From a phage, in sequence record PZ445527.1: a stretch of DNA of 64,000 bases, one strand, 5' to 3'. Shown here piece after piece: positions 1-64,000 of the stretch; within the stretch, counting starts at the first letter, position 1, and each line of letters begins with the position of its first letter. The notes below the pieces were generated by a model. That model made no database searches. It was not told the origin of the DNA and worked only from the letters and a program-made list of their open reading frames with translations. The position numbers were made by a program, and so were the translations under genes.

Positions 1-37
1 TTCCTCGATTAATAATTCATTTACTTTCTCTCTCATA

Positions 38-241
38 TTAGATACTCTCACAACTAAGGTGGAAACATTCGTAAGCATCCCCAGTAAACTCTTTATCTTG
101 TAATAAACACTTAGCCTGGTCTTCCGGTACTCCAGCATCTAATAATTGTTGTTTACTTGGCTTTTCAGCAAATACCTTTACAAAATACTCGCCATCCTGA
201 TTATACTCATTTATATCTCTAGTAAGGACATATACTTGCAT
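38..241 (-). CDS. hypothetical protein
   Basis: 67 aa ORF on the dominant minus coding strand; no recognisable motif. Confidence 0.4.
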   Translation of the reverse strand: MQVYVLTRDINEYNQDGEYFVKVFAEKPSKQQLLDAGVPEDQAKCLLQDKEFTGDAYECFHLSCESI

Positions 242-297
242 TTAAAGTTCCTTGAAAACATAAAAGGCCAGAACAATTAAGTCCTGGCCTCCTAAAA

Positions 298-669
298 TTA
301 ATGAAGTTGTTTACCACTTCTTAACATAGTGGCCGTTTCCATAAGACCTAGCGTAGCATCACGCTTATTGATCTGTTTACCAAGTTCATCAGTACGTTTA
401 CTGATGTAAGCATTAATAGCCATATTCATAGCTGTAGCGAGATCTTCTTTGGTTATCTCTTCATCGTCTAAAGCTAATTTAGCCAAAGAATCAAATGTGC
501 TAGAGAGTCCTATAAGATCTGAGGTTTCTCCAGCCAAAATAGGATTAATATTATCTACTGTTACTTCTAGCATGGAGTTGACAATATCTTCACCGTCTAT
601 TAGACCAGTTTCAATATTACTCTCCCACTCCTTCATCTGCTCCAATAATGGATTTTTCTTTTCTGTCAT
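298..669 (-). CDS. hypothetical protein (start moved to internal Met MTEKK)
   Basis: ORF 298..735; upstream part overlaps the 3-prime end of ORF 617..1078, so internal ATG at 669 preferred. Confidence 0.5.
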   Translation of the reverse strand: MTEKKNPLLEQMKEWESNIETGLIDGEDIVNSMLEVTVDNINPILAGETSDLIGLSSTFDSLAKLALDDEEITKEDLATAMNMAINAYISKRTDELGKQINKRDATLGLMETATMLRSGKQLH

Positions 670-1078
670 GGTAGAGGTTTCCTGTGTCAGTCGGTAAGAA
701 GGATGATTGCGTTTTAGGTGGATGTTGCTTAGCAATCCAGTTAAGAATCAGCACGCGACTAGGAACAATATCGGTGTTATACCAAAAATCGTGAACCCAT
801 TGACGAGCGTCTTCAAACTTACCAAATTTATATGCTTTCTTAAACAATTCAAATCCAAAACAATCTGGTGTAAAGTCTACTTCGCGATATTGAATTACTT
901 TAGAACCAGTTAGGTCTTGGATCGCTGCATTAATTTCTGTATGTGAGAATTTTGTTTCATGAAACTTATTAAAGAATCGGTAGTTGAAGCGTCCGTTCGT
1001 TTCGACAAACAACTGGATGAAAAGATCGTTAAATTGGTTATCAAACCAGTAATTCTGTAGTTGTTGTAGTGCTGTCAT
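617..1078 (-). CDS. hypothetical protein
   Basis: 153 aa ORF, minus strand. Confidence 0.55.
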   Translation of the reverse strand: MTALQQLQNYWFDNQFNDLFIQLFVETNGRFNYRFFNKFHETKFSHTEINAAIQDLTGSKVIQYREVDFTPDCFGFELFKKAYKFGKFEDARQWVHDFWYNTDIVPSRVLILNWIAKQHPPKTQSSFLPTDTGNLYHDRKEKSIIGADEGVGE

Positions 1079-1275
1079 TTACGAACCCCGTTAATCGCCA
1101 TAATGATGCCTTCGTACATAAAAGGAAGTAGCCCAGAAGTATAGAATATACTTTCCGTTATTCCTAGATGTCGAAAAAGTACATTAAATAACGCTGTTAG
1201 AAATACAATCTGAGGCAATAATACAAAATACTCAGTTACAATCTTTGGTGCCTGATAAACAAGACGTTTTATCAT
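1075..1275 (-). CDS. small hydrophobic protein
   Basis: 66 aa ORF with hydrophobic core; start overlaps neighbouring stop. Confidence 0.45.
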   Translation of the reverse strand: MIKRLVYQAPKIVTEYFVLLPQIVFLTALFNVLFRHLGITESIFYTSGLLPFMYEGIIMAINGVRK

Positions 1276-1374
1276 TGTTTTTAAGTCTCCTTATTACTTT
1301 GGCCTGCTCCACAATAATGAAAACTGCGAGCACTAATAGTGCTATTAGCCCCGCAGTAATTGGTACTAAATCAA

Positions 1375-1719
1375 TCATGGGAGACGCCATACGTAATTAG
1401 CTGTCTGTAGGACCATAGGAGTACCATTATGGTGCATTACTACAGACGTTGGAGAGTAACTATTCGCCAGTTCTGTACGAACCATCTCACGTTCTTCTCC
1501 AGTTTCAATATTTTTAACAACCACCTTCATTTTGAGAGGTGTCAGTTCAGAGAGCGGTTTCCAAGAGTCCTCAATTTCAATTCCTACCTTTTTCTCAATT
1601 AACATGAGAACTTCTAGTGTATCATCTGGAATACTAATATTATTATTTACAAACTGTAACAGCTCATGCAAAGTATTTAATTCGTTGAAATTAAGTTTCA
1701 TCTTTAAGAATATCCTCAA
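1375..1719 (-). CDS. hypothetical protein
   Basis: 114 aa ORF. Confidence 0.5.
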   Translation of the reverse strand: MRIFLKMKLNFNELNTLHELLQFVNNNISIPDDTLEVLMLIEKKVGIEIEDSWKPLSELTPLKMKVVVKNIETGEEREMVRTELANSYSPTSVVMHHNGTPMVLQTANYVWRLP

Positions 1720-1936
1720 TCATATCACAGGACTGTTGCAATTCGTCAGCAATGCGCTTAACATCGGTCTTCGTCACTTTACCGATTAACATCACTAGTA
1801 GCATAGAAAATATAACAAGGGGAACTGGAATAACAAATAATGCTACCTTAACTACATTCTTTGGTGCCCATGTATGGTATTTAGTAACTAGAACTCCCAC
1901 CACGATTAGATAAAATGCTAGAATAAACATCATCAT
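1691..1936 (-). CDS. small membrane protein
   Basis: 81 aa, two hydrophobic segments. Confidence 0.5.
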   Translation of the reverse strand: MMMFILAFYLIVVGVLVTKYHTWAPKNVVKVALFVIPVPLVIFSMLLVMLIGKVTKTDVKRIADELQQSCDMIEDILKDET

Positions 1937-2214
1937 TTTTTAATCTCCGTAATTATCTGTGCACGCATTACTTTATTAGGTAATTTTGTATTCCCAGCTA
2001 TTGCTTCAATATTATTTAGTTTTTCTTTAAGAATATCTGAGCGTCTTTGTGCTAATTCAATATCTTGCTCTTGCTCTAGTAACCGGTGGTGTAGCCCATC
2101 ATTAGTAATGAGCATACTTTCCATGTTTTTTCGTGCGTTTACAATCCCAATAACTCCACCAATCGCTACTAGCGTAGTAAGAACCAGTAACCCAATAAGA
2201 ATTTCAATCAACAT
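1933..2214 (-). CDS. hypothetical protein with N-terminal TM segment
   Basis: 93 aa; N-terminal hydrophobic helix then charged coiled-coil-like region. Confidence 0.5.
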   Translation of the reverse strand: MLIEILIGLLVLTTLVAIGGVIGIVNARKNMESMLITNDGLHHRLLEQEQDIELAQRRSDILKEKLNNIEAIAGNTKLPNKVMRAQIITEIKK

Positions 2215-2377
2215 TAAATGTCCTTACATTTTTCATTGTTTGGAACTAGTTTACACATCTCCACATTTAACTCGTGGATAGAATTGTCTAGTTCTTCTAA
2301 ACGTGTGTGAAGAAAAACTATACTATATATTAACACTCCTAAAAGGAGTGACAGCATAAAAATGGATAGTCTTTCCA

Positions 2378-2656
2378 TTATTTCTTACCTTTCAGTTGTT
2401 TAACTTCACGCTCAAAGCTAGCTGCACGGCGTTCTGCCACTGCTTGATGCTCCTTAGCAAAGCGTGCCTCTTGTTTTGCTAAGTTAAAGGCCATAGCGTT
2501 CTTGTTAAGAGAATCATACATCTTCTTCATCGCCGGAATAGACATTTTCATCAGTTGCCCCTCAAATCCTTGCATGTCGAGGAGAATTGCTAATACATTG
2601 GCCATTTCAGTCTTGGTAAGGTTAGAGGCGTCGAAGTCTTTAGTCATGTTTTCCAT
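2378..2656 (-). CDS. hypothetical protein
   Basis: ORF 2378..2674; start placed at MENMT Met 7 nt after GAGAGAGG RBS, downstream of promoter at 2689..2717. Confidence 0.55.
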   Translation of the reverse strand: MENMTKDFDASNLTKTEMANVLAILLDMQGFEGQLMKMSIPAMKKMYDSLNKNAMAFNLAKQEARFAKEHQAVAERRAASFEREVKQLKGKK

Positions 2657-2688
2657 TAGAATTTCCTCTCTCATTAATTTATGAACTT

Positions 2689-2717
2689 ATTATACAGAAT
2701 TTTGAGGTTTAAAGCAA
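2689..2717 (-). promoter_or_regulatory. sigma70-type promoter
   Basis: TTGCTT, 17 nt spacer, TATAAT, leader AAGTTCATAAATTAATGAGAGAGG. Confidence 0.6.
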
Positions 2718-2734
2718 CTGAATTTTTTAATTAC

Positions 2735-3166
2735 TTACCAATCGTTAACAACACCAGAGAACTCAGAAGCAAAAACTTTCTCAAATTTTTCTGCAATTTC
2801 AGGATGATCCTTACAGATCAACTCAATACATGCTTCTGGAGTCATTCCTTCGTCTTCAGGATCACCATAATACTTGTCCCAAAGATCGTCAGGGATGATG
2901 TGCTCTGCCAAATCTTGGAAAGAGATTAGCTGATAACGTTCTGCTTCCTCAGGGATAAGGATTTCACAAAGATCTTTATCTATATCACTACGGTAATCAG
3001 CAATTAGCAGGGCATTGCAAGCATGACACTCCCAAACCATCAAGCGTTCAGAAATAGAATTAGACTTATCCTGAATGTAGGACTGAAACAGGGTTCGAAA
3101 AGTAGCTTTAACTTGTTCAAACTTATCTGCTGCTGCAAAAACTAGAGCTTTATCAACTTTGTTCAT
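2735..3166 (-). CDS. hypothetical protein
   Basis: 143 aa ORF preceded by promoter at 3197..3225. Confidence 0.55.
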   Translation of the reverse strand: MNKVDKALVFAAADKFEQVKATFRTLFQSYIQDKSNSISERLMVWECHACNALLIADYRSDIDKDLCEILIPEEAERYQLISFQDLAEHIIPDDLWDKYYGDPEDEGMTPEACIELICKDHPEIAEKFEKVFASEFSGVVNDW

Positions 3167-3196
3167 TTTGTTTCCTTCTCATCAATTTATAAAGTA

Positions 3197-3225
3197 ATTA
3201 TACAGAAACTTAGGCATTTTAGCAA
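3197..3225 (-). promoter_or_regulatory. sigma70-type promoter
   Basis: TTGCTA, 17 nt spacer, TATAAT. Confidence 0.6.
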
Positions 3226-3333
3226 ATAAAACTTTTAATTAAAATGCCTAATCCTGTACTAATAGCAATACAAATGATTATAAGTATTGCTACTGCTTGT
3301 ATGACTCGTTTAATGATAACCTCAGCTATATAC

Positions 3334-3855
3334 TTAGACATTTAACATCCAGCTAGTTTTATCATGGGAAGTATACTTACCACTCATGATGTCTTCCAGG
3401 CGTACTGGTGATTTTGCATACTCTACACAAACGTTAATATAACGAGGGTCTCCCATTAACTCAAAGTGAGTATGCCCATGTAAGTTCTTTTTACCCCTCA
3501 GCTCCTCTGGATGTACTGGAGCATGGGAAAGCCAAAAGTTTTTATACTTAACTAGGGATTGTACATTATCTACTACTCCTACTAAGTCTTTGAAAGATAA
3601 CCCTTCTCGTTCTAAGTCGTGGTTCCCCAAAACTAATATAGTTCTAACATTGCTAAAGAGTTTTTCGAACTTTTCCAAACCATTTCTAGATACAAATGCA
3701 TCTCCTAAAATATAAAATACTGTACGCTTATCTTTCATGGATGTAATAGTATCCATAATAAATTCATCATGCTCTTCCATAGTAGAGAAGATTGGTCTGA
3801 ATTTAGTAATATTTGCATGTCCTAAATGGAGATCACTCCAAAAGCAAACTTTCAT
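3334..3855 (-). CDS. calcineurin-like metallophosphoesterase
   Basis: 173 aa; metal-ligand motifs DLHLGH, GDAF, GNHD, GHTH typical of metallophosphoesterases. Confidence 0.7.
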   Translation of the reverse strand: MKVCFWSDLHLGHANITKFRPIFSTMEEHDEFIMDTITSMKDKRTVFYILGDAFVSRNGLEKFEKLFSNVRTILVLGNHDLEREGLSFKDLVGVVDNVQSLVKYKNFWLSHAPVHPEELRGKKNLHGHTHFELMGDPRYINVCVEYAKSPVRLEDIMSGKYTSHDKTSWMLNV

Positions 3856-4718
3856 TAAAGGATCCTCTGTACACCACAGCTATTATTTTTGTCAGTGGTA
3901 AATGCTGTGATTTTGCCAGTTTCATCATTAACCTGCGCAACCGTCAACTGCCCGTTGAAAACACCGCCAGTATCAAGATAAACACGGTTTTTATAAAGAA
4001 GTGGGTAAGGTACTCCAGTATGCCCGTGAAACACGAAATCTATCCCTTTAACTTCTGGCACTTCCACCATATATTCTTCTTTAAATCCTGCATAACGCTG
4101 GAAATAGGGGTGTTCCTCAACATTTTTAGACAAGTGGAAGCCTATTTCTTGGATTACATCTCGATCCCATAAATATGGTTCAACATGGTATCCAGGAGGG
4201 TCATGTGGGTCTTCCTTAGCTGCTTCTACTTGTGCAATAAGGTTATCCCATACTGGGGTTTCAACTTCGTTACCACATTCTTTGTACATAAAAGGTACAC
4301 CACCATGAACAACACCATATTTCTTGCCACGATGTTTAACAGTTAGGAATACTGGCATTTTTTCAGCCATGTCTTCGGCAATATTTTTAATGGTATCTGC
4401 ATCTAGTTCATTCATAGCCCACATACCACCGTTATACATCCAGTTAGCCCAATCTCCTACAATCATAAACTGGTCATGATTTCCACGAACGCTACAGAAA
4501 CGTGGATTATACAGGAATTTGGCTAAAACTTGTAGGTTCTGCGTGCCTCGATCAATTAAATCTCCCACGCATACAACGCAATCTTTCTTGCCGTTATAGC
4601 CAGCTAATTGTAGTGCATCTTCTAGCAAATCGTTGCATCCATGAATATCACCAACAAAGAATAAGTTAACATCATCAGGTACTACTAGTGTTTTATGTAC
4701 ATTAAATTCTTTTTTCAT
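3855..4718 (-). CDS. serine/threonine protein phosphatase (PPP family)
   Basis: Motifs GDIHG, GDLIDRG, GNHD as in lambda-type PPP phosphatases; ATG at 4718 sits 2 nt after upstream stop. Confidence 0.8.
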   Translation of the reverse strand: MKKEFNVHKTLVVPDDVNLFFVGDIHGCNDLLEDALQLAGYNGKKDCVVCVGDLIDRGTQNLQVLAKFLYNPRFCSVRGNHDQFMIVGDWANWMYNGGMWAMNELDADTIKNIAEDMAEKMPVFLTVKHRGKKYGVVHGGVPFMYKECGNEVETPVWDNLIAQVEAAKEDPHDPPGYHVEPYLWDRDVIQEIGFHLSKNVEEHPYFQRYAGFKEEYMVEVPEVKGIDFVFHGHTGVPYPLLYKNRVYLDTGGVFNGQLTVAQVNDETGKITAFTTDKNNSCGVQRIL

Positions 4719-4720
4719 AA

Positions 4721-4966
4721 TTATTCCCAAATAACATTTAAAATAGTTGTACCATAGTTATTCGATAGTTTGAGAGTATAACCCTCTTTATTGAGGGCTT
4801 TTATAGCCTCATAACTAATTTCGTCACGATTAAGCTGTACAAAGGAACCTCCAATCTCGACAGAAGATACTATCCTCCGCTTAACCCATCTATACGTTTT
4901 CTTTCGGCTCTTAAGGAGTGCAGCTCTATTAACCCTAGCTAAATGTTTTGCTTGCTCTGCTAACAT
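4721..4966 (-). CDS. hypothetical basic protein
   Basis: 81 aa ORF downstream of promoter 4994..5022. Confidence 0.5.
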   Translation of the reverse strand: MLAEQAKHLARVNRAALLKSRKKTYRWVKRRIVSSVEIGGSFVQLNRDEISYEAIKALNKEGYTLKLSNNYGTTILNVIWE

Positions 4967-4993
4967 TTAATCCTCCTATCAATCTATATAAAT

Positions 4994-5022
4994 ATTATAC
5001 CAAAATTTTTAGCAAAAAGCAA
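4994..5022 (-). promoter_or_regulatory. sigma70-type promoter
   Basis: TTGCTT, 17 nt spacer, TATAAT. Confidence 0.55.
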
Positions 5023-5030
5023 GTAAAATA

Positions 5031-5057
5031 AAAGCCTGATCCGCTAAGATCAGGCTT
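5031..5057 (-). terminator. rho-independent terminator
   Basis: Perfect hairpin AAGCCTGATC-CGCTAA-GATCAGGCTT with T-rich tail on minus strand. Confidence 0.7.
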
Positions 5058-5063
5058 GGTTTA

Positions 5064-5360
5064 TTAATCCTCTGGATTATCATCCAGGAAATTTTTAATA
5101 GCTTCGTGCATAGTTTCCTTACGAAGCTGACGTCCAATCAAAATATGGTTAGCTTCTACTCGACCATTAGGTAAGCGATCTGCCAGAACTACTACAGGTA
5201 CTTGACGTACACCAAATTTCTGCATTAATTCTGTATTATCAGTCTCTTTATGGACTTCCAAGTTATAGTCATTGACTACTTTATCAAATACTGGCTCGAA
5301 AAGAGCACAAGGACGACACGTGGAACCTTTTAATAAATAAATAATTTTGCTCATATACAC
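5064..5360 (-). CDS. thioredoxin/glutaredoxin-like protein
   Basis: 98 aa with CRPC (CxxC) motif near N-terminus; followed by hairpin terminator. Confidence 0.55.
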   Translation of the reverse strand: MYMSKIIYLLKGSTCRPCALFEPVFDKVVNDYNLEVHKETDNTELMQKFGVRQVPVVVLADRLPNGRVEANHILIGRQLRKETMHEAIKNFLDDNPED

Positions 5361-5367
5361 TCCTATT

Positions 5368-5907
5368 TTACTTGTTAAGCTCTTCTAAATCTGGTATATA
5401 TCCAAGAAACTCCTCAATTAAAGCGTACTCCCCAGCAATCTCCTGTCTAGACTTATTCGCTAAGTCTACTGCCAGAGCTAAGTCTTCATAATTGAAGGTT
5501 CCTTTCATACGTTTTCGGCCTGTTTCATCCGTAATTTGAACTCTCCATTTCTGCCTATCTTTAGCCCACATAACATTTGCATATCCAGATTTGGACTTTC
5601 TATGCTTCTTATTACGACAATTTTGTGGTTTAGATGCAGAACGTAAGTTTTTCCATCGGTTATTTTGTGGATTTCTATCTATGTGATCCACAAATTCAGG
5701 TATATATCCTTCCATATATAGGAAGGCCCATCTATGGGCTCCCTGCCTCTCCCCTTCCACCATTATCATTATGTAATCATTGTTATATAGAGTTCCAGCT
5801 TCCATTCCCCTCTTTACATACTGATTATTACCATCTATCTTCCAGGTAAATATCCCGGTTTCTGGATTATATTCTAGTAATTCTTTTAGTCTTTCTTGAG
5901 TGATCAC
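5368..5907 (-). CDS. HNH homing endonuclease (HNH plus AP2-like domain)
   Basis: AHRWAFLYMEGYIPEFVDHIDRNPQNNRWKNLR HNH motif; paralog of ORFs at 29152 and 55085. Confidence 0.8.
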   Translation of the reverse strand: MITQERLKELLEYNPETGIFTWKIDGNNQYVKRGMEAGTLYNNDYIMIMVEGERQGAHRWAFLYMEGYIPEFVDHIDRNPQNNRWKNLRSASKPQNCRNKKHRKSKSGYANVMWAKDRQKWRVQITDETGRKRMKGTFNYEDLALAVDLANKSRQEIAGEYALIEEFLGYIPDLEELNK

Positions 5908-6308
5908 AATTTATTAATGGCCTCTAAGAAGTTTTTCATGCACTTAACAGTTGCGGTGCTGAGGTCTAGAGTAGTTCCTAAACATTCTGTTAATGCTGCC
6001 TGGTAAGGCGCTTTTAAACGCCCTTCAGGGACTTCTACCTTTTTGTAGGTTTTATTCTTTACTTTATCTAGCATAGCTTCAAGAACATTGAGAGGCAACT
6101 TCGCACCCTCAATATTCACACCAAGCATTTCGGTCAGCATGTTATTAAGATCAATACGAGTAAGTTTCTTGCCTTTAGACATAGTAGTTCCTGCCTTCTT
6201 CTCAAGTTTTTTACGCTCTGGTGAATCGAGGTCACGTAATGCGATGTTCAACTCATATGGAGCCATGTTATAATGTTCCGCCATTTGAGTGTAGAAACGA
6301 TCAGACAT
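5904..6308 (-). CDS. hypothetical protein
   Basis: 134 aa ORF downstream of promoter 6341..6369. Confidence 0.55.
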   Translation of the reverse strand: MSDRFYTQMAEHYNMAPYELNIALRDLDSPERKKLEKKAGTTMSKGKKLTRIDLNNMLTEMLGVNIEGAKLPLNVLEAMLDKVKNKTYKKVEVPEGRLKAPYQAALTECLGTTLDLSTATVKCMKNFLEAINKL

Positions 6309-6340
6309 AGTATATACCTCTCTTAACTAATTTATGTATA

Positions 6341-6369
6341 TATTATATAATAACTAGGGCTAAAAGTCA
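6341..6369 (-). promoter_or_regulatory. sigma70-type promoter
   Basis: TTGACT, 17 nt spacer, TATAAT. Confidence 0.6.
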
Positions 6370-6383
6370 ACTACTTTTTTATC

Positions 6384-6800
6384 TTAATCTACTGCATGTA
6401 TAAATCTTTTCCTAACTAGATACATAGTTATTGGGTAAATTGAGTACATAAGTATAGGGGAGAAAAGGGTGAAATACGCTGTAACTCCCCCAGCTAACAT
6501 CAAAGGTATTAATGCTAGAGTAAGGGCCATAAGAATCATACCGAATGAAACAGCCAAAGCTATGGATATAGGATTCTCTAGTTCCATCCATAACCAACAA
6601 TATTTCGTATCTCTGTGGCAATTGCATTTACAAACGCCGAATAAACCCATAATTATATACTCTAGTCCGTGAATAACCTTTATTAATAAGCTATTTCGGG
6701 TAGTTAATGCAATGATAGTAAAGACTATCATTAAAACGAATACTACTAGACTTATTTTCCAAATACCTAGCAGCATCATAGTGAATAGTTCTGCAAACAT
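6384..6800 (-). CDS. integral membrane protein
   Basis: 138 aa with about four hydrophobic helices. Confidence 0.5.
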   Translation of the reverse strand: MFAELFTMMLLGIWKISLVVFVLMIVFTIIALTTRNSLLIKVIHGLEYIIMGLFGVCKCNCHRDTKYCWLWMELENPISIALAVSFGMILMALTLALIPLMLAGGVTAYFTLFSPILMYSIYPITMYLVRKRFIHAVD

Positions 6801-6840
6801 GGCTTTCTCCTATCTTCAAAAGTTATTAAAGCCCCCTTTG

Positions 6841-6866
6841 CCTAAAAAGGCGGGAGTATTCCCGCC
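6841..6866 (-). terminator. rho-independent terminator after endolysin gene
   Basis: Hairpin GGCGGGA-GTAT-TCCCGCC followed by TTTTT on minus strand. Confidence 0.7.
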
Positions 6867-6875
6867 GTATCTTAC

Positions 6876-7289
6876 TTAAATCAATTCTATATGTGGGCCA
6901 TCAAAAGTACCACGTTGGATTTCATCCTTATAACTTCCGTTCTGGTTCCAATCACCACCCCATCTAATCTTTACCCCTAGCTCTTCTGCTGCCTTAAAGA
7001 AGGCATCTGCCACTAATTTGAATGATTCTAAATCATTCCAATCAATCTTCCCATTTTTAAGAGGAGCAAAGTCAACGGCCAGCCCTTGTACGTGTTTTGA
7101 CTTGCTCGGGTCTTTTAAAAACGAGGTTCCATTCTTAATATTTTGGGCGCTTTGTTCTAAGGAACGTAATCCTTCTGTAATTGTAAAATCATATGGGCTT
7201 AATTCTAAAGCTCTATGAGTTACTCTTACTAAATCTGGATGAACACCCTTTAATCTATCTAAACTTCTTTTACTAAATTTAAAACTCAT
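6876..7289 (-). CDS. lys: endolysin, L-alanyl-D-glutamate peptidase (M15-type)
   Basis: 137 aa; matches the size and sequence character I recall for T5 endolysin; followed by hairpin terminator. Confidence 0.85.
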   Translation of the reverse strand: MSFKFSKRSLDRLKGVHPDLVRVTHRALELSPYDFTITEGLRSLEQSAQNIKNGTSFLKDPSKSKHVQGLAVDFAPLKNGKIDWNDLESFKLVADAFFKAAEELGVKIRWGGDWNQNGSYKDEIQRGTFDGPHIELI

Positions 7290-7942
7290 ATTGACCTACC
7301 TAAAGACCTCTGTTGTGGGGAACAGAGCTTTGCTAAATATTCCTTGAACTGTTCAGAATCAGCTGTATCTACCGGATTATCTTTCCAAGCAATACCAATG
7401 TACCCAGCATAGATATTTTTTAGATTGAAGTATGGACAAGTGTATATGTAATTAAAAGTAATGTTTTTAAACGCAGGTATATTTAACCCCATATATTTAT
7501 TTACTCTTACACTTAAATCCGATGCGTAGTTAAAGCCCTCTAAATGACGTCTGTATAATTCAGACGTTTTATTTACCGCTTTATCGGCCAAGTCAGCCCT
7601 ATCTAATTGCGCATTACTTTCCCATGCAATAATATTGGAATAATCATTGATAGCATCTGGTTTATACTTGACTACAAAAACAGCATCTGCACCCGTCTGA
7701 GAGAAGAGAACCATGCTCTTTTCCCTCGCCACATTAGGGAAGTTATCTATCCTCTGGGTTTGTAAATCCTGTAAAACTGCAGACGTGGAAAAAGTCTTTA
7801 AGAATGACATCACTTCACTAGTATTACTAACGAATAAGAAAATAATGACAGCAACTAAGATAGTTAGCAGACGTTTAAGAAGCGATGCTGGGTCTTTCGC
7901 TTCTTGGAGCAGTACTGTTAATAATTGTAAGAACTTTTCCAA
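7286..7942 (-). CDS. holin (putative)
   Basis: Immediately upstream of and overlapping endolysin; single TM segment LLTILVAVIIFLFV; start placed at TTG 8 nt after AGGAGG giving 218 aa. Confidence 0.6.
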   Translation of the reverse strand: MEKFLQLLTVLLQEAKDPASLLKRLLTILVAVIIFLFVSNTSEVMSFLKTFSTSAVLQDLQTQRIDNFPNVAREKSMVLFSQTGADAVFVVKYKPDAINDYSNIIAWESNAQLDRADLADKAVNKTSELYRRHLEGFNYASDLSVRVNKYMGLNIPAFKNITFNYIYTCPYFNLKNIYAGYIGIAWKDNPVDTADSEQFKEYLAKLCSPQQRSLGRSI

Positions 7943-8098
7943 TTTGTAACCTCCTCTAACCAGTACCATTATACTAATTTTGGAGGAAAATTTCAATGGG
8001 TTTTTAAATGTTATACTTGGAGCACAAAATTATGTCGTTGTCAAGAAGAATTTTAGATAAAAGAAAAGCCAGGGTACTTAACCCTGGCTTAAAATTAC

Positions 8099-8698
8099 TT
8101 ACTCTTCGTTGCGCTCCTCGGATTGAGGTAACTGCGCTTTATTATATTGCTCAGATCGATATTTTGCCAAGATTTCAATACGTTTATGGATTTCCTTGCT
8201 ATCTAGATAGATATTTTTGTTGTCTTTTACCATCTCGTCGATTTCATCTATTGAGAAGAACGGATAGTAGACATCTAGCATCATATCTTCTACGAACTTG
8301 TTGTAAGATTCATAGGCTTTCTTGATTTCTTGACCTTTCTCACAGAACCCGCCAGAGAACGTGTGTCCCATTAGCGTAGCATGTGGATGTACTACCCATC
8401 CATGACAAGATAGGAAAATTGTGCAGTAAGCAGAAGCACTAGGACCAATCAGGTGTCCTATAACTGTTCCACGGCAATTAGCAATTAAGTTAGATAACTG
8501 TGCAGCGGTATCAACATAGCCACCAGGGCCATTAATCATCAGATTAATTTCATCGTCCTCATTTGCCTGCATAAGTACCATTGATAAATCACGGTATTCA
8601 TCCGGCGGACCAAGTTCTTCATCAAAGAAAAAGGTATACTCGTTAGATTGGCGAATAGAGTGGAACAGGTTAGTCTTTTCTTCTTTTTTATTAGTCAT
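8099..8698 (-). CDS. ClpP-like serine protease
   Basis: 199 aa with GPSASAY and HPHATLMGH segments resembling ClpP catalytic Ser and His regions. Confidence 0.65.
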   Translation of the reverse strand: MTNKKEEKTNLFHSIRQSNEYTFFFDEELGPPDEYRDLSMVLMQANEDDEINLMINGPGGYVDTAAQLSNLIANCRGTVIGHLIGPSASAYCTIFLSCHGWVVHPHATLMGHTFSGGFCEKGQEIKKAYESYNKFVEDMMLDVYYPFFSIDEIDEMVKDNKNIYLDSKEIHKRIEILAKYRSEQYNKAQLPQSEERNEE

Positions 8699-8710
8699 AG
8701 CGATCCTTGA

Positions 8711-9463
8711 TTATCCAACTAGTGGTTCTAGCTCTAAGTCACAGAAGTTATACACTTCTAGTTTAAGGTTATTGATACCATCGAATTTATTAACTAATTC
8801 ATGAGTAATATATTTTGCAGGAATACCACTTTCAGATGGATGATCTGATTTAATAGTGAACTTCTGCTCAGCGGGCACTACATTTACTAGTAAAGAATCC
8901 ATATCTAAATGGTTTGTTTCTCTGAGTAACTCTCCTTCATTGGGGAATCTCACATCTGTTATTACGGCGACATCTGGGTCGTCTTTAGCGATGGATTGCT
9001 CCAGAATTATGAGCCAAATGCGTTCATGTACTAGCTGCCTTCCTAGCTCTGTTCCTACGAGCTGTAACATTTTTCTCGGAGAAATAAATAAACTATAAAG
9101 TCCATCTTCTTTATTCTCTGAGATAAGTTGTTGAGGATTAAGATATTTTTCCTCAAAAATAGGCCAAACGTACGAGAAGTCCTCAAACTTATCGATACCA
9201 TATTTAAACCATACGTCTCTAGCTCGCTCCAATTGATATTGTGTGACCGTAAACCATTGGTCAATCTCTTTCCCCCTGCGCTCTCCTAGAAACTCTGGAG
9301 TTACCCCGAGGATTACGGATGCAAGCTCATAAACTGGTTTAGCAAAACTGTAACGACGTGGTAAACACGTTGGATACGTGTCATTACACCAATCGATAAT
9401 TAATTTTGCAACGGTATCTTTTCCTGCACCTGCCTCGCCATGTAAACCTACTAATACTGACAT
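8711..9463 (-). CDS. deoxynucleoside monophosphate kinase
   Basis: 250 aa; P-loop GEAGAGKDT at N-terminus; size and sequence as T5 dNMP kinase. Confidence 0.8.
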   Translation of the reverse strand: MSVLVGLHGEAGAGKDTVAKLIIDWCNDTYPTCLPRRYSFAKPVYELASVILGVTPEFLGERRGKEIDQWFTVTQYQLERARDVWFKYGIDKFEDFSYVWPIFEEKYLNPQQLISENKEDGLYSLFISPRKMLQLVGTELGRQLVHERIWLIILEQSIAKDDPDVAVITDVRFPNEGELLRETNHLDMDSLLVNVVPAEQKFTIKSDHPSESGIPAKYITHELVNKFDGINNLKLEVYNFCDLELEPLVG

Positions 9464-9816
9464 TAATCTTTCCTATTGTTAATGGGTGGATAGTAAATTA
9501 AGCAACGTTTTTCTTGTAAATCTTGGCGATAGAAGCAAACCATACTAGTCAATCGTGAGATATATGAATATTCTGCCTCCCGACATTTTGCTAACATATT
9601 CCAATCTTTATATGGTACAACAACTACTACACCATCTTCGCCATTTGTAGCTAATTTCTTTTCGAATTTGAAATCAAAGCTACAAGGCTGAAGTCCTTTA
9701 GGCCAATCTACATGAGCTGTTGGTAGCTCATGTGTAGGTTCTGGCTTTACTTCTTGTGCACAGCCTGTGATTGTGATTGCGGCTGTGAGCAGTATTCCAC
9801 ACTTCCAGTTAAACAT
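9463..9816 (-). CDS. lipoprotein (candidate o-spanin)
   Basis: Signal peptide with lipobox ITGC; start embedded in the 3-prime end of the upstream TM/coiled-coil ORF. Confidence 0.5.
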   Translation of the reverse strand: MFNWKCGILLTAAITITGCAQEVKPEPTHELPTAHVDWPKGLQPCSFDFKFEKKLATNGEDGVVVVVPYKDWNMLAKCREAEYSYISRLTSMVCFYRQDLQEKRCLIYYPPINNRKD

Positions 9817-10190
9817 GCTAATCTTTCCTCGAACTCCTTACTCTGCTTTTTAGCAATTAATGTAACCAATCCAGGCTTTGCAGCTATAATATCTTGACGA
9901 CTAAGTGCTTTATCAAGCTGGGAGATCTTCTTATCAAGATCTTGTTGGGAAATATTATGGAAAGTGAAATATTGATTCATACGTGTTTCACGTTGTTCAC
10001 TTTCAACTTTAATCTTGTTTAAGGAAGTTTCTAGAGTAGAGATCTTTTTAGTAGCTACTGCAAGATCACCTGATAGAGTCTCAACCTTATTAACTAAGTG
10101 ATAAGCACCGAATCCGATGCCTATCGCTAGACCTGCTCCCAGGATATACCATTTACCTTGCCATAGAGAACTAATAAAGTTTTTTATCAT
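9747..10190 (-). CDS. TM plus coiled-coil protein (candidate i-spanin)
   Basis: N-terminal TM helix WYILGAGLAIGIGFGAY followed by coiled-coil-like region; overlaps downstream lipoprotein gene by 70 nt. Confidence 0.5.
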   Translation of the reverse strand: MIKNFISSLWQGKWYILGAGLAIGIGFGAYHLVNKVETLSGDLAVATKKISTLETSLNKIKVESEQRETRMNQYFTFHNISQQDLDKKISQLDKALSRQDIIAAKPGLVTLIAKKQSKEFEERLACLTGSVEYCSQPQSQSQAVHKK

Positions 10191-10867
10191 CTTTTCATAT
10201 TCCTGAATGACGTAACCGTATCAAATCCATGTGCTGCTAGGCGGTCTTTATCAGAAGTGGTAATAATATCTGGTTCTCCTGTTCCAAGTACACCCCAAAT
10301 ATACTGCTCGATTCTTTGGTGCAGCCGATATAGGTTAGGTTCCACACTCTGCCACGGAATACCTGATAGGTGTAGACGCGGATTAGTTATAACCTTGAAG
10401 TATTTATTGTTATCTTTATCATTTGGAACTAATGAATCTAGAACTGCTAACGGTACTCTTAACTCAGTTAAGGCTTCTTCAGCTTTGGGGGTAACTTCTT
10501 CTTGCCATGCTAAGATAGACTCTTTTGGCTTCCCCCTATTTATGTCTAGCAAAGAAAACCCTGTTGACCATCCCTTCTCCTCCAAAATTTCTAACGCCTC
10601 GTCCAAACTGAAGGTTTTTACTTGGGTATCCAGTACATCAATGTGGTATAACCAGTAAATCTCCCCAGCTAGGAAGAAAGGCAAAATTTTAAAGTAGCCA
10701 ATCTTTCCCTCAATACGAGCAATCCTACGTTCTTGCATGATCATATAGTTGTCATCATCTGGGGCTTTTATTGTTAGCTCTTCAGTTTTACGTTCCCAAA
10801 CGCGATCGGGGTCGAACAAACTGTTCTGCAAATCATACACATCTACGAATTTAGAGATGATTCTCAT
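10187..10867 (-). CDS. hypothetical protein
   Basis: 226 aa ORF downstream of promoter 10899..10927. Confidence 0.55.
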   Translation of the reverse strand: MRIISKFVDVYDLQNSLFDPDRVWERKTEELTIKAPDDDNYMIMQERRIARIEGKIGYFKILPFFLAGEIYWLYHIDVLDTQVKTFSLDEALEILEEKGWSTGFSLLDINRGKPKESILAWQEEVTPKAEEALTELRVPLAVLDSLVPNDKDNNKYFKVITNPRLHLSGIPWQSVEPNLYRLHQRIEQYIWGVLGTGEPDIITTSDKDRLAAHGFDTVTSFRNMKR

Positions 10868-10898
10868 ATTTAATCCTCTTGCCTCAATCTATGAATAT

Positions 10899-10927
10899 AT
10901 TATACAAAAGTTTGGGCATCTATGCAA
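10899..10927 (-). promoter_or_regulatory. sigma70-type promoter
   Basis: TTGCAT, 17 nt spacer, TATAAT. Confidence 0.6.
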
Positions 10928-10940
10928 CTAAAATTTTATT

Positions 10941-10977
10941 ACAAAAATAGCCCAGTCGCAAAAGTGCAGGCTGGGCT
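10941..10977 (-). terminator. rho-independent terminator
   Basis: Hairpin AGCCCAG...CTGGGCT followed by ATTTTTGT on minus strand. Confidence 0.55.
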
Positions 10978-11021
10978 TTGTCATTATTTGCTTTTGCTAG
11001 TAAGTTGACTTAGTGTCAATC

Positions 11022-11402
11022 TTATGTAATATTAGTTTCTCTAGCTTTGCGTAGTACCCCTGCATTTCTCCATAACTTAATATCGTCTACTGTTTCTTTA
11101 TAAGGAGCTATGGTAAAACCTAGTGGGCCAGCACTAAATAATCCTAAGAATCCTATTGCACGCATATAGAATAAACATTCTTCGCCTGTCATTTCTTCAA
11201 CTGCTTTTCTTTGTTTTTCGTTTTCAAACTCGTGATCCTTGTTGTCTATACGAAGGTGTTTAATGAACCATTCAGCAGAATATTCATCTAAGTGTCTAAG
11301 TATGGCTACTGCATACCCAGCACCAATTAAAAACCAAGTGGTAACAAGAATTAATACTATAGTCATATCATCTCCAGTTAAGGTCAGCGACCAACTCACC
11401 AC
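11022..11402 (-). CDS. membrane protein
   Basis: 126 aa with two or more hydrophobic helices. Confidence 0.5.
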   Translation of the reverse strand: MVSWSLTLTGDDMTIVLILVTTWFLIGAGYAVAILRHLDEYSAEWFIKHLRIDNKDHEFENEKQRKAVEEMTGEECLFYMRAIGFLGLFSAGPLGFTIAPYKETVDDIKLWRNAGVLRKARETNIT

Positions 11403-11476
11403 TTACCGCACTAAGGGGCACGACTCCCTTATCCGTAACAGTTGCAGGTGACGCAACTCGGTCCTACGCGAGTTCT

Positions 11477-11761
11477 TTAAGTATTCTGCATTTCTGCTTT
11501 AAATTTTCTCATATTACGGGTTTTTCGGTAATAGAAAAATACAGATGTTGGGCCTAAAAGAATGTCTATAATAAATATTGCAGATCTAGCACACCTGAGC
11601 AACGTTTTATCATCAAGAGGTGCTAGGTCTGATGGACGTGTTTTATGTACAACATATAAGATCACATCTTTATTCTTGGAGATGAATAAATCATCTATTA
11701 GACTATAAATAGCAACCACAGAGCCGATGACGAACCAAAGAGCAAATGGAGAAACAATCAT
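11477..11761 (-). CDS. small membrane protein
   Basis: 94 aa, hydrophobic N-terminal half. Confidence 0.5.
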   Translation of the reverse strand: MIVSPFALWFVIGSVVAIYSLIDDLFISKNKDVILYVVHKTRPSDLAPLDDKTLLRCARSAIFIIDILLGPTSVFFYYRKTRNMRKFKAEMQNT

Positions 11762-12054
11762 TTCAGATCCTTTTCATTAATTAAAATATTTGTAAATAAT
11801 GGAGTATTTCCTAAACTCATAGTAGGTCCAAATGTTTTCATAGCTACCCATAACTGCATAGTAATCATGCCATCTTTAATTTCTGGATCTTTATACTCCT
11901 CGATACGTTTTTTAGCAAAGGCAACTACATCTGGAGTGCTGCCATTCTTTATAACATGATCATGCCAAAATTGTGCATCCTCACTACGCAGGAATGTTAA
12001 GATGTCCTTAGTTGCTGGAATCTGCACTGTGCTATTGATGTTTAGCTTTTTCAC
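11758..12054 (-). CDS. hypothetical protein
   Basis: 98 aa ORF, stop/start overlap with neighbours. Confidence 0.5.
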   Translation of the reverse strand: MKKLNINSTVQIPATKDILTFLRSEDAQFWHDHVIKNGSTPDVVAFAKKRIEEYKDPEIKDGMITMQLWVAMKTFGPTMSLGNTPLFTNILINEKDLK

Positions 12055-12451
12055 GTTCTTCTCTCCGACGTTTGCATTCTTTCATCATATGAGCTGCTAC
12101 TACTTCATGGTAGTAGTCATTAATGTTATCTTCTGGCAAGAAATGCTTAATAGTCTCTAGCTGACAAATAACTCGATGAAGATGATTATTTGGTAGACAC
12201 AATTTCATACCTGCAACAAATCCAGAGAAGCCTGGAACACTGAACATGGGTTGGGCTTCTACTCTACCTTCAGAGTTGATATTAAGCTCAATTGAGATAC
12301 CCATTTTCATGCTATAAAGCTGGCAGTATTCCCCATTACCAGATCTTGACCAAATAGTGAAGTCTTCATCAATTTGATCTTGGATTTCTGTAATTGCAAA
12401 TTTAATTCTAGGATCTAAATTATTCATCTTCACCTTCAAAGTCGCAATCAT
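12032..12451 (-). CDS. hypothetical protein
   Basis: 139 aa ORF. Confidence 0.5.
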   Translation of the reverse strand: MIATLKVKMNNLDPRIKFAITEIQDQIDEDFTIWSRSGNGEYCQLYSMKMGISIELNINSEGRVEAQPMFSVPGFSGFVAGMKLCLPNNHLHRVICQLETIKHFLPEDNINDYYHEVVAAHMMKECKRRREEREKAKHQ

Positions 12452-12722
12452 AACGACAAGTAAAAGAACTAGAGCTATTAGTACGTTGAGTAGTTATCTC
12501 ACCGCGTTTGCTAATGGTAATAGCTGGTGTAGAGAAATTTTTGTTAGTGTATACCTCTACTTTACCATTACGTTCCCTAACATCACGAACTTTACCATAC
12601 TCGGTAATAATACCATTCTGTTGTACCCTAACATTCCCATTTTTCATAAAAACTTTGGTAGATGCTAGAGAACCGAAACTAACTGCTGAAACCATCAGTG
12701 CAATAATAAACTTATTCATCAT
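12420..12722 (-). CDS. secreted small protein
   Basis: ORF 12420..12830; start placed at MMNKFIIALMVSAVSFGSLAST signal-peptide Met, which overlaps the upstream stop (ATGATGAATAA). Confidence 0.5.
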   Translation of the reverse strand: MMNKFIIALMVSAVSFGSLASTKVFMKNGNVRVQQNGIITEYGKVRDVRERNGKVEVYTNKNFSTPAITISKRGEITTQRTNSSSSFTCRYDCDFEGEDE

Positions 12723-12993
12723 GGTCTTCCTCATTGCAGTCACGGCATACATCATAATCATTGAAGGAATGTTCGTGGGCTTCACACCACCAAGAACAAG
12801 AATCACAGAGGAATATTTCGGTTTTCTCAAGTGCTTGGCCTAAAAGATCATCAGCTTCCTCAGCAGTAATCTTCAATCCACATACATCTGCCACACGTTC
12901 TTTAATTAAGCGACCTGCCTCATGGTAAGACATACAGGTTCCAACAACACTATGCTCGACAACGTGAATAGCACAGTCTAGACGAGTTTTCAT
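12712..12993 (-). CDS. cysteine-rich small protein
   Basis: 93 aa with multiple Cys pairs (CDSCSWWC, CRDC); RBS GAGAGAGG downstream of promoter 13024..13052. Confidence 0.55.
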   Translation of the reverse strand: MKTRLDCAIHVVEHSVVGTCMSYHEAGRLIKERVADVCGLKITAEEADDLLGQALEKTEIFLCDSCSWWCEAHEHSFNDYDVCRDCNEEDHDE

Positions 12994-13023
12994 TTCAAAC
13001 CTCTCTCATCAATTTATAAATAT

Positions 13024-13052
13024 ATTATAACAAGAAAAGAGAGGTTTAGCAA
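13024..13052 (-). promoter_or_regulatory. sigma70-type promoter
   Basis: TTGCTA, 17 nt spacer, TATAAT, leader ATATTTATAAATTGATGAGAGAGG. Confidence 0.65.
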
Positions 13053-13069
13053 ATGAATTATTTCAGAAA

Positions 13070-13417
13070 TTAGTCGTAGCACCACCATAACCCACGCTTA
13101 CGCATGTCATGATCGCGATTATAGTCGTAATTTTCTGGATCTTTCATCACGCGGTGGAGTTCTTGACGATTCCCTTGACGAACCATTTTATTAGAATGCC
13201 ACTTAACATTCTTACTAATGGAATTCCAGTTATAACCATCCTTTTTCTCATTACGAATGGTTGCTTCCTTCATTTCTTTTTTGATGTCGTCCCAGGATTT
13301 AGCATAAGTAACACGAATCCAGTAGCCATTTTCTTTTAGGAAAGAATATTCTTGAGAGAATTGTTCTTTAGACTTCCACCACTGATCACCAGATTGTTTA
13401 CGATAAGTACGGCTCAT
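13070..13417 (-). CDS. hypothetical protein
   Basis: 115 aa, Trp/Lys-rich. Confidence 0.55.
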   Translation of the reverse strand: MSRTYRKQSGDQWWKSKEQFSQEYSFLKENGYWIRVTYAKSWDDIKKEMKEATIRNEKKDGYNWNSISKNVKWHSNKMVRQGNRQELHRVMKDPENYDYNRDHDMRKRGLWWCYD

Positions 13418-13493
13418 ATTACCTCCATTAAGTCTTTTAAACTAACCTAATGTGGATGAATTTTGTTATACATATATTATGTACCTTTATACA

Positions 13494-13527
13494 GAAAAAC
13501 CCCAGACTACTTATTCAATAGCTGGGG
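13494..13527 (-). terminator. rho-independent terminator
   Basis: Hairpin CCCCAG...CTGGGG followed by TTTTT on minus strand. Confidence 0.6.
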
Positions 13528-13538
13528 TTTGTTATTAA

Positions 13539-13850
13539 TCACAGATCGGGGCGCTTATCTTCTAAACAGTCCGAGCTAATATCTTCTCCGAATCCTACGA
13601 AGCCATCAAATTCATTTGAAATATCCGTAATCATTGCTTCCATTTTCCTAATCTCCGAGGTTTTCATCCCTGCTTTACTATTCTTAAAGTGTTTGCGAGG
13701 ATTCCCGCACATCCAACAAGAACAGATACAAGGAGTAGTAGTGATAATACCTAACCGTTTAGGGCTTTCTTCATGCGGGAAGACTGTCCAATATTTCTTG
13801 CGGTTGTTCTTCACACGTTGCCGGTGATGACGTCTTAATGCTCGATCCAC
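13539..13850 (-). CDS. hypothetical protein with Cys cluster
   Basis: 103 aa; TPCICSCWMCG cysteine cluster; followed by hairpin terminator. Confidence 0.5.
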   Translation of the reverse strand: MDRALRRHHRQRVKNNRKKYWTVFPHEESPKRLGIITTTPCICSCWMCGNPRKHFKNSKAGMKTSEIRKMEAMITDISNEFDGFVGFGEDISSDCLEDKRPDL

Positions 13851-13931
13851 ACATTTCTCCTAAAACTTGGGAGATAAATGGAGTTTGCTCGACTACCTTA
13901 CGTAGTTCGTAGAAACCGTATCCAAGCCCCA

Positions 13932-14300
13932 TTACATCGCCTGAGTAAATGTACGACTAATAACGTCGTTCTGCTGTTCACGCGTCAGTGCGTTAAAACG
14001 CACAGCATAACCAGAAACACGAATGGTTAGCTGAGGATATTTTTCAGGATGTTTCTGAGCATCCAAAAGCTGGTCACGACTTAACACATTGACATTTAGG
14101 TGTTGACCCCCTTCAATTTGAGGGGCGACTTCCACCTTGACTTCACGAAAGGATTCGGGGTCAAAGTGAGGTGTGATACCTTCTAGATCCTCAACTAGAA
14201 CTTTTTGTTTAAGTTCACCATCTTTAGAGTATAATTGAATAATCTGATTATTATGAACAATATTAATTACGCCAGATTTAAGATTTTGATATGCTTTCAT
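13932..14300 (-). CDS. grcA: autonomous glycyl radical cofactor (GrcA/YfiD-like)
   Basis: 122 aa; C-terminus [30 protein letters not shown] carries the glycyl-radical motif RVSGYAV and aligns by eye with E. coli GrcA. Confidence 0.8.
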
Positions 14301-14669
14301 TAGATCTCCCTGATGTTAGAATTTGGCTCAGCTTTTTGTTAACCCAGAAGCAAGATAAAAACTGGAAGGCAGGCTTGCTTTTCTCTTAACCACTAGGCTA
14401 CTTTTGGGTGCTAGCATTCCGGTGAGATTGATGGTCTCGGTTAAGAAGAAAAACACGGGACTTCTGTTTTAACGTCGTGCTCCCGGATTGATGCGACTAC
14501 GTGATTGCTCGCGCTAAGACAATGGCTATCTAAAGTCTTAGCTTCTACATTTATACTCCTGGATAGCATGGAGTTGCAGTCTACTTCCTGCTGTCACGCC
14601 CGGTCATTTATAGAATGTGGACTCTCTTCTCAGCAAGTTCTGGCACTATGGCCTGATCTTCTGTTTGGT

Positions 14670-14745
14670 AGTTAGTAGTGGAATCGAACCAGGTTCCACG
14701 GTTTACAAGACCGTTGCATCGCCAGCAATGCTTTAAGAGCTATCG
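14670..14745 (-). tRNA. tRNA-like element or fragment (anticodon-like loop CTTGTAA, TGT)
   Basis: T-loop GGTTCGATTCC and 3-prime ACCA present with a good anticodon stem-loop, but no pairing 5-prime acceptor strand found; abuts the 3-prime end of the HNH ORF. Confidence 0.3.
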
Positions 14746-15132
14746 TTGTCTTGTTGAAACTCTATTTCTGGCCCTATGCGTAGAGGTCATAGAGTGGCAG
14801 TTAGGGCAGAGAATCTTTAGATTTTCTGGAGAACAGTTAGTTGCATCTCCATCTATATGATCTACCTCAGTTAAAACTGCTCCGTCAATTGGATGTTTCC
14901 CATCCCAACCACATACTTCACAAGCAGTACCACGAGTATCCCACAGCCACTTCCTAACAAAAGGTTTTAATTGTGCAGCTTTACCAGTATAACCAGGTTC
15001 TTCACCTGCCAGCCACTTTAATACTTTTTGCTTTGTCTGGTACTCCTGCTGACAAGCAGGACCACAATACTTACCTGCGGAACCTCTACTTTTAGGTTTT
15101 GTGATTCCGCAATTTAAACAAGTAAACTCCAT
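14740..15132 (-). CDS. HNH endonuclease
   Basis: 130 aa; EVDHIDGDATNCSPENLKILCPNCH HNH motif plus N-terminal Cys pairs. Confidence 0.75.
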   Translation of the reverse strand: MEFTCLNCGITKPKSRGSAGKYCGPACQQEYQTKQKVLKWLAGEEPGYTGKAAQLKPFVRKWLWDTRGTACEVCGWDGKHPIDGAVLTEVDHIDGDATNCSPENLKILCPNCHSMTSTHRARNRVSTRQR

Positions 15133-15296
15133 GTTGCTTCCTATTTCAACGGGATTTCTTTTTCAATAACAAGGGCTTATCAGTCATAACTGTCATTGCC
15201 ATTTGTTGTAGAAATTCAAAGGTGAAGGCTACACGTTCTTCACCAATCTCTACTTCTACACGTTTCTTTTGTTTGTCAACCTTTAATTTTAGGCTA

Positions 15297-15518
15297 TCAG
15301 CCATCTTCGGATTCTCGTTGCTCGGCTACTGCTAGCCAGTCTGGTAAAAGAAACTTAGTACGAAACTCTTCATACGTTTCTTCTGGATAAAAGCTAAAAC
15401 CCCCTTTCTCATCATTCAAGATAACAGAGCCGTCAGTTTGTTCATATGCTCGATATGTTTCTCCAATAATGATAACTCGCTTATCAGTACTTTTATTACG
15501 AAACTCAAAAACGTGCAT
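15297..15518 (-). CDS. hypothetical protein
   Basis: 73 aa ORF within the tRNA region. Confidence 0.45.
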   Translation of the reverse strand: MHVFEFRNKSTDKRVIIIGETYRAYEQTDGSVILNDEKGGFSFYPEETYEEFRTKFLLPDWLAVAEQRESEDG

Positions 15519-15534
15519 AACGTTTCCTTAAAGT

Positions 15535-15610
15535 TGGAGCGGCTAGAGGGAATCGAACCCTACTCAGCGAGGCTTGGAAGGCCTGCGACACAACCCGTGT
15601 GCTTAACCGC
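15535..15610 (-). tRNA. tRNA-Gly (anticodon TCC)
   Basis: Manual fold: acceptor GCGGTTA/TAGCCGC, anticodon loop CTTCCAA, T-loop TTCGATT, encoded CCA. Confidence 0.7.
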
Positions 15611-15618
15611 TTATTGTT

Positions 15619-15692
15619 TGGCAGGGGATATTGGATTTGAACCAATGATCTCGACTTCAAAGGCCGTTGTGCTAACCGTTACACTACTCTCC
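15619..15692 (-). tRNA. tRNA, possibly Gln (anticodon TTG)
   Basis: T-arm ATTGG-TTCAAAT-CCAAT, anticodon loop CTTTGAA, encoded CCA; acceptor stem pairs imperfectly so boundaries and isotype are uncertain. Confidence 0.45.
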
Positions 15693-15784
15693 AATTGTTT
15701 GGCTGGAGTGCCTGATTCAATCCCAGGCACCTTCGGAGTCAGAGGCCGACGACTTGACAATTGATCTACACCTCAAGAATACTA

Positions 15785-16021
15785 TTAACTAGATGCTGGT
15801 TCTGCTGGCTGAGATACAGCAGGCTGTTCTAATGTATCTGGTGCTGATACAGAGAAAAGAGCTTGTAATGCTGCAATATCACGCTCGTAAGTTTCAATAC
15901 GAGTAGTAAGAGTATCTACCATCTGTTTATGATAGGCTAAGTTATTCTGAGATTCATCTCGAAGGGTTTGCAGTTCTGCAAGACGTGTTAACATAATTTC
16001 ACTAATTAAAGCATTACTCAT
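15785..16021 (-). CDS. hypothetical protein
   Basis: 78 aa ORF, helical heptad-like character. Confidence 0.45.
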   Translation of the reverse strand: MSNALISEIMLTRLAELQTLRDESQNNLAYHKQMVDTLTTRIETYERDIAALQALFSVSAPDTLEQPAVSQPAEPASS

Positions 16022-16211
16022 TTGTTTCTCCTAAATTTTCCGGTTCTTCTAAACGTTTGCCTTCATGATCTACTCGAATAACTCCGCATCCTTCGCAAAT
16101 CACAACTGCACCATAACCTTCTTTGACTTCAGCTTCTGTAATCAAACCAGAAAGATCACCAGTATCTCTGCCCCACATATCAATGGAGCATTGTTTGCAG
16201 AAATCAGCCAT
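16014..16211 (-). CDS. small zinc-ribbon-like protein
   Basis: 65 aa with CKQC and CEGC pairs. Confidence 0.45.
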   Translation of the reverse strand: MADFCKQCSIDMWGRDTGDLSGLITEAEVKEGYGAVVICEGCGVIRVDHEGKRLEEPENLGETNE

Positions 16212-16236
16212 ATTTTATTTCCTATTTAAGTTAATT

Positions 16237-16313
16237 TGGGGTGGCTAGTGGAACTCGAATCCACATAGGCCTGATTCACAATCAGGATCATTAACCAATT
16301 ATGATATAGCCAC
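16237..16313 (-). tRNA. tRNA-His (anticodon GTG)
   Basis: Manual fold: acceptor GTGGCTA/TAGCCAC, D-stem TCAT/ATGA, anticodon stem CCTGA/TCAGG with loop TTGTGAA, T-arm GTGGA-TTCGAGT-TCCAC, CCA encoded. Confidence 0.8.
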
Positions 16314-16534
16314 AATTGAAAACTCGCAGGGTTAGCGAAACCATCCTCAATTAGCATGTTCTAGAATACTAATCAAGTTATCTCCTATTGCACGCAGCTC
16401 AAGACGAGTACGAATTTTCAATTGTGGCGGCTCTCAGAAACTCTTCTATTCTAGCCTCAGAAGCTTACCCCCGAACGCATGTCGGGAAAGTCTTTCCAAG
16501 CGCATCAAATAGCACCGTTACACTTTGAGCCATT

Positions 16535-16610
16535 GATGTATCAAGGAATAGAAGGACTTGAACCTTCATGAGTTAGACCATTTAACTCAACCGCTTTTTA
16601 GGGTATATTT
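16535..16610 (-). tRNA. tRNA-like element (unresolved)
   Basis: Perfect T-arm GAAGG-TTCAAGT-CCTTC on minus strand but acceptor and anticodon arms could not be paired by eye. Confidence 0.25.
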
Positions 16611-16679
16611 CTAGGAGTGGATGTTCCTAGTAAACCTATTCGGCAGTCCCGTCTACCAATTCCGGCATATTCCAAGATT

Positions 16680-16774
16680 TGGAGGTAGGTAAGGGGATCG
16701 AACCATTACACCGTATCACTACGGTCAACCGATTTCAAGTCGGAGTCCATCGCCAGCCGTTGGATTGACCTACC
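16680..16774 (-). tRNA. tRNA-Ser (anticodon TGA), class II
   Basis: Acceptor GGTAGGT/ACCTACC perfect, anticodon loop CTTGAAA, long variable arm, CCA encoded. Confidence 0.75.
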
Positions 16775-16786
16775 TTATAAATTGTT

Positions 16787-16871
16787 TGGTGGGTTAGGAG
16801 AGACTCGAACTCTCACGCACTTAAGCAAGGGCTTCTAAGACCCTCGTGGCTACCAATTACACCACTAACCC
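16787..16871 (-). tRNA. tRNA-Leu (anticodon TAG), class II
   Basis: Acceptor GGGTTAG/CTAACCC, anticodon stem AGGGT/GCCCT with loop CTTAGAA, long variable arm, T-arm GAGAG-TTCGAGT-CTCTC, CCA. Confidence 0.75.
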
Positions 16872-16877
16872 CTAATT

Positions 16878-16952
16878 TGGTGGACAGTAGGAGAGTCGAA
16901 CTCCTCACTCCTGAGTGCAAGTCAGGTATTTTCCCAGATAAACTAACCGCCC
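16878..16952 (-). tRNA. tRNA-Ala (anticodon TGC)
   Basis: Acceptor GGGCGGT with G3-U70 wobble, anticodon stem CCTGA/TCAGG with loop CTTGCAC, T-arm AGGAG-TTCGACT-CTCCT, CCA. Confidence 0.75.
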
Positions 16953-17191
16953 AAATTCTTTAATTTACTAAGGCTATTAGCTCGGCGTAACTACAGCACC
17001 TTCGCTTCAAGCGGAAGGAACCGCGTCATCTCGCAAACCCAATACACTATTCAGTTGCCGCTGAATCTAGTGGACTAATCTAGAACTTCTCCCGAGTCGT
17101 AGGGATCGTGCTTTTTGGCAGCCAGTCCTAGGTCGAGCTAATACCTTAGTGAATTATGATGAGGATTTCTCCCATATCAATTTATATAAAT

Positions 17192-17220
17192 ATTATAACA
17201 AGAAATTAATCATCAAGCAA
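17192..17220 (-). promoter_or_regulatory. sigma70-type promoter upstream of non-coding leader and tRNA-Ala/Leu/Ser
   Basis: TTGCTT, 17 nt spacer, TATAAT, then conserved leader ATATTTATATAAATTGA. Confidence 0.65.
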
Positions 17221-17321
17221 TTGAGTTTTTCTTGAAATTGGTAGCGGGTTCCAGTACTGCCCTGGACTTACTTAGCTTATGAGACTAAGAAGAACTCTAT
17301 GCCTTCCACCCGCAATTGTTT

Positions 17322-17400
17322 GGTTATTCTAGACAGGATTCGAACCTGTTATCACTTGTGCGGACTTACGAGAACCATTCTTTCACTCGAATCGAACGAG
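17322..17400 (-). tRNA. tRNA-like element (unresolved)
   Basis: Perfect T-arm ACAGG-TTCGAAT-CCTGT followed by ACCA; remaining arms not confidently paired. Confidence 0.3.
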
Positions 17401-17567
17401 CTTCTGCCCTAGCCAAGCTGGTTTCCCCATCAACCACGCTAGAATGTTTGATTGTTTTCAGTGCAAGAGTCCGAGTCTTGGACACGACCGTTTCGCAAGT
17501 ACATAGGCAGCTTATCATGAGTCAGCACTTCCGAATTGCTAGCCCCGTGTTCTGCACTGAAATTTTA

Positions 17568-17915
17568 TTAGTTTAACCGTAAAGTATTATCTAATTCACC
17601 ATTAATTGTTCGGCATTCCTCTGGAATTGCTGGTGTGGCCTTGTATTCCCACCACTCAGCACCATCATATTCCCCACGTTCTAGCCAAGTTCCGTCGGCA
17701 AACCATACATTACCATAAAGTAATTGTCCACCGTATCCAGAATCATACTCAAAGTCTAGGTTATCAAGAAAATCCTCAATATCTTCTTCTGTATAGCCTA
17801 AAGGTAATACCCAAACTTTTTTATCCCCATAATACCCGAATTCTATTTTAATACACTTAATTTTAGAATTGGTATTTTTTAAGGCAAGTAACAACTCTTC
17901 TTTAGCATTACGCAT
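17568..17915 (-). CDS. hypothetical protein
   Basis: 115 aa ORF between tRNA groups. Confidence 0.5.
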   Translation of the reverse strand: MRNAKEELLLALKNTNSKIKCIKIEFGYYGDKKVWVLPLGYTEEDIEDFLDNLDFEYDSGYGGQLLYGNVWFADGTWLERGEYDGAEWWEYKATPAIPEECRTINGELDNTLRLN

Positions 17916-17940
17916 AGTATATTCTCATACTGAATTAATT

Positions 17941-18017
17941 TGGCGCGACTGATGGGATTTGAACCCACATTCCCTCCCGTGATAGGGGAGTACCATTACC
18001 AAGCCAGCCACGGTCGC
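17941..18017 (-). tRNA. tRNA with unusual anticodon loop CTATCAC (anticodon ATC, isotype uncertain)
   Basis: Acceptor GCGACCG/CAGTCGC, anticodon stem CTCCC/GGGAG, T-arm GTGGG-TTCAAAT-CCCAT, CCA encoded. Confidence 0.6.
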
Positions 18018-18026
18018 ATAATTTAT

Positions 18027-18212
18027 TTACTCAGCTTTGAGTTTTTCAATAGCTGCATTAAGTTCTTTAAGAAACTCTTTTCGTACATTAAGACGATTGA
18101 GACTTACTAGTATATCATGTTTAAGTTCTTCGATGTATTTCTTCTCAACTTCAATATTGTTGATAGTGCTATCACGATGAACTTCTAGCTGCGCAATCAC
18201 ATTCTTGGACAT
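18027..18212 (-). CDS. hypothetical protein
   Basis: 61 aa ORF, charged helical. Confidence 0.4.
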   Translation of the reverse strand: MSKNVIAQLEVHRDSTINNIEVEKKYIEELKHDILVSLNRLNVRKEFLKELNAAIEKLKAE

Positions 18213-18314
18213 GCTTGTTTCCTCAGTTATTAATGAAAATGGTATCTGTGGCTGAATTAGATGTCAGCAATGATAGCTGGTTGGCTACCGGTTTACTTAA
18301 CTCTACACAGAATT

Positions 18315-18397
18315 TGGCGGGCCGTGTAGGATTCGAACCTACGTTGTCTTTCGACACGGATTAACAATCCGCCGCCAAACCGCTTGGCTAACGACCC
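18315..18397 (-). tRNA. tRNA-Asn-like (anticodon GTT) with extended variable arm
   Basis: Acceptor GGGTCGT/ACGGCCC, D-stem GCCA/TGGC, anticodon stem GCGGA/TCCGT loop TTGTTAA, 13-nt variable hairpin, T-arm GTAGG-TTCGAAT-CCTAC, CCA. Confidence 0.6.
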
Positions 18398-18552
18398 TAA
18401 AAAATTTATATTGCTGACTAGGGTTTTCACCTAGACGGAGTTAGCACCGTAGCGTGTAGCGGCATACCTCTCCAAACCGTGCCTCATCTTTCAATTACGG
18501 AGACAGTGTTCCTACGCGTGCCTGAATTGATTTAACAATTCTTTCAGCAAAT

Positions 18553-18628
18553 TGGACGACCGCATGAGGATTGAACTCACATAAAAAGGATTTGCAATCC
18601 TTCGCCTAAGCCATTCAGCCAACGGTCG
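18553..18628 (-). tRNA. tRNA-Cys (anticodon GCA)
   Basis: Acceptor CGACCGT/GCGGTCG, anticodon stem AAGGA/TCCTT loop TTGCAAA, T-arm GTGAG-TTCAATC-CTCAT, CCA. Confidence 0.75.
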
Positions 18629-18806
18629 ATTTATCTTGTTTTTCGAGATCTTCAAACTCTAAATCATTGAAGTTCCCTAGAGTACGGGTATAGAACCCAT
18701 CCCCTGCGTCATAGCCTGATTTACCACAATCACACATTTTAAATTCGCGCAGGTGTGTGAAAACATGTTCAGAACCACAACACTTAAATCTAACTAATCG
18801 TTTCAT
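18615..18806 (-). CDS. small Cys-containing protein
   Basis: 63 aa; CCGSEH and CDCG motifs; 3-prime end overlaps tRNA-Cys by about 14 nt; promoter at 18835..18863. Confidence 0.4.
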   Translation of the reverse strand: MKRLVRFKCCGSEHVFTHLREFKMCDCGKSGYDAGDGFYTRTLGNFNDLEFEDLEKQDKSTVG

Positions 18807-18834
18807 TAGCTTCTCCAGTTCAATTTATGTAATT

Positions 18835-18863
18835 ATTATATAGAACTTTTGGGAACTAAGCAA
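18835..18863 (-). promoter_or_regulatory. sigma70-type promoter
   Basis: TTGCTT, 17 nt spacer, TATAAT. Confidence 0.6.
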
Positions 18864-19145
18864 CTACATTTTTTAAGAATTTGATGCCTTTCTTTTTCTT
18901 CTTATATTTCCACGTTAATGGATTCTGTCGATTATGAACGCTTGAGATCTTTGTCTCGTCAAAGTTCTTCAATATCATGTAATCACAAGATAATTGTTCT
19001 AGTGGAATGTGATCACCGTCAAAAGCGTATACATAAGGCTGTTGACTAGCACGATAATGATAGACTTTGTTAATTCTACGTTTCAGCGACTTATCCGCGC
19101 AGTAAATAAAGAAGTTTTAAGGGTGCATCAGCATCTCCTTCAATT

Positions 19146-19229
19146 TGGTGCATCGTGCTGGATTTGAACCACCAACCCCGAAGGGCACGGATTTACAGAC
19201 CGCTGCAATAGCCATTCTGCCAACGATGC
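19146..19229 (-). tRNA. tRNA-Tyr (anticodon GTA), class II
   Basis: Acceptor GCATCGT/ACGATGC, D-stem GCAG/TTGC, anticodon stem GCGGT/TCCGT loop CTGTAAA, long variable arm, CCA. Confidence 0.8.
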
Positions 19230-19357
19230 ACATTTAAAAGTATTCAAATACTAGTTTAAACACTTTTAAATATGTTTCCAAATTAGATAACTATTATACC
19301 AAGTTTTAAGGCACTGAGCAAGTCAGATTTTGAAGAACTTGCTCAGTGCTGTATTAG

Positions 19358-19642
19358 TTAGTCGAACTTAGGAGTGACAGATAAGGAGAACGGAAGTTCA
19401 AAAACTTCTTCACCCTCATTACTAACGGTAACTACACGACCTTTAAGTTCAGACATTAAAATATCAATATCAGCTTTTGCATCTGGAGCCATGCCAGCTT
19501 CAATACATTTAGCTTTAACTTCCGGTAAAAGCTCTACGTTATAGAGATAGAGCCACTCAATCTCACCTTCCCAGTCTTCCCAGTCTTCCCAGGATTTGCA
19601 GATTGCACTTTCAATACCAGTTGCTACAACACGATTTTGCAT
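19358..19642 (-). CDS. hypothetical acidic protein
   Basis: 94 aa with WEDWEDWEGEIEW repeat; promoter 19673..19702 upstream. Confidence 0.5.
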   Translation of the reverse strand: MQNRVVATGIESAICKSWEDWEDWEGEIEWLYLYNVELLPEVKAKCIEAGMAPDAKADIDILMSELKGRVVTVSNEGEEVFELPFSLSVTPKFD

Positions 19643-19672
19643 TCGTTAACTCCTTCATCAATTTATATAACT

Positions 19673-19702
19673 ATTATACCAGAAATTTAAAGCAAAAGGC
19701 AA
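19673..19702 (-). promoter_or_regulatory. sigma70-type promoter
   Basis: TATAAT with TTGCCT 18 nt upstream. Confidence 0.5.
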
Positions 19703-19732
19703 GTACATTTTTAAAAATTCTGTTTGGAGGAG

Positions 19733-19939
19733 CTAAACTCCAGATTCTTCTGCCAAGTCTAGACTAATAAGAGTTATAGCCATAATTGCTGCACCGTGTT
19801 CTTTTTCTCCGGTGTTTTTAGCAGAGTCTATAATATCCTTAATCTGTTCGTAATAACTTTTTACTTCTTGTTCAATGCCTGCCTCGGCTATCATGCCTTT
19901 AGTCATGAGTCGTTGCATGGTAATTTCAGTATTAGCCAT
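19733..19939 (-). CDS. hypothetical protein
   Basis: 68 aa ORF. Confidence 0.45.
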   Translation of the reverse strand: MANTEITMQRLMTKGMIAEAGIEQEVKSYYEQIKDIIDSAKNTGEKEHGAAIMAITLISLDLAEESGV

Positions 19940-20114
19940 GTTGTTTCTCCAGTTTCATTTTTAATAGTTTACAAATGAAATCAACGTCTTCATCCGTGCC
20001 TAGATCTCTATCTTCAAGGGTTGCCTTGAAATTTTTTGTTAGTTCCATAAGAATAACTTCCCTGGAACGACGTGTTGGCGGGGGTGGATGTCTATACATC
20101 TTATTTCCTTAATT

Positions 20115-20189
20115 TGGTGGGTCGGAGGAGAATCTAACTCCTACTCGTTAGCTTATGAGGCCACCGCTTTAACTTTAAGCTACCGACCC
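20115..20189 (-). tRNA. tRNA-Met or Ile2 (anticodon CAT)
   Basis: Acceptor GGGTCGG/CCGACCC perfect, D-stem GCTT/AAGC, anticodon loop CTCATAA, T-arm AGGAG-TTAGATT-CTCCT, CCA. Confidence 0.75.
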
Positions 20190-20195
20190 TATGTT

Positions 20196-20284
20196 TGGCG
20201 GAAGAAGTGGGAATCGAACCCACAAGGCTATATTTCAAACCGACAGATTAGCAATCTGCTGCAATACCGTTATGCTATTCTTCC
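20196..20284 (-). tRNA. tRNA-Ser (anticodon GCT), class II
   Basis: Acceptor GGAAGAA/TTCTTCC, anticodon stem GCAGA/TCTGT loop TTGCTAA, long variable arm, T-arm GTGGG-TTCGATT-CCCAC, CCA. Confidence 0.8.
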
Positions 20285-20298
20285 GAATTTATAAATAT

Positions 20299-20327
20299 AT
20301 TATATTAGAAATTTAGCTTCATAGCAA
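20299..20327 (-). promoter_or_regulatory. sigma70-type promoter directly upstream of tRNA-Ser(GCT)/tRNA-Met
   Basis: TTGCTA, 17 nt spacer, TATAAT, with the tRNA 5-prime end about 15 nt downstream. Confidence 0.65.
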
Positions 20328-20823
20328 GAAAATTTTTCAAGTTTTCGGTAGACATCTCATCCACATCTACAGGAGAAACAAATCCATTTAATTGTCTAGC
20401 AAATTTTTTACCAGCAGGATCATTATCCCCAACAGCTACCAATTTAAAAGGTAGTAATTTCAATTGCTTTAATAGCGCTTTTCCTGGAGAAGAACCCAAC
20501 ATTGCCAAGGCTGGATAACCAGCGTTATGTAACGCAACTGCCTTAAATACAGATTCAGCAATCAATACCACTTTTTCATCTCCATTGAGAGTTTCTAGTC
20601 CCCATACACACTGTGTAGTAGAATAAGTAAAATATCTAGCTTCAAAGGGGCACTTACCATGACCTTTTGGAGCAGAAGGATTATAAGTCTGATAGCCTCT
20701 CAACATCCCAGAGAAGTCATACAATGGGACTGTTAGCCATCCTTCCGGGCTTAACCAGCAATGATATTTATCTGTATCAAACCCTCTAGATAAGAGATGT
20801 TCTGTTAGTTCATCAACAGTCAT
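20305..20823 (-). CDS. hypothetical protein (possible Toprim-like fold)
   Basis: 172 aa; VAVGDNDPAGKKF resembles a DxD Toprim motif, assignment tentative. Confidence 0.5.
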   Translation of the reverse strand: MTVDELTEHLLSRGFDTDKYHCWLSPEGWLTVPLYDFSGMLRGYQTYNPSAPKGHGKCPFEARYFTYSTTQCVWGLETLNGDEKVVLIAESVFKAVALHNAGYPALAMLGSSPGKALLKQLKLLPFKLVAVGDNDPAGKKFARQLNGFVSPVDVDEMSTENLKNFLAMKLNF

Positions 20824-20860
20824 ATTTGATCCCCTAGTTAGTTGTATAAATACATTATAC

Positions 20861-20894
20861 AGAAAAGCCCTGCGCTCTCCAGTGAACGCAGGGC
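20861..20894 (-). terminator. rho-independent terminator
   Basis: Stem GCCCTGCG...CGCAGGGC followed by T-run on minus strand, after SPFH gene stop. Confidence 0.55.
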
Positions 20895-20919
20895 TTACTT
20901 CGAATATTACGTGTGGGTA

Positions 20920-21867
20920 TTACTTGTTACGCATATCCATAATCATTTGGCCATCGTAACCAGTGCCAACCACAGTCTGCGGTACACCACCTTGATACTT
21001 CTGAGCACGAATCATTTCAACTTCTAGTTGCTTCCAGCGAATCATCTCAGGAGTAATGGTACGTTGCAGAGCGGCGTTAGCTTCAGCTTCTTTCTTAGCT
21101 GCGTACAGTTTAGCATCTGCATCACGTTCGTTTGCAATAGCTTGGTTGTTACGAGCTTCACGATCTGCTTCTGCTTGTTTAACCTTCTGCTGTGCTTCTT
21201 GTTCAACACGAGCCAACTCAGCTTTCGCAGCATTAACTTGTTCTTCACGAACTTTGGTATTCTGTACCTGTTCCATGATTACAGGCGGCAAAGTAATATC
21301 CTGAAGGAACACTTGCTTAACTGTGTAACCATAAGGGCGTGCATACTCTTCAACTTCCTGTTGAATTGCAGTTTGCAATTGAGCCTGAATTTTAGCATCA
21401 AACAAATCTTGTGCTTTAGGTACAGACTTACCAAACTCACGAATAGTAGACAGTAATTTTTCAGTTACATACTTGTCTAGTGCCTGATCCTGAGTACCTG
21501 CATTAATACGGTTAATCGGTGCCTTAGAACCATCAAACTGCAACATAACAGTCAGGTCAACAGTGGATTTAAACTTATCCTGACTAGGAACCTGAAGTTT
21601 ATCTAATTTTACAGCAATATCTTTTGTACTGAAAGTATCGAAAGATGCAAACGGGTTTACAATATGGAAACCAGGTAATACTGGATTAGGGTCTACTTTA
21701 CCAAGAAATGTTTGGGTTTTAACCGTACCATCAGAAACAATAGTATATGAATTAAAAGCTAGGATTAAACCTGCTAAACCAACTACAGCACCAATACCCC
21801 AACGTTTAATAGTACGGATTACTTTCTGCTCAGAAGTCAGTTCTTTCATATTTTTAGTAGCAAACAT
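20920..21867 (-). CDS. SPFH/band-7 (HflK/C, stomatin-like) domain protein
   Basis: 315 aa; N-terminal TM helix, SPFH-like core, long Ala/Gln/Glu-rich coiled-coil C-terminus. Confidence 0.65.
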   Translation of the reverse strand: MFATKNMKELTSEQKVIRTIKRWGIGAVVGLAGLILAFNSYTIVSDGTVKTQTFLGKVDPNPVLPGFHIVNPFASFDTFSTKDIAVKLDKLQVPSQDKFKSTVDLTVMLQFDGSKAPINRINAGTQDQALDKYVTEKLLSTIREFGKSVPKAQDLFDAKIQAQLQTAIQQEVEEYARPYGYTVKQVFLQDITLPPVIMEQVQNTKVREEQVNAAKAELARVEQEAQQKVKQAEADREARNNQAIANERDADAKLYAAKKEAEANAALQRTITPEMIRWKQLEVEMIRAQKYQGGVPQTVVGTGYDGQMIMDMRNK

Positions 21868-21901
21868 ATATTTCCTTTGTTTTAGTTACAGTTAATAAAA
21901 T

Positions 21902-21976
21902 TGGCCGAGGTGACAGGATTCGAACCTGCATAAAGGAATTTAGAAGACTCCTGCCTCTCCCTTAGACTACACCCCG
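21902..21976 (-). tRNA. tRNA-Arg (anticodon TCT)
   Basis: Acceptor CGGGGTG/CACCTCG, D-stem GTCT/AGGC, anticodon stem GGAGT/ATTCC loop CTTCTAA, T-arm GCAGG-TTCGAAT-CCTGT, CCA. Confidence 0.8.
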
Positions 21977-22479
21977 TTTAAGTATTTTTAAGAACTCTCG
22001 TAAAAACTCTTAAAAATACAGACGATACCGGGAGAGTCATAAGTCTCACTCATTAAGTATTTCAAGACAAAATACAGTAACGTCTATTATTTTCCAGTTT
22101 AAGTCAGGGTGACTTAGTGGTTATGTCCTGCGGTATATTGAGGACTCGGTTAGGCTTGGGGTCATGACTTCCCGCCTTTTGCTGCTACTCAACAGGAGTT
22201 ATCGCGAATTACCTGTGCTATTGTGCACCATTAGTGACATCTCTCATGCCAGCATTTCCCACTTTGTGGATAGCTTGAAAAACTACTCCGATACGGAGAA
22301 AGAACTTCACTATCCTAGAATACCTTCTAAAGTTCTTCTTTAGCCTGGACATAGTTAAATCGTAATAAAACTATTCAGCAGACCGGTTGGTTAGTCTGGA
22401 ACCAACTACCGCGTGGTTTAGGCAGTGCGCAACTAACCTCGGAAGCTTTTACGTTAAAAGCACCAGTTATCCAGTTCTT

Positions 22480-22552
22480 ACCGACCGTAGGATTCGAACC
22501 TACATCTTCCACCAGTTACGGCTTGATAATACCAATTATACTAGGACGGCAG
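22480..22552 (-). tRNA. tRNA-like element, possibly degenerate
   Basis: Canonical T-arm GTAGG-TTCGAAT-CCTAC and D-loop AATTGGTA, but no convincing anticodon stem and no encoded CCA. Confidence 0.3.
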
Positions 22553-22626
22553 TGTTACTACATAAGTGATTTCCACACCCCACTATTTATAAATTAGAAA
22601 AGAATTACTCTCTAATTTATGAATAT

Positions 22627-22655
22627 ATTATACAGAATTTATAAGCATTTAGCAA
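22627..22655 (-). promoter_or_regulatory. sigma70-type promoter reading into the tRNA-like element and non-coding region
   Basis: TTGCTA, 17 nt spacer, TATAAT. Confidence 0.6.
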
Positions 22656-22663
22656 ATGAATTT

Positions 22664-23098
22664 TTAGAAAAACTCGCTAGCAATCAAGGCGGCTGTTTTA
22701 CCATCATAACGCCCTGTAAACTCTGCCTTAATAGTTTTCATTAAGAGAGCTTTGGTAATACCTGGGTTTAGCTTAACCAATTCTGCAAAGTATTTACGAA
22801 TTTCAGTTTCAGTTAACTGTTGCAGTGCATAATCATGCTCTAAACGCGCTAAAAGATCTAAGTATTCAGCATCAGGGGTATAGTCAACATTCGATTTTTC
22901 AGCAGCAATCCGTGTATTCTCAATTGCTTTGAATTGTGATTTCAACCAGTTAGTAAACTCCAGCTCAGTTACGCAATCTTTATCAATACGTTGCAGGTCT
23001 CCTAGAACCGTACTTAGATGCTTAACTGATACAGCGTCACCACTTTTGCGAGCAGCTTCAATCAACTCTCGCAGTACATAAAGCATATTCATGCCCAT
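22664..23098 (-). CDS. hypothetical protein
   Basis: 144 aa ORF. Confidence 0.55.
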   Translation of the reverse strand: MGMNMLYVLRELIEAARKSGDAVSVKHLSTVLGDLQRIDKDCVTELEFTNWLKSQFKAIENTRIAAEKSNVDYTPDAEYLDLLARLEHDYALQQLTETEIRKYFAELVKLNPGITKALLMKTIKAEFTGRYDGKTAALIASEFF

Positions 23099-23099
23099 T

Positions 23100-23270
23100 A
23101 TTTCATCCCCAATGCTTGGTTGAAAGATTGTTCCGTCATAACTGCTGAGACTTTGGCGAAATCAAACTTTTTAGGGTTAGTAGTGATCTCAGCAACGTTG
23201 GAAGTTTTAACAGTTTTCGTAGTACGAATACCGCGAGTGTTAACACCAATGACGATCAAGTTTTTCATAT
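23100..23270 (-). CDS. small hypothetical protein (below 60 aa track cutoff)
   Basis: ATG at 23270 preceded by GAGAGGAAG RBS and promoter 23300..23328; about 56 aa ending just before the next gene start. Confidence 0.4.
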
Positions 23271-23299
23271 TTCGCTTCCTCTCATTAATTTATGAAAGT

Positions 23300-23328
23300 A
23301 TTATACAGAAGTTTAAGTATTTAAGCAA
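23300..23328 (-). promoter_or_regulatory. sigma70-type promoter
   Basis: TTGCTT, 17 nt spacer, TATAAT. Confidence 0.6.
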
Positions 23329-23336
23329 ATAAATTT

Positions 23337-23786
23337 TTAAGTTTTAGTGACAACAGGCTTATAAAATGTATGTCCCTTAATCTTAGTTGTTTTCTTAAAC
23401 TTCTTTGTCCAGTACGGTTTATCTTTACCACTATGGAAGTATAAAGCTCCATGTGTAGGATCTTGTGGTAAATCAACGTAGTATATCACTCTAGCTAAAT
23501 TCTTGGCGGTTTTCCAAGCCTCATCGGTTTTATCAACTTTTGGTCTCTTAGATACCCAAGAGAACTGGTTAGACTGATATACTACTTTACAGTAGGAATC
23601 TGGGAATTTACCGGAGTTTACACGGTTTTTAGTAACATGTGCAATCGCCGTCATTCCCTTTATGCCCTCACCACGACTTTCGAAATAGATATTTTTAGCA
23701 ATGCAATCTATTTCTTTTGCATCGTGCGATGCCTGACTACTAAAGCTGAAGGTAAGGGCAGCTACTAAAAGCAAAGCTGCCTTCAT
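23337..23786 (-). CDS. secreted cell-wall hydrolase (SleB/CwlJ-like)
   Basis: 149 aa; signal peptide then NIYFESRGE...TAIAHVTKNR...YQSNQFSW resembling the SleB/CwlJ hydrolase domain. Confidence 0.6.
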   Translation of the reverse strand: MKAALLLVAALTFSFSSQASHDAKEIDCIAKNIYFESRGEGIKGMTAIAHVTKNRVNSGKFPDSYCKVVYQSNQFSWVSKRPKVDKTDEAWKTAKNLARVIYYVDLPQDPTHGALYFHSGKDKPYWTKKFKKTTKIKGHTFYKPVVTKT

Positions 23787-23798
23787 TCTTTTTACTCC

Positions 23799-24620
23799 TT
23801 AAAATAGATCATATTCTAATCTATTGGGATTTTCTCGGTATCCATAAGACGTAAGAGTACCCCTCATATACTCTGCGTCAACAGGATTAGATGTTACTAG
23901 AACCACTTTTAGTGGTCTTTGACCTAAAAATAGTATATGATCTAATAAGTCTTTTCCTTGTACCTCTGGATCTCCTAAATCTGAGTCCATAAATAAATAG
24001 GATCCTGTGAAACTAAATATATCTGATAGTTCCAGCGCACCTATAACTGTACGACAAATAATGGACATTTCAGGTAGATCTCTAACATCGTCTATTAGAA
24101 TATTGGTCTGCTTCCCAATTTCTGCATTACATAAACCATTTACTAGTTTTTCTCTTTCCCCTTTAGCTTGTTCGAAAGTGGTGAAGCCAGGAGATACGAA
24201 AAACTTTCCACCTAATGTAATGCTATACACAAAACCCTCTGGGAGTAGTTCTACACCTACGGTTTTATTAGTATTAATCCTATTTAACTTAAAATTTGTC
24301 TCTCTTAGATTAATAATTCTGTTATCCCACGGTATAGTATTTATATGGTCGATCATATAAGGCGGCTCTTCACCATAATGGAGCAACCACGCTATTCGGT
24401 GTCCATAAATAATTGTGGGTTTATTATCTAAGAGCAAACTAACTCTGATGTACCCATCAGAGTTCTTACTACATATTTCTCTCCCAGCATATAGGGTGTG
24501 CCAAGTTTTATTCTTGTATTTATTAGGCTTATAAAATAATTTACCGGTATAAGGATTATACTCTATAATTTCTCGAATATAATCTATATATGGTAGTATT
24601 TGTTTTTGTAATTTACCCAT
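23799..24620 (-). CDS. HNH homing endonuclease (HNH_3-like)
   Basis: 273 aa; GHRIAWLLHYGEEPPYMIDHINTIPWDNRIINLR; own promoter at 24651..24679. Confidence 0.7.
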   Translation of the reverse strand: MGKLQKQILPYIDYIREIIEYNPYTGKLFYKPNKYKNKTWHTLYAGREICSKNSDGYIRVSLLLDNKPTIIYGHRIAWLLHYGEEPPYMIDHINTIPWDNRIINLRETNFKLNRINTNKTVGVELLPEGFVYSITLGGKFFVSPGFTTFEQAKGEREKLVNGLCNAEIGKQTNILIDDVRDLPEMSIICRTVIGALELSDIFSFTGSYLFMDSDLGDPEVQGKDLLDHILFLGQRPLKVVLVTSNPVDAEYMRGTLTSYGYRENPNRLEYDLF

Positions 24621-24650
24621 AATAGCCTCGTTTCATCAATTTAAAAATAT

Positions 24651-24679
24651 ATTATACAGATAACTTAGTAAATTAGCAA
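24651..24679 (-). promoter_or_regulatory. sigma70-type promoter
   Basis: TTGCTA, 17 nt spacer, TATAAT. Confidence 0.6.
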
Positions 24680-25062
24680 ATACATTTTTAAATTGTGAAA
24701 CTAGTAAACCGATAAACAGCCTAGAGGCGCCACAGGCCATATCTTACGAGCCATGTACCTTTGATCTAGGGTTTGAATCATCAACGAATACTTTGCATCT
24801 TTTAGCTTTAGAAGTTTAGAAGTTTGAGTTCTTTAAACTTTTCAGCTTTCATACTTAAATGTTGATCTTTGAAGTTGTGTCGGTAATATCAACGACGCTT
24901 TGTTTTTACGTGTCAGATTAAGTGTCTGATGTAATAAACATAATCTCCAATAGATTATACTTTATAGTATGGTCAGCGGTCTTATTTAACCTCGTATTTC
25001 AACCGCTGCTGCGAGGTAAGATGCTTGGGCTTTCGTCTACCGATTTACTAGCTTTTAAATTA

Positions 25063-25701
25063 TTACTCTACTTCAATGAAGGTAGAGGCGTTAGACTCGG
25101 ACAGAACAAAGTCAACATTTGTTGCAAAGTCCTGATATTCCTCGTCATGCTGTTTAATCAGCTTCTCCAGCTCCAGCGGATCAATCAAGAATGGAGTATT
25201 CTTGAGTTCCAACAGGTTGAGCTGCATTTTAACTTCATCTTCGGAAGTTTTCTTATCGCGGGTAGCCATGCTATCCTGCAAACGCTCATATTTAGCATCA
25301 AACTGTGCTTTCTGCGTATTAAACTTAACTGTAGCGGCATGGAACTGCTTACGCATGTTAGCCAGCAGCTGAGCTTTAAGCTCCATAGAACGCTTAGCTT
25401 CAATTGCTTCCGCAACAGTCATCTTACGAGAGCCAATCTCAACGATTGTTTCCGCATTGCTTTTAATCAGAGCAGCTTTGATACGATCACGCTGGGACAT
25501 CATATCCAGCAGAGACTGGAAATCAGTCTTAATACGGGTAGACAGATCAGCTACTTCGATTGCAGCGCCAACTACAACCTGGTTTTTATCCTTACCTTCA
25601 CCAACAGCGATCAGAAGCTGTTGTTCAGTAGCTTTACGGATTTTAGCTTCCAGAGATTTGATGGTTGCCAGAGCACGAGTTTTAGAAATACGAGTAGTCA
25701 T
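25063..25701 (-). CDS. hypothetical protein
   Basis: 212 aa charged helical ORF on the coding strand. Confidence 0.55.
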   Translation of the reverse strand: MTTRISKTRALATIKSLEAKIRKATEQQLLIAVGEGKDKNQVVVGAAIEVADLSTRIKTDFQSLLDMMSQRDRIKAALIKSNAETIVEIGSRKMTVAEAIEAKRSMELKAQLLANMRKQFHAATVKFNTQKAQFDAKYERLQDSMATRDKKTSEDEVKMQLNLLELKNTPFLIDPLELEKLIKQHDEEYQDFATNVDFVLSESNASTFIEVE

Positions 25702-25754
25702 TATTTGCTTCCTTATATGAAGTTTGAGATTTGAATTTGTTTAAAGTTGGTCTA

Positions 25755-25937
25755 TTACAGACCAATTGCCAGCAGAGTGCGTAGAACAGTATCGTTACTG
25801 TTATCAATTTTAGGATTAGCACGATTTAGCAGATCAAAGATCTTCTGGACACCTGATTGACGTTCAGCCATACGACGGCTACCCAGATTACGAGTAGCTT
25901 TCTTACCATTTTTACGAACATTTTTAGATACTGGCAT
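25755..25937 (-). CDS. small basic protein
   Basis: 60 aa, Lys/Arg-rich; promoter 25978..26007. Confidence 0.45.
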   Translation of the reverse strand: MPVSKNVRKNGKKATRNLGSRRMAERQSGVQKIFDLLNRANPKIDNSNDTVLRTLLAIGL

Positions 25938-25977
25938 ATTTGTTTTCCTTTTATTGTTCTCTCAAATTTATGAATAT

Positions 25978-26007
25978 ATTATACAGAATTTTGGGGGCCG
26001 GAAGCAA
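25978..26007 (-). promoter_or_regulatory. sigma70-type promoter
   Basis: TTGCTT, 18 nt spacer, TATAAT. Confidence 0.55.
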
Positions 26008-26008
26008 A

Positions 26009-26710
26009 TCAAATTTTCATTTTTTCGATCATAGCTGCAACACAATAGCTCTCAACTAAGGCATCGAATGCTGGGTCATGTTTAACTGGGTAGATCCCAT
26101 AACGAATGGTGTCCATCTTCTCCATTTTAGCTTTTGCCCAGCTAATCCCCTCTGCTTCTAGGTCTTTGTAGTTATAACCAGCCTGCATCCAGAGATTGCG
26201 GAGAGATCGAACATTACCCAAGTTCCAGAATTTCCACGGAACTATTTCTTCATTGGTTCCAGCATGGAAAGTGTTTGCAGAGTAGATAGTCATATCAAAC
26301 TCTGGGCCGTTGCCATAATACAAAGCATTCTCTCCTAGAGCCAACTCCATAATATTTTGAGCCATAGAGTAAGCAGCATAGTTAGAGCCGAGTTTATTAG
26401 TACAATGATGTTTACCGTTTTGGAATGCAATCAGCTTTGGATTACGTTCGTTCATAGCTTCCATAATGTGGAGAGCAGACGGACTATTTTTAGCTTGATC
26501 CATCCAGAATGCTAGAGTAGATGCTGTAACTTTAGCACCAGAATTAAACTGATCTTGCACATCCAAAGTAACAAATACTAGATCAGGATCTTTATCAATT
26601 CCGTGCATAGCCACAAAAGCGAAAGAAGGCATTGCGATATGAGTAGTACCACAATCTCCTGGAGTTCCTAGAGATTCAATATCTAGCATACCAAATGGTT
26701 TTACTTTCAT
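26009..26710 (-). CDS. DEDD-type 3-prime-5-prime exonuclease (putative)
   Basis: 233 aa; N-terminal MLDIESLG (Exo I D-x-E) and C-terminal HDPAFDAL (H-x4-D) consistent with DEDDh exonucleases. Confidence 0.55.
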   Translation of the reverse strand: MKVKPFGMLDIESLGTPGDCGTTHIAMPSFAFVAMHGIDKDPDLVFVTLDVQDQFNSGAKVTASTLAFWMDQAKNSPSALHIMEAMNERNPKLIAFQNGKHHCTNKLGSNYAAYSMAQNIMELALGENALYYGNGPEFDMTIYSANTFHAGTNEEIVPWKFWNLGNVRSLRNLWMQAGYNYKDLEAEGISWAKAKMEKMDTIRYGIYPVKHDPAFDALVESYCVAAMIEKMKI

Positions 26711-26738
26711 AACTTATCCTTTATTGTGTAGAAAACTA

Positions 26739-26960
26739 TTAAAGAGCTGTCTCTTTAATAGACTCCCACTTCTTGGGGTCTTTAAAACCAGGAAGCATAC
26801 CCTCACTGACATCCCAGTTCTCCTCCACATAGAGGTCCTCTAAGTCTAACTCATCTACTGCTAGATCCATTACCTCATGACTAGAAAGTCGTGTATAATC
26901 CCTAGCTGACTTATGGGTACTAGCACGGTTAAAATCATTCTTTGCTACAAAATTACGCAT
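26739..26960 (-). CDS. hypothetical protein
   Basis: 73 aa ORF. Confidence 0.4.
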   Translation of the reverse strand: MRNFVAKNDFNRASTHKSARDYTRLSSHEVMDLAVDELDLEDLYVEENWDVSEGMLPGFKDPKKWESIKETAL

Positions 26961-26969
26961 AGTTTCTCC

Positions 26970-26993
26970 AAATAAGAGGGGCTTTCGCCCCCT
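26970..26993 (-). terminator. rho-independent terminator
   Basis: GC-rich hairpin AGGGGGC...GCCCCCT with T-rich tail on minus strand. Confidence 0.5.
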
Positions 26994-27001
26994 GATTTAA
27001 A

Positions 27002-27217
27002 TCACTTGCCCAGCAGTTTAAGGATATTTTCCATAATAGTTTGGGCAGATTTTTCACTCTTGTTGGTTTCAGCCAACTTTAAAGCGAGTTCTTCCTGCTG
27101 TTTCTGAATATCCGCAGCAATTTTTTGATCAGCCTCAATACGAGCTTGAAGCTCATCAGTGATAGTGGTAAAGGAAGCAACGATTTCAGTAACAGAACGT
27201 GGTTTCTTAGAGAACAT
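27002..27217 (-). CDS. hypothetical protein
   Basis: 71 aa ORF, helical. Confidence 0.4.
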   Translation of the reverse strand: MFSKKPRSVTEIVASFTTITDELQARIEADQKIAADIQKQQEELALKLAETNKSEKSAQTIMENILKLLGK

Positions 27218-27280
27218 AAAAATATCCTTGATTAGTTAGAGAATTAGTAGATTCTAGGGGCAGAAGCCCCTATTTATCTA

Positions 27281-27796
27281 TTACTTCGCTTTACGTTTAC
27301 GAGCTGGTTTAGCAGATTTACGAGCAGAATCACCCGTGAACTTAATGCCTACACCGTAACACAGAGCACGAACATTATCTTTACTATACTCTACGCCAAA
27401 GATATTTGGCTTAACAGAACCAAACTGTCCACGAGTATCACGCAATACATCTGCCGTTGGTTTGCGTTTCTGGTTAACTGCTTTCTCGTAATCTTTCATG
27501 GCCATGCCATTACGAGGGAACAATTCTGCTCCAGCATTGAAACTCAGTGCTACGGGAACAGATTTGTGACCGTAACCCTGTACATAGGTCACAAGGCGGG
27601 TTACAGAACGAGTAGCATTCTTAGCCTTCGGCTTTTGACGAATCGGAGCCGGACGATTCAGTGCCTGTGCAGCTTGAGCATCAGTAGGGTGCTTGCGCAG
27701 GTGGCGTTCCAGACGAGCTTTGCGGTTAGCCTCAGTCTGAGGGAAAGTTTTAACTGTAGTAGCTGCTTGAGTTTTTGCGTTTTTCTGCTTAGCCAT
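27281..27796 (-). CDS. basic protein, possibly nucleic-acid binding
   Basis: 171 aa, Lys/Arg-rich termini; promoter 27835..27863. Confidence 0.5.
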   Translation of the reverse strand: MAKQKNAKTQAATTVKTFPQTEANRKARLERHLRKHPTDAQAAQALNRPAPIRQKPKAKNATRSVTRLVTYVQGYGHKSVPVALSFNAGAELFPRNGMAMKDYEKAVNQKRKPTADVLRDTRGQFGSVKPNIFGVEYSKDNVRALCYGVGIKFTGDSARKSAKPARKRKAK

Positions 27797-27834
27797 TATT
27801 TGTTTTCCTTTTTGTTTATCAATTTATGAAGTAT

Positions 27835-27863
27835 ATTATACGGTAATTTGAAGCGTTTAGCAA
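27835..27863 (-). promoter_or_regulatory. sigma70-type promoter
   Basis: TTGCTA, 17 nt spacer, TATAAT. Confidence 0.6.
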
Positions 27864-27871
27864 ATGAATTT

Positions 27872-28321
27872 TTAATTTATTAACTGTAAGCTTCTTTTAA
27901 TTTCAGACCTTACCTGCATCAAAAGAACTCCTAAAGTATTGTCCCCGATGCCTCGGCAAACACCCCAATATGTATCTCCCCAGGTATTTCCTTCGATCAA
28001 AGTTGCATTTTTTGTTGCTAACAGTTTGTCCCTCAAATCAGGGATTGCAAACTTTAACCGTAAAAGCTCTAGCATTACGTCATCTTTTACCTTATCCCAG
28101 TCAGAGCGCAGAGTTAATTTACGTCCCCTACGTTTGGCAACTCCTGCATTTAGGGAGCGCAGTACATGAGCTACATCATCTTTTTGGTCGGATTTCATAG
28201 CCTGAAAAGCATGTTCTACAGTATCAGCATGCCATATCTCATTTAGATATTCGAAAGTAATTGGTGATAAATAAAAGTTAGATAAAAAACTATAAGTACC
28301 TTTAAATTCAGTAATCTTCAT
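27872..28321 (-). CDS. NADAR (YbiA-like, DUF1768) domain protein
   Basis: 149 aa; FYLSPITFEY...EHAFQAMK...GNTWGDTYWG resembles the NADAR/YbiA family. Confidence 0.6.
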   Translation of the reverse strand: MKITEFKGTYSFLSNFYLSPITFEYLNEIWHADTVEHAFQAMKSDQKDDVAHVLRSLNAGVAKRRGRKLTLRSDWDKVKDDVMLELLRLKFAIPDLRDKLLATKNATLIEGNTWGDTYWGVCRGIGDNTLGVLLMQVRSEIKRSLQLIN

Positions 28322-28602
28322 TTTTTACGCCCCGCATCTTTAGCCTCCTCGGCTGTATAGATATACTGATAAGCCCCTTTGGAGTAGGCTGGAGCAGTAC
28401 ACATTTTCTTACGCTCAATCTCTTCTTGAGCTTTTCTTTCGCGTTCAGCTAATTCTTCATCCAGATAAACTAAACGTTGTTCTGGAGGAGGTGGAAGACG
28501 TGTTTCTGGCTCACCAATATTAGCCTTTCTTATTTGACGAGGTGATTGTGCACGTTTTCTCAACGGTTTAAATCCTAATGAATTTGAGTTATAAATTCGC
28601 AT
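28318..28602 (-). CDS. hypothetical protein
   Basis: 94 aa ORF; promoter 28630..28658. Confidence 0.45.
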   Translation of the reverse strand: MRIYNSNSLGFKPLRKRAQSPRQIRKANIGEPETRLPPPPEQRLVYLDEELAERERKAQEEIERKKMCTAPAYSKGAYQYIYTAEEAKDAGRKK

Positions 28603-28629
28603 AAAGCCCTCCTCACTTTCAATACGAAT

Positions 28630-28658
28630 ATTATACTAAATTAGAGGGCTTTAAGCAA
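28630..28658 (-). promoter_or_regulatory. sigma70-type promoter
   Basis: TTGCTT, 17 nt spacer, TATAAT. Confidence 0.6.
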
Positions 28659-28678
28659 GAAGATTTTTAATTTATTTA

Positions 28679-29155
28679 TCACATCTCGGCAAGTTCTTGC
28701 TCAGTAATAACAGTATTACATAATGCGTCAACTTCTTCATTACCTCTAATACCTGAGTGCCCTTTAACCTTAATAAAGGTAGGGTTAGTATTATGAAAAT
28801 TAATATACTGTTGGGTTAGTTTAAATGCTTCTTGCCATAGTTCTAAATTGAGAGGAGCTTCACCATCTCCCTTCTTCCAGCCTTTCTTCTGCCAAGACCA
28901 CATCCAGCTTTCCATACCATTTTTACAGTATGCAGAATCAGTGTAGATTATAACTGGACGTTTATCATTCTTAGTAGCCCAGCGCAGAACTTCAACAATA
29001 GCTGTAAGTTCCATTTCATTGTTTGTGGTTTTTGGACTGAAACCCGACTTAGAACCCAAACGTTCGTCATTAGGATCATAAACTACGAAACCCCAAGCAC
29101 CTAAACCAGGATTACCTTTACAAGCCCCATCTGTATATATATGAAATGTACTCAT
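28679..29155 (-). CDS. rnhA: ribonuclease H
   Basis: 158 aa; IYTDGAC...EMELTAI...YTDSAY...HSG...EVD typical RNase HI catalytic motifs. Confidence 0.85.
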   Translation of the reverse strand: MSTFHIYTDGACKGNPGLGAWGFVVYDPNDERLGSKSGFSPKTTNNEMELTAIVEVLRWATKNDKRPVIIYTDSAYCKNGMESWMWSWQKKGWKKGDGEAPLNLELWQEAFKLTQQYINFHNTNPTFIKVKGHSGIRGNEEVDALCNTVITEQELAEM

Positions 29156-29694
29156 TTATTAAGTTCCTCTAAAATAGGGGGTGGTTTTGTGGAATCAAAA
29201 GTTTCTATAACAGCGTTTTTACCGTGTAACTGTAGACGAAGTTCATTGGCACATTGAATGGCGGATTCTAGGTCTTTGTACTCAAAATAACCACCATATA
29301 CTGACTTTTTATCGGAGTCTCTAACATGTACTTGCCATTTCTGATTTTGCCTATTCCAGCTAATTCCTAGATAACCAGATTTACTTCTAGTGGTTTTATT
29401 TCTCTGATTCTCTTGGTAATTAGATTTCCTGAGATTAATCCATCTATTATCATCTCGTATGCGGTTTATGTGGTCTACCATTTCCGGTAGATAGCCTTCC
29501 ATATAGAGAAATGCTAGCTGATGCGCATAATATGGATTTTTATCCACGGATATAGTTATATATCCGTCTTTTCTTAGATGACCAGCAATACTTCCTATTT
29601 TTCCGTTTCTACCCCTGACTCCCGTCCTTCTAGTAAATATTCCGGTATCGGGGTTATAATCGAATAGTTCTTTTAATCTTTCTTGTGTGATCAT
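29152..29694 (-). CDS. HNH homing endonuclease (HNH plus AP2-like)
   Basis: 180 aa; N-terminus MITQERLKELFDYNPDTGIFT shared with ORFs at 5368 and 55085. Confidence 0.8.
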   Translation of the reverse strand: MITQERLKELFDYNPDTGIFTRRTGVRGRNGKIGSIAGHLRKDGYITISVDKNPYYAHQLAFLYMEGYLPEMVDHINRIRDDNRWINLRKSNYQENQRNKTTRSKSGYLGISWNRQNQKWQVHVRDSDKKSVYGGYFEYKDLESAIQCANELRLQLHGKNAVIETFDSTKPPPILEELNK

Positions 29695-30074
29695 TCATCT
29701 AACCATCCTATGTCTATACTAAGTAATGCTTTTATTCCTGTAATACCTGTACCATAGGTATTATATCGAATAGCACTTCTGCTCTTTACTTCAAGTATAT
29801 TTTCATACTCTGTATTTTCTAGAATTTCTGTAGATATACCTAAATATCCTGATTGATCTTCCTCGTCCCAACCCATATCTTCTAGAAGATTTAGACGTAA
29901 TTCTACCTTCTCATCTCCATTGCCTACAGAGTAGTAGTCTTCTAAAGTCCTGAATTTAGAAGTGATAGAGTCTAGTATTAATAATATCTGTTCCTTAGTA
30001 ATAGTTTCTTTATCACCCTGTAAGTAATTGGAGTAATTCAGAAGGGCTTGTTCTAATTCAATTTCTTTACTCAT
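29691..30074 (-). CDS. hypothetical acidic protein
   Basis: 127 aa ORF. Confidence 0.5.
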   Translation of the reverse strand: MSKEIELEQALLNYSNYLQGDKETITKEQILLILDSITSKFRTLEDYYSVGNGDEKVELRLNLLEDMGWDEEDQSGYLGISTEILENTEYENILEVKSRSAIRYNTYGTGITGIKALLSIDIGWLDE

Positions 30075-30174
30075 TTTATTATCCTTTTGTACTTATTGAG
30101 TATATTATATTTAAAATTATACCTAATAAGCAGGTACAATTTCAAATATAATAGCCCCGAAAGGGCTATTTGAG

Positions 30175-31014
30175 TTAAGAAGACATCTTAGCTTTAAGAG
30201 CTGGGTGAGGATCATACCCCTCCAAATGGAATGACCAAGCTGCCGTATTATTTTCTAGTAAGTCGTAAAGATCTACAAATTCTGGCATTACTAGAGTCGG
30301 TAAAGGACGAGGTTTACGTTTTACCTGTTCTTCTACCTGTTCCATGTGGTCATTATAGATATGAGTATCGCCGCCACTAAAGATAAGGTAGCGAGGTTTT
30401 AATCCTGTCAGTTTTGCTAATATATGCGTTAATAAAGCATAACTAGCAATGTTGAAAGGTAAACCGAGGAAACAATCCACAGAACGTTGTGTCCATTTAA
30501 GATCTAGGTATCCATCGTTACTTACATAGCACTGGAAGCCGTAGTGACAGGGTGGTAATGCCATTTTATCAAGTTCAGCTACGTTCCATGCAGATACTAG
30601 GTGTCTGCGACCATGTGGGTTATTTTTGAGTCCCTCAATAAGTTCTATAATCTGATCTCGTCCACCAAAGTTGCGCCATTGTTTACCATATACTGGCCCT
30701 AGATTACCTTTGTCATAACCCATACTTATGGCTTGGTCTTCGTAGTTTGGAGTCCATATAGTCCATTGCCCCTCATCACACCCAAAAGTGAATACACGTA
30801 GATCATGAAGATTTGTGGAACCAGACAAGAACCATAAAAGTTCTCCTACTACTGATTTCCAGGCCAGGCGTTTAGTAGTTACAGCCGGGAACCCTTCACG
30901 TAGATCGAACTTAGCATAGGAATCAAAAATTGAAACTGTGCCTGTTCCTGTACGGTCATTACGGGGTTCACCTAGTAAAATTACATCTGTCAAAATTTTT
31001 AAGTATTGTTGCAT
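30175..31014 (-). CDS. thyA: thymidylate synthase
   Basis: 279 aa; conserved ThyA active-site region PPCHYGFQCYV. Confidence 0.9.
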   Translation of the reverse strand: MQQYLKILTDVILLGEPRNDRTGTGTVSIFDSYAKFDLREGFPAVTTKRLAWKSVVGELLWFLSGSTNLHDLRVFTFGCDEGQWTIWTPNYEDQAISMGYDKGNLGPVYGKQWRNFGGRDQIIELIEGLKNNPHGRRHLVSAWNVAELDKMALPPCHYGFQCYVSNDGYLDLKWTQRSVDCFLGLPFNIASYALLTHILAKLTGLKPRYLIFSGGDTHIYNDHMEQVEEQVKRKPRPLPTLVMPEFVDLYDLLENNTAAWSFHLEGYDPHPALKAKMSS

Positions 31015-31547
31015 TAATAAGTAACCAATTCCTGTACAAATCGCAGGCTGTTATCACTGTTTGCGCCAACTGCATAGACTAATCGAGTGGATTCATAGTT
31101 ATAATCCAGTATCATACTATCTAGGTGTGTATCTGCCTCTAGCTTCTGTTCGCTAAAGATTGTAGATACAAAAGCACTTTCAATATGCCCATGTTGGTAC
31201 ATTTCTAGAAGAAGACTAGCTCCACCTAGAACTACTGTTTGCTGATCTTTTAGAAAGGTAGGTAATGTATCACCTATCATTGATATGGGAGTGTAAATAT
31301 CGTGTGTAATATCGTCTGGCAGTGGACGATCAGCACGAATAAATAGGTCAGAAGCTCCAATCATACGTTCCCTAACGGTATATGGAAGAGCTAAATAAGT
31401 ACCCGCACCAATGATGATATTATCGGGATTCAACACGTCCAGTTGGGAATAGAAAGCATTCAGCTCTTCCTTGAAGGAGCCCCAAGGAAGCTTACCCCGG
31501 AGGCCGAACTCCCCATTCGGCCCAACTGCATACATTGCTGTAATCAT
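31014..31547 (-). CDS. dihydrofolate reductase
   Basis: 177 aa; N-terminal MITAMYAVGPNGEFG and position between thyA and nrdB. Confidence 0.8.
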   Translation of the reverse strand: MITAMYAVGPNGEFGLRGKLPWGSFKEELNAFYSQLDVLNPDNIIIGAGTYLALPYTVRERMIGASDLFIRADRPLPDDITHDIYTPISMIGDTLPTFLKDQQTVVLGGASLLLEMYQHGHIESAFVSTIFSEQKLEADTHLDSMILDYNYESTRLVYAVGANSDNSLRFVQELVTY

Positions 31548-32689
31548 AGGAAATCTCCAAATTCATTACCCAAATCTTTCAGGGTATCCATAGACGTTTC
31601 TGTGACTTGACCTACACGGTAGGCTGCACCAATCTGGATTTCTTGTGGAGCAGGCTGTAGAGAGGTAGTATCCAACCAGTTCATGATCCACGGAATAGGG
31701 TTTTTGGTGATTACTGGTAAGTGACTAGGCCATTCTACACCAATGTGCATAAATGCATTACGCCCCACAAAGTACAGATATTCTTCTAGAAGTTCTGCAT
31801 TCAAACCAATCAGACTACGACCTTTGAAGATGAAATGACCCCATTCAATTTCAGTTTTCAGAGTTTTCAGGAGCTGTGCTGGTGCTTTAGCCACTGCTTC
31901 ATCTACCAGATCTTTGTCAAACTGCTGGAACATAATCTGGATGATTGTTTTAGACATCTGCGTGTGAAGGGCCTCATCCTTAGCAATCAACTGCAGATTT
32001 TTAGCAATACCTTGCAGAATATCGTTCTCTGCTAACGCAAAGGTACATGCAAAGGATGCGTAGAACTGCATTGCTTCCAGACCGTAGATTGCAAAATAAG
32101 CATCTAACAGTTTAGCCTGAGTTTCACGCTTAACTTCAGGGAACTCAGTTTCTGGGTATGTATTGTCACCACGATGATCACGTACTGCGATGAAATACTG
32201 ACCTAACTGGTACAGTTCATCAAATAGTTCAACAGAATCTGCGATACGTGCAAATGCTTCTTGGTTTTTAGTTACAGAATCAATAAATTCTGCCGGATCA
32301 GTCAACACATTACGAATAATATTGCTATAGGCACGACTATGCAGGTCTTCAAAGTAGCTCCACTGTTTTAGCATTCCTTCCAGTTCAGGGCGGCTTACAA
32401 GCGGCATAATAGCTGCTTCAGGTGCGCGACTAATGAAAGAATCTGTTTGGGTCTGCCATGCTAAGTTCAGGAGTGTAATTTCCTGAATTTCACGAGGGAG
32501 GTTAGGCCATTGTTTCTTATCAGCCTCTAAACTGATTTCTGTCTCAGTCCAAAATTGAGAGCGTTGCAGAAGTGCCAGACGCTCTAATTCTGGATGTGCT
32601 ACGCGTACATAATCTGCGATACCTAGAGAATCGCCCAGGAAAAGATCAGCGTTAGTATGATCCCAATTCAGGTTTAGTAAAGTAGTCAT
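31544..32689 (-). CDS. nrdB: ribonucleotide reductase small subunit
   Basis: 381 aa; iron-ligand and tyrosyl-radical region typical of class Ia R2. Confidence 0.9.
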   Translation of the reverse strand: MTTLLNLNWDHTNADLFLGDSLGIADYVRVAHPELERLALLQRSQFWTETEISLEADKKQWPNLPREIQEITLLNLAWQTQTDSFISRAPEAAIMPLVSRPELEGMLKQWSYFEDLHSRAYSNIIRNVLTDPAEFIDSVTKNQEAFARIADSVELFDELYQLGQYFIAVRDHRGDNTYPETEFPEVKRETQAKLLDAYFAIYGLEAMQFYASFACTFALAENDILQGIAKNLQLIAKDEALHTQMSKTIIQIMFQQFDKDLVDEAVAKAPAQLLKTLKTEIEWGHFIFKGRSLIGLNAELLEEYLYFVGRNAFMHIGVEWPSHLPVITKNPIPWIMNWLDTTSLQPAPQEIQIGAAYRVGQVTETSMDTLKDLGNEFGDFL

Positions 32690-32720
32690 TGATTTTCCTC
32701 TTTCTCACTATTTCAGGAAT

Positions 32721-32749
32721 ATTATAGCAAATCAGATAGCGATTAGCAA
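32721..32749 (-). promoter_or_regulatory. sigma70-type promoter upstream of nrdB
   Basis: TTGCTA, 17 nt spacer, TATAAT. Confidence 0.6.
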
Positions 32750-32755
32750 GTAAAA

Positions 32756-33262
32756 TTATAAACTATCAAGCTCCAATAGTTTAGCATCACGCCATTCTAT
32801 AGCATCCTCTAATTCTTTAAATGTTTTTGTATATTTTACGCCTTTACGAGCTATCTGGACTTGATATGATCCACTAGCTTTTTGATGAATATTTTTAATA
32901 CCTAGCTTATTGTCTTTATGCGCCCCGACATTCTTTCCGTTACTGAATCTATCAGAAGCTACTAGGTTAATAGCTCTATTATCATGTCGTATTCTATTAT
33001 CGTGGTCTACTTCAGGTGGCAGATACCCATGAATTTTAGCAAAGATTACCCTATGGGCTAAGTAGGGGTATCCTTTAATATTTAATACTATATATCCTGT
33101 AGATTTATCTAAGGAGCCTGCTGGTTTTCCGGCATATTTGGTATTAAATGTTTTATTATCTCTAGGTCTATGAGTCAATATTCCAGTATATGGATCATAA
33201 TCAAATAATTTAGCTACCTCTAGATGATCTTCTAATGTTTTTGACATAATTATAATTTCCAA
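32756..33262 (-). CDS. HNH homing endonuclease
   Basis: 168 aa; AHRVIFAKIHGYLPPEVDHDNRIRHDNRAINL; sits between nrdA and nrdB. Confidence 0.75.
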   Translation of the reverse strand: MEIIIMSKTLEDHLEVAKLFDYDPYTGILTHRPRDNKTFNTKYAGKPAGSLDKSTGYIVLNIKGYPYLAHRVIFAKIHGYLPPEVDHDNRIRHDNRAINLVASDRFSNGKNVGAHKDNKLGIKNIHQKASGSYQVQIARKGVKYTKTFKELEDAIEWRDAKLLELDSL

Positions 33263-33311
33263 CCAATTAGTATAAAAATAAGAGGGTTATAATTAACCCT
33301 CTTTACTAGTT

Positions 33312-36300
33312 TTATAAGGTGCAGCCACCTGAAGAACATCCTGTAGTTTCTCCAGCTCCTCCACCATTCGCAGTGTTAAAGTTAGCATAATACCAGGTTT
33401 TTATACCATACTTAACCGCAGTCATAAAGTCACGAACTACTACTGGGCCAGGGATGATTTCATTCTCGAATTTAGAGTAATCATAATACATCTGGAAACT
33501 TGATGACTGACTCAAGAATTTTTGGTAAACGGCGTTCCACTTGATCCACTCAATACGATCTACATCATAGGCCAGTTTATAGCTCATGAGAGTATCCCAA
33601 TCAGTTGCACCTGGGGCAATTGCAATTACTTTATTCACTGCACTACCCTTGATAGATACAATCTTACGAGGTGGTTCAATAGAGTTAGTAACGCCTAACA
33701 GAACAGAGGAACTTTCTCCCGGCATCTGCGCAGTCAGAACAGAGTTACGCATACCGTATTTCAGAATGTCTGCACGCAGAGATTCCCAATCCATTTCTAG
33801 ACCTACGGATACCAGCTCATCAACAGTTTTCTTATACGTGTCGATTACCAGAATTCCTTTGGATGGTTTAGTACGATTAAACCATTCACATGCACCTTGT
33901 TCTTTAGCCAGACGTACAGAGGCTTTATGTAGGAAGTAAGACAGTTTTTCAGCTTCACGATGAATCCAGTTACGTGCTTCAACGCCTTCATAAGCCAAAC
34001 CTTCCGCCGCCATTGCACCTGCTGCGTTCATCAGACCAATACCAACATTACGACGTTTCTTAGCCGTATATTCCATAGTTGGGAACGGATAATCCTGAAT
34101 TTCAATGATGGTATCAACGAATTTCAGGAGGATGTAGCAAGTTTTCTCCCACTCAGCCAGAGATTCCATGCGTCCTAGTACAACACCACCTAAGTTACAC
34201 AGAGATACTTCACCAATATCCTCTGGCTTCATTTGATCAAGCTGCTCTTTTGTCTTATACAGCTCTGTGATATGATGGAACGGGCGTGTAGGCTGAGTAA
34301 TTTCTACACAGTTACCCGCTAAAATGCCATTAAATACACCTAAGTTTAATTTAGGTTCTGTAAAGCAATAAGTATCACTAATACGACCAGTAAACTCAAC
34401 GTTAGTTACAGTTACAAAACGGGTTGCGTCTCTATTGGGGCGTGTTAGGTTTAAGAGTTTCTCTTTATCCAAAGAGAGTCCTAAATCTTTAAGTTTCCAG
34501 AAGCCACTACTCCCCACAATAAGCCTACTAGTCTCCTTGCAGTGGTATAGTTTACTAGTACCAGTACCATCTGGTAACTCGTGGTCACCTTCTTTGCGTC
34601 CTAAAATAATCTTGCTAGTAACCCCCAATTCTAGTAACAAATCCTTCACTTTACTTAGAAAATCAGGCTCTGCCGAAGCAACCACAATACTAGGAGTTGT
34701 GCCATTTTTCTGTATGCAGCCATCTGCATCTAAATATCCCTCTAACCATTTGATACGGCTATCAATAGTATACTCTGGGCCAGGTACAAAATACTTCGGC
34801 ATTAAATCAGACTTAACAATATAGCTCAGTCTACCTGTGCTGTCCAGTAATCCACTTCCCTGAATTTCTGCGTCAATTTTATCCACTAATGGTAGTTTGC
34901 CACCTTTTTCATAGAAGTACAGCTTAGGTTCTCCATGTCTTCCATAAGTTCCATCTCCAGTGAAGAAACCGTTAGTATAAGGAGATTTTAGTACCATATT
35001 TCCATGATCTACAATAGGATTACTAAATTTAGGCATTTTCATACCTACTTGCAAGTCTACTGCTCGTACCTCTTCTAGCCCCTGTTTGAAAGAGGTACGA
35101 CGATCCTCTCTGACATATTTGGGCTGGTGGTAGAACTTATGATAAAGAGTAGATTCAATAGTAGATCCATCAGAGAATGTGATTTTTATCAACTCCTGAG
35201 CTTCCCCAGTTTTAGTAGGGATAACTGTTGACCATTCTTGTCCGTTCCAAATCTCTACTTCTTTACCAACTAAATCAATAATCTCTATGTTACCATTTTT
35301 GGTTAAAATTTTTGTTTCTGGAGCTACACAAAGGTTTGTCATACGGATTGGATCAAGGAAGTTACCGTGACGATTAGATTCCCCGATGTGGTGCGCATAC
35401 ATACGTCCTGTTTCCATTCGGATACGTAGCCAAGTATCTAGGATTTCTTTTGCAGAGACTTTAGGAGCTGCTGGAACTGTTTTTCCTTCGTGGTCGATCT
35501 TTGTAAGAGATGCCACACGTTTCTCCGCTGCCACGTAGATTTCTTCAAATTTAGCCTCGTCATCACTATAAAACGCTTCATGAACTTCTGGAGCATAGAA
35601 GTATGACATTAGCGTAATATCTTCATTTTTCAGATAACGTTTTAACAAAAGATTGTTGAAGCTCAGAGAATAATCCATCTTATCAATTTTATTCTCGTCT
35701 GTAGCACGTTGTTGCTTAACCTGCATCAACTGAATGATTTCAGGGTCAAAGTATGGATAAGACACTGTAGCAGAACCACCACGAGTTTGCTGAGTATTGG
35801 CCTTTACTGAGCGATCAATGTGTCGATAATATGGCAGTTTTCCGGAATGCGGGAATGCCCCATTTCGCACCGGATCAGCAATTGATCTGCTTTCAAGATG
35901 ATACCCGATTCCCGCTCTGGCTGCAACCATTTTGAAGACGATGTGCTCGGCGGTGTCGATTGAATCCAACGTGTCAGTGGAATCCACGAGGCAGCAACTA
36001 GCAAATCCACGGTCACTAGAGCGCAGACCAACCAGTGGCGGCGTAGGAACGTTGATTTTGTGGAGCGACATTGCGTTGTAGAGGTCGATTGCATCTAGAA
36101 TTGTCCAGTTAGGTTGAGATAACATCGCCATTGCCATACCCATGTAGGCAAACTGCGGAGTTTCATAAATTTCACCAGTGGCTATGTTGCGGCGGGAATA
36201 CTTATCAAAGAACTGCTTCAGTCCACCACTAGTAAAAAGACGGTCACGATCATGGTCGATAACCTGATTCAGAGCTTCAAATTGCTCATCGGTAATCCAT

Positions 36301-36659
36301 GCACTCATGTCTTCCCATGCACCTACGCTAACCATGTGGTCATGGAAGAAGCGCAGAGAAGGTGGTTCGAAGGAATCATAAAGGCGTTTACGCATTTGCG
36401 CAAGACGTAATTCCTTTGCTGGCACATCGTATGCTGGGTTATCTTTGATAAGGCTTTCAGCAGCCTTAATTAATGCGTCCATCAGAGTGTCGGAATCTAC
36501 AACCCCTTTAGGCAGAGTTTTTTGAGCAGCCATAGTAATGGCTGACCAACTTACATCAACTGTTTTGCAACCATACTCTGCCCAACCATTGAGTTTTTCA
36601 GGAGCAAAGTCTTCTACAGTACCGTCACGTTTAATTACTTTTTCAATGCGATGGCTCAT
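33312..36659 (-). CDS. nrdA: ribonucleotide reductase large subunit with in-frame intein
   Basis: ORF 33312..36764; start placed at MSHRIEKVIKRDG Met by comparison with NrdA N-termini; class Ia R1 motifs throughout; about 340 extra residues inserted at the NLC active-site motif. Confidence 0.9.
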   Translation of the reverse strand: MSHRIEKVIKRDGTVEDFAPEKLNGWAEYGCKTVDVSWSAITMAAQKTLPKGVVDSDTLMDALIKAAESLIKDNPAYDVPAKELRLAQMRKRLYDSFEPPSLRFFHDHMVSVGAWEDMSAWITDEQFEALNQVIDHDRDRLFTSGGLKQFFDKYSRRNIATGEIYETPQFAYMGMAMAMLSQPNWTILDAIDLYNAMSLHKINVPTPPLVGLRSSDRGFASCCLVDSTDTLDSIDTAEHIVFKMVAARAGIGYHLESRSIADPVRNGAFPHSGKLPYYRHIDRSVKANTQQTRGGSATVSYPYFDPEIIQLMQVKQQRATDENKIDKMDYSLSFNNLLLKRYLKNEDITLMSYFYAPEVHEAFYSDDEAKFEEIYVAAEKRVASLTKIDHEGKTVPAAPKVSAKEILDTWLRIRMETGRMYAHHIGESNRHGNFLDPIRMTNLCVAPETKILTKNGNIEIIDLVGKEVEIWNGQEWSTVIPTKTGEAQELIKITFSDGSTIESTLYHKFYHQPKYVREDRRTSFKQGLEEVRAVDLQVGMKMPKFSNPIVDHGNMVLKSPYTNGFFTGDGTYGRHGEPKLYFYEKGGKLPLVDKIDAEIQGSGLLDSTGRLSYIVKSDLMPKYFVPGPEYTIDSRIKWLEGYLDADGCIQKNGTTPSIVVASAEPDFLSKVKDLLLELGVTSKIILGRKEGDHELPDGTGTSKLYHCKETSRLIVGSSGFWKLKDLGLSLDKEKLLNLTRPNRDATRFVTVTNVEFTGRISDTYCFTEPKLNLGVFNGILAGNCVEITQPTRPFHHITELYKTKEQLDQMKPEDIGEVSLCNLGGVVLGRMESLAEWEKTCYILLKFVDTIIEIQDYPFPTMEYTAKKRRNVGIGLMNAAGAMAAEGLAYEGVEARNWIHREAEKLSYFLHKASVRLAKEQGACEWFNRTKPSKGILVIDTYKKTVDELVSVGLEMDWESLRADILKYGMRNSVLTAQMPGESSSVLLGVTNSIEPPRKIVSIKGSAVNKVIAIAPGATDWDTLMSYKLAYDVDRIEWIKWNAVYQKFLSQSSSFQMYYDYSKFENEIIPGPVVVRDFMTAVKYGIKTWYYANFNTANGGGAGETTGCSSGGCTL
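34311..35330 (-). mobile_element. intein with LAGLIDADG homing endonuclease inside nrdA
   Basis: Insert begins with Cys (CVAPET), ends GILAGN followed by +1 Cys of extein NL-CVEITQP; contains GFFTGDGTYG and LEGYLDADGC motifs. Confidence 0.8.
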
Positions 36660-36803
36660 TTGGTTTTCCTTTTTATAGTTATCAGGATTTAAGGAATATT
36701 CTACATTATTATTGGTCATTAGGCAAATAAAATTTTCTGATAGAAAAGGCCCGAGTATTTTCATACCCAGGCCCTCTGTGTTGTCAGTCTAGTTTTTGGC
36801 CAC

Positions 36804-37001
36804 TTAAGTTCTCAGCAGAATATCTATCGAGGTACTTAGTTCACTATAATTGAAGGGCCGATTTGGATTTGAGGTTACAATTTTCCACGCTAGGGTAGTC
36901 TTAGGACTTTCTTCCCCTTCCTTACGTGTAATCATATTAGCAGCGCTCAGTGAAGTACGATGTATTTTAGTTTTTCGGTGTAGATGTACAACGTCTCCCA
37001 T
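36804..37001 (-). CDS. small hypothetical protein
   Basis: ATG 2 nt after phoH stop, preceded by GGGGAAGG RBS; low confidence. Confidence 0.3.
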   Translation of the reverse strand: MGDVVHLHRKTKIHRTSLSAANMITRKEGEESPKTTLAWKIVTSNPNRPFNYSELSTSIDILLRT

Positions 37002-37002
37002 A

Positions 37003-37755
37003 TTACACCTTCCCCATGTCTTTAAAAATATCGTAGAATGCTTTAGACTCAGCAGAACGAACGTTATCAATTAATTCGATCATTGAGAATGGAGCATTTT
37101 CATATTTCTCATAAACTTCCATAAGAAGTGCTAGACCTGAGTCACCTTTAATGTCTTTCTGAGCTATATCCCCGCAGATAATCAAACGGCAGTCTTGTCC
37201 TACACGAGTTAGGAGACAAACCATTGCCTCAACGGAAATATTCTGAGCTTCATCGACAATTACATAGGAGTTGTTGAAAGTTCTGCCACGAGCATGTTCT
37301 ATAGCCAAAAATTTAATTTTCTGACGTTCGACATATCCCTTATAGGCATGATCACCGATGGCCCATTTCATACCATCAGCTATTGGCTCCAACCAAGGCT
37401 CTAGCTTTTCGGCTAGATCACCAGGAAGCATACCAAGAGACTTACCTAGAGGTTCATTAGGACGTACGAGAATCACTTGCTCAATATCTGAGTGAATGTC
37501 TACGAGTTCCTGAGCTGCAAGAACGGACGGAATAAAGGTTTTACCAGTACCTGGCTCACCGATACCCACAGTCACTGTGTTGTTCTTGATCATATTGATA
37601 TATGATTTTTGCTCGCGGTTTTTACCTACTAGGGATTTAGCAACTGGGTTAGCGTAATCATTAGAAAAATCAGCCTGAATTACGTTATTCTCATATTTGT
37701 TGCCACGCTTTCTTGAACCATTGCGGTTCTCTCTTTTTTGACGTGCTTTTCCCAT
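37003..37755 (-). CDS. phoH: PhoH-like ATPase
   Basis: Walker A GEPGTGKT and VIVDEAQN Walker B; start at MGKARQ Met after AGGAGTG RBS. Confidence 0.85.
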   Translation of the reverse strand: MGKARQKRENRNGSRKRGNKYENNVIQADFSNDYANPVAKSLVGKNREQKSYINMIKNNTVTVGIGEPGTGKTFIPSVLAAQELVDIHSDIEQVILVRPNEPLGKSLGMLPGDLAEKLEPWLEPIADGMKWAIGDHAYKGYVERQKIKFLAIEHARGRTFNNSYVIVDEAQNISVEAMVCLLTRVGQDCRLIICGDIAQKDIKGDSGLALLMEVYEKYENAPFSMIELIDNVRSAESKAFYDIFKDMGKV

Positions 37756-37830
37756 AAATAACACTCCTATAGTGTACTTCGCTTCTAACAGAGGATCAAC
37801 AAAAGATCTTGTTTATCAACTTACAAATAT

Positions 37831-37859
37831 ATTATACCAGTATATACAGTAAAAAGCAA
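37831..37859 (-). promoter_or_regulatory. sigma70-type promoter upstream of phoH
   Basis: TTGCTT, 17 nt spacer, TATAAT. Confidence 0.6.
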
Positions 37860-38030
37860 CTACAATTTTAAATAAGCCTATGATATTGCATTTAAATAAA
37901 AAATTTGCTTGCTTATAGAGGTAGAAATATGATACTAGATAATCATTTATTTATATGTAAAAATACTATGCTGTATAGCATCAATAAAAATTGATAAAAA
38001 TCAAAAGTCAAATAGTATTAGAAAAATGTA
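37860..38030. promoter_or_regulatory. AT-rich divergent intergenic region with palindromes at the strand switch
   Basis: No ORF; AT-rich; contains palindrome ATGCTGTATAGCAT; lies between outward-facing promoters. Confidence 0.35.
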
Positions 38031-38031
38031 G

Positions 38032-38060
38032 TTGACGTATGGGGTGGAATTATGTATAAT
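38032..38060 (+). promoter_or_regulatory. sigma70 promoter
   Basis: TTGACG, 17 nt spacer, TATAAT, then AAGGAG RBS and ATG at 38082. Confidence 0.7.
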
Positions 38061-38081
38061 ATGTGAATTAAGGAGAATTTA

Positions 38082-38747
38082 ATGGTAAGAAAGAAAATAA
38101 CTACAGAAGATGTGAACTTAGCACTTGCTCCCAGAGGAATAATTATGCTAAGCACGTATATATCAGCTAAATCCAATGCTATATTTAAGTGCTCTAATGG
38201 GCATAGTTGGGAGGCTAGAGTAGATAATGTAAAAGGTGGGAGAGGTTGCCCTTATTGTGCTAGTCGTACTTTAGATCTTAAAGAGGTAAATGAATCCTTA
38301 GCTGCTCGTGGAATAAAGATGGAAGGTAAATACATCAATTCTAAGAGTAAAATTATGTTCAGCTGTGAGAATGATCATAGGTGGGAGTCTACCCTTGATA
38401 GTGTTAGAAATCATAATTCTGGTTGTCCTATATGTTTATTAGAGAAGGATAATTATCCTACTAACGTATATATTTTAGTAAGTAGTATGGGAACCAAAAT
38501 AGGGATGTCTAGCAGAACTAAAGATAGACTCAGAGATATTAAAACTTCTTCTAACATACATGATTTAAAAATATTTAAGGAATATAGCTTTTCAGATAGA
38601 TCAAAAGCTGTGCGTATTGAAAGAGAAGCCCATTTACAGTTTAAGGAATATAATTGTCAGTACAAAGATTTTGATGGTGCTACAGAATTTTTTAGTATTG
38701 AGCCAGAAGTAGTAGCAAGGTTTATTGAGGAAATAATTAATGAATAA
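38082..38747 (+). CDS. zinc-ribbon plus T5orf172/GIY-YIG-like nuclease-domain protein (putative homing endonuclease)
   Basis: 221 aa; two CxxGHxW...CPxC zinc-ribbon repeats and C-terminal region VYILVSS...RLRDIKTS...REAHLQFKEY resembling the T5orf172 domain. Confidence 0.55.
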   Translation: MVRKKITTEDVNLALAPRGIIMLSTYISAKSNAIFKCSNGHSWEARVDNVKGGRGCPYCASRTLDLKEVNESLAARGIKMEGKYINSKSKIMFSCENDHRWESTLDSVRNHNSGCPICLLEKDNYPTNVYILVSSMGTKIGMSSRTKDRLRDIKTSSNIHDLKIFKEYSFSDRSKAVRIEREAHLQFKEYNCQYKDFDGATEFFSIEPEVVARFIEEIINE

Positions 38748-40587
38748 AGATGAATTGATTAGAAACTGCAAAGAAATTATTGAGGGTTCTGCTGATGAAG
38801 AGCTTCTCTTTAATAATGCGAATAAACCCTCTGAGCGTTTCCCTACACAAAGGGATATGCTTGCAGGGGAATTGAGTAAATATCTGATTCTAGAAGAAAT
38901 GCCAATTCAGATTCGAAATGCTCATATGATTGGAGATATTCATTTCCATGATGCTGACTATGCTGCATTAGGCATGACTAACTGTTGCCTAGTAGCCCTG
39001 GAAGATATGTTGAAAAATGGTATGAAAGTTGGTAATGCTGAAATTAGTACACCAAATTCTATTACTACTGCGGCGGCTATTACTGCTCAGATTATCACTC
39101 AGGTTAGCTCCCATCAGTATGGTGGTACTTCTGTAGATCGCCTTGATGAAGTATTAGCCCCTTATGTTCGTAAGTCCTATGATAAAAATCATGCGTTTGC
39201 AAAACGTTGGACTAAGGATGAAGCTAAAGCATCTGTAATGGCTACGGAGATGACTGAAAAAGAAGTCTATGACGCTTGCCAGGGTTTAGAATATGAAATC
39301 AATACCATGTTCAACTCTAACGGTCAGAGTCCATTTATTACCTTTGGTTTTGGTCTAGGAACTTCTTGGGAAGCACGTCTAGTACAGAAAGCAATACTGA
39401 AAGTACGCATGGATGGTTTAGGTATCAATAAACGTACAGCTATCTTCCCGAAACTGGTATTTGTACTTCGTGATGGCGTAAATATGAAACCAGGGGATGT
39501 TAATTATGACATCAAGAAGTTAGCTATGAAATGTACTGCTGAACGTATGTATCCAGATTATATCAGCTATGATAAGGTTGTGGAAGTTACTGGAGACTAT
39601 AAAGTTTCTATGGGCTGCCGTTCATTCCTAGCTGCTGCAGAAGATGGTGAAACTGCCGGTCGTAATAACTTAGGTGTTGTTTCTGTAAACTTGCCTAGAA
39701 TTGCTATCGAAGCTGAAGGAAATATTGACCTATTCTTTGATTTGCTTGAGCTACGTGTAGATACAGCATTAAAAGCGTTGGAGTGGAGAGTTGATCGCTT
39801 AAAATACATTCAAGCTAAAGCTGCACCCATCCTCTATATGTCAGGAGCCTTTGGATTACGCTTAGGGCCTGATGAATATGTATTCGATCATTTCTATAAC
39901 CGTGCTTCTGTATCTCTAGGGTATATTGGTTGCCATGAAATGCTACAGTTCATGTTTGGCAAAGATGTAGACACAATGTCCGAGACCTGCATCAAGTTTG
40001 TTCAGCGTGTATTGCAGTACATGCGGGATAGAGTCGATCAGAAGAAGGAAGAAACTAAGTTAGGTTATAGCCTGTATGCTACACCATCAGAGTCCCTATG
40101 TGATCGCTTTTGTCGTCTAGACCGTGAATATTTCCCGGAGCATGAAGATATTCTGTCCAAAGGATACTACACTAACTCTCACCACCTTGATGTGGAACGT
40201 AAAGTTGCCCCTAACGTGAAATTTGATTATGAATCTAACTTTACTCCGATTGCTTCTGGTGGGTGTATCTCTTATGTAGAACTACCAGATATGAAACGAT
40301 TCCCGGATGCACTGGAATGGGTTATTAATTATGCTGCTAGTAAGGTTCATTACTTCGGTATTAATACTCCAGTGGATTCCTGTGGTAAATGTGGATTCTT
40401 AGGTGAAACAGTAGCATCCGAAGATGGATTCAAGTGCCCTATCTGTGGTAATCATGACCCTGAAACTCTTGAAGTAACTCGTCGAGTTTGTGGGTATCTT
40501 GGAAATCCAGGTGCTCGTCCGTTTAACCCAGGAAAACAACATGAGGTTATGGGCAGGGTGAAACATCAGGATATTCGAGCTAAATAA
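38740..40587 (+). CDS. nrdD: anaerobic ribonucleoside-triphosphate reductase (class III)
   Basis: 615 aa; C-terminal glycyl-radical motif RVCGYLG; size similar to phage NrdD. Confidence 0.85.
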   Translation: MNKDELIRNCKEIIEGSADEELLFNNANKPSERFPTQRDMLAGELSKYLILEEMPIQIRNAHMIGDIHFHDADYAALGMTNCCLVALEDMLKNGMKVGNAEISTPNSITTAAAITAQIITQVSSHQYGGTSVDRLDEVLAPYVRKSYDKNHAFAKRWTKDEAKASVMATEMTEKEVYDACQGLEYEINTMFNSNGQSPFITFGFGLGTSWEARLVQKAILKVRMDGLGINKRTAIFPKLVFVLRDGVNMKPGDVNYDIKKLAMKCTAERMYPDYISYDKVVEVTGDYKVSMGCRSFLAAAEDGETAGRNNLGVVSVNLPRIAIEAEGNIDLFFDLLELRVDTALKALEWRVDRLKYIQAKAAPILYMSGAFGLRLGPDEYVFDHFYNRASVSLGYIGCHEMLQFMFGKDVDTMSETCIKFVQRVLQYMRDRVDQKKEETKLGYSLYATPSESLCDRFCRLDREYFPEHEDILSKGYYTNSHHLDVERKVAPNVKFDYESNFTPIASGGCISYVELPDMKRFPDALEWVINYAASKVHYFGINTPVDSCGKCGFLGETVASEDGFKCPICGNHDPETLEVTRRVCGYLGNPGARPFNPGKQHEVMGRVKHQDIRAK

Positions 40588-40594
40588 GCTAATC

Positions 40595-40630
40595 AGCCAG
40601 GTTGCTAGTCGACCTGGCTTTTATTTTATT
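40595..40630 (+). terminator. rho-independent terminator after nrdD
   Basis: Hairpin AGCCAGGT...ACCTGGCT followed by TTTTATTTTATTT. Confidence 0.7.
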
Positions 40631-40658
40631 TGCTTTCAGCTAAAAATATATGTATAAT
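40630..40658 (+). promoter_or_regulatory. sigma70 promoter
   Basis: TTGCTT, 17 nt spacer, TATAAT, leader ATAAATTTGAGAGGAG. Confidence 0.7.
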
Positions 40659-40686
40659 AGATTTATAAATTTGAGAGGAGAAGACT

Positions 40687-41067
40687 ATGAAAGTAAAACC
40701 CTATATAGTTGAGTCTACGTGCGGGAGTTTCCATCTAGGAGTGGATGATATTGCAGAAGCTATCTTTGCTGCTACAGGTGATTACTCCCATATAGGGGGT
40801 GCTGCATACCCCACCGTTATTGGTGATTGGGCGGAAACAAATCTAGATGTATCACCATATAGCTCACATTGCTTGTTTGATGAAGACAGAGATGAGGTAA
40901 AATGTAATCTTGAATTTGTATACAATAGAGTACTAAAAGTCTATCAACACAGTGTTGAGGGATATGAAGATATTACTGGAAGTATTAAACAATATCTTAA
41001 AGATGTATACTCTAATTTTTCTGATGAAGACCTGGAAACAGTTGCAGTGGAGTTTAATAATGACTAA
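40687..41067 (+). CDS. hypothetical protein
   Basis: 126 aa ORF with RBS GAGAGGAG. Confidence 0.5.
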   Translation: MKVKPYIVESTCGSFHLGVDDIAEAIFAATGDYSHIGGAAYPTVIGDWAETNLDVSPYSSHCLFDEDRDEVKCNLEFVYNRVLKVYQHSVEGYEDITGSIKQYLKDVYSNFSDEDLETVAVEFNND

Positions 41068-41293
41068 GAATGTGAAACACCTTAAATATCGCTTAATCTA
41101 TAACGGACGTATGGAAACTGAAGAGCTAGCTCAATTAGCTATTAACTCTAGTGAGGTTATGGTGCGTGCGCTAGCAATTGAAAAGTTGCGTGCTTCTTAT
41201 GAAAGCCGTATTATGCAACTGGAGGAAACCCTTTATGGGCTTCTTGAATCAGAAGCTAAAAGCAACCCAGAGGATAGACCTACTAAGCAATAA
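41060..41293 (+). CDS. hypothetical protein
   Basis: ORF 40952..41293; ATG at 41060 overlaps upstream stop (ATGACTAA), giving 77 aa. Confidence 0.45.
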   Translation: MTKNVKHLKYRLIYNGRMETEELAQLAINSSEVMVRALAIEKLRASYESRIMQLEETLYGLLESEAKSNPEDRPTKQ

Positions 41294-41347
41294 AAGGTAT
41301 GCATATTATGGAATAATTTTACCCCAAAACATTATCGAAGGATTTAA

Positions 41348-42187
41348 GTGAGGAACTGTACAGTGCGTAGATTAATTATTATTAGCGGTGCAGGTTTGAG
41401 CGTTGAAAGTGGTGTACGAGCCTTCCGTACTGATACTGCTAGTGGTAAAGCATTGTGGGATGATTATGACTTAGAAGAGGTATGTAATATTCATGCCTTT
41501 CGTGGTAATTTTTATCATAAAACCCATATGTTTTACAACAAGCGTCGTGAAGAGCTAAAAACTATTGAACCCAATCTTGCGCATCTTCGTATTGGTGAGT
41601 GGTATAAACAATACCCAGGTCAAGTAGTAAACTTGACTACTAACGTCGATGACCTTATTGAGCGTGCTGGCGTTCCGCATAGTGACATTCTACATATTCA
41701 TGGGTATTTAAAAGAGGTTGTTGTAGCTGACAGCTACAATAGCAGTAATAAACGAGTTATTGATGTTGGGTATAGCTCTATTGACCCAGATGATTATAAA
41801 TGGGTTAAACCTAATGTAATCTTCTTTGGTGAGCATGCTCCAGCGTACGCAGAAATGTACAATATTTTTGATGGTATTACCAGTCAAGATATGATCGTTG
41901 TAGTTGGTTGCTCTAACCAAGTAATTAACTTCTACTGGGAATTATTCCCTGTTCTTAATTTGACTGCTGCCAAATTAATGGTAGTTAACTACTATGATAG
42001 TGCCCTAGCGACAGAGCCAGGCTATCAAGGTATGACTCGTAGTGAGATGTACCAGCTGGAAGAACGCGGTATCCCTTACTGGAGTAAAGGGGCTGTAGAT
42101 GCCTTCAGTGACCCTGATTTTATTACTCGTGTAGAAGCTCATCTAGAGGGTAGACCTTATATGCCGGGGAAACAAATATGTCCATAA
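41348..42187 (+). CDS. Sir2-like NAD-dependent protein (deacetylase/ADP-ribosyltransferase family)
   Basis: 279 aa; Sir2-type Rossmann motif GAGLSVESGVRAFR, VIFFGE and VVVGCS segments; no obvious Cys4 zinc module. Confidence 0.65.
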   Translation: MRNCTVRRLIIISGAGLSVESGVRAFRTDTASGKALWDDYDLEEVCNIHAFRGNFYHKTHMFYNKRREELKTIEPNLAHLRIGEWYKQYPGQVVNLTTNVDDLIERAGVPHSDILHIHGYLKEVVVADSYNSSNKRVIDVGYSSIDPDDYKWVKPNVIFFGEHAPAYAEMYNIFDGITSQDMIVVVGCSNQVINFYWELFPVLNLTAAKLMVVNYYDSALATEPGYQGMTRSEMYQLEERGIPYWSKGAVDAFSDPDFITRVEAHLEGRPYMPGKQICP

Positions 42188-42360
42188 TTAAATCTGTGTA
42201 TACACACCCTGATGATATATTTGTATGGGCGGATGGTAGTTGGTGCTATCGCTGTGAGCTGTGGGAAATGGACTATAAATCCGATGACTATGGTGTCATA
42301 TATGTTGATACGGTTGAGTATGATACGTTCTTAGAAAGGGACAAAAGTGGAAATAAGTAA
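42178..42360 (+). CDS. small hypothetical protein
   Basis: 60 aa ORF. Confidence 0.4.
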   Translation: MSIIKSVYTHPDDIFVWADGSWCYRCELWEMDYKSDDYGVIYVDTVEYDTFLERDKSGNK

Positions 42361-42855
42361 TACTCCGATTATTTTTCTAGACATTGATGGGGTGCTCAAT
42401 TCGAGCATCTCCCACCATCATGCACCTGATGATGAAAAGATTTTCTTTGGAAGTGACTGGGTTTTCAAACCGCTTCTCAAGGCTTTTCAGGACTTTATTC
42501 GTCCTTCTCCGATAATGATTGTTGGAGTATCCTCATGGTTCTCTGTCAGGAATGAGGTGGAGAACGTTCACATTATGACCGGATTAGGTCTTATCGATCG
42601 TTTTCTAGGTACAACGGATTTTACAGGGGGGTGGATTATCTAGGGGTAATTCTGTTCTTCGTTTCGTTGAAAAGCATAAGCTCAAACATTGGTGTGTGCT
42701 GGATGATGCTGGTGCTATGATGTATCAGTATCCAACAGTTATAGTCAATGGTAGGACTGGGATAAATCTTCAAGATTTAAAAGCTGTTAGCTATATGCTA
42801 GAATTTAGCCCAGATCTTGAAATGTGTAAATCCTTACAACAATTTAAGGTGTAAA
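42347..42855 (+). pseudogene. HAD-like phosphatase/nucleotidase interrupted by a frameshift at a G6 tract
   Basis: N-terminal ORF 42347..42643 has HAD motif I FLDIDGVLN; continuation with WCVLDD motif is open in a different frame from 42609; frames meet at GGGGGG 42626..42631. Confidence 0.5.
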
Positions 42856-42856
42856 T

Positions 42857-43285
42857 ATGTTCAATAATGTATTCTCTAAAGAAGCTAACCCAATTTTGGT
42901 TAACTTTTGGCGTACTCTTCCAGCCAACCTATACAATGAGGCTATTAATGCTCTGAAAATATGGTGTGAGAATAATGAAATCTCCTTTGCTTTTAAAGGT
43001 GAGATTGAAGAGGCTCCGTGTATTGGTTTAATTGTGCAGGTGGAGGATGGTCTTGAAGAGATTGTCGGCTGGAAAGAGTTAGATGAAATGGGCTTGGTTT
43101 TTGCATTAAACTATAAGCTGTTTATGCCTAATAAACACCGTATTGTTGTTAATTATAAAACCAGTGAATCTCCTGGTTTTCAAGTTAATGAACGGTATGG
43201 TTGGTCTTACTCACCAGAAGAGGTAAATGATGGTATCCAAAAACTTCGCCGTTTTGGTTATCAAATTCCGGGTTTAACTGCCTAA
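42857..43285 (+). CDS. hypothetical protein (tandem paralog A)
   Basis: 142 aa; shares conserved block with the next ORF. Confidence 0.55.
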   Translation: MFNNVFSKEANPILVNFWRTLPANLYNEAINALKIWCENNEISFAFKGEIEEAPCIGLIVQVEDGLEEIVGWKELDEMGLVFALNYKLFMPNKHRIVVNYKTSESPGFQVNERYGWSYSPEEVNDGIQKLRRFGYQIPGLTA

Positions 43286-43294
43286 GGAGGCACA

Positions 43295-43681
43295 ATGGAA
43301 CAAGTATATTGGCGTCAGATTGATCCTAGTTTAGTGAAGCGTGCAGAGAAGCTGCTACAACGTTGGTTGGGGGTAAGACAAGCCTCCTTCACTTTTCCGG
43401 AGCAGCAAACGGATGATCCCTGTATTGGTGTTTTCCTATCAGGCTACGCTAGGGAATTGGATTGGAATGAGTTGTCTGCTATGGGTTTAATTGTTGCACT
43501 AAATTTCTTTTTGTTCCATCCACGTGGTTTGGCCATATGTCGTGTGCCTGATGACGGTTGTTCGCCCCATCTTTTACAGGTGAAAGATGATACTTGGGAG
43601 TACACTCCAGATATTCTCAAAGAAGCCAAAGAACAATTGAATCGTGTTGGAATCTATGTTCCAGGCCTGAATGATGAATGA
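43295..43681 (+). CDS. hypothetical protein (tandem paralog B)
   Basis: 128 aa; similar to preceding ORF; RBS AAGGAGG. Confidence 0.55.
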   Translation: MEQVYWRQIDPSLVKRAEKLLQRWLGVRQASFTFPEQQTDDPCIGVFLSGYARELDWNELSAMGLIVALNFFLFHPRGLAICRVPDDGCSPHLLQVKDDTWEYTPDILKEAKEQLNRVGIYVPGLNDE

Positions 43682-43704
43682 TTTTTATTAGCTGAACTCT
43701 AATT

Positions 43705-43730
43705 GCCGAGTCATTTTGGCTCGGTTTTCT
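43705..43730 (+). terminator. rho-independent terminator
   Basis: Hairpin GCCGAG...CTCGG followed by TTTTCT. Confidence 0.55.
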
Positions 43731-43772
43731 CTATGCTCAAAGACACTGGTAGCAGCCCCTGGAAAAATCTAC

Positions 43773-43801
43773 TTGCATGATGCTCAAAATCTTGATATAA
43801 T
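43773..43801 (+). promoter_or_regulatory. sigma70 promoter preceding a long non-coding leader
   Basis: TTGCAT, 17 nt spacer, TATAAT; no ORF of 60 aa or more until 44396. Confidence 0.65.
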
Positions 43802-44395
43802 ATTTATATTGAATTGAGAGACATTAGTAAAAATTGATTTTGCTAATTTTTCTTAGTGAAGCTGACAAGGGATTTACGGCGAGAGGAATCGATGACCCGT
43901 AAATAGCTGCATAAGGTACGTTGCTAGAGCTTTACGAAAAAGTTTTTTCTTGTTTACAATCCGCGATACGGAACAGTTAGGCTGCCCCATTAAGGGTTGT
44001 TTTAACTATTACTAGTGTTTATATTGCATTAGTTAATCTTCAATTAAGTGATCTGTGTACCCTGAATTCGGAAAGGTAAATCCAAACCGTGCATATTTAG
44101 CTCGTTATATAGGCAGAGTTTTATATGGGGGTGCGAACGAAAAGAGCAGCGAATGGCGGCACGTACAGTAGTCACCTACCAATAGGATAGTGAGGACAAA
44201 TAGAATCGGCTTAGCGGCCAATGACCTAGGTTCTATTCTGTATATGAGCGAAGAGAGCACAGCACTGAGATATGATAACTTATTCATATTGTTTGATGAT
44301 AATTGATGTTTACGTAAATAGTAGTAATAGTTGTTCTATTCTTTCTGAATAGTCCTAAAGAAAAGATTTCGATTAACCAACACAGGAGTATTATT

Positions 44396-47185
44396 GTGTT
44401 TTCTATCCTCCAAGGTCACGCCGGGTTTTCTCGTGATTTAGCAACAGGTATTTGGCGAGAAATCAAAGCGGAAGATTATACCTTTGCCAAGCGATTCTCG
44501 AAAGAGCATCCAGAAGGTAAACCAGCTTCTATGCCCTTCAAATTTGATGTAATAGAAGAGCACGACCCACAAAGCCTTGCAGAAATGTTACCACTTATGA
44601 GACGTTTAACGTCTGACCCTCATATCGTTGCGGTACGAGGTCGATGTCTTGCACCTAAAAATAATGTGCGACGTAAGAAAGATAACTTTAATGTATCTAA
44701 TCCTAGTAATATTATTGCTATGGACGTGGATGGTATCCTAGATACCGGTGGGTACGACAAATTTAACCTTGTTGGTATGGCCCGCCACATTATTAAGATG
44801 TTGAATAGTATTAGTGAGGATATGTTTCCTCTTGATGCAGGCTTTATAGCTCATGCATCGTCTTCGGCTGGGCTAAAACCAGGTATCCGAATGCACTTAA
44901 TGCTAGAATCTAACGTCAAGGTAACTCAGGGTCAGCTAAAGTTCTTATTTACATCTATCAATGATAGTAGTAAGCAAAAATTTGGTTTTGATATTGCCGA
45001 CCTAGCTTATTATTCATCTGTCCAGCTCCACTATTTTGCCAACCCCTTATTTAGCGATGGTATTGTTGATCCGTTTAAAGCGGAGAGTAAGCCACGTCTG
45101 GTGTATGTTAAAGGTTCGAAAGTAAATTTGCCCAATAATCTGGTTGACTATGAAACAACTAGAGGGGAGTTTAAAGAGGAATTCTACTCTTTACTCGATC
45201 AAATTAAAGGCAAAAAGATTGCTTCCGATAAAGTAGAAGAAACCATTAGCGAGTTAGAAGAGGCTGATGATGGAGTGTACTTGCGTATTATCCCCAAACT
45301 ATACCATAGAGCATTAGAGGATGGTGTTGATTTTGAATGGCTAGAACGTGAGATTAAACCAGCTTTATCTGAATATATTGCAACTAAAGATAACAGCCGT
45401 AATATTCAAGATTACTTTAATAACGGTCGTAAGCAGGCTCTCAAAGCGTTTGTTAATAATTCTAAACGTGAGATTCCATTAAATCTGAAAGGTGTTCCAC
45501 TTAAGAAATTAGAAGTGGATTCTCCACCAGAAGTTCCATACCTGAAGATTAACATTGTGCCCCCAAAAGGCCATATAACATTTGTTAAGGCAAGTCTTGG
45601 TACTGGTAAAACTACGGCAGTAACTAAATGGCTGGACGCAGGTGTTCTTCCGGGCAACTTTTTAGCAGTTACAAATACTAGAGCACTGGTATCTTCAAAT
45701 GCTAAGAAATTTAGTGCAGGACAATATGATAAGTCTGTAGATATGCTTAATTTTAAACGTGGAGCTATTGATCGTATGTCCACAACTATTCACTCTTTAC
45801 ATAAGTTCAAAAGTTTTATTGGGCAAATAGACACCATTTTTATTGATGAATGTGACGCTGTAATGAATGACCTATTATTCGCCCCAGTTGTTAAGCAACG
45901 TCGCGAGTGTATTCAAGTTCTACGTGACATCCTCATGACAGCTAAGACTGTAATCTTATCCGATGGTGATATTAGTGCGGAAACAATTGAAGCATATGGT
46001 TCTTTGATTGAGTTCGATAAACCAGTTGCATTCTATAATCATCACCGTAAGATGCTGTCAAAAGCTCATGCTTATGAGTTCCCTGATGAATCTAGTATTT
46101 GGGTTGCACTTCAGACCTCTCTAGAGATGGGTGAGAAATCTATTCTGGTATCTGATTGTGGGCCGGATGAACTGAATGAGAAGGGCATGGCGTTGCGTCG
46201 TAATACGGGTGCGTTAGTTAAGGAAATCCACTCAAACTCTACGTCTGATGTAGATATTCGACGTATTCTGGATTACACAACTAATGAGTTAATTGACCAA
46301 CAAATTGATTGCTTATTATGTAGTCCATCCGTAACGAGTGGTGTTGACTTCAACTATTTTGATAACGTATTCGTTATTACTAGAACCTCAAACCAAGCGC
46401 CAAACATGCGTTTTCAAGCAATCAGGCGCGACCGTGGTGCTCAGAATATCTATTATTTTATTGATAAATCCACTAGTGGGTTCTCTGCAGGTTCTGAACA
46501 ATATAATATTGATGAAGGTTGGCTGGAGTTAGCACAGCAATTATACGCACGTCGCAGAGAGCTGGAATCTAGGAACTATACTAGTACTTTACGTTATTAT
46601 TTGCTTGATCAGGGTGCAACTATTGATATTTTCAGCGAAAGCTGGGGAACTATTGAAGGTGCTGGTAAAGAGTACACAGAAGAGCGAATCAAAGCTATTC
46701 TGCACTCAACTCCTGATTATTGTGCTCCACGTCATGCGGATGCGTATGAAGCTAAACTACTTCTTGTCCGCTATTATCATCTTGAGTCTATTAAAGATGT
46801 AACAGTTGAGCATGTTGAACAATATATCAAAGATAAGCCGAATGATCGAGCTGCATTCTTCCATAAGATGCACGAGATGTTCTGGGAAGATATTAAGAAG
46901 TGTTCAAATGTGACCATTAAACCATTCATAGAAGCTCTGAAGGGTAAGAAGAAGGACTTCTTCCTTAAAACAGGTCAGAGTGCTAACCCAAAATATGCTA
47001 GAATGTATCTTGGTATGATGGGTATTGGTAAGGATATGAACACTGAAAATATTGTAGACTGGTACAGAACCTATTGTAAAATCGAGTGTATGCCAATTCC
47101 TTTCAAATTCATGACAGAGGAAGAGAAGGCTATGGCAGAAGAAGTAATGTCAGAGCTAGGTGCTAGAAATGACAGTGAAGAATAA
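44396..47185 (+). CDS. large replication-associated P-loop protein (T5 D2-like)
   Basis: 929 aa; GTG start 7 nt after CAGGAG RBS; Walker A ASLGTGKTT and Walker B FIDECD; position upstream of ligase/helicase/primase/polymerase. Confidence 0.65.
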   Translation: MFSILQGHAGFSRDLATGIWREIKAEDYTFAKRFSKEHPEGKPASMPFKFDVIEEHDPQSLAEMLPLMRRLTSDPHIVAVRGRCLAPKNNVRRKKDNFNVSNPSNIIAMDVDGILDTGGYDKFNLVGMARHIIKMLNSISEDMFPLDAGFIAHASSSAGLKPGIRMHLMLESNVKVTQGQLKFLFTSINDSSKQKFGFDIADLAYYSSVQLHYFANPLFSDGIVDPFKAESKPRLVYVKGSKVNLPNNLVDYETTRGEFKEEFYSLLDQIKGKKIASDKVEETISELEEADDGVYLRIIPKLYHRALEDGVDFEWLEREIKPALSEYIATKDNSRNIQDYFNNGRKQALKAFVNNSKREIPLNLKGVPLKKLEVDSPPEVPYLKINIVPPKGHITFVKASLGTGKTTAVTKWLDAGVLPGNFLAVTNTRALVSSNAKKFSAGQYDKSVDMLNFKRGAIDRMSTTIHSLHKFKSFIGQIDTIFIDECDAVMNDLLFAPVVKQRRECIQVLRDILMTAKTVILSDGDISAETIEAYGSLIEFDKPVAFYNHHRKMLSKAHAYEFPDESSIWVALQTSLEMGEKSILVSDCGPDELNEKGMALRRNTGALVKEIHSNSTSDVDIRRILDYTTNELIDQQIDCLLCSPSVTSGVDFNYFDNVFVITRTSNQAPNMRFQAIRRDRGAQNIYYFIDKSTSGFSAGSEQYNIDEGWLELAQQLYARRRELESRNYTSTLRYYLLDQGATIDIFSESWGTIEGAGKEYTEERIKAILHSTPDYCAPRHADAYEAKLLLVRYYHLESIKDVTVEHVEQYIKDKPNDRAAFFHKMHEMFWEDIKKCSNVTIKPFIEALKGKKKDFFLKTGQSANPKYARMYLGMMGIGKDMNTENIVDWYRTYCKIECMPIPFKFMTEEEKAMAEEVMSELGARNDSEE

Positions 47186-47402
47186 AAAATGGGAAACAAG
47201 GAAGCTTCCAGTAAAAGAACGTAAAGTTCCTGTTTATGATACTTCGGAAAAGCTATGTAGGGTGGTTCCTGCTAGACTAGCTGGCATCCCTAACATATCC
47301 GAGTGGTTACTTAAACAACGGAGGACTAACGTATCTCTTCGCATAGGGTTTGAGTTAGATAAAGTATATGCTGAACTTTCTTCTTTGCTCAAGGAACAAT
47401 AA
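47169..47402 (+). CDS. small basic protein
   Basis: ORF 47160..47402 fills the gap between the large protein and the HNH gene; ATG at 47169 after AGGTG. Confidence 0.35.
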   Translation: MTVKNKKWETRKLPVKERKVPVYDTSEKLCRVVPARLAGIPNISEWLLKQRRTNVSLRIGFELDKVYAELSSLLKEQ

Positions 47403-47974
47403 TGTTTATAAGAATTCCTAAATTTCCTGACTATGCAGTGAATGAAAATGGAGAGGTGTATTCTTTTCTCTCCTACAAGTTTCTTACTCCAGGTCAAAAT
47501 ACTGCTGGGTACTTACAAGTTAATTTAATGAAGGACGGTCCCCCTATAAATATGAGGGTGCATAGGTTAGTAGCCTATTGTTTTGGACTACTTCCTGGGT
47601 TAGAATCAGAATTGGTAGTAGACCATATAAATGATGATAAGTTAGATCCTAGACTATCTAACTTGCAGGTATTAACCTACAGAGCTAATGCAATAAAATT
47701 TCATAATAAAAATTGGAGAGAACATCCAGATTTCCTAGTAGAAATTAAGAAATTAGAAAGTATGGGCATAACTAAAGCAGCTGCATCCTATAGGCGCAAG
47801 GCTATGCTTAAATACATTGTGGCTGTTCCCTCTAGTGATACTCTAACCTTAGAATTAATAGAATCTACATATCAGAAAACCAATTCTTGGAGAAAAACTG
47901 CTAGAGTGCTTGGATTTAAAAGCGCCCCAGCTATTCTTTATAGATATAACAAGCTGAAAGCAGCTTCTTTATAA
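47402..47974 (+). CDS. HNH homing endonuclease
   Basis: 190 aa; HRLVAYCFGLLPGLESELVVDHINDDKLDPRLSNLQ HNH motif. Confidence 0.7.
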   Translation: MFIRIPKFPDYAVNENGEVYSFLSYKFLTPGQNTAGYLQVNLMKDGPPINMRVHRLVAYCFGLLPGLESELVVDHINDDKLDPRLSNLQVLTYRANAIKFHNKNWREHPDFLVEIKKLESMGITKAAASYRRKAMLKYIVAVPSSDTLTLELIESTYQKTNSWRKTARVLGFKSAPAILYRYNKLKAASL

Positions 47975-47980
47975 ATTTAT

Positions 47981-48009
47981 TTGCATAGTTCAAAAAATTT
48001 CTGTATAAT
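47981..48009 (+). promoter_or_regulatory. sigma70 promoter, close match to T5 PN25
   Basis: TTGCAT, 17 nt spacer, TATAAT, AGATTCATAAATTTGAGAGAGGAGTTTAAATATG; this leader and ATGGCCGGTTCTCGCAGAAAG start match the T5 N25 promoter region as I recall it. Confidence 0.8.
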
Positions 48010-48040
48010 AGATTCATAAATTTGAGAGAGGAGTTTAAAT

Positions 48041-48745
48041 ATGGCCGGTTCTCGCAGAAAGAAACATATCCATGAAATCCCGGATGAAGTCTTTAAAAAA
48101 GTTATAGAGCATCTGGAGAACGGTGGTACTAAGAAAGCAGCATGTGAAATGCTCGGCGTATCATCCAATCCGACTATGGAAAGGATGATAGAAGAGTGGC
48201 AAGATCGCCAAATTCAAGTTGCCGAGATGAAGAAAAAGAAACGTGGTACACTCATTGAAGGTATTGAGTTGGCCAACGTTATTGAACAGTATCTATCTGG
48301 TGATTCTTTTGAAGAGATTGCCGATCGTAATTACCGCTCTGTAGCAATGGTTAAATCCGTTCTGGAACGCTATGGTGCTCTGCTTCGTTTGAACGATATT
48401 GTAGATCCATTGAATCCACCAATTATTCCTGATGATGCTGTAGCAGAAGAATTTGAGGTAGGTGAGCTTGTTTGGGTTCCTGGATACCAGTGTATCGGTG
48501 AAATCAAAAAAGCAATGGATAACCCTGTTGGTTGTTACCGTGTATGGCTTCTATCAGAAGGCAAACAACAGAACGTTCATTATATGAATTATGAATTAGC
48601 TTCTGTAAAGCATTTGGAAAAGCTAGGGGTAGACGTAAAATCTCTGGGGTATAAATGGTCCCGGGAAGAAGTTATCACACTGATTAACGAAGCTGTTAAG
48701 GCCGCCTTGAAACTTGATAAAGAAAAAGGAAAACGCCGTGAGTAG
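48041..48745 (+). CDS. early protein with helix-turn-helix-like region
   Basis: 234 aa directly behind the PN25-like promoter; N-terminal GGTKKAACEMLGVS looks HTH-like. Confidence 0.6.
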   Translation: MAGSRRKKHIHEIPDEVFKKVIEHLENGGTKKAACEMLGVSSNPTMERMIEEWQDRQIQVAEMKKKKRGTLIEGIELANVIEQYLSGDSFEEIADRNYRSVAMVKSVLERYGALLRLNDIVDPLNPPIIPDDAVAEEFEVGELVWVPGYQCIGEIKKAMDNPVGCYRVWLLSEGKQQNVHYMNYELASVKHLEKLGVDVKSLGYKWSREEVITLINEAVKAALKLDKEKGKRRE

Positions 48746-48974
48746 ACTAACTGATTTACTTAAAGATGGAGATGTAAAATATCTCCAACGGGATAGCTGG
48801 GAAAATAATAAAGAGTATACTGTACTATTGAAGTTTGACGTAGACAGTAATACTGTACGCCAATACGTGTGGATGCCTTCAGACACTACTCTGCTGCCTA
48901 GTGATGAAGAGGTTGAATTAACACTAGATGAAGCTCTAGCGGATGATTGGGAGATTGTTGAGCTAGATGTGTAG
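48738..48974 (+). CDS. hypothetical protein
   Basis: ORF 48714..48974; GTG at 48738 follows AAGGAAA RBS. Confidence 0.4.
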   Translation: MSRLTDLLKDGDVKYLQRDSWENNKEYTVLLKFDVDSNTVRQYVWMPSDTTLLPSDEEVELTLDEALADDWEIVELDV

Positions 48975-48995
48975 CAATTACCGAAAAATTTCAGT

Positions 48996-49024
48996 TGCTT
49001 AATCCTACAATTCTTGATATAATA
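48996..49024 (+). promoter_or_regulatory. sigma70 promoter
   Basis: TTGCTT, 17 nt spacer, TATAAT. Confidence 0.65.
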
Positions 49025-49080
49025 TTCTCATAGTTTGAAAGAACTATTCTGTTTAATTCTTAATTAAGGAAATATAAAAT

Positions 49081-49491
49081 ATGACTACTCCAACTCAGTG
49101 GACTGATGAACTGTTCGAAAAAATGTCTTCCGAATATGTTGCTCGTATGGAGCAATTCCCAGAGGATGAACGTCCGAGTGTTAGCATGGAAATTGTTAGC
49201 GAAATTGCCCAGGAAAATGGTGTAACTCCGAACGGTTTTCGTATGAAGCTGACTAAAGCAGGTTTGTATATCAAGAAAGCTGCTGGTTCTACTTCTAAAT
49301 CTAGCGCATCTACTGGAGAAAAAGCTTCCGGTGGTTCTCGTACCTCCAAAGCCCAGGCCCATGCCGACCTTCGTTCAGCATTCTCTGACGCTGGCTTAGC
49401 ACCAGATTTTCTGGATGACGCAATTATCGACAAACTGACCGGTAAAGCGGCCGCTCATCTGGCAGAAGCAATCCGAGCTATCACTAAGTAA
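49081..49491 (+). CDS. hypothetical protein
   Basis: 136 aa; Ser/Ala-rich low-complexity middle. Confidence 0.55.
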   Translation: MTTPTQWTDELFEKMSSEYVARMEQFPEDERPSVSMEIVSEIAQENGVTPNGFRMKLTKAGLYIKKAAGSTSKSSASTGEKASGGSRTSKAQAHADLRSAFSDAGLAPDFLDDAIIDKLTGKAAAHLAEAIRAITK

Positions 49492-49505
49492 TAGGGAGAT
49501 TATAC

Positions 49506-49793
49506 ATGAACAAACAAGAAATTATCTCCGCATGTGAAGCCTATAATGAATTCTATCTCCATTATGAGAAACTACGCCAAAAAGGTACTACGTATCTTCA
49601 GGGTACTATGGATTTTTCTGATAAGTACCTAAGTAAACGTTTTGCCCAGGAGCGTATCCGTCAACCAAAAGATGACGAAATTCTAGTGTTTAGTCGCACT
49701 AATGACAGCTTCCGTTTTATTCCTGTAGCGAAAGTTCGTCGTGTGACTAGCCTCCAATCAGAGTTAGATCGTGCTTCTCCAGTAGGCCGATAA
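49506..49793 (+). CDS. hypothetical protein
   Basis: 95 aa ORF followed by hairpin terminator. Confidence 0.5.
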   Translation: MNKQEIISACEAYNEFYLHYEKLRQKGTTYLQGTMDFSDKYLSKRFAQERIRQPKDDEILVFSRTNDSFRFIPVAKVRRVTSLQSELDRASPVGR

Positions 49794-49803
49794 GAAAACA
49801 ATT

Positions 49804-49828
49804 AGCCCCTATATGGGGCTTTTTGTGT
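49804..49828 (+). terminator. rho-independent terminator
   Basis: Hairpin AGCCCC...GGGGCT followed by TTTTTGTG. Confidence 0.6.
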
Positions 49829-49843
49829 ATTTGGGATATGTAA

Positions 49844-50152
49844 ATGAGCGAACAGGTAAATCAAAACTATGAGGGACACGTTGATGACCAGTCCATCATA
49901 CTTTGGGAGAAGGAGGGGGAACAAGTAAGATTAACAGTATCTGAATTTCGTGGGAATCTATACATGGGTATTCGTTACTGGCTTCTTGATATTAATGATG
50001 AGTGGTTTCCAACGAAATCTGGCTTCTCTTTTCCTTACACCCTAGAAACAACATCACAGCTTTTCTATGCGTTTACACAGATTCTTAGCGAATCTGAGGT
50101 TTTACATGAAGTACAGAAACGAGCTGAAGAACTCAAAGCCAAGAATGCCTAG
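49844..50152 (+). CDS. hypothetical protein
   Basis: 102 aa ORF. Confidence 0.5.
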   Translation: MSEQVNQNYEGHVDDQSIILWEKEGEQVRLTVSEFRGNLYMGIRYWLLDINDEWFPTKSGFSFPYTLETTSQLFYAFTQILSESEVLHEVQKRAEELKAKNA

Positions 50153-50169
50153 TTCTTGGCTTTTTCTTT
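50138..50169 (+). terminator. rho-independent terminator
   Basis: Hairpin GCCAAGAA...TTCTTGGC followed by TTTTTCTTT. Confidence 0.65.
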
Positions 50170-50179
50170 ATAAATGTAT

Positions 50180-50208
50180 TTGCTTTCAACTCAGTTTTGT
50201 TATATAAT
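50180..50208 (+). promoter_or_regulatory. sigma70 promoter upstream of ligase A
   Basis: TTGCTT, 17 nt spacer, TATAAT. Confidence 0.7.
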
Positions 50209-50239
50209 ATTTATATAAATTAATGAGAGATATAAATAA

Positions 50240-51211
50240 ATGACTAATGTAAAAGAATTTATTAAACGCTGTCAAGAAGCATATTATCAAGGCATGTCTT
50301 TAATCTCTGATGAAGAATATGATCGTCTGGTAAAACGCTTCCCGTTAGAGGAAGAGATCGGGCCTAAGGGTGATATTCCACACCTATATCGTATGTATTC
50401 TTTACAGAAAGTTTATTATAATCGTGGGGATAAACCACCATTCAATCCTTTAGGTCAGGTGGAAACCGATAAGTTAGATGGTTGTGCAATTTCTCTGCTA
50501 TATATTAACGGTGAATTTGTTCAAGCATTAACCCGTGGTAACGGTATTCTGGGGAATGATGTCACAAGCAACGTAAGATTGCTGAACATCCCTAAAAAGA
50601 TTTCCCAAAAAGTACCTACCCAAATCACTGGTGAAGTTCTAATTACAAAGGAAGTAGAAAATAAACGTAACTTTGCCTCTGGTGCTATTAACCTCAAAGA
50701 TAGCAATGATTTTGTACAACGCATTGGAGAAGGCGGTTTAATTTTTGTTGCTTATGGTATCCAATGTTCTGCTGAATCTGTAGGTATTACAGAAGCATAC
50801 TTAAAAGATATGCTTTGGCTAGAGAATGAGAACTTCTTAACAGTTGTTAATGTACGTTCCTTCTTTAAATGGATTCCAACCGACGGTAAAGTTGTTCGTA
50901 TTAATGATAATAATAAATTCTTCCGCGAAGGGTGGACTAATAAATTCCCTCGTGGAGCATTCGCTATTAAAGAGGATGAAGAAGGCGAGATTACAACTCT
51001 TACTAAAGTTGAATGGGCGACAGGAGCGTCTGGTAAAGTAACTCCAGTTGGTTATTTCGAACCGGTAATTATTGATGATGCAGTTATTACAAAAGCCACC
51101 CTTAATAATGTAGATTATATTAAATCACTAGATTTAGAGATCGGATGTCAGATTAGAGTAGTACGTGCAGGCGGTGTGATACCAAAGATTGTGGAAAGAG
51201 TTTATGAATAG
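50240..51211 (+). CDS. ligA: NAD-dependent DNA ligase, N-terminal part (adenylation and OB domains)
   Basis: 323 aa; adenylation motif KLDGCAISL; ends where bacterial LigA continues into its Zn finger. Confidence 0.85.
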   Translation: MTNVKEFIKRCQEAYYQGMSLISDEEYDRLVKRFPLEEEIGPKGDIPHLYRMYSLQKVYYNRGDKPPFNPLGQVETDKLDGCAISLLYINGEFVQALTRGNGILGNDVTSNVRLLNIPKKISQKVPTQITGEVLITKEVENKRNFASGAINLKDSNDFVQRIGEGGLIFVAYGIQCSAESVGITEAYLKDMLWLENENFLTVVNVRSFFKWIPTDGKVVRINDNNKFFREGWTNKFPRGAFAIKEDEEGEITTLTKVEWATGASGKVTPVGYFEPVIIDDAVITKATLNNVDYIKSLDLEIGCQIRVVRAGGVIPKIVERVYE

Positions 51212-51845
51212 CGGAGTTTATCCACTGATAGTAAAAGGATATAAATATGTTGGCTATTCCAGAAATATTGATAGAAGGTTTAAGGAGCATACATATACTT
51301 ATGTTACTAATCTAGGTCATATAGACTCCCATATCCCGAGAAACTTACTAGGTGTACAGGTACAGAAGTCAGATATAAGCATAGAAATTCTAGAGTATAT
51401 TTCTCCGGAAGAGAGTACTGATGTATTTTTAAGGGCAGAAGATTTGTGGATACAGAGGATTTGTCCAGAGCTAAATACAAACGTTCCTTTATCTAACTTA
51501 GTCGAAGCAGTAGAATATTGTATTTCAAACCCATCTGAAACGTATAAATCAGCGGCCTCAAAGTTCAACATTACACCTAAAATGTTAGAGCATGTTGCCT
51601 CTGGAGGATATAACTCCTTAGGATGCATTTTATCAAGAAGTACTTTAGAACTATTTCGTAGTAAGAAATATAAAGAACTAATATTAGTACACGAAAATGG
51701 GGCTAGGTTTGTAGCGACGTCTTACCTTGAATTACATAGATTATCTGGGCTAGATAGGCATAGAATATCTGACCTACATAAAGGCAAGTACCCCACCTTT
51801 AAAGGGTGGACCCTTTTAACCCCATCTACCATATCGGAATTATAA
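51204..51845 (+). CDS. GIY-YIG homing endonuclease
   Basis: ORF 51189..51845; GVYPLIVKGYKYVGYSRNIDRRFKEH GIY-YIG motif; start at MNSG Met overlapping ligA end. Confidence 0.75.
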   Translation: MNSGVYPLIVKGYKYVGYSRNIDRRFKEHTYTYVTNLGHIDSHIPRNLLGVQVQKSDISIEILEYISPEESTDVFLRAEDLWIQRICPELNTNVPLSNLVEAVEYCISNPSETYKSAASKFNITPKMLEHVASGGYNSLGCILSRSTLELFRSKKYKELILVHENGARFVATSYLELHRLSGLDRHRISDLHKGKYPTFKGWTLLTPSTISEL

Positions 51846-51946
51846 AGTGGTTATTGACATTTTCGCCGCTTAGGTATATACTATTATCATTCAGTTGAGG
51901 GATAGAAAGTTATGGCGAGGGTAAGCAAAGTTAATTAAAATTGTAG

Positions 51947-51975
51947 TTGCTAAATGCTTAAATACTTGCTATAAT
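51947..51975 (+). promoter_or_regulatory. sigma70 promoter upstream of ligase B
   Basis: TTGCTA, 17 nt spacer, TATAAT, leader ATTTATATAAATTGATAAGGAAG. Confidence 0.7.
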
Positions 51976-52002
51976 ATTTATATAAATTGATAAGGAAGAA
52001 AT

Positions 52003-52773
52003 TTGATGAAAATCGAAATTCCAACACAATGTCCCTCTTGTGGTTCTAAGCTAGATCTTGTCAACGGACAATTATTCTGTCGTAATAAGTCCAACTGTCC
52101 AGCGCAATCAAGTAAGTTAATTGAGAACTTCTGTACAAAAATGAAGTTAAAGGGCTTTGGCCCAAAAACTATTGAGAAGCTGGAGCTGACGAAGATTTCA
52201 GAACTATTTTACCTAACCGAAGAAGATTTGGTTAGAGCCGTGGGTAGCAAGGTTGCCGCTAAGTTAATTAGCGAATTAAATACTAAAGTTCGCGGAGACA
52301 TTGACTTTGGTTCAGTTCTCGGTTCTTTAGGAATCCCTCTGATTGGAGAGGTTGCAGCAAAGAAATTATCCCAAAATTGCACTAGCTTCCACGATGTGAA
52401 GGCTGACGGCAAGGCTGGAGAAAACTATAAAGCCTGGCTAAATTCCCCACAAGGCAAGGATGTAATCGAATTACCGTGGAAATTCTCAAAGGGTGTTAAA
52501 GCTGACATCATTACTGATGGTCTAGTAGCTCAACCAAATGGAATCGCGGTATGTATTACCGGATCTTTGCAAGATTTTGCAAATAGAACGGATGCAACAA
52601 ACTATTTAGAAAGTCTAGGGTATACGGTTAAGAAATCCGTTACTAAAGACGTCAAATACCTAATCTGTGAGGATGAATCAAAACGTTCTTCCTCATCTTA
52701 TAAGAAAGCCGAAACGAATGGGATAGAAATCCTGTCGATTAAAGAACTATTGGAGAAAAATAATAATGTCTAA
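52003..52773 (+). CDS. ligB: NAD-dependent DNA ligase, C-terminal part (Zn finger, HhH, BRCT)
   Basis: 256 aa; begins with Zn-finger Cys cluster CPSCGS...C...C corresponding to the LigA Zn finger. Confidence 0.85.
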   Translation: MMKIEIPTQCPSCGSKLDLVNGQLFCRNKSNCPAQSSKLIENFCTKMKLKGFGPKTIEKLELTKISELFYLTEEDLVRAVGSKVAAKLISELNTKVRGDIDFGSVLGSLGIPLIGEVAAKKLSQNCTSFHDVKADGKAGENYKAWLNSPQGKDVIELPWKFSKGVKADIITDGLVAQPNGIAVCITGSLQDFANRTDATNYLESLGYTVKKSVTKDVKYLICEDESKRSSSSYKKAETNGIEILSIKELLEKNNNV

Positions 52774-53533
52774 ACTGAACTGGAACGTAGAAGGTGTAAC
52801 CGAGTCTCTGAAAGCAAAAGCCACTGCTCTGGGTGTTGCTGTAATCTCTCAAGAACAAGTAGCTGCTATCGCTGCTGAACTGGCCGCTGAAACTGGTAAA
52901 GATGTTACCGCTCGCTCTGTTGGCTCTAAACTGCGTAAAGAAGGTTTTGAAGTACAAAAAGCTAACGAAGTACAGAAATCCCCGTGGACTCCTGAGCAGG
53001 AAGCTGAACTGGTTGATTTCCTGAACGCTCATGCTGGTCAGTATACCTATGCTGAAATCGCTGCTGCTGTAGCTGGTGGTCAGTTCGGTGCTAAGCAGGT
53101 ACAGGGTAAGATTCTGAGTCTGGAAATGACCGCTTCTGTTAAACCAACCGAAAAAGCTGCTGCTGTTCGTTCCTTCACTCCGGATGAAGAAACTGATTTT
53201 GTTAATCAGGTTGTTGCTGGTGCTACTATTGAAGCTATCGCTGCTCACTTCGGTCGTAATATCAAGCAGATCCGTGGTAAAGCTCTGAGCCTGCTTCGTG
53301 AAGGTCGTATCGCTGCTATGCCGGTACAGGAAACCTCAAGTGCTAAAACTCGTGAAGATCTGTTAGAAGGTCTGGATCTGGTTAACATGACTGTTGCTGA
53401 GATCGCTGAGAAAACTGGTAAGTCTGAGCGTGGTGTTAAATCTATGCTGTCTCGTCGTGGTCTGGTTGCTAAGGACTATGATGGTGCCGCTAAGCGTGCT
53501 AAACTGGATGCAAAAGCTGCGGCTGCTGAATAA
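52766..53533 (+). CDS. abundant DNA-binding protein (T5 D5-like), tentative
   Basis: 255 aa, Ala-rich; three internal repeats of a short HTH-like motif; strongly biased codon use. Confidence 0.55.
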   Translation: MSKLNWNVEGVTESLKAKATALGVAVISQEQVAAIAAELAAETGKDVTARSVGSKLRKEGFEVQKANEVQKSPWTPEQEAELVDFLNAHAGQYTYAEIAAAVAGGQFGAKQVQGKILSLEMTASVKPTEKAAAVRSFTPDEETDFVNQVVAGATIEAIAAHFGRNIKQIRGKALSLLREGRIAAMPVQETSSAKTREDLLEGLDLVNMTVAEIAEKTGKSERGVKSMLSRRGLVAKDYDGAAKRAKLDAKAAAAE

Positions 53534-53615
53534 TCTGGTAAATTAAACCTAAGGGGTGGGGGCTATGCCTCTACCCCTTTTTGCATTTAGAAGGCACGAA
53601 AGCGTGCAAAGGAGA

Positions 53616-55088
53616 ATGACCTTGTTTAACGTGCAAGCTGTAGTGTTGAAGATGCTTCTAGCTTCCGAACAGAAGCAAATAGCATTGGAAACATTCTCAA
53701 AACTGCATAAAGATCATTTTAATGACGCTTTCTCCTCAATTTACCAAGCCGTCCAGAATTATTATAAAAAATATAACGCAATGCCGTCCATTGACGCACT
53801 TATGCTTGAGGCCAATAGGAACGCCCGCCTTTCTCAAGCTCTAGTCGTCTTAGCTAACACTCAAATTCCAGAAGTTAGCATGGAACAGGCACTTGAAGTC
53901 CTAGAGGCCGAGTATACACAGGATTTATTCCTGAAGCTTCTAGAAACAGACGTGCTTCAAGATTTAACAATGCTGGATCAGGGAGAAATTCTTAACCGAG
54001 TTGCCTCCCTTCACTTAAAATTAGAAGAGAAAGTAACGAATACTGGAAAAGTATTCAACGCAGATAACATGCGTATTTTCCAGAGAGAAGAAGATACCAA
54101 ACTGAACTTAATCGCTCTTGGTATTTGTAATGAGTTCGACGCTCAAATTGGTTTAGCTCGCACAGAAACGTTACTGCTTGGTGGTTGGCGTGGTACTGGT
54201 AAATCCATTATCTGTTCAAACATACAGGTTCAGCAATATTTGAATGGAGATATTGCTCCATACTTCTCAATTGAGATGAAAGAACATGAAGTATTTAGAC
54301 GTAATCTAGCCATGTTAGCTGGTGTATCAGCACTAGCAATGCGTAATAATACTCTAGAAGGCGCAGCTCTGTTGAGATTAGCCAGAACTAGAGCTAGGAT
54401 GTTTAATGGTGGTGAAGAGCTTTTCGATAACTTCGTTAAACAGTACACAATGGCTAAGATGAGTGATTTCTACGATATGGAAAGTAAGCTAATAGAAGGA
54501 TATGAGCTACATACTCCTATGATTATTGTTTATGATCCTGAGCTGTCTATTACAACAGTTGACGTAGAATTAAATAAATTAGTTGCTAGATATGGGGATA
54601 AAGTTACAGTAGCTTTACTGGACTATATTAACCAAACCCGACTTCCAGACTCTAAAACCATTGATATGTATGACTGGAAAGAACAGATGGTTGTTAGCTC
54701 GTCTTTCAAATCTATCTGCCAGAAACATAACGTGGCTGGTGTAGCCCCTTACCAGATTGATCAAGATGGTAGAACACGTATGTCAAAGGGGATTCTTGAT
54801 TCCGCAGACATGGCTGCTAATCTTAATGCTGCAAAAGCTGATAATGGTCAAGGTGCTATTATGTTTGACTTCGTTAAGACTCGTTCTTCTGATAGCGTGA
54901 AGTTTATGCCTAAAATGAACTGGGAAACCCTACGGATGGATAACACTACCAACCTAGCAATGGAAGATATATCTCAAATGGAAGCTGAGTTCGTTATCCC
55001 TATTGAGAAGGATAAGCCGGCTCAATCTAAACGTGCTAAGAAAGACAAAGCTGAAAATTCAACAGGTGAACAGGCCAGCGATATATGA
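53616..55088 (+). CDS. DnaB-like replicative helicase
   Basis: ORF 53556..55088; start at MTLFNVQ Met 4 nt after AAGGAG; Walker A GWRGTGKS. Confidence 0.8.
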   Translation: MTLFNVQAVVLKMLLASEQKQIALETFSKLHKDHFNDAFSSIYQAVQNYYKKYNAMPSIDALMLEANRNARLSQALVVLANTQIPEVSMEQALEVLEAEYTQDLFLKLLETDVLQDLTMLDQGEILNRVASLHLKLEEKVTNTGKVFNADNMRIFQREEDTKLNLIALGICNEFDAQIGLARTETLLLGGWRGTGKSIICSNIQVQQYLNGDIAPYFSIEMKEHEVFRRNLAMLAGVSALAMRNNTLEGAALLRLARTRARMFNGGEELFDNFVKQYTMAKMSDFYDMESKLIEGYELHTPMIIVYDPELSITTVDVELNKLVARYGDKVTVALLDYINQTRLPDSKTIDMYDWKEQMVVSSSFKSICQKHNVAGVAPYQIDQDGRTRMSKGILDSADMAANLNAAKADNGQGAIMFDFVKTRSSDSVKFMPKMNWETLRMDNTTNLAMEDISQMEAEFVIPIEKDKPAQSKRAKKDKAENSTGEQASDI

Positions 55089-55615
55089 TAACACAGGAAC
55101 GACTAAAAGAACTGTTTGACTACTCCCCAGAGACTGGGGAGTTTACTAGAAAAGTATCTAGAGGCAATCAGAAAGCTGGTAGTATTGCGGGTACTCTAGA
55201 TAGTGGATACATACGGATAAGGGTAGATAGAAAATTATACTTTGCACACCAACTAGCCTTCCTATACATGGAAGGATATATGCCAGAGGAAGTAGACCAT
55301 ATTAATCGAATTACTTGGGATAATAGATGGATTAATATTAGGCCATCCACCCGGCAAGAAAATAGCAGAAATAAAACAGCTAGAAGTAAATCTGGATACT
55401 TGGGAGTTTTCTGGTTTAAGCGGGATCACAAATGGCATGTAAGAGTAGTAAATTCTATGGGAGAAAAAGTTCACGGTGGGCTCTTTAATTACGCAGATCT
55501 AAAGCTTGCAGTCACTAAAGCCAATGAACTACGTCTACAATTACATGGAGAAAATGCTGTTCAAGAGATCTTTGATCCAACTAAGTATCCTTCACTGGAG
55601 GAGTTAAATTCATGA
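55085..55615 (+). CDS. HNH homing endonuclease (HNH plus AP2-like)
   Basis: 176 aa; N-terminus MITQERLKELFDYSPETGEFT, paralog of ORFs at 5368 and 29152. Confidence 0.8.
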   Translation: MITQERLKELFDYSPETGEFTRKVSRGNQKAGSIAGTLDSGYIRIRVDRKLYFAHQLAFLYMEGYMPEEVDHINRITWDNRWINIRPSTRQENSRNKTARSKSGYLGVFWFKRDHKWHVRVVNSMGEKVHGGLFNYADLKLAVTKANELRLQLHGENAVQEIFDPTKYPSLEELNS

Positions 55616-56502
55616 GTAGAATAACAGAATTACTTGATCTTAAGGGAATTGAGTATAAAGATACTGGTGGAGATATTTTAATCTGTTGCTTAAATCCAGA
55701 TCATGACGATAAACACCCAAGTTTGCGTATTGACCCTGAAACAGGTATTATGCACTGCTTGAGTTGTGGCTTCGGTAAAGGTATACCGAGCATTTACCAT
55801 TATTTTAATGAGACTCAGTACCGACAGTCCCCAAGACTATCGCAAGTACGTAAAAAGATTTCAGAGATTAGGAATGGATCAACGAATCTTGCAATTCCTG
55901 AATCTGCTTACCTTTTCGAAGGTGATTTCCGAGGTATAAGTTCTAAGACCTTGAAGAAATATTTTGCTTTCCAACACCAAGCAGACTGGGAAGGCAGAAT
56001 TGTATTCCCAATCACAGATGCTGTTGGACGCAATATCCTATTTTTGGGTCGTTCTATAAACAGTTCTGCCCCTCCTAAATACTTAGTAAAACCAAAACAA
56101 GTTTCACCCCCAATTTTTCCTGTACGATATAATACTCCAGTTCTTATTCTAGTTGAAGGCATCTTTGATATGCTGAACCTAGAGGATAATGGTATAGACT
56201 ATGCTTCTTGCTGCTTTGGTACACATCAGTTTACTTCGGATAACATTGCAGATAAGTTCAGTCCTTATATTATTGCCGGTGTAAAAGTTGTTGTTATCTT
56301 ACTAGATAATGATGCTTCTGGTAATAAAGCCGCACAAGCATTGGCCAAGCTAATTCGTACAAAAACACGTTTAACACCTGTAGTTGCTAACTTCTTACTT
56401 CCAGAGGGTAAGGATCCTGGTGATTTAAATAAAGAAGAAGTCGATACGTTAGCAAAACGTATTGAAATTTTAGTTGCTGAATCGCTTAAAGATTTGGTAT
56501 AA
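55612..56502 (+). CDS. DNA primase (DnaG-like zinc finger plus Toprim)
   Basis: 296 aa; CCLNPDHDDKHPSLRID...HCLSCGFGKG zinc finger; Toprim LVEGIFD...LLDNDASGNKAA. Confidence 0.85.
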   Translation: MSRITELLDLKGIEYKDTGGDILICCLNPDHDDKHPSLRIDPETGIMHCLSCGFGKGIPSIYHYFNETQYRQSPRLSQVRKKISEIRNGSTNLAIPESAYLFEGDFRGISSKTLKKYFAFQHQADWEGRIVFPITDAVGRNILFLGRSINSSAPPKYLVKPKQVSPPIFPVRYNTPVLILVEGIFDMLNLEDNGIDYASCCFGTHQFTSDNIADKFSPYIIAGVKVVVILLDNDASGNKAAQALAKLIRTKTRLTPVVANFLLPEGKDPGDLNKEEVDTLAKRIEILVAESLKDLV

Positions 56503-56564
56503 TATATTGGTAAGTTAGAGAAGAAACATTGAAGTTATACTTACTTACCAAGAGGAGATTAAAT

Positions 56565-59132
56565 TTGAAAATCGCAGTAGTTGATAAAGCTCTAAACAAC
56601 ACTCGTTATGATAAACATTTCCAGCTATACGGCGAGGAAGTTGATGTATTCCATATGTGTAATGAGAAGTTGTCCGGTCGTTTGCTCAAAAAGCATATTA
56701 CTATCGGGACTCCAGAAAACCCATTTGACCCGAATGATTATGATTTTGTTATACTGGTAGGTGCCGAACCTTTTCTGTACTTTGCAGGTAAGAAAGGTAT
56801 TGGTGATTATACCGGTAAACGTGTAGAGTATAATGGATATGCTAACTGGATTGCTAGTATCAGCCCAGCCCAGTTACACTTTAAACCTGAAATGAAACCA
56901 GTTTTTGATGCAACAGTAGAGAATATCCACGATATTATCAATGGTCGTGAGAAGATTGCAAAAGCTGGTGATTACCGTCCTATTACTGGTCCTGACGAGG
57001 CAGAAGAATATATCAAGATGGTATATAATATGGTTATCGGACCTGTCGCATTCGACTCCGAAACCTCAGCACTATACTGTCGAGATGGTTATCTGCTTGG
57101 TGTTTCTATATCTCACCAAGAGTATCAGGGTGTATATATTGATTCTGATTGTCTCACAGAGGTTGCAGTATATTATCTCCAGAAAATTCTGGATAGTGAA
57201 AACCACACTATTGTTTTTCACAACTTGAAGTTTGATATGCACTTTTATAAGTACCACCTGGGACTTACTTTTGATAAAGCACATAAAGAACGCAGGCTCC
57301 ATGATACCATGTTGCAGCACTATGTTCTAGATGAACGTCGTGGTACTCATGGCTTGAAATCTCTAGCAATGAAGTATACCGATATGGGTGACTATGACTT
57401 CGAACTAGATAAGTTCAAAGATGATTACTGCAAAGCACATAAAATCAAGAAAGAAGATTTCACCTATGATTTAATTCCGTTTGATATTATGTGGCCTTAC
57501 GCTGCGAAAGATACAGATGCCACCATACGTTTGCACAACTTCTTCTTACCAAAGATTGAGAAGAATGAAAAACTTTGCAGTCTGTATTACGATGTTTTGA
57601 TGCCTGGTTGCGTATTCTTGCAGCGTGTTGAAGATCGTGGTGTACCTATTTCTATCGATCGTTTAAAAGAAGCTCAGTATCAGTTAACCCATAATCTGAA
57701 TAAAGCCCGTGAGAAACTGTACACTTATCCGGAAGTTAAACAGCTAGAACAAGATCAGAATGAAGCGTTTAACCCGAACTCTGTTAAGCAACTTCGTGTT
57801 CTTCTGTTCGATTATGTTGGTTTGACTCCAACTGGTAAGTTAACAGATACTGGGGCAGATTCTACGGATGCAGAAGCTCTGAATGAACTGGCTACGCAGC
57901 ATCCAATTGCTAAAACTCTACTAGAGATTCGTAAGCTGACTAAGCTGATCTCTACTTATGTTGAGAAGATTCTACTGAGTATTGATGCAGATGGTTGCAT
58001 TCGTACTGGTTTCCATGAACATATGACTACTTCTGGTCGTCTGAGTTCTTCTGGTAAACTGAACCTGCAACAGTTGCCCCGCGATGAATCTATTATCAAG
58101 GGTTGTGTAGTAGCTCCTCCAGGATATCGTGTAATCGCATGGGACTTAACAACTGCGGAAGTTTATTATGCTGCTGTTCTATCTGGGGATAGAAATATGC
58201 AACAGGTATTTATCAACATGAGAAATGAACCTGATAAATACCCAGACTTCCACTCTAACATCGCACACATGGTATTTAAGCTCCAATGCGAACCTCGTGA
58301 TGTTAAAAAGTTATTTCCAGCTCTGCGTCAAGCAGCTAAAGCAATCACCTTTGGTATTCTGTATGGTTCTGGCCCAGCTAAAGTAGCTCATTCTGTTAAC
58401 GAAGCTCTTCTGGAGCAGGCTGCTAAGACAGGCGAACCGTTTGTAGAGTGTACTGTTGCAGATGCTAAAGAGTACATTGAAACTTACTTCGGTCAGTTCC
58501 CGCAGCTTAAGCGTTGGATTGATAAGTGCCACGATCAGATAAAGAATCATGGATTTATCTACAGTCACTTTGGTCGTAAACGTCGTCTGCATAATATCCA
58601 CTCCGAAGACCGTGGTGTTCAGGGTGAAGAAATCCGTTCTGGATTTAACGCAATCATTCAGTCTGCTTCTTCTGATAGTCTCCTTTTAGGTGCTGTAGAT
58701 GCAGATAATGAGATCATTTCTCTTGGCCTAGAACAAGAGATGAAGATTGTTATGCTGGTTCATGACTCCGTAGTTGCTATTGTTCGTGAAGACTTGATCG
58801 ACCAATACAATGAAATCCTGATTCGTAATATTCAGAAAGACCGTGGTATCAGTATTCCTGGCTGTCCGATTGGTATTGATTCAGATTCTGAAGCTGGAGG
58901 TTCTCGTGACTACTCTTGTGGTAAGATGAAGAAACAGCACCCATCAATCGCTTGTATTGATGATGATGAATATACTCGTTATGTCAAGGGTGTATTACTT
59001 GATGCAGAGTTCGAGTATAAGAAACTAGCTGCAATGGATAAAGAGCATCCAGATCATAGCAAGTACAAGGATGATAAGTTTATTGCTGTATGTAAAGATT
59101 TGGATAACGTGAAAAGGATTCTCGGTGCTTAA
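56565..59132 (+). CDS. DNA polymerase, family A with 3-prime-5-prime exonuclease domain
   Basis: ORF 56529..59132; TTG at 56565 follows AGAGGAG and gives 855 aa; Pol A motif B KAITFGILYGSG and motif C LVHDS. Confidence 0.9.
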   Translation: MKIAVVDKALNNTRYDKHFQLYGEEVDVFHMCNEKLSGRLLKKHITIGTPENPFDPNDYDFVILVGAEPFLYFAGKKGIGDYTGKRVEYNGYANWIASISPAQLHFKPEMKPVFDATVENIHDIINGREKIAKAGDYRPITGPDEAEEYIKMVYNMVIGPVAFDSETSALYCRDGYLLGVSISHQEYQGVYIDSDCLTEVAVYYLQKILDSENHTIVFHNLKFDMHFYKYHLGLTFDKAHKERRLHDTMLQHYVLDERRGTHGLKSLAMKYTDMGDYDFELDKFKDDYCKAHKIKKEDFTYDLIPFDIMWPYAAKDTDATIRLHNFFLPKIEKNEKLCSLYYDVLMPGCVFLQRVEDRGVPISIDRLKEAQYQLTHNLNKAREKLYTYPEVKQLEQDQNEAFNPNSVKQLRVLLFDYVGLTPTGKLTDTGADSTDAEALNELATQHPIAKTLLEIRKLTKLISTYVEKILLSIDADGCIRTGFHEHMTTSGRLSSSGKLNLQQLPRDESIIKGCVVAPPGYRVIAWDLTTAEVYYAAVLSGDRNMQQVFINMRNEPDKYPDFHSNIAHMVFKLQCEPRDVKKLFPALRQAAKAITFGILYGSGPAKVAHSVNEALLEQAAKTGEPFVECTVADAKEYIETYFGQFPQLKRWIDKCHDQIKNHGFIYSHFGRKRRLHNIHSEDRGVQGEEIRSGFNAIIQSASSDSLLLGAVDADNEIISLGLEQEMKIVMLVHDSVVAIVREDLIDQYNEILIRNIQKDRGISIPGCPIGIDSDSEAGGSRDYSCGKMKKQHPSIACIDDDEYTRYVKGVLLDAEFEYKKLAAMDKEHPDHSKYKDDKFIAVCKDLDNVKRILGA

Positions 59133-59622
59133 TTTCAAATTGCCCGTCTATGCGTTACGGGCATTTGTATCAATTGAGCAAGAAGGTGATTATTCCGTAA
59201 TTACAACAAGATATAATAAATATGTCCTAGATAACAGGAAGTTGCCTGGCACTTTTTCTCAACGTAGACTTATTCTATTTGAGAAACGGAAAGAATTACC
59301 ATACAAGCTCTATCCTATTAGAGGTAGAATATCAATGTTGTCTCAATTAGTTGGGTCAAAGCGTAACCAATTTATAGATTCTGATGGAAATCTTATTAAT
59401 TGGAAGAAAACTACGTTCTACGATGTTGTCACCTCTAAAGTTTTGCATTCAGCTAGAATTTATAATGGAAAATACCAATGCTATGTGGCTAAAGTCCCTT
59501 ATCCATTTGTATTATCCTATGTTCCAGCTTATATAAGCTATATTCTGGTAAATAATAGCCCTGTTATTTATCAAGTCCATCAAGAGGAGCCTGAAATTCC
59601 TAGACTTAGAATAAAATTATGA
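59125..59622 (+). CDS. hypothetical protein
   Basis: 165 aa ORF between polymerase and helicase. Confidence 0.5.
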   Translation: MLNFKLPVYALRAFVSIEQEGDYSVITTRYNKYVLDNRKLPGTFSQRRLILFEKRKELPYKLYPIRGRISMLSQLVGSKRNQFIDSDGNLINWKKTTFYDVVTSKVLHSARIYNGKYQCYVAKVPYPFVLSYVPAYISYILVNNSPVIYQVHQEEPEIPRLRIKL

Positions 59623-60971
59623 AGGTTGTTATATCTAATAAAGCCTATTTCAAGCCCGATGATGAACTTTGGGATTATTGTAGTAAGCAAACCACTTATC
59701 ACATAGAGACAATGACTAGTAAATACCCTATTATGTATAAGAATAGTGGTGTTGTTGCCAAAGAGATTAAGTGGATTCCTATTACGCGTCTGGACTTATT
59801 AGATGCTAAAGGAATAAAATACGAATTAGTCGATAAACGCACATTAGCTCCGGTAGATATACCAAAACCGTCGTTTAAACTGCGTGAAGAAGATCAGCTT
59901 CCAATATACGAAGAATGCGATGATACCTGTATTATTAATGGTAAGCCTGGGTTTGGTAAAACTATCCTAGCACTTGCACTTGCGTATAAATTTAGTCAGA
60001 AAACTTTGGTAATCTGTACAAATACATCCATTCGTGAAATGTGGGCGGCAGAAGTTCGTAAATGGTTTGGGTTTGAACCAGGCATCATAGGTTCTGGAAA
60101 GTACAATATTGATCCACCCATTGTGGTTAGTAATATTCAAACAGTGAATAAACATGCGAATAATCTTTCTAAAGTATTCGGTACTGTTATAGTTGATGAA
60201 GTTCACCATTGTGTGGCTACAACTTTCACTAACTTCCTAGAAATATCATGTGCTCGCTATAAAATTGGACTATCCGGTACACTAAAACGAAAAGATGGTC
60301 TACAAGTTATGTTCAAAGATTTCTTTGGATATAAGATATTTAGCCCACCGGTTAATAATACTGTTGCACCTACAATCCATAGGTACTCCGTGCCTGTTGA
60401 GCTATCAGGAAACCAAAACGTACCGTGGGCATTACGTGCTAACGATGTGTATAACCATCCTGAATACCGAGAGACTATTATAAACCTAGCACATCTATAT
60501 GTGAATATGGGGCATAAAGTACTCATTGTAAGTGATAGAACAGAGTTAATCCAAACAGTACTAGAAGCACTATCTCAGCGAGGCGTCACAACCTATGAGA
60601 TTATTGGCGCAACCCCCCTTGATGATCGATTAAAAATTCAGGAAGATATAGCAAAAGGTGGCCCTTGTGTACTTGCAGCAGCTCAAAGTATCTTCTCTGA
60701 AGGTATTTCCCTTAATGAGCTATCTTGTTTAATAATGGGAAGCCTCATTAATAATGAATCTCTCATTGAACAGCTTGCAGGCCGTGTTCAACGTATTGTC
60801 GATGGTAAACTCGACCCTATTGTTGTAGATCTAATTATGAAAGGTGGCACTGGACTAAGACAGGCTTCTGGGCGTATGGCAGTATATCGTAACAACGGGT
60901 GGAAAACTATTACTATGACTCCGGAGAAAGCAGTTCAATTAGCTAAAATTGCATTTGGCAACAGCTTATAA
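59619..60971 (+). CDS. SF2 ATP-dependent DNA helicase (T5 D10-like)
   Basis: 450 aa; Walker A GKPGFGKT, DEVH box VIVDEVHH, C-terminal helicase motifs. Confidence 0.8.
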   Translation: MKVVISNKAYFKPDDELWDYCSKQTTYHIETMTSKYPIMYKNSGVVAKEIKWIPITRLDLLDAKGIKYELVDKRTLAPVDIPKPSFKLREEDQLPIYEECDDTCIINGKPGFGKTILALALAYKFSQKTLVICTNTSIREMWAAEVRKWFGFEPGIIGSGKYNIDPPIVVSNIQTVNKHANNLSKVFGTVIVDEVHHCVATTFTNFLEISCARYKIGLSGTLKRKDGLQVMFKDFFGYKIFSPPVNNTVAPTIHRYSVPVELSGNQNVPWALRANDVYNHPEYRETIINLAHLYVNMGHKVLIVSDRTELIQTVLEALSQRGVTTYEIIGATPLDDRLKIQEDIAKGGPCVLAAAQSIFSEGISLNELSCLIMGSLINNESLIEQLAGRVQRIVDGKLDPIVVDLIMKGGTGLRQASGRMAVYRNNGWKTITMTPEKAVQLAKIAFGNSL

Positions 60972-60983
60972 ATGATGTATAAT
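60955..60983 (+). promoter_or_regulatory. sigma70 promoter (first of a tandem pair)
   Basis: TTGGCA, 17 nt spacer, TATAAT, leader ATATACATAAATTTGAGAGAG; followed by hairpin TTCGGA...TCCGAA. Confidence 0.6.
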
Positions 60984-61054
60984 ATATACATAAATTTGAG
61001 AGAGAAAGTTTCGGATTGATAAGAAAGTCCGAAGCAGAAAAATAAAAATTTTAG

Positions 61055-61084
61055 TTGCTAAATTCTCTCGAAATCTAGTATAAT
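61055..61084 (+). promoter_or_regulatory. sigma70 promoter (second of a tandem pair)
   Basis: TTGCTA, 18 nt spacer, TATAAT, leader ATATACATAAATTCGAGGAG. Confidence 0.6.
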
Positions 61085-61191
61085 ATATACATAAATTCGA
61101 GGAGAAAACAAAAATTAAATTCTTCGATTATGAAAAGCTATACTTACTAGCTAGAGGAAATTCCGACTTAATTATTAGGCTATTCAAAAGA

Positions 61192-61476
61192 ATGCTTACA
61201 GAGCCTGATGCTCACCAATTATTGGTCGGTTCCTCATTCATTTTGAATGAATCAACAATAGTTGATAATCCAAATAAATTGTCTAATAGACAACTGGCAG
61301 AATATCTAGGAATTTTAAGTCTACGAAATTATGCCGAATACAAGTTTACAAACGATCCTAGTTTGGACATACAATATGTTCCAGTATGGATACCACGTTT
61401 AGTAATCGACACTAACCCACTAATCGCAATTAACAAATCGAAATTAATCTTTAAAGAGGAAATAAAATATGGCTAA
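61192..61476 (+). CDS. hypothetical protein
   Basis: 94 aa ORF; weak RBS. Confidence 0.4.
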   Translation: MLTEPDAHQLLVGSSFILNESTIVDNPNKLSNRQLAEYLGILSLRNYAEYKFTNDPSLDIQYVPVWIPRLVIDTNPLIAINKSKLIFKEEIKYG

Positions 61477-62242
61477 GTCTTGGGGCGAAACTACTGGCGG
61501 TTCTAACGATAAAATCGAATTCCTGAAGTTCAACAACGGTATCACTCGTGTTCGTATCGTTTCTGGTGTTCTTCCACGTTATGTCTACTGGCTGACTAAT
61601 AAAGAAGGTAGCGTAGCTCCTTTTGAATGTCTCCGTTTTAACCGCGACAAAGAGAGCTTTGTTCGTGGTAAAGCTGATCCAGTTCATGAGATGGGCTTCT
61701 TTGAGAAAGAGCTGGATAAAGATGGTAATCGAGTTCCGCTGAAACCGAAGAAAAACTATATCGCTTTTGTTATCGACCGTTCTGATAACAAACTGAAAGT
61801 AATGGAAGTCAAAGCTACTATTCTGAAAGGCATCCAGTCTATCATGAAGCAGTTGAATCTGGCAACTCCGTTTGATATTGATATTTCTATCGAGAAAAAA
61901 GGCAAAGGTTTCGATACTGAGTATGATGTACAGCAGATTGCTGCTATGCAGTTCCAGATTAAGCTGCAAGATCCTAACAGTGCAGAGTCTAAGCAATATG
62001 CTGCGGATGTAGATCTGATCGGTGAAGCTATGTGTGATGAAGATGGCGACATCATTAAGTTCGAGAAAGTTCCTTCTCTGGAACAAACCTATCCGGTCCC
62101 TACCTATGAAGAGCAGAAAGAAGCAATTCAAGCCTTCATGGAAGGTCGTGAGAATAAAGATGATGATGCCAAATCTGGTAACAGCAATGCTGGTTCCCAG
62201 AAAGGTATTGACCAAGAAGCTGCAAGCGATCTGGATGACTAA
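61469..62242 (+). CDS. acidic-tailed protein, possible ssDNA-binding/replication accessory (T5 D11-like)
   Basis: 257 aa; biased codon use; acidic C-terminal tail ending DLDD. Confidence 0.5.
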   Translation: MAKSWGETTGGSNDKIEFLKFNNGITRVRIVSGVLPRYVYWLTNKEGSVAPFECLRFNRDKESFVRGKADPVHEMGFFEKELDKDGNRVPLKPKKNYIAFVIDRSDNKLKVMEVKATILKGIQSIMKQLNLATPFDIDISIEKKGKGFDTEYDVQQIAAMQFQIKLQDPNSAESKQYAADVDLIGEAMCDEDGDIIKFEKVPSLEQTYPVPTYEEQKEAIQAFMEGRENKDDDAKSGNSNAGSQKGIDQEAASDLDD

Positions 62243-62248
62243 TAAATA

Positions 62249-62275
62249 GAGGGGCTTCGGCCCCTTTCTTTTTAA
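62249..62275 (+). terminator. rho-independent terminator
   Basis: Hairpin AGGGGC-TTCG-GCCCCT followed by TTCTTTTT. Confidence 0.7.
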
Positions 62276-62278
62276 CAT

Positions 62279-63256
62279 ATGAGAATATTATTTAGTGCTG
62301 ATCATCATATTAAGCTGGGCCAAGATAAGATACCCAAAGAATGGCAGAAGCGTCGCTTCCTGATGCTAGGAGAACGGTTAAATGATATATTCCATAATCA
62401 TAACTGTGATCTTCATATTATTGGTGGTGATTTATTTGATCATTCCGACCCGTCGTCGGAAGAAGTAGAACTTCTAGAAAAATTTATGTCTAGGCTAGAT
62501 CATATAGGAATGGTATTTACAGGTAATCATGAATTAATAACTAAAACTATTTCATGTCTGTACCATTATGCGGGAGTTATTAATAAAGTAACTAGTGGGA
62601 AGTGGGAAGTAATTACCAAACCATATCGTTCCCTTGAATTTGATATTGTCCCATATGATGAGATTCATAAACCCAAGTGGAAACCTGCTGAATCAAAACT
62701 ATGTTTCACGCATGTTCGTGGTGAAATCCCTCCACATGTAAAACCAGAAATTGATCTAACTAAGTACAACTGTTATGATACTGTAATTGCTGGAGATTTA
62801 CATTCTTATACTAATAGCCAGACTATCGGATCTACTAGACTTCTCTACCCAGGGTCTCCATTAACTACATCGTTCCATAGAGAACGCACAAAAGGTACAA
62901 ATGGTTGCTTTATCATTGATACCGATACATTAAAAGTAGAATGGATTGAACTAGGTGATTTACCACAACTGATTCGTAAAACAATCGGAGCAGGTGAAGA
63001 AATGGAACCTAGTGATTATGATCGTGTAGTCTACGAAGTTACTGGTGACGTTGTTCAATTAAAGTCTATCAAAGACTCTGATTTATTAGATAAGAAGATT
63101 AACCATCGAGTTACTAAAGACGCTAAGTTAAATCTTGTTGATCTTGATATGTTGGGCGAACTTGAACTTTACTTCCGTGAAGTCGAGAAGCTATCTCAAG
63201 GCGACATTGATAGAATCTTGGCTAGAGCTGCGAAATATGTCAAAGATTACAATTAA
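62279..63256 (+). CDS. SbcD/Mre11-like nuclease (T5 D12-like)
   Basis: 325 aa; metallophosphoesterase motifs FSADHH, GGDLFDH, GNHE. Confidence 0.8.
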   Translation: MRILFSADHHIKLGQDKIPKEWQKRRFLMLGERLNDIFHNHNCDLHIIGGDLFDHSDPSSEEVELLEKFMSRLDHIGMVFTGNHELITKTISCLYHYAGVINKVTSGKWEVITKPYRSLEFDIVPYDEIHKPKWKPAESKLCFTHVRGEIPPHVKPEIDLTKYNCYDTVIAGDLHSYTNSQTIGSTRLLYPGSPLTTSFHRERTKGTNGCFIIDTDTLKVEWIELGDLPQLIRKTIGAGEEMEPSDYDRVVYEVTGDVVQLKSIKDSDLLDKKINHRVTKDAKLNLVDLDMLGELELYFREVEKLSQGDIDRILARAAKYVKDYN

Positions 63257-64000
63257 GACACTAAAATTTAGTAACGTTATGTCTTACGGTAAGGACATCG
63301 TAATTCATTTCGATAAGAATCCAGTTACTCAACTAATTGGTGGCAATGGGCTAGGGAAATCCACCATCGCTACTGTTATCGAGGAATTGTTTTATAACAA
63401 GAACTCTCGAGGTATCAAGAAGGATGCTCTATTCTCTTGGAATGCCCCTAAGAAAGAATATGATATGCACGCTTATTTCTCGAAAGATGATGATGAGTAT
63501 GAATTGCATAAAGTAGTTAAATCAACTGCTAAGGTTACACTCATTAAGAATGGAGAAGATATTAGTGGGCATACGGCAACCCAAACATATAAGATGATTG
63601 AAGAAATTATGGGTGGTGACTTTCAAACGTTCACCAAACTGATTTATCAATCAGTGGGTTCCAACCTAGATTTTCTAAAAGCAACAGATGCAACACGTAA
63701 GGCTTTTCTTGTCAACTTGTTTAATCAAGAACAATACAAAGAAATGTCGGAAACTATTAAGGCTGACCGTAAAGAAATAGCAAATACCTTAAATAATTTG
63801 CAGGGCCAAATGGCTGTAATTACGAAAATCCTTAATGGAAAAAATAATCTAGGAACTTTGCAGGAACCTGTAGAAGTACCGGAGTTTGATGAAGAGCCAT
63901 TAGCACAAGAACTTACTGAATCGAAAATTAAGGCGGCATTAGCCAAGTCTCAAGAGGCTAATATTACTAAGTTGCGTAATTTGGACAAAGCTGTACAAGT
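63237..64000 (+). CDS. SbcC/Rad50-like ATPase (T5 D13-like), 5-prime partial
   Basis: ATG at 63237 overlaps sbcD end; N-terminal Walker A GGNGLGKST; ORF runs off the window end. Confidence 0.8.
   Translation, partial: MSKITIKTLKFSNVMSYGKDIVIHFDKNPVTQLIGGNGLGKSTIATVIEELFYNKNSRGIKKDALFSWNAPKKEYDMHAYFSKDDDEYELHKVVKSTAKVTLIKNGEDISGHTATQTYKMIEEIMGGDFQTFTKLIYQSVGSNLDFLKATDATRKAFLVNLFNQEQYKEMSETIKADRKEIANTLNNLQGQMAVITKILNGKNNLGTLQEPVEVPEFDEEPLAQELTESKIKAALAKSQEANITKLRNLDKAVQ

Follow-up and report, generated by a model that had tools for sequence, protein, structure and literature searches.

Organization of the ligase locus

The stretch of phage DNA analysed here (64,000 nt, record PZ445527.1; hereafter the window) belongs to a T5-like Tequintavirus about 96% identical to T5 (95.7% nucleotide identity when the insert described below is excluded). 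Its NAD-dependent DNA ligase is encoded by two genes, ligA and ligB, with a GIY-YIG gene between them (Table 1), and the ORFs lie where an earlier note on this DNA had put them. The neighbours are those of T5: a PC4-like gene upstream, D5 and a DnaB-like helicase gene downstream. The DNA between the upstream terminator-like hairpin and ligA is 100% identical in the window and T5 and is the counterpart of the T5 promoter annotated 6 nt upstream of ligA; at the other end, the 3′ end of ligB overlaps the start of D5 (52766). Mosaicism is seen elsewhere in T5-like genomes, for example at 49400-49700.

Table 1. Features of the split ligase locus, in positions of the window
Feature	Position	Strand	Description and basis
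Terminator-like hairpin	50135..50163	+	Closes the upstream transcription unit; terminator scan
ligA	50240..51211	+	323 aa; adenylation and OB domains; 97% identical to T5 LigA
Diverged ligA 3′ tract	51047..51211	+	Putative homing target or zone of co-conversion; most changes silent
GIY-YIG homing endonuclease gene, free-standing (predicted)	51204..51845	+	213 aa, ATG start; Pfam, homologues, model
Last 12 codons and stop of the endonuclease gene	51810..51845	+	Right-hand insertion junction; alignment with T5, Spc35 and others
Promoter-like site, equivalent to T5 P-K28b	51854..51882	+	TTGACA-17-TATACT, 11/12
Promoter-like site with extended −10, equivalent to T5 P-K28a	51947..51975	+	TTGCTA-17-TGcTATAAT, 10/12
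ligB	52006..52773	+	Zn finger, HhH, BRCT; Pfam, alignment, PDB match

The adenylation domain of LigA (PF01653, E 1.3e-23) contains a KxDG motif (K78-L-D-G) that is invariant across the family alignment. It is followed by an OB domain (PF03120, E 1.9e-21) ending at residue 321 of 323, which leaves two residues and confirms that ligA stops after the OB fold, as the earlier note had it. In LigB the zinc-finger cysteines C9, C12, C25 and C31 are invariant in the alignment, the BRCT domain is recognized by Pfam (E 6e-8) and the HhH_2 and HHH_5 matches stay under their cut-offs. The claim that ligB, read as 52003..52773, starts exactly at the cysteine cluster holds for the boundary, with eight residues before the first cysteine, but not for the start codon: the ORF is open from TTG 52003, and alignment with T5 ligB and five relatives places the start at ATG 52006 (MKIEIPTQCPSCG...), 7 nt after the Shine-Dalgarno sequence AAGGAAG.

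LigA and LigB match chains A and B of PDB 9hu3 (E 6.5e-103 and 1.7e-81, chain B being named ‘DNA ligase subunit B’). Both chains are found together in 9hu3 and 9i5i, and their sequences match LigA and LigB of Providencia phage PR1, which stand in the PDB as distinct polypeptides of 339 and 248 aa; a literature search turned up no publication on the two entries. Pfam and the alignments support the proposed two-gene, two-subunit ligase cut exactly at the OB/Zn-finger boundary, and LigA and LigB of this phage are predicted to associate as subunits. In such an enzyme, NAD+ would adenylate LigA (Ia/NTase/OB) on K78 and LigA would do the nick sealing, while LigB (Zn finger/HhH/BRCT) would bind LigA non-covalently and bring the DNA-encircling and DNA-binding domains, which in bacterial LigA belong to the same polypeptide as the rest.

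The gap between ligA and ligB measures 794 nt in the window against 202 nt in T5, neither being a multiple of three. In T5 and about 440 relatives this 202-nt gap contains two promoters only. In the alignment, the insert of the window amounts to 598 nt (51212-51809), all of it ORF, and takes the place of 6 nt of T5; from 51810 onward the gap is identical to T5. The GC content of the insert (33-38%) is similar to that of its flanks and is uninformative on a foreign origin. A single independent sigma70 promoter had been announced for ligB: sigma-70 sites do precede the gene, but there are two of them, with the very sequence that carries the annotations P-K28b and P-K28a in T5. The first is kept in Sugarlandvirus and in the carrier L017 and its endonuclease-free counterpart KKP_3711 (see below), and the dual promoter is conserved in several genera. 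The predicted promoter at 51947..51975 drives ligB, D5 and the helicase gene; LigB, product of the first gene of this unit, would be expressed from its own strong early promoters.

Other elements were searched for at the locus. An Rfam scan of 49500-53500 (E<=1) gave no group I intron or other family, the only hit being a chance sRNA match at 49781-49824 below the gathering score. A split intein was also considered and rejected: the LigA/LigB junction has no extra residues with respect to endonuclease-free orthologues or to the PDB chains.

The ligase split in T5-like phages

A ligase of this kind, NAD-dependent and in two subunits, is already known as a characteristic of T5-like phages, and so is its split: T5 annotations have shown it since 2004-5 (T5.116/T5.117), PMC1684257 cites Wang et al. 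2005 for it, and it appears for T5-like phages also in PMC4319617 and PMC3632103. The comparison with T5 and relatives which the earlier note called for gave the same split at the same residues. Alignments of LigA and LigB place the break point identically in six genera or lineages, and every member of the Demerecviridae sampled is split at this residue, including Vibrio phages at about 50% identity; the distant members (Sugarlandvirus, Priunavirus and the Vibrio Ermolyevavirinae) show 47-73% identity. With a fused LigA+LigB query, the tblastn matches fell into two pieces throughout the sampled Demerecviridae (47-98% identity) and formed a single piece only in unrelated phages (<=29% identity). 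No unsplit close relative was seen among the best 120 matches to a query spanning the junction, each of which covers at most 53% of it and never both halves.

The earlier note had seen in this locus a ligase divided by insertion of the endonuclease gene. T5 and about 440 close relatives are split with a 202-nt gap and no endonuclease gene; therefore, the present insertion did not create the split. As regards the split, relatives do have the identical arrangement that the note had set against its own proposal, and the trait is a conserved one. The ligase being known, we do not report it as a discovery.

The inserted endonuclease gene and its relatives

Several lines of evidence bear out the claim that a GIY-YIG endonuclease gene lies between the two halves. 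The score of the window protein against PF01541 is exactly the cut-off, 22.6 bits, and its close homologues P0002 and P0003 reach 31-33 bits. The best Foldseek matches of its AlphaFold model (pLDDT 86) are the I-TevI catalytic domain structures 1mk0 and 1ln0 (probability 1.00, TM 0.68-0.70). All catalytic residues are there (Y6, Y15, R25, H29, E79 and N91); G4, Y6, Y15, G17, R25, H29 and E79 are invariant in the homologue alignment and N91 in two others. The window copy is peculiar in residue 7, within the first beta strand: it is Pro, instead of the Leu found in every relative.

The C-terminal half of the model is helical, of HTH type, and shows a weak structural match to the DNA-binding region of I-HmuI (E 0.085); Pfam gave no direct match for a separate C-terminal DNA-binding domain in the window protein. 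Its sequence contains a KGW motif, in which the NUMOD-like domains of the distant relatives P0005-P0007 also end. Past this conserved motif P0002 stops after four residues, whereas the window ORF continues for eleven (TLLTPSTISEL), and the corresponding DNA, 51810..51845, is common to the gap of endonuclease-free tequintaviruses.

At its other end the ORF overlaps the ligA stop by 8 nt (ATGAATAG). An RNA hairpin hiding the ribosome binding site of the endonuclease gene, as for Aeh1 mobE, was looked for in 51150-51250, whose fold is no better than that of shuffled sequences (z=+1.5).

The gene is rare. The insert occurs in 3 of 444 close matching records, corresponding to two phages; besides the window, RUS_R2 and SP3 have the gene, which is absent from about 440 related records (<1% of tequintaviruses carry it). 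An exhaustive phmmer search of 1.84 billion representative proteins yielded eight matches, two of them close (53% and 36% identity). Both are encoded between ligA and ligB of other, diverged T5-like contigs, where their genes abut or overlap the ligA stop. A word-indexed search of 5.8 billion proteins returned the SP3 cluster only; a scan of IMG/VR found SP3 and otherwise unrelated weak GIY-YIG matches; JGI metagenomes contained no copy, no PHROGs family matched the endonuclease, and an exact-sequence look-up of the window protein gave no record. GenBank annotates the gene as ‘hypothetical protein’ in one of the isolates and mistakenly as ‘ligase subunit A’ in a second. No name had been given to the family before, and what is new is that its close homologues are known only from the ligA-ligB gap of two other T5-like lineages.

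The carrier lineages found have enterobacterial hosts and comprise Tequintavirus, a Sugarlandvirus-like lineage and one member of the Markadamsvirinae. Five carriers, namely the window, RUS_R2, SP3, L016 and L017, have an uninterrupted ORF that encodes every catalytic residue. Endonuclease identity drops together with the identity of the host ligase (98, 89, 53 and 35% versus 98, 97, 71 and 68%). The small genes found in the gap of Vibrio phages were examined as decayed endonucleases and rejected, with hhalign probabilities <=0.1% and no Pfam GIY-YIG or HNH match.

Divergence of the ligA 3′ end in carriers

The end of ligA adjoining the endonuclease gene is unusually diverged. Between the window and T5, 38 of the 165 positions of this tract differ, as against 38 of 807 upstream (Fisher p=3e-12), and 58 of the 67 changed codons are synonymous. 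The tract is common only to RUS_R2 (100%) and SP3 (92%), Spc35 being at 87% and all others at <=80%.

Two further pairs of occupied and empty sites give the same picture. L016 compared with GlastoCabaret shows the same divergence at the ligA 3′ end (p=4.5e-5), and L017 differs from Enterobacter phage KKP_3711 at 46 of 165 positions in the tract versus 28 of 801 upstream (p=6e-20). In all three lineages the tract occupies the last 165-200 nt or so of ligA. On the other side of the insertion, the downstream gap and ligB are 85-100% identical in every pair, and 93-100% in the window/T5 and L017/KKP_3711 pairs. This one-sided, mostly silent divergence of ligA beside an endonuclease gene, in three lineages, is the second new observation made here.

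As read from these alignments, the one-sided tract would be the signature expected of Seg-type ‘intronless homing’. SegF and SegG have their cleavage sites inside an adjacent gene, some way from where they themselves are inserted. We infer endonuclease activity, the position of the target and homing itself in the present case, as set out below.

Origin of the gene arrangement

We favor, with a probability of about 0.7, the reading that the two-subunit ligase is ancestral and that a selfish GIY-YIG gene of Seg/I-TevI type settled in the pre-existing gap. The gene would have inserted right after the ligA stop of an already split locus, where it would be translationally coupled to ligA. During mixed infection, the endonuclease would cut endonuclease-free relatives in or close to the conserved final ~200 nt of ligA, and recombinational repair off the carrier genome would copy the endonuclease gene together with the adjoining ligA 3′ tract, an outcome named ‘intronless homing’ or localized marker exclusion. 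The ligA 3′ end of the carrier itself would be protected because it is silently recoded. Precedents both for Seg-type endonucleases and for an endonuclease entering an already split gene are described in PMC2988022.

Alternatively, the GIY-YIG gene might be a decaying or domesticated passenger which has lost homing, the ligA 3′ tract being an ordinary mosaic recombination joint. Pro7 and the borderline Pfam score of the window copy would fit such a decay, as would the lack of copies beyond SP3 in JGI metagenomes and IMG/VR, and the mosaicism of T5-like genomes, at 49400-49700 for example, provides for such joints; the diverged tract could indeed be a recombination boundary with an unsampled donor and not a recoded target. 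Against this, ORF and catalytic residues are preserved in all five carriers named above, and a tract found in one and the same position in three independent carrier/free pairs is hard to ascribe to random mosaic joints. We consider a passenger unlikely.

Another possibility is that GIY-YIG insertion into an intact ligase gene did make the two-subunit ligase, either recently or in a common ancestor with later near-universal loss. In three lineages the fission point is occupied by members of one endonuclease family, and since identity within this family tracks that of the ligase, a long vertical residence in the gap also fits the data and would allow an older role in fission. In carrier alleles the endonuclease gene provides the ligA stop with its 5′ end (ATGAATAG/ATGAATAA), and the empty gap of T5, which starts TAA-TACA-TAACCCTTT, resembles the endonuclease stop and downstream sequence of L016 (TAACCCTTT) and L017 (TAACCCCC), which could be a deletion scar. 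There are also precedents, mobE in Aeh1 nrdA and mobA in T4 gene 39/60 (PMC2988022, PMC3045599).

However, a recent event is excluded by the family-wide occurrence of the split, at one position, when fewer than 1% of tequintaviruses have the endonuclease gene. For an ancient event the ‘before’ state is missing, as no unsplit relative appeared among the best 120 matches. Vibrio and Providencia members are split without the endonuclease and their gap genes are unrelated to it; the carriers found are enterobacterial-host members, not the whole family; and the gap holds the dual promoter conserved in several genera. As for the scar, the TAACCC resemblance extends over just 6-9 nt, and the 36 nt shared with endonuclease-free phages code only for a non-conserved tail past the natural C-terminus of the family and are therefore ambiguous, leaving no clear deletion scar. 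An insertion-made split thus appears improbable. Its more precise ancient version, in which an ancestor of the endonuclease lay in the gap before the Tequintavirus, Sugarlandvirus-like and KKP_3711-like lineages diverged, caused the fission of the demerecvirus ligase and was mostly lost later, is quite doubtful; if true, the T5 ligase would exceed in age and spread all other ‘genes-in-pieces’ enzymes that a homing endonuclease has produced, and the family responsible could still be recognized.

Finally, mobile introns typically place an endonuclease gene between two gene halves, as do fractured genes with split inteins (PMC2677866), but rejoining of the halves into a single-chain ligase, by a group I intron containing the endonuclease ORF, a split intein or ribosomal bypass, can practically be set aside: Rfam gives no intron match and the ligA/endonuclease junction no stable RNA structure (z=+1.5), all DNA extra to T5 is ORF and therefore leaves no room for an intron core, ligA ends two residues past the OB domain and ligB starts eight before the first Zn-finger cysteine, so that intein halves would have no room either, neither gap length is a multiple of three, and the PR1 homologues were deposited as separate chains. 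With ligA having its own stop, and ligB its own promoters, Shine-Dalgarno sequence and ATG, the earlier view that this is not an intron stands.

The endonuclease and the recoded ligA tract provide a small natural model for the study of intronless homing and marker exclusion in T5-like phages. Such phages find wide use in phage therapy and in biocontrol cocktails, settings with mixed infections. The endonuclease family also offers a concrete route to ask whether the ancient ligase fission was caused or merely colonised. The new value is modest and lies in the endonuclease, not in the two-subunit ligase.

Comparison with known systems

LigA and LigB of the window are orthologous to those of T5 (97-98% identity), with the same break point between OB domain and Zn finger, the same promoter-bearing gap and the same neighbours, and to those of PR1 (PDB 9hu3/9i5i; 55-57% identity), which share this break point. 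Unlike T5 and PR1, the window has the extra 598 nt with the GIY-YIG gene after ligA, and its ligA 3′ end is recoded.

Like the T4 Seg endonucleases (SegF, SegG) and I-TevI, the window protein has an I-TevI-like catalytic domain, and its model suggests a C-terminal HTH region as well. The gene is also Seg-like in its intergenic position among conserved DNA-metabolism genes, its sporadic presence in close relatives and the one-sided replacement of its flank (this biology is reviewed in PMC2988022). As differences, the window protein matches no PHROG family by sequence, shares only about 22% of residues with I-TevI when the structures are aligned, and belongs to a family seen so far in no other place than the ligA-ligB gap of T5-like phages.

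The arrangement recalls nrdA-a/mobE/nrdA-b of Aeh1, gene 39/mobA/60 of T4 and 43A/seg43(25)/43B of Aeromonas phage 25, where an essential enzyme of DNA metabolism is likewise made of two polypeptides with an endonuclease gene between their genes. The last one comes nearest, since its seg gene may have entered a gene that was split beforehand (PMC2988022). In contrast to these genes-in-pieces, the split of the T5-type ligase exists without endonuclease in hundreds of relatives, is family-wide and falls at a domain linker and not within an active site; and LigA and LigB have no novel assembly ‘tails’ of the kind found in Aeh1 NrdA (PMC3045599). The fractured genes with split inteins (Dassa et al. 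2009, PMC2677866) display the same order of first half, free-standing endonuclease gene and second half; LigA and LigB differ from them in having no intein halves, the PR1 chains being separate.

Organization of the ligase locus

The ORF list and Pfam confirm ligA as the earlier note had placed it: it encodes the adenylation and OB domains of NAD-dependent ligases, and the OB domain ends 2 residues short of the stop codon. The GIY-YIG gene claimed between ligA and ligB is also present, with an 8-nt overlap (T-ATG-AAT-AG) between the start of its ORF and the ligA stop. For ligB, the Zn-finger Cys cluster does lie near the start, but alignment with orthologues moves that start by one codon; the protein begins MKIEIPTQCPSCG... 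and AAGGAAG precedes its ATG as Shine-Dalgarno sequence. The four-Cys Zn finger is followed by HhH and BRCT domains. The independent ligB promoter is likewise present, but as two promoter-like sites instead of one, both between the GIY-YIG stop and ligB. The D5 gene (ATG 52766) overlaps the ligB end by 8 nt (52766-52773), as in T5. This layout suggests a single, tightly coupled ligB-D5-helicase transcription unit driven by the two promoters of the gap.

Features of the ligase locus and of related loci
Feature	Coordinates	Strand	Remarks
ligA	50240-51211	+	323 aa; ORF list and raw sequence
GIY-YIG ORF	51204-51845	+	213 aa; best reading from ATG, start corrected to ATG 51204
ligB	from ATG 52006	+	ORF list gives TTG 52003; alignment with T5 ligB and other orthologues
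Promoter-like site, T5 P-K28b counterpart	51854-51882	+	identical to T5 annotated stretch
Promoter-like site, T5 P-K28a counterpart	51947-51975	+	identical to T5 annotated stretch
Additional ORF before ligA, related phages	L002 (RUS_R2) 1634-1834; L004 (Spc35) 1139-1327; L005 1140-1412; L006 1141-1413		abuts or overlaps ligA start by 8 nt

Spread and age of the split

Phage T5 and hundreds of Tequintavirus genomes share 95-96% identity with this region. The earlier note had proposed that endonuclease insertion created the split. This fails for the present insertion, because T5, hundreds of relatives and members across the family show the same split without the endonuclease gene. In T5, ligA and ligB lie 202 nt apart and the gap contains both annotated promoters. 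The two-subunit ligase is in fact already known: a passage of PMC1684257 credits its discovery to the T5 genome paper (Wang et al. 2005), and papers on T5-like phages mention it regularly (PMC4319617; PMC3632103). Sequence search also retrieved PDB entries 9hu3 and 9i5i, each with a 339-aa 'DNA ligase (NAD+)' chain (E = 6.5e-103) and a 248-aa 'DNA ligase subunit B' chain (E = 1.7e-81); Providencia phage PR1 LigA and LigB match both chains over the aligned stretches. We found no publication on these entries.

An artificial LigA+LigB fusion was used as tblastn query against 50,697 phage records. It matched as two pieces, with identities down to about 48%, in all Demerecviridae sampled (Tequintavirus, Sugarlandvirus, Priunavirus and Vibrio Ermolyevavirinae), and as a single piece in unrelated phages only, at <=29% identity. 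In protein alignments, the break point is the same in all sampled members, LigA ending ...GG(V/I)IPKIVE(R/K)V.. and LigB starting MKIxIPTxCPxCG. The dual-promoter gap is kept in several genera, and no protein spanning both halves was among the best 120 hits of a junction-spanning query against 5.8 billion proteins. We conclude that the fission is an ancestral, family-level character.

The claim that the arrangement is not an intron holds, no Rfam family, group I introns included, matching the ligA-ligB region. A split intein is excluded since neither subunit carries extra residues at the junction.

The endonuclease and its family

Where T5 has 6 nt, the window has 598 additional nt (51212-51809), which are ORF throughout. 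Among 444 matching records, only three reach into the middle of the query: RUS_R2 and the Salmonella phage SP3 genome, present in two copies; tblastn with the endonuclease matched these two phages only. In SP3 (MG387042, L003 1820-5125), GenBank product names are displaced by one gene; the UniRef name of the endonuclease cluster is wrong, inherited from this shift. The final 12 codons of the ORF, with its stop, fall in DNA that endonuclease-free phages also have. The homologue P0002 stops 4 residues past the conserved KGW motif whereas the window ORF runs 11 past it, so we interpret this tail as read-through into resident sequence rather than as a clear deletion scar.

The window protein is a credible GIY-YIG enzyme as judged from sequence and model: the catalytic Tyr, Arg, His, Glu and Asn are kept, and its AlphaFold model (pLDDT 86) best matches the I-TevI catalytic domain. 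Its Pfam GIY-YIG score exactly equals the gathering score, whereas its relatives reach 31-33 bits. At codon 7 (51222-51224), in the first beta strand of the fold, the window copy alone has Pro (GVYPLIV), RUS_R2, SP3, P0002 and P0003 having Leu. Pro7 is probably why this copy scores only at the cut-off, and it may impair it.

Exhaustive phmmer against 1.84 billion representative proteins returned only eight matches. The two close homologues, P0002 (53% identity) and P0003 (36%), both have their genes between ligA and ligB in contigs of other T5-like phages. L016 is Sugarlandvirus-like, its LigA and LigB being 89% and 95% identical to those of GlastoCabaret, and L017 DNA is 96% identical to Enterobacter phage KKP_3711. 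In both contigs the endonuclease ORF begins next to the ligA stop or overlaps it. The L017 insert consists of the endonuclease ORF and nothing else, placed between the ligA TAA and resident CCCC... sequence. Endonuclease identity drops in parallel with ligase identity in the three pairs.

Protein identity between endonuclease-carrying loci
Pair	LigA	Endonuclease	LigB
Window vs L016	71%	53%	72%
Window vs L017	68%	35%	69%
L016 vs L017	65%	32%	62%

The window protein appears to be a free-standing GIY-YIG homing endonuclease, previously unnamed and new; the kind itself is known. Its family is faithful to the ligA-ligB site and its divergence tracks that of the host phages, which would fit an ancestral endonuclease having split the ligase. 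We consider such an origin unlikely: among the lineages sampled, the family is found only in those with enterobacterial hosts, and no unsplit 'before' state is known.

A diverged tract at the ligA 3' end

In all three pairs of endonuclease-carrying and endonuclease-free phages, the last ~165-200 nt of ligA, directly upstream of the endonuclease gene, are sharply diverged, and the downstream DNA is nearly identical.

Differences in ligA and identity downstream
Pair	Last 165 nt of ligA	Rest of ligA	Fisher p	Downstream gap and ligB identity
Window vs T5	38/165	38/807	3e-12	93-100%
L016 vs GlastoCabaret	54/165	142/798	4.5e-5	85-100%
L017 vs KKP_3711	46/165	28/801	6e-20	95-100%

Between the window and T5, 58 of the 67 changed ligA codons are synonymous. 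The recoded tracts of separate lineages do not resemble each other, so these lineages did not simply exchange them. Among database phages, the window's tract is common to RUS_R2 and SP3 only. Endonuclease-free Spc35 is intermediate: over the last 165 nt it shares 89% identity with the window and 87% with T5. Partial co-conversion, or an endonuclease that was present earlier, could account for its tract. Across the three pairs, the homing-type flank signature is unusually clean and replicated each time.

Neighbouring insertions and mosaic sites

The gaps of Vibrio phages Cody (L007 2469-3361), Morian (L008 2469-3687) and D258 (L009 2457-2917) hold 1-3 small genes, including a phrog_768 'DprA-like' protein, and none of them is a relative of the GIY-YIG family. 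The gap thus serves accessory genes in general as a landing site. Between promoter and ligA, RUS_R2, Spc35, MET_P1_179_112 and Stokescottia carry a 62-90-aa ORF, missing from the window and T5. An HNH endonuclease gene separates D5 from the DnaB-like helicase gene in RUS_R2 (L002 5192-5773) and in metagenomic phage L017 (7350-7859), where the window has only a short spacer (53534-53555). The replication module thus contains another site that is polymorphic for an endonuclease gene.

Window 49400-49700 (D3/T5.114-like genes), which lies upstream of the PC4-like gene, is only 48-85% identical to T5, its neighbours 98-100%; this mosaic segment has no relation to the ligase locus. A weak Rfam match at 49781-49824 to Streptococcus sRNA SpF51 (28.7 bits vs gathering score 50, E=0.025) is probably a chance hairpin match; it lies close to the position of an annotated rho-independent terminator in T5.

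Proposed mechanism and comparison with known systems

LigA would be self-adenylated by NAD+ at K78. LigB, expressed from strong early promoters as first gene of the ligB-D5-helicase unit, would supply the DNA-binding Zn-finger, HhH and BRCT parts in trans, as domain content and the two-chain PDB entries suggest. The endonuclease gene would be co-transcribed and translationally coupled with ligA; the promoter/terminator scan found neither signal between them. We infer its activity, target and homing from sequence: in mixed infections, it would cut endonuclease-free ligA 3' ends, and repair templated by the carrier genome would spread its gene with the recoded ligA tract.

Seg-type free-standing endonucleases, SegF and SegG among them, cleave naive genomes inside a conserved gene next to their own insertion site, and part of that gene is transferred along with the endonuclease gene. 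A one-sided ligA tract is the pattern expected of such enzymes, whose general biology has been reviewed (PMC2988022). Aeromonas phage 25 offers a parallel to the window: its gene 43 may already have been split when a seg gene invaded it (PMC2988022).
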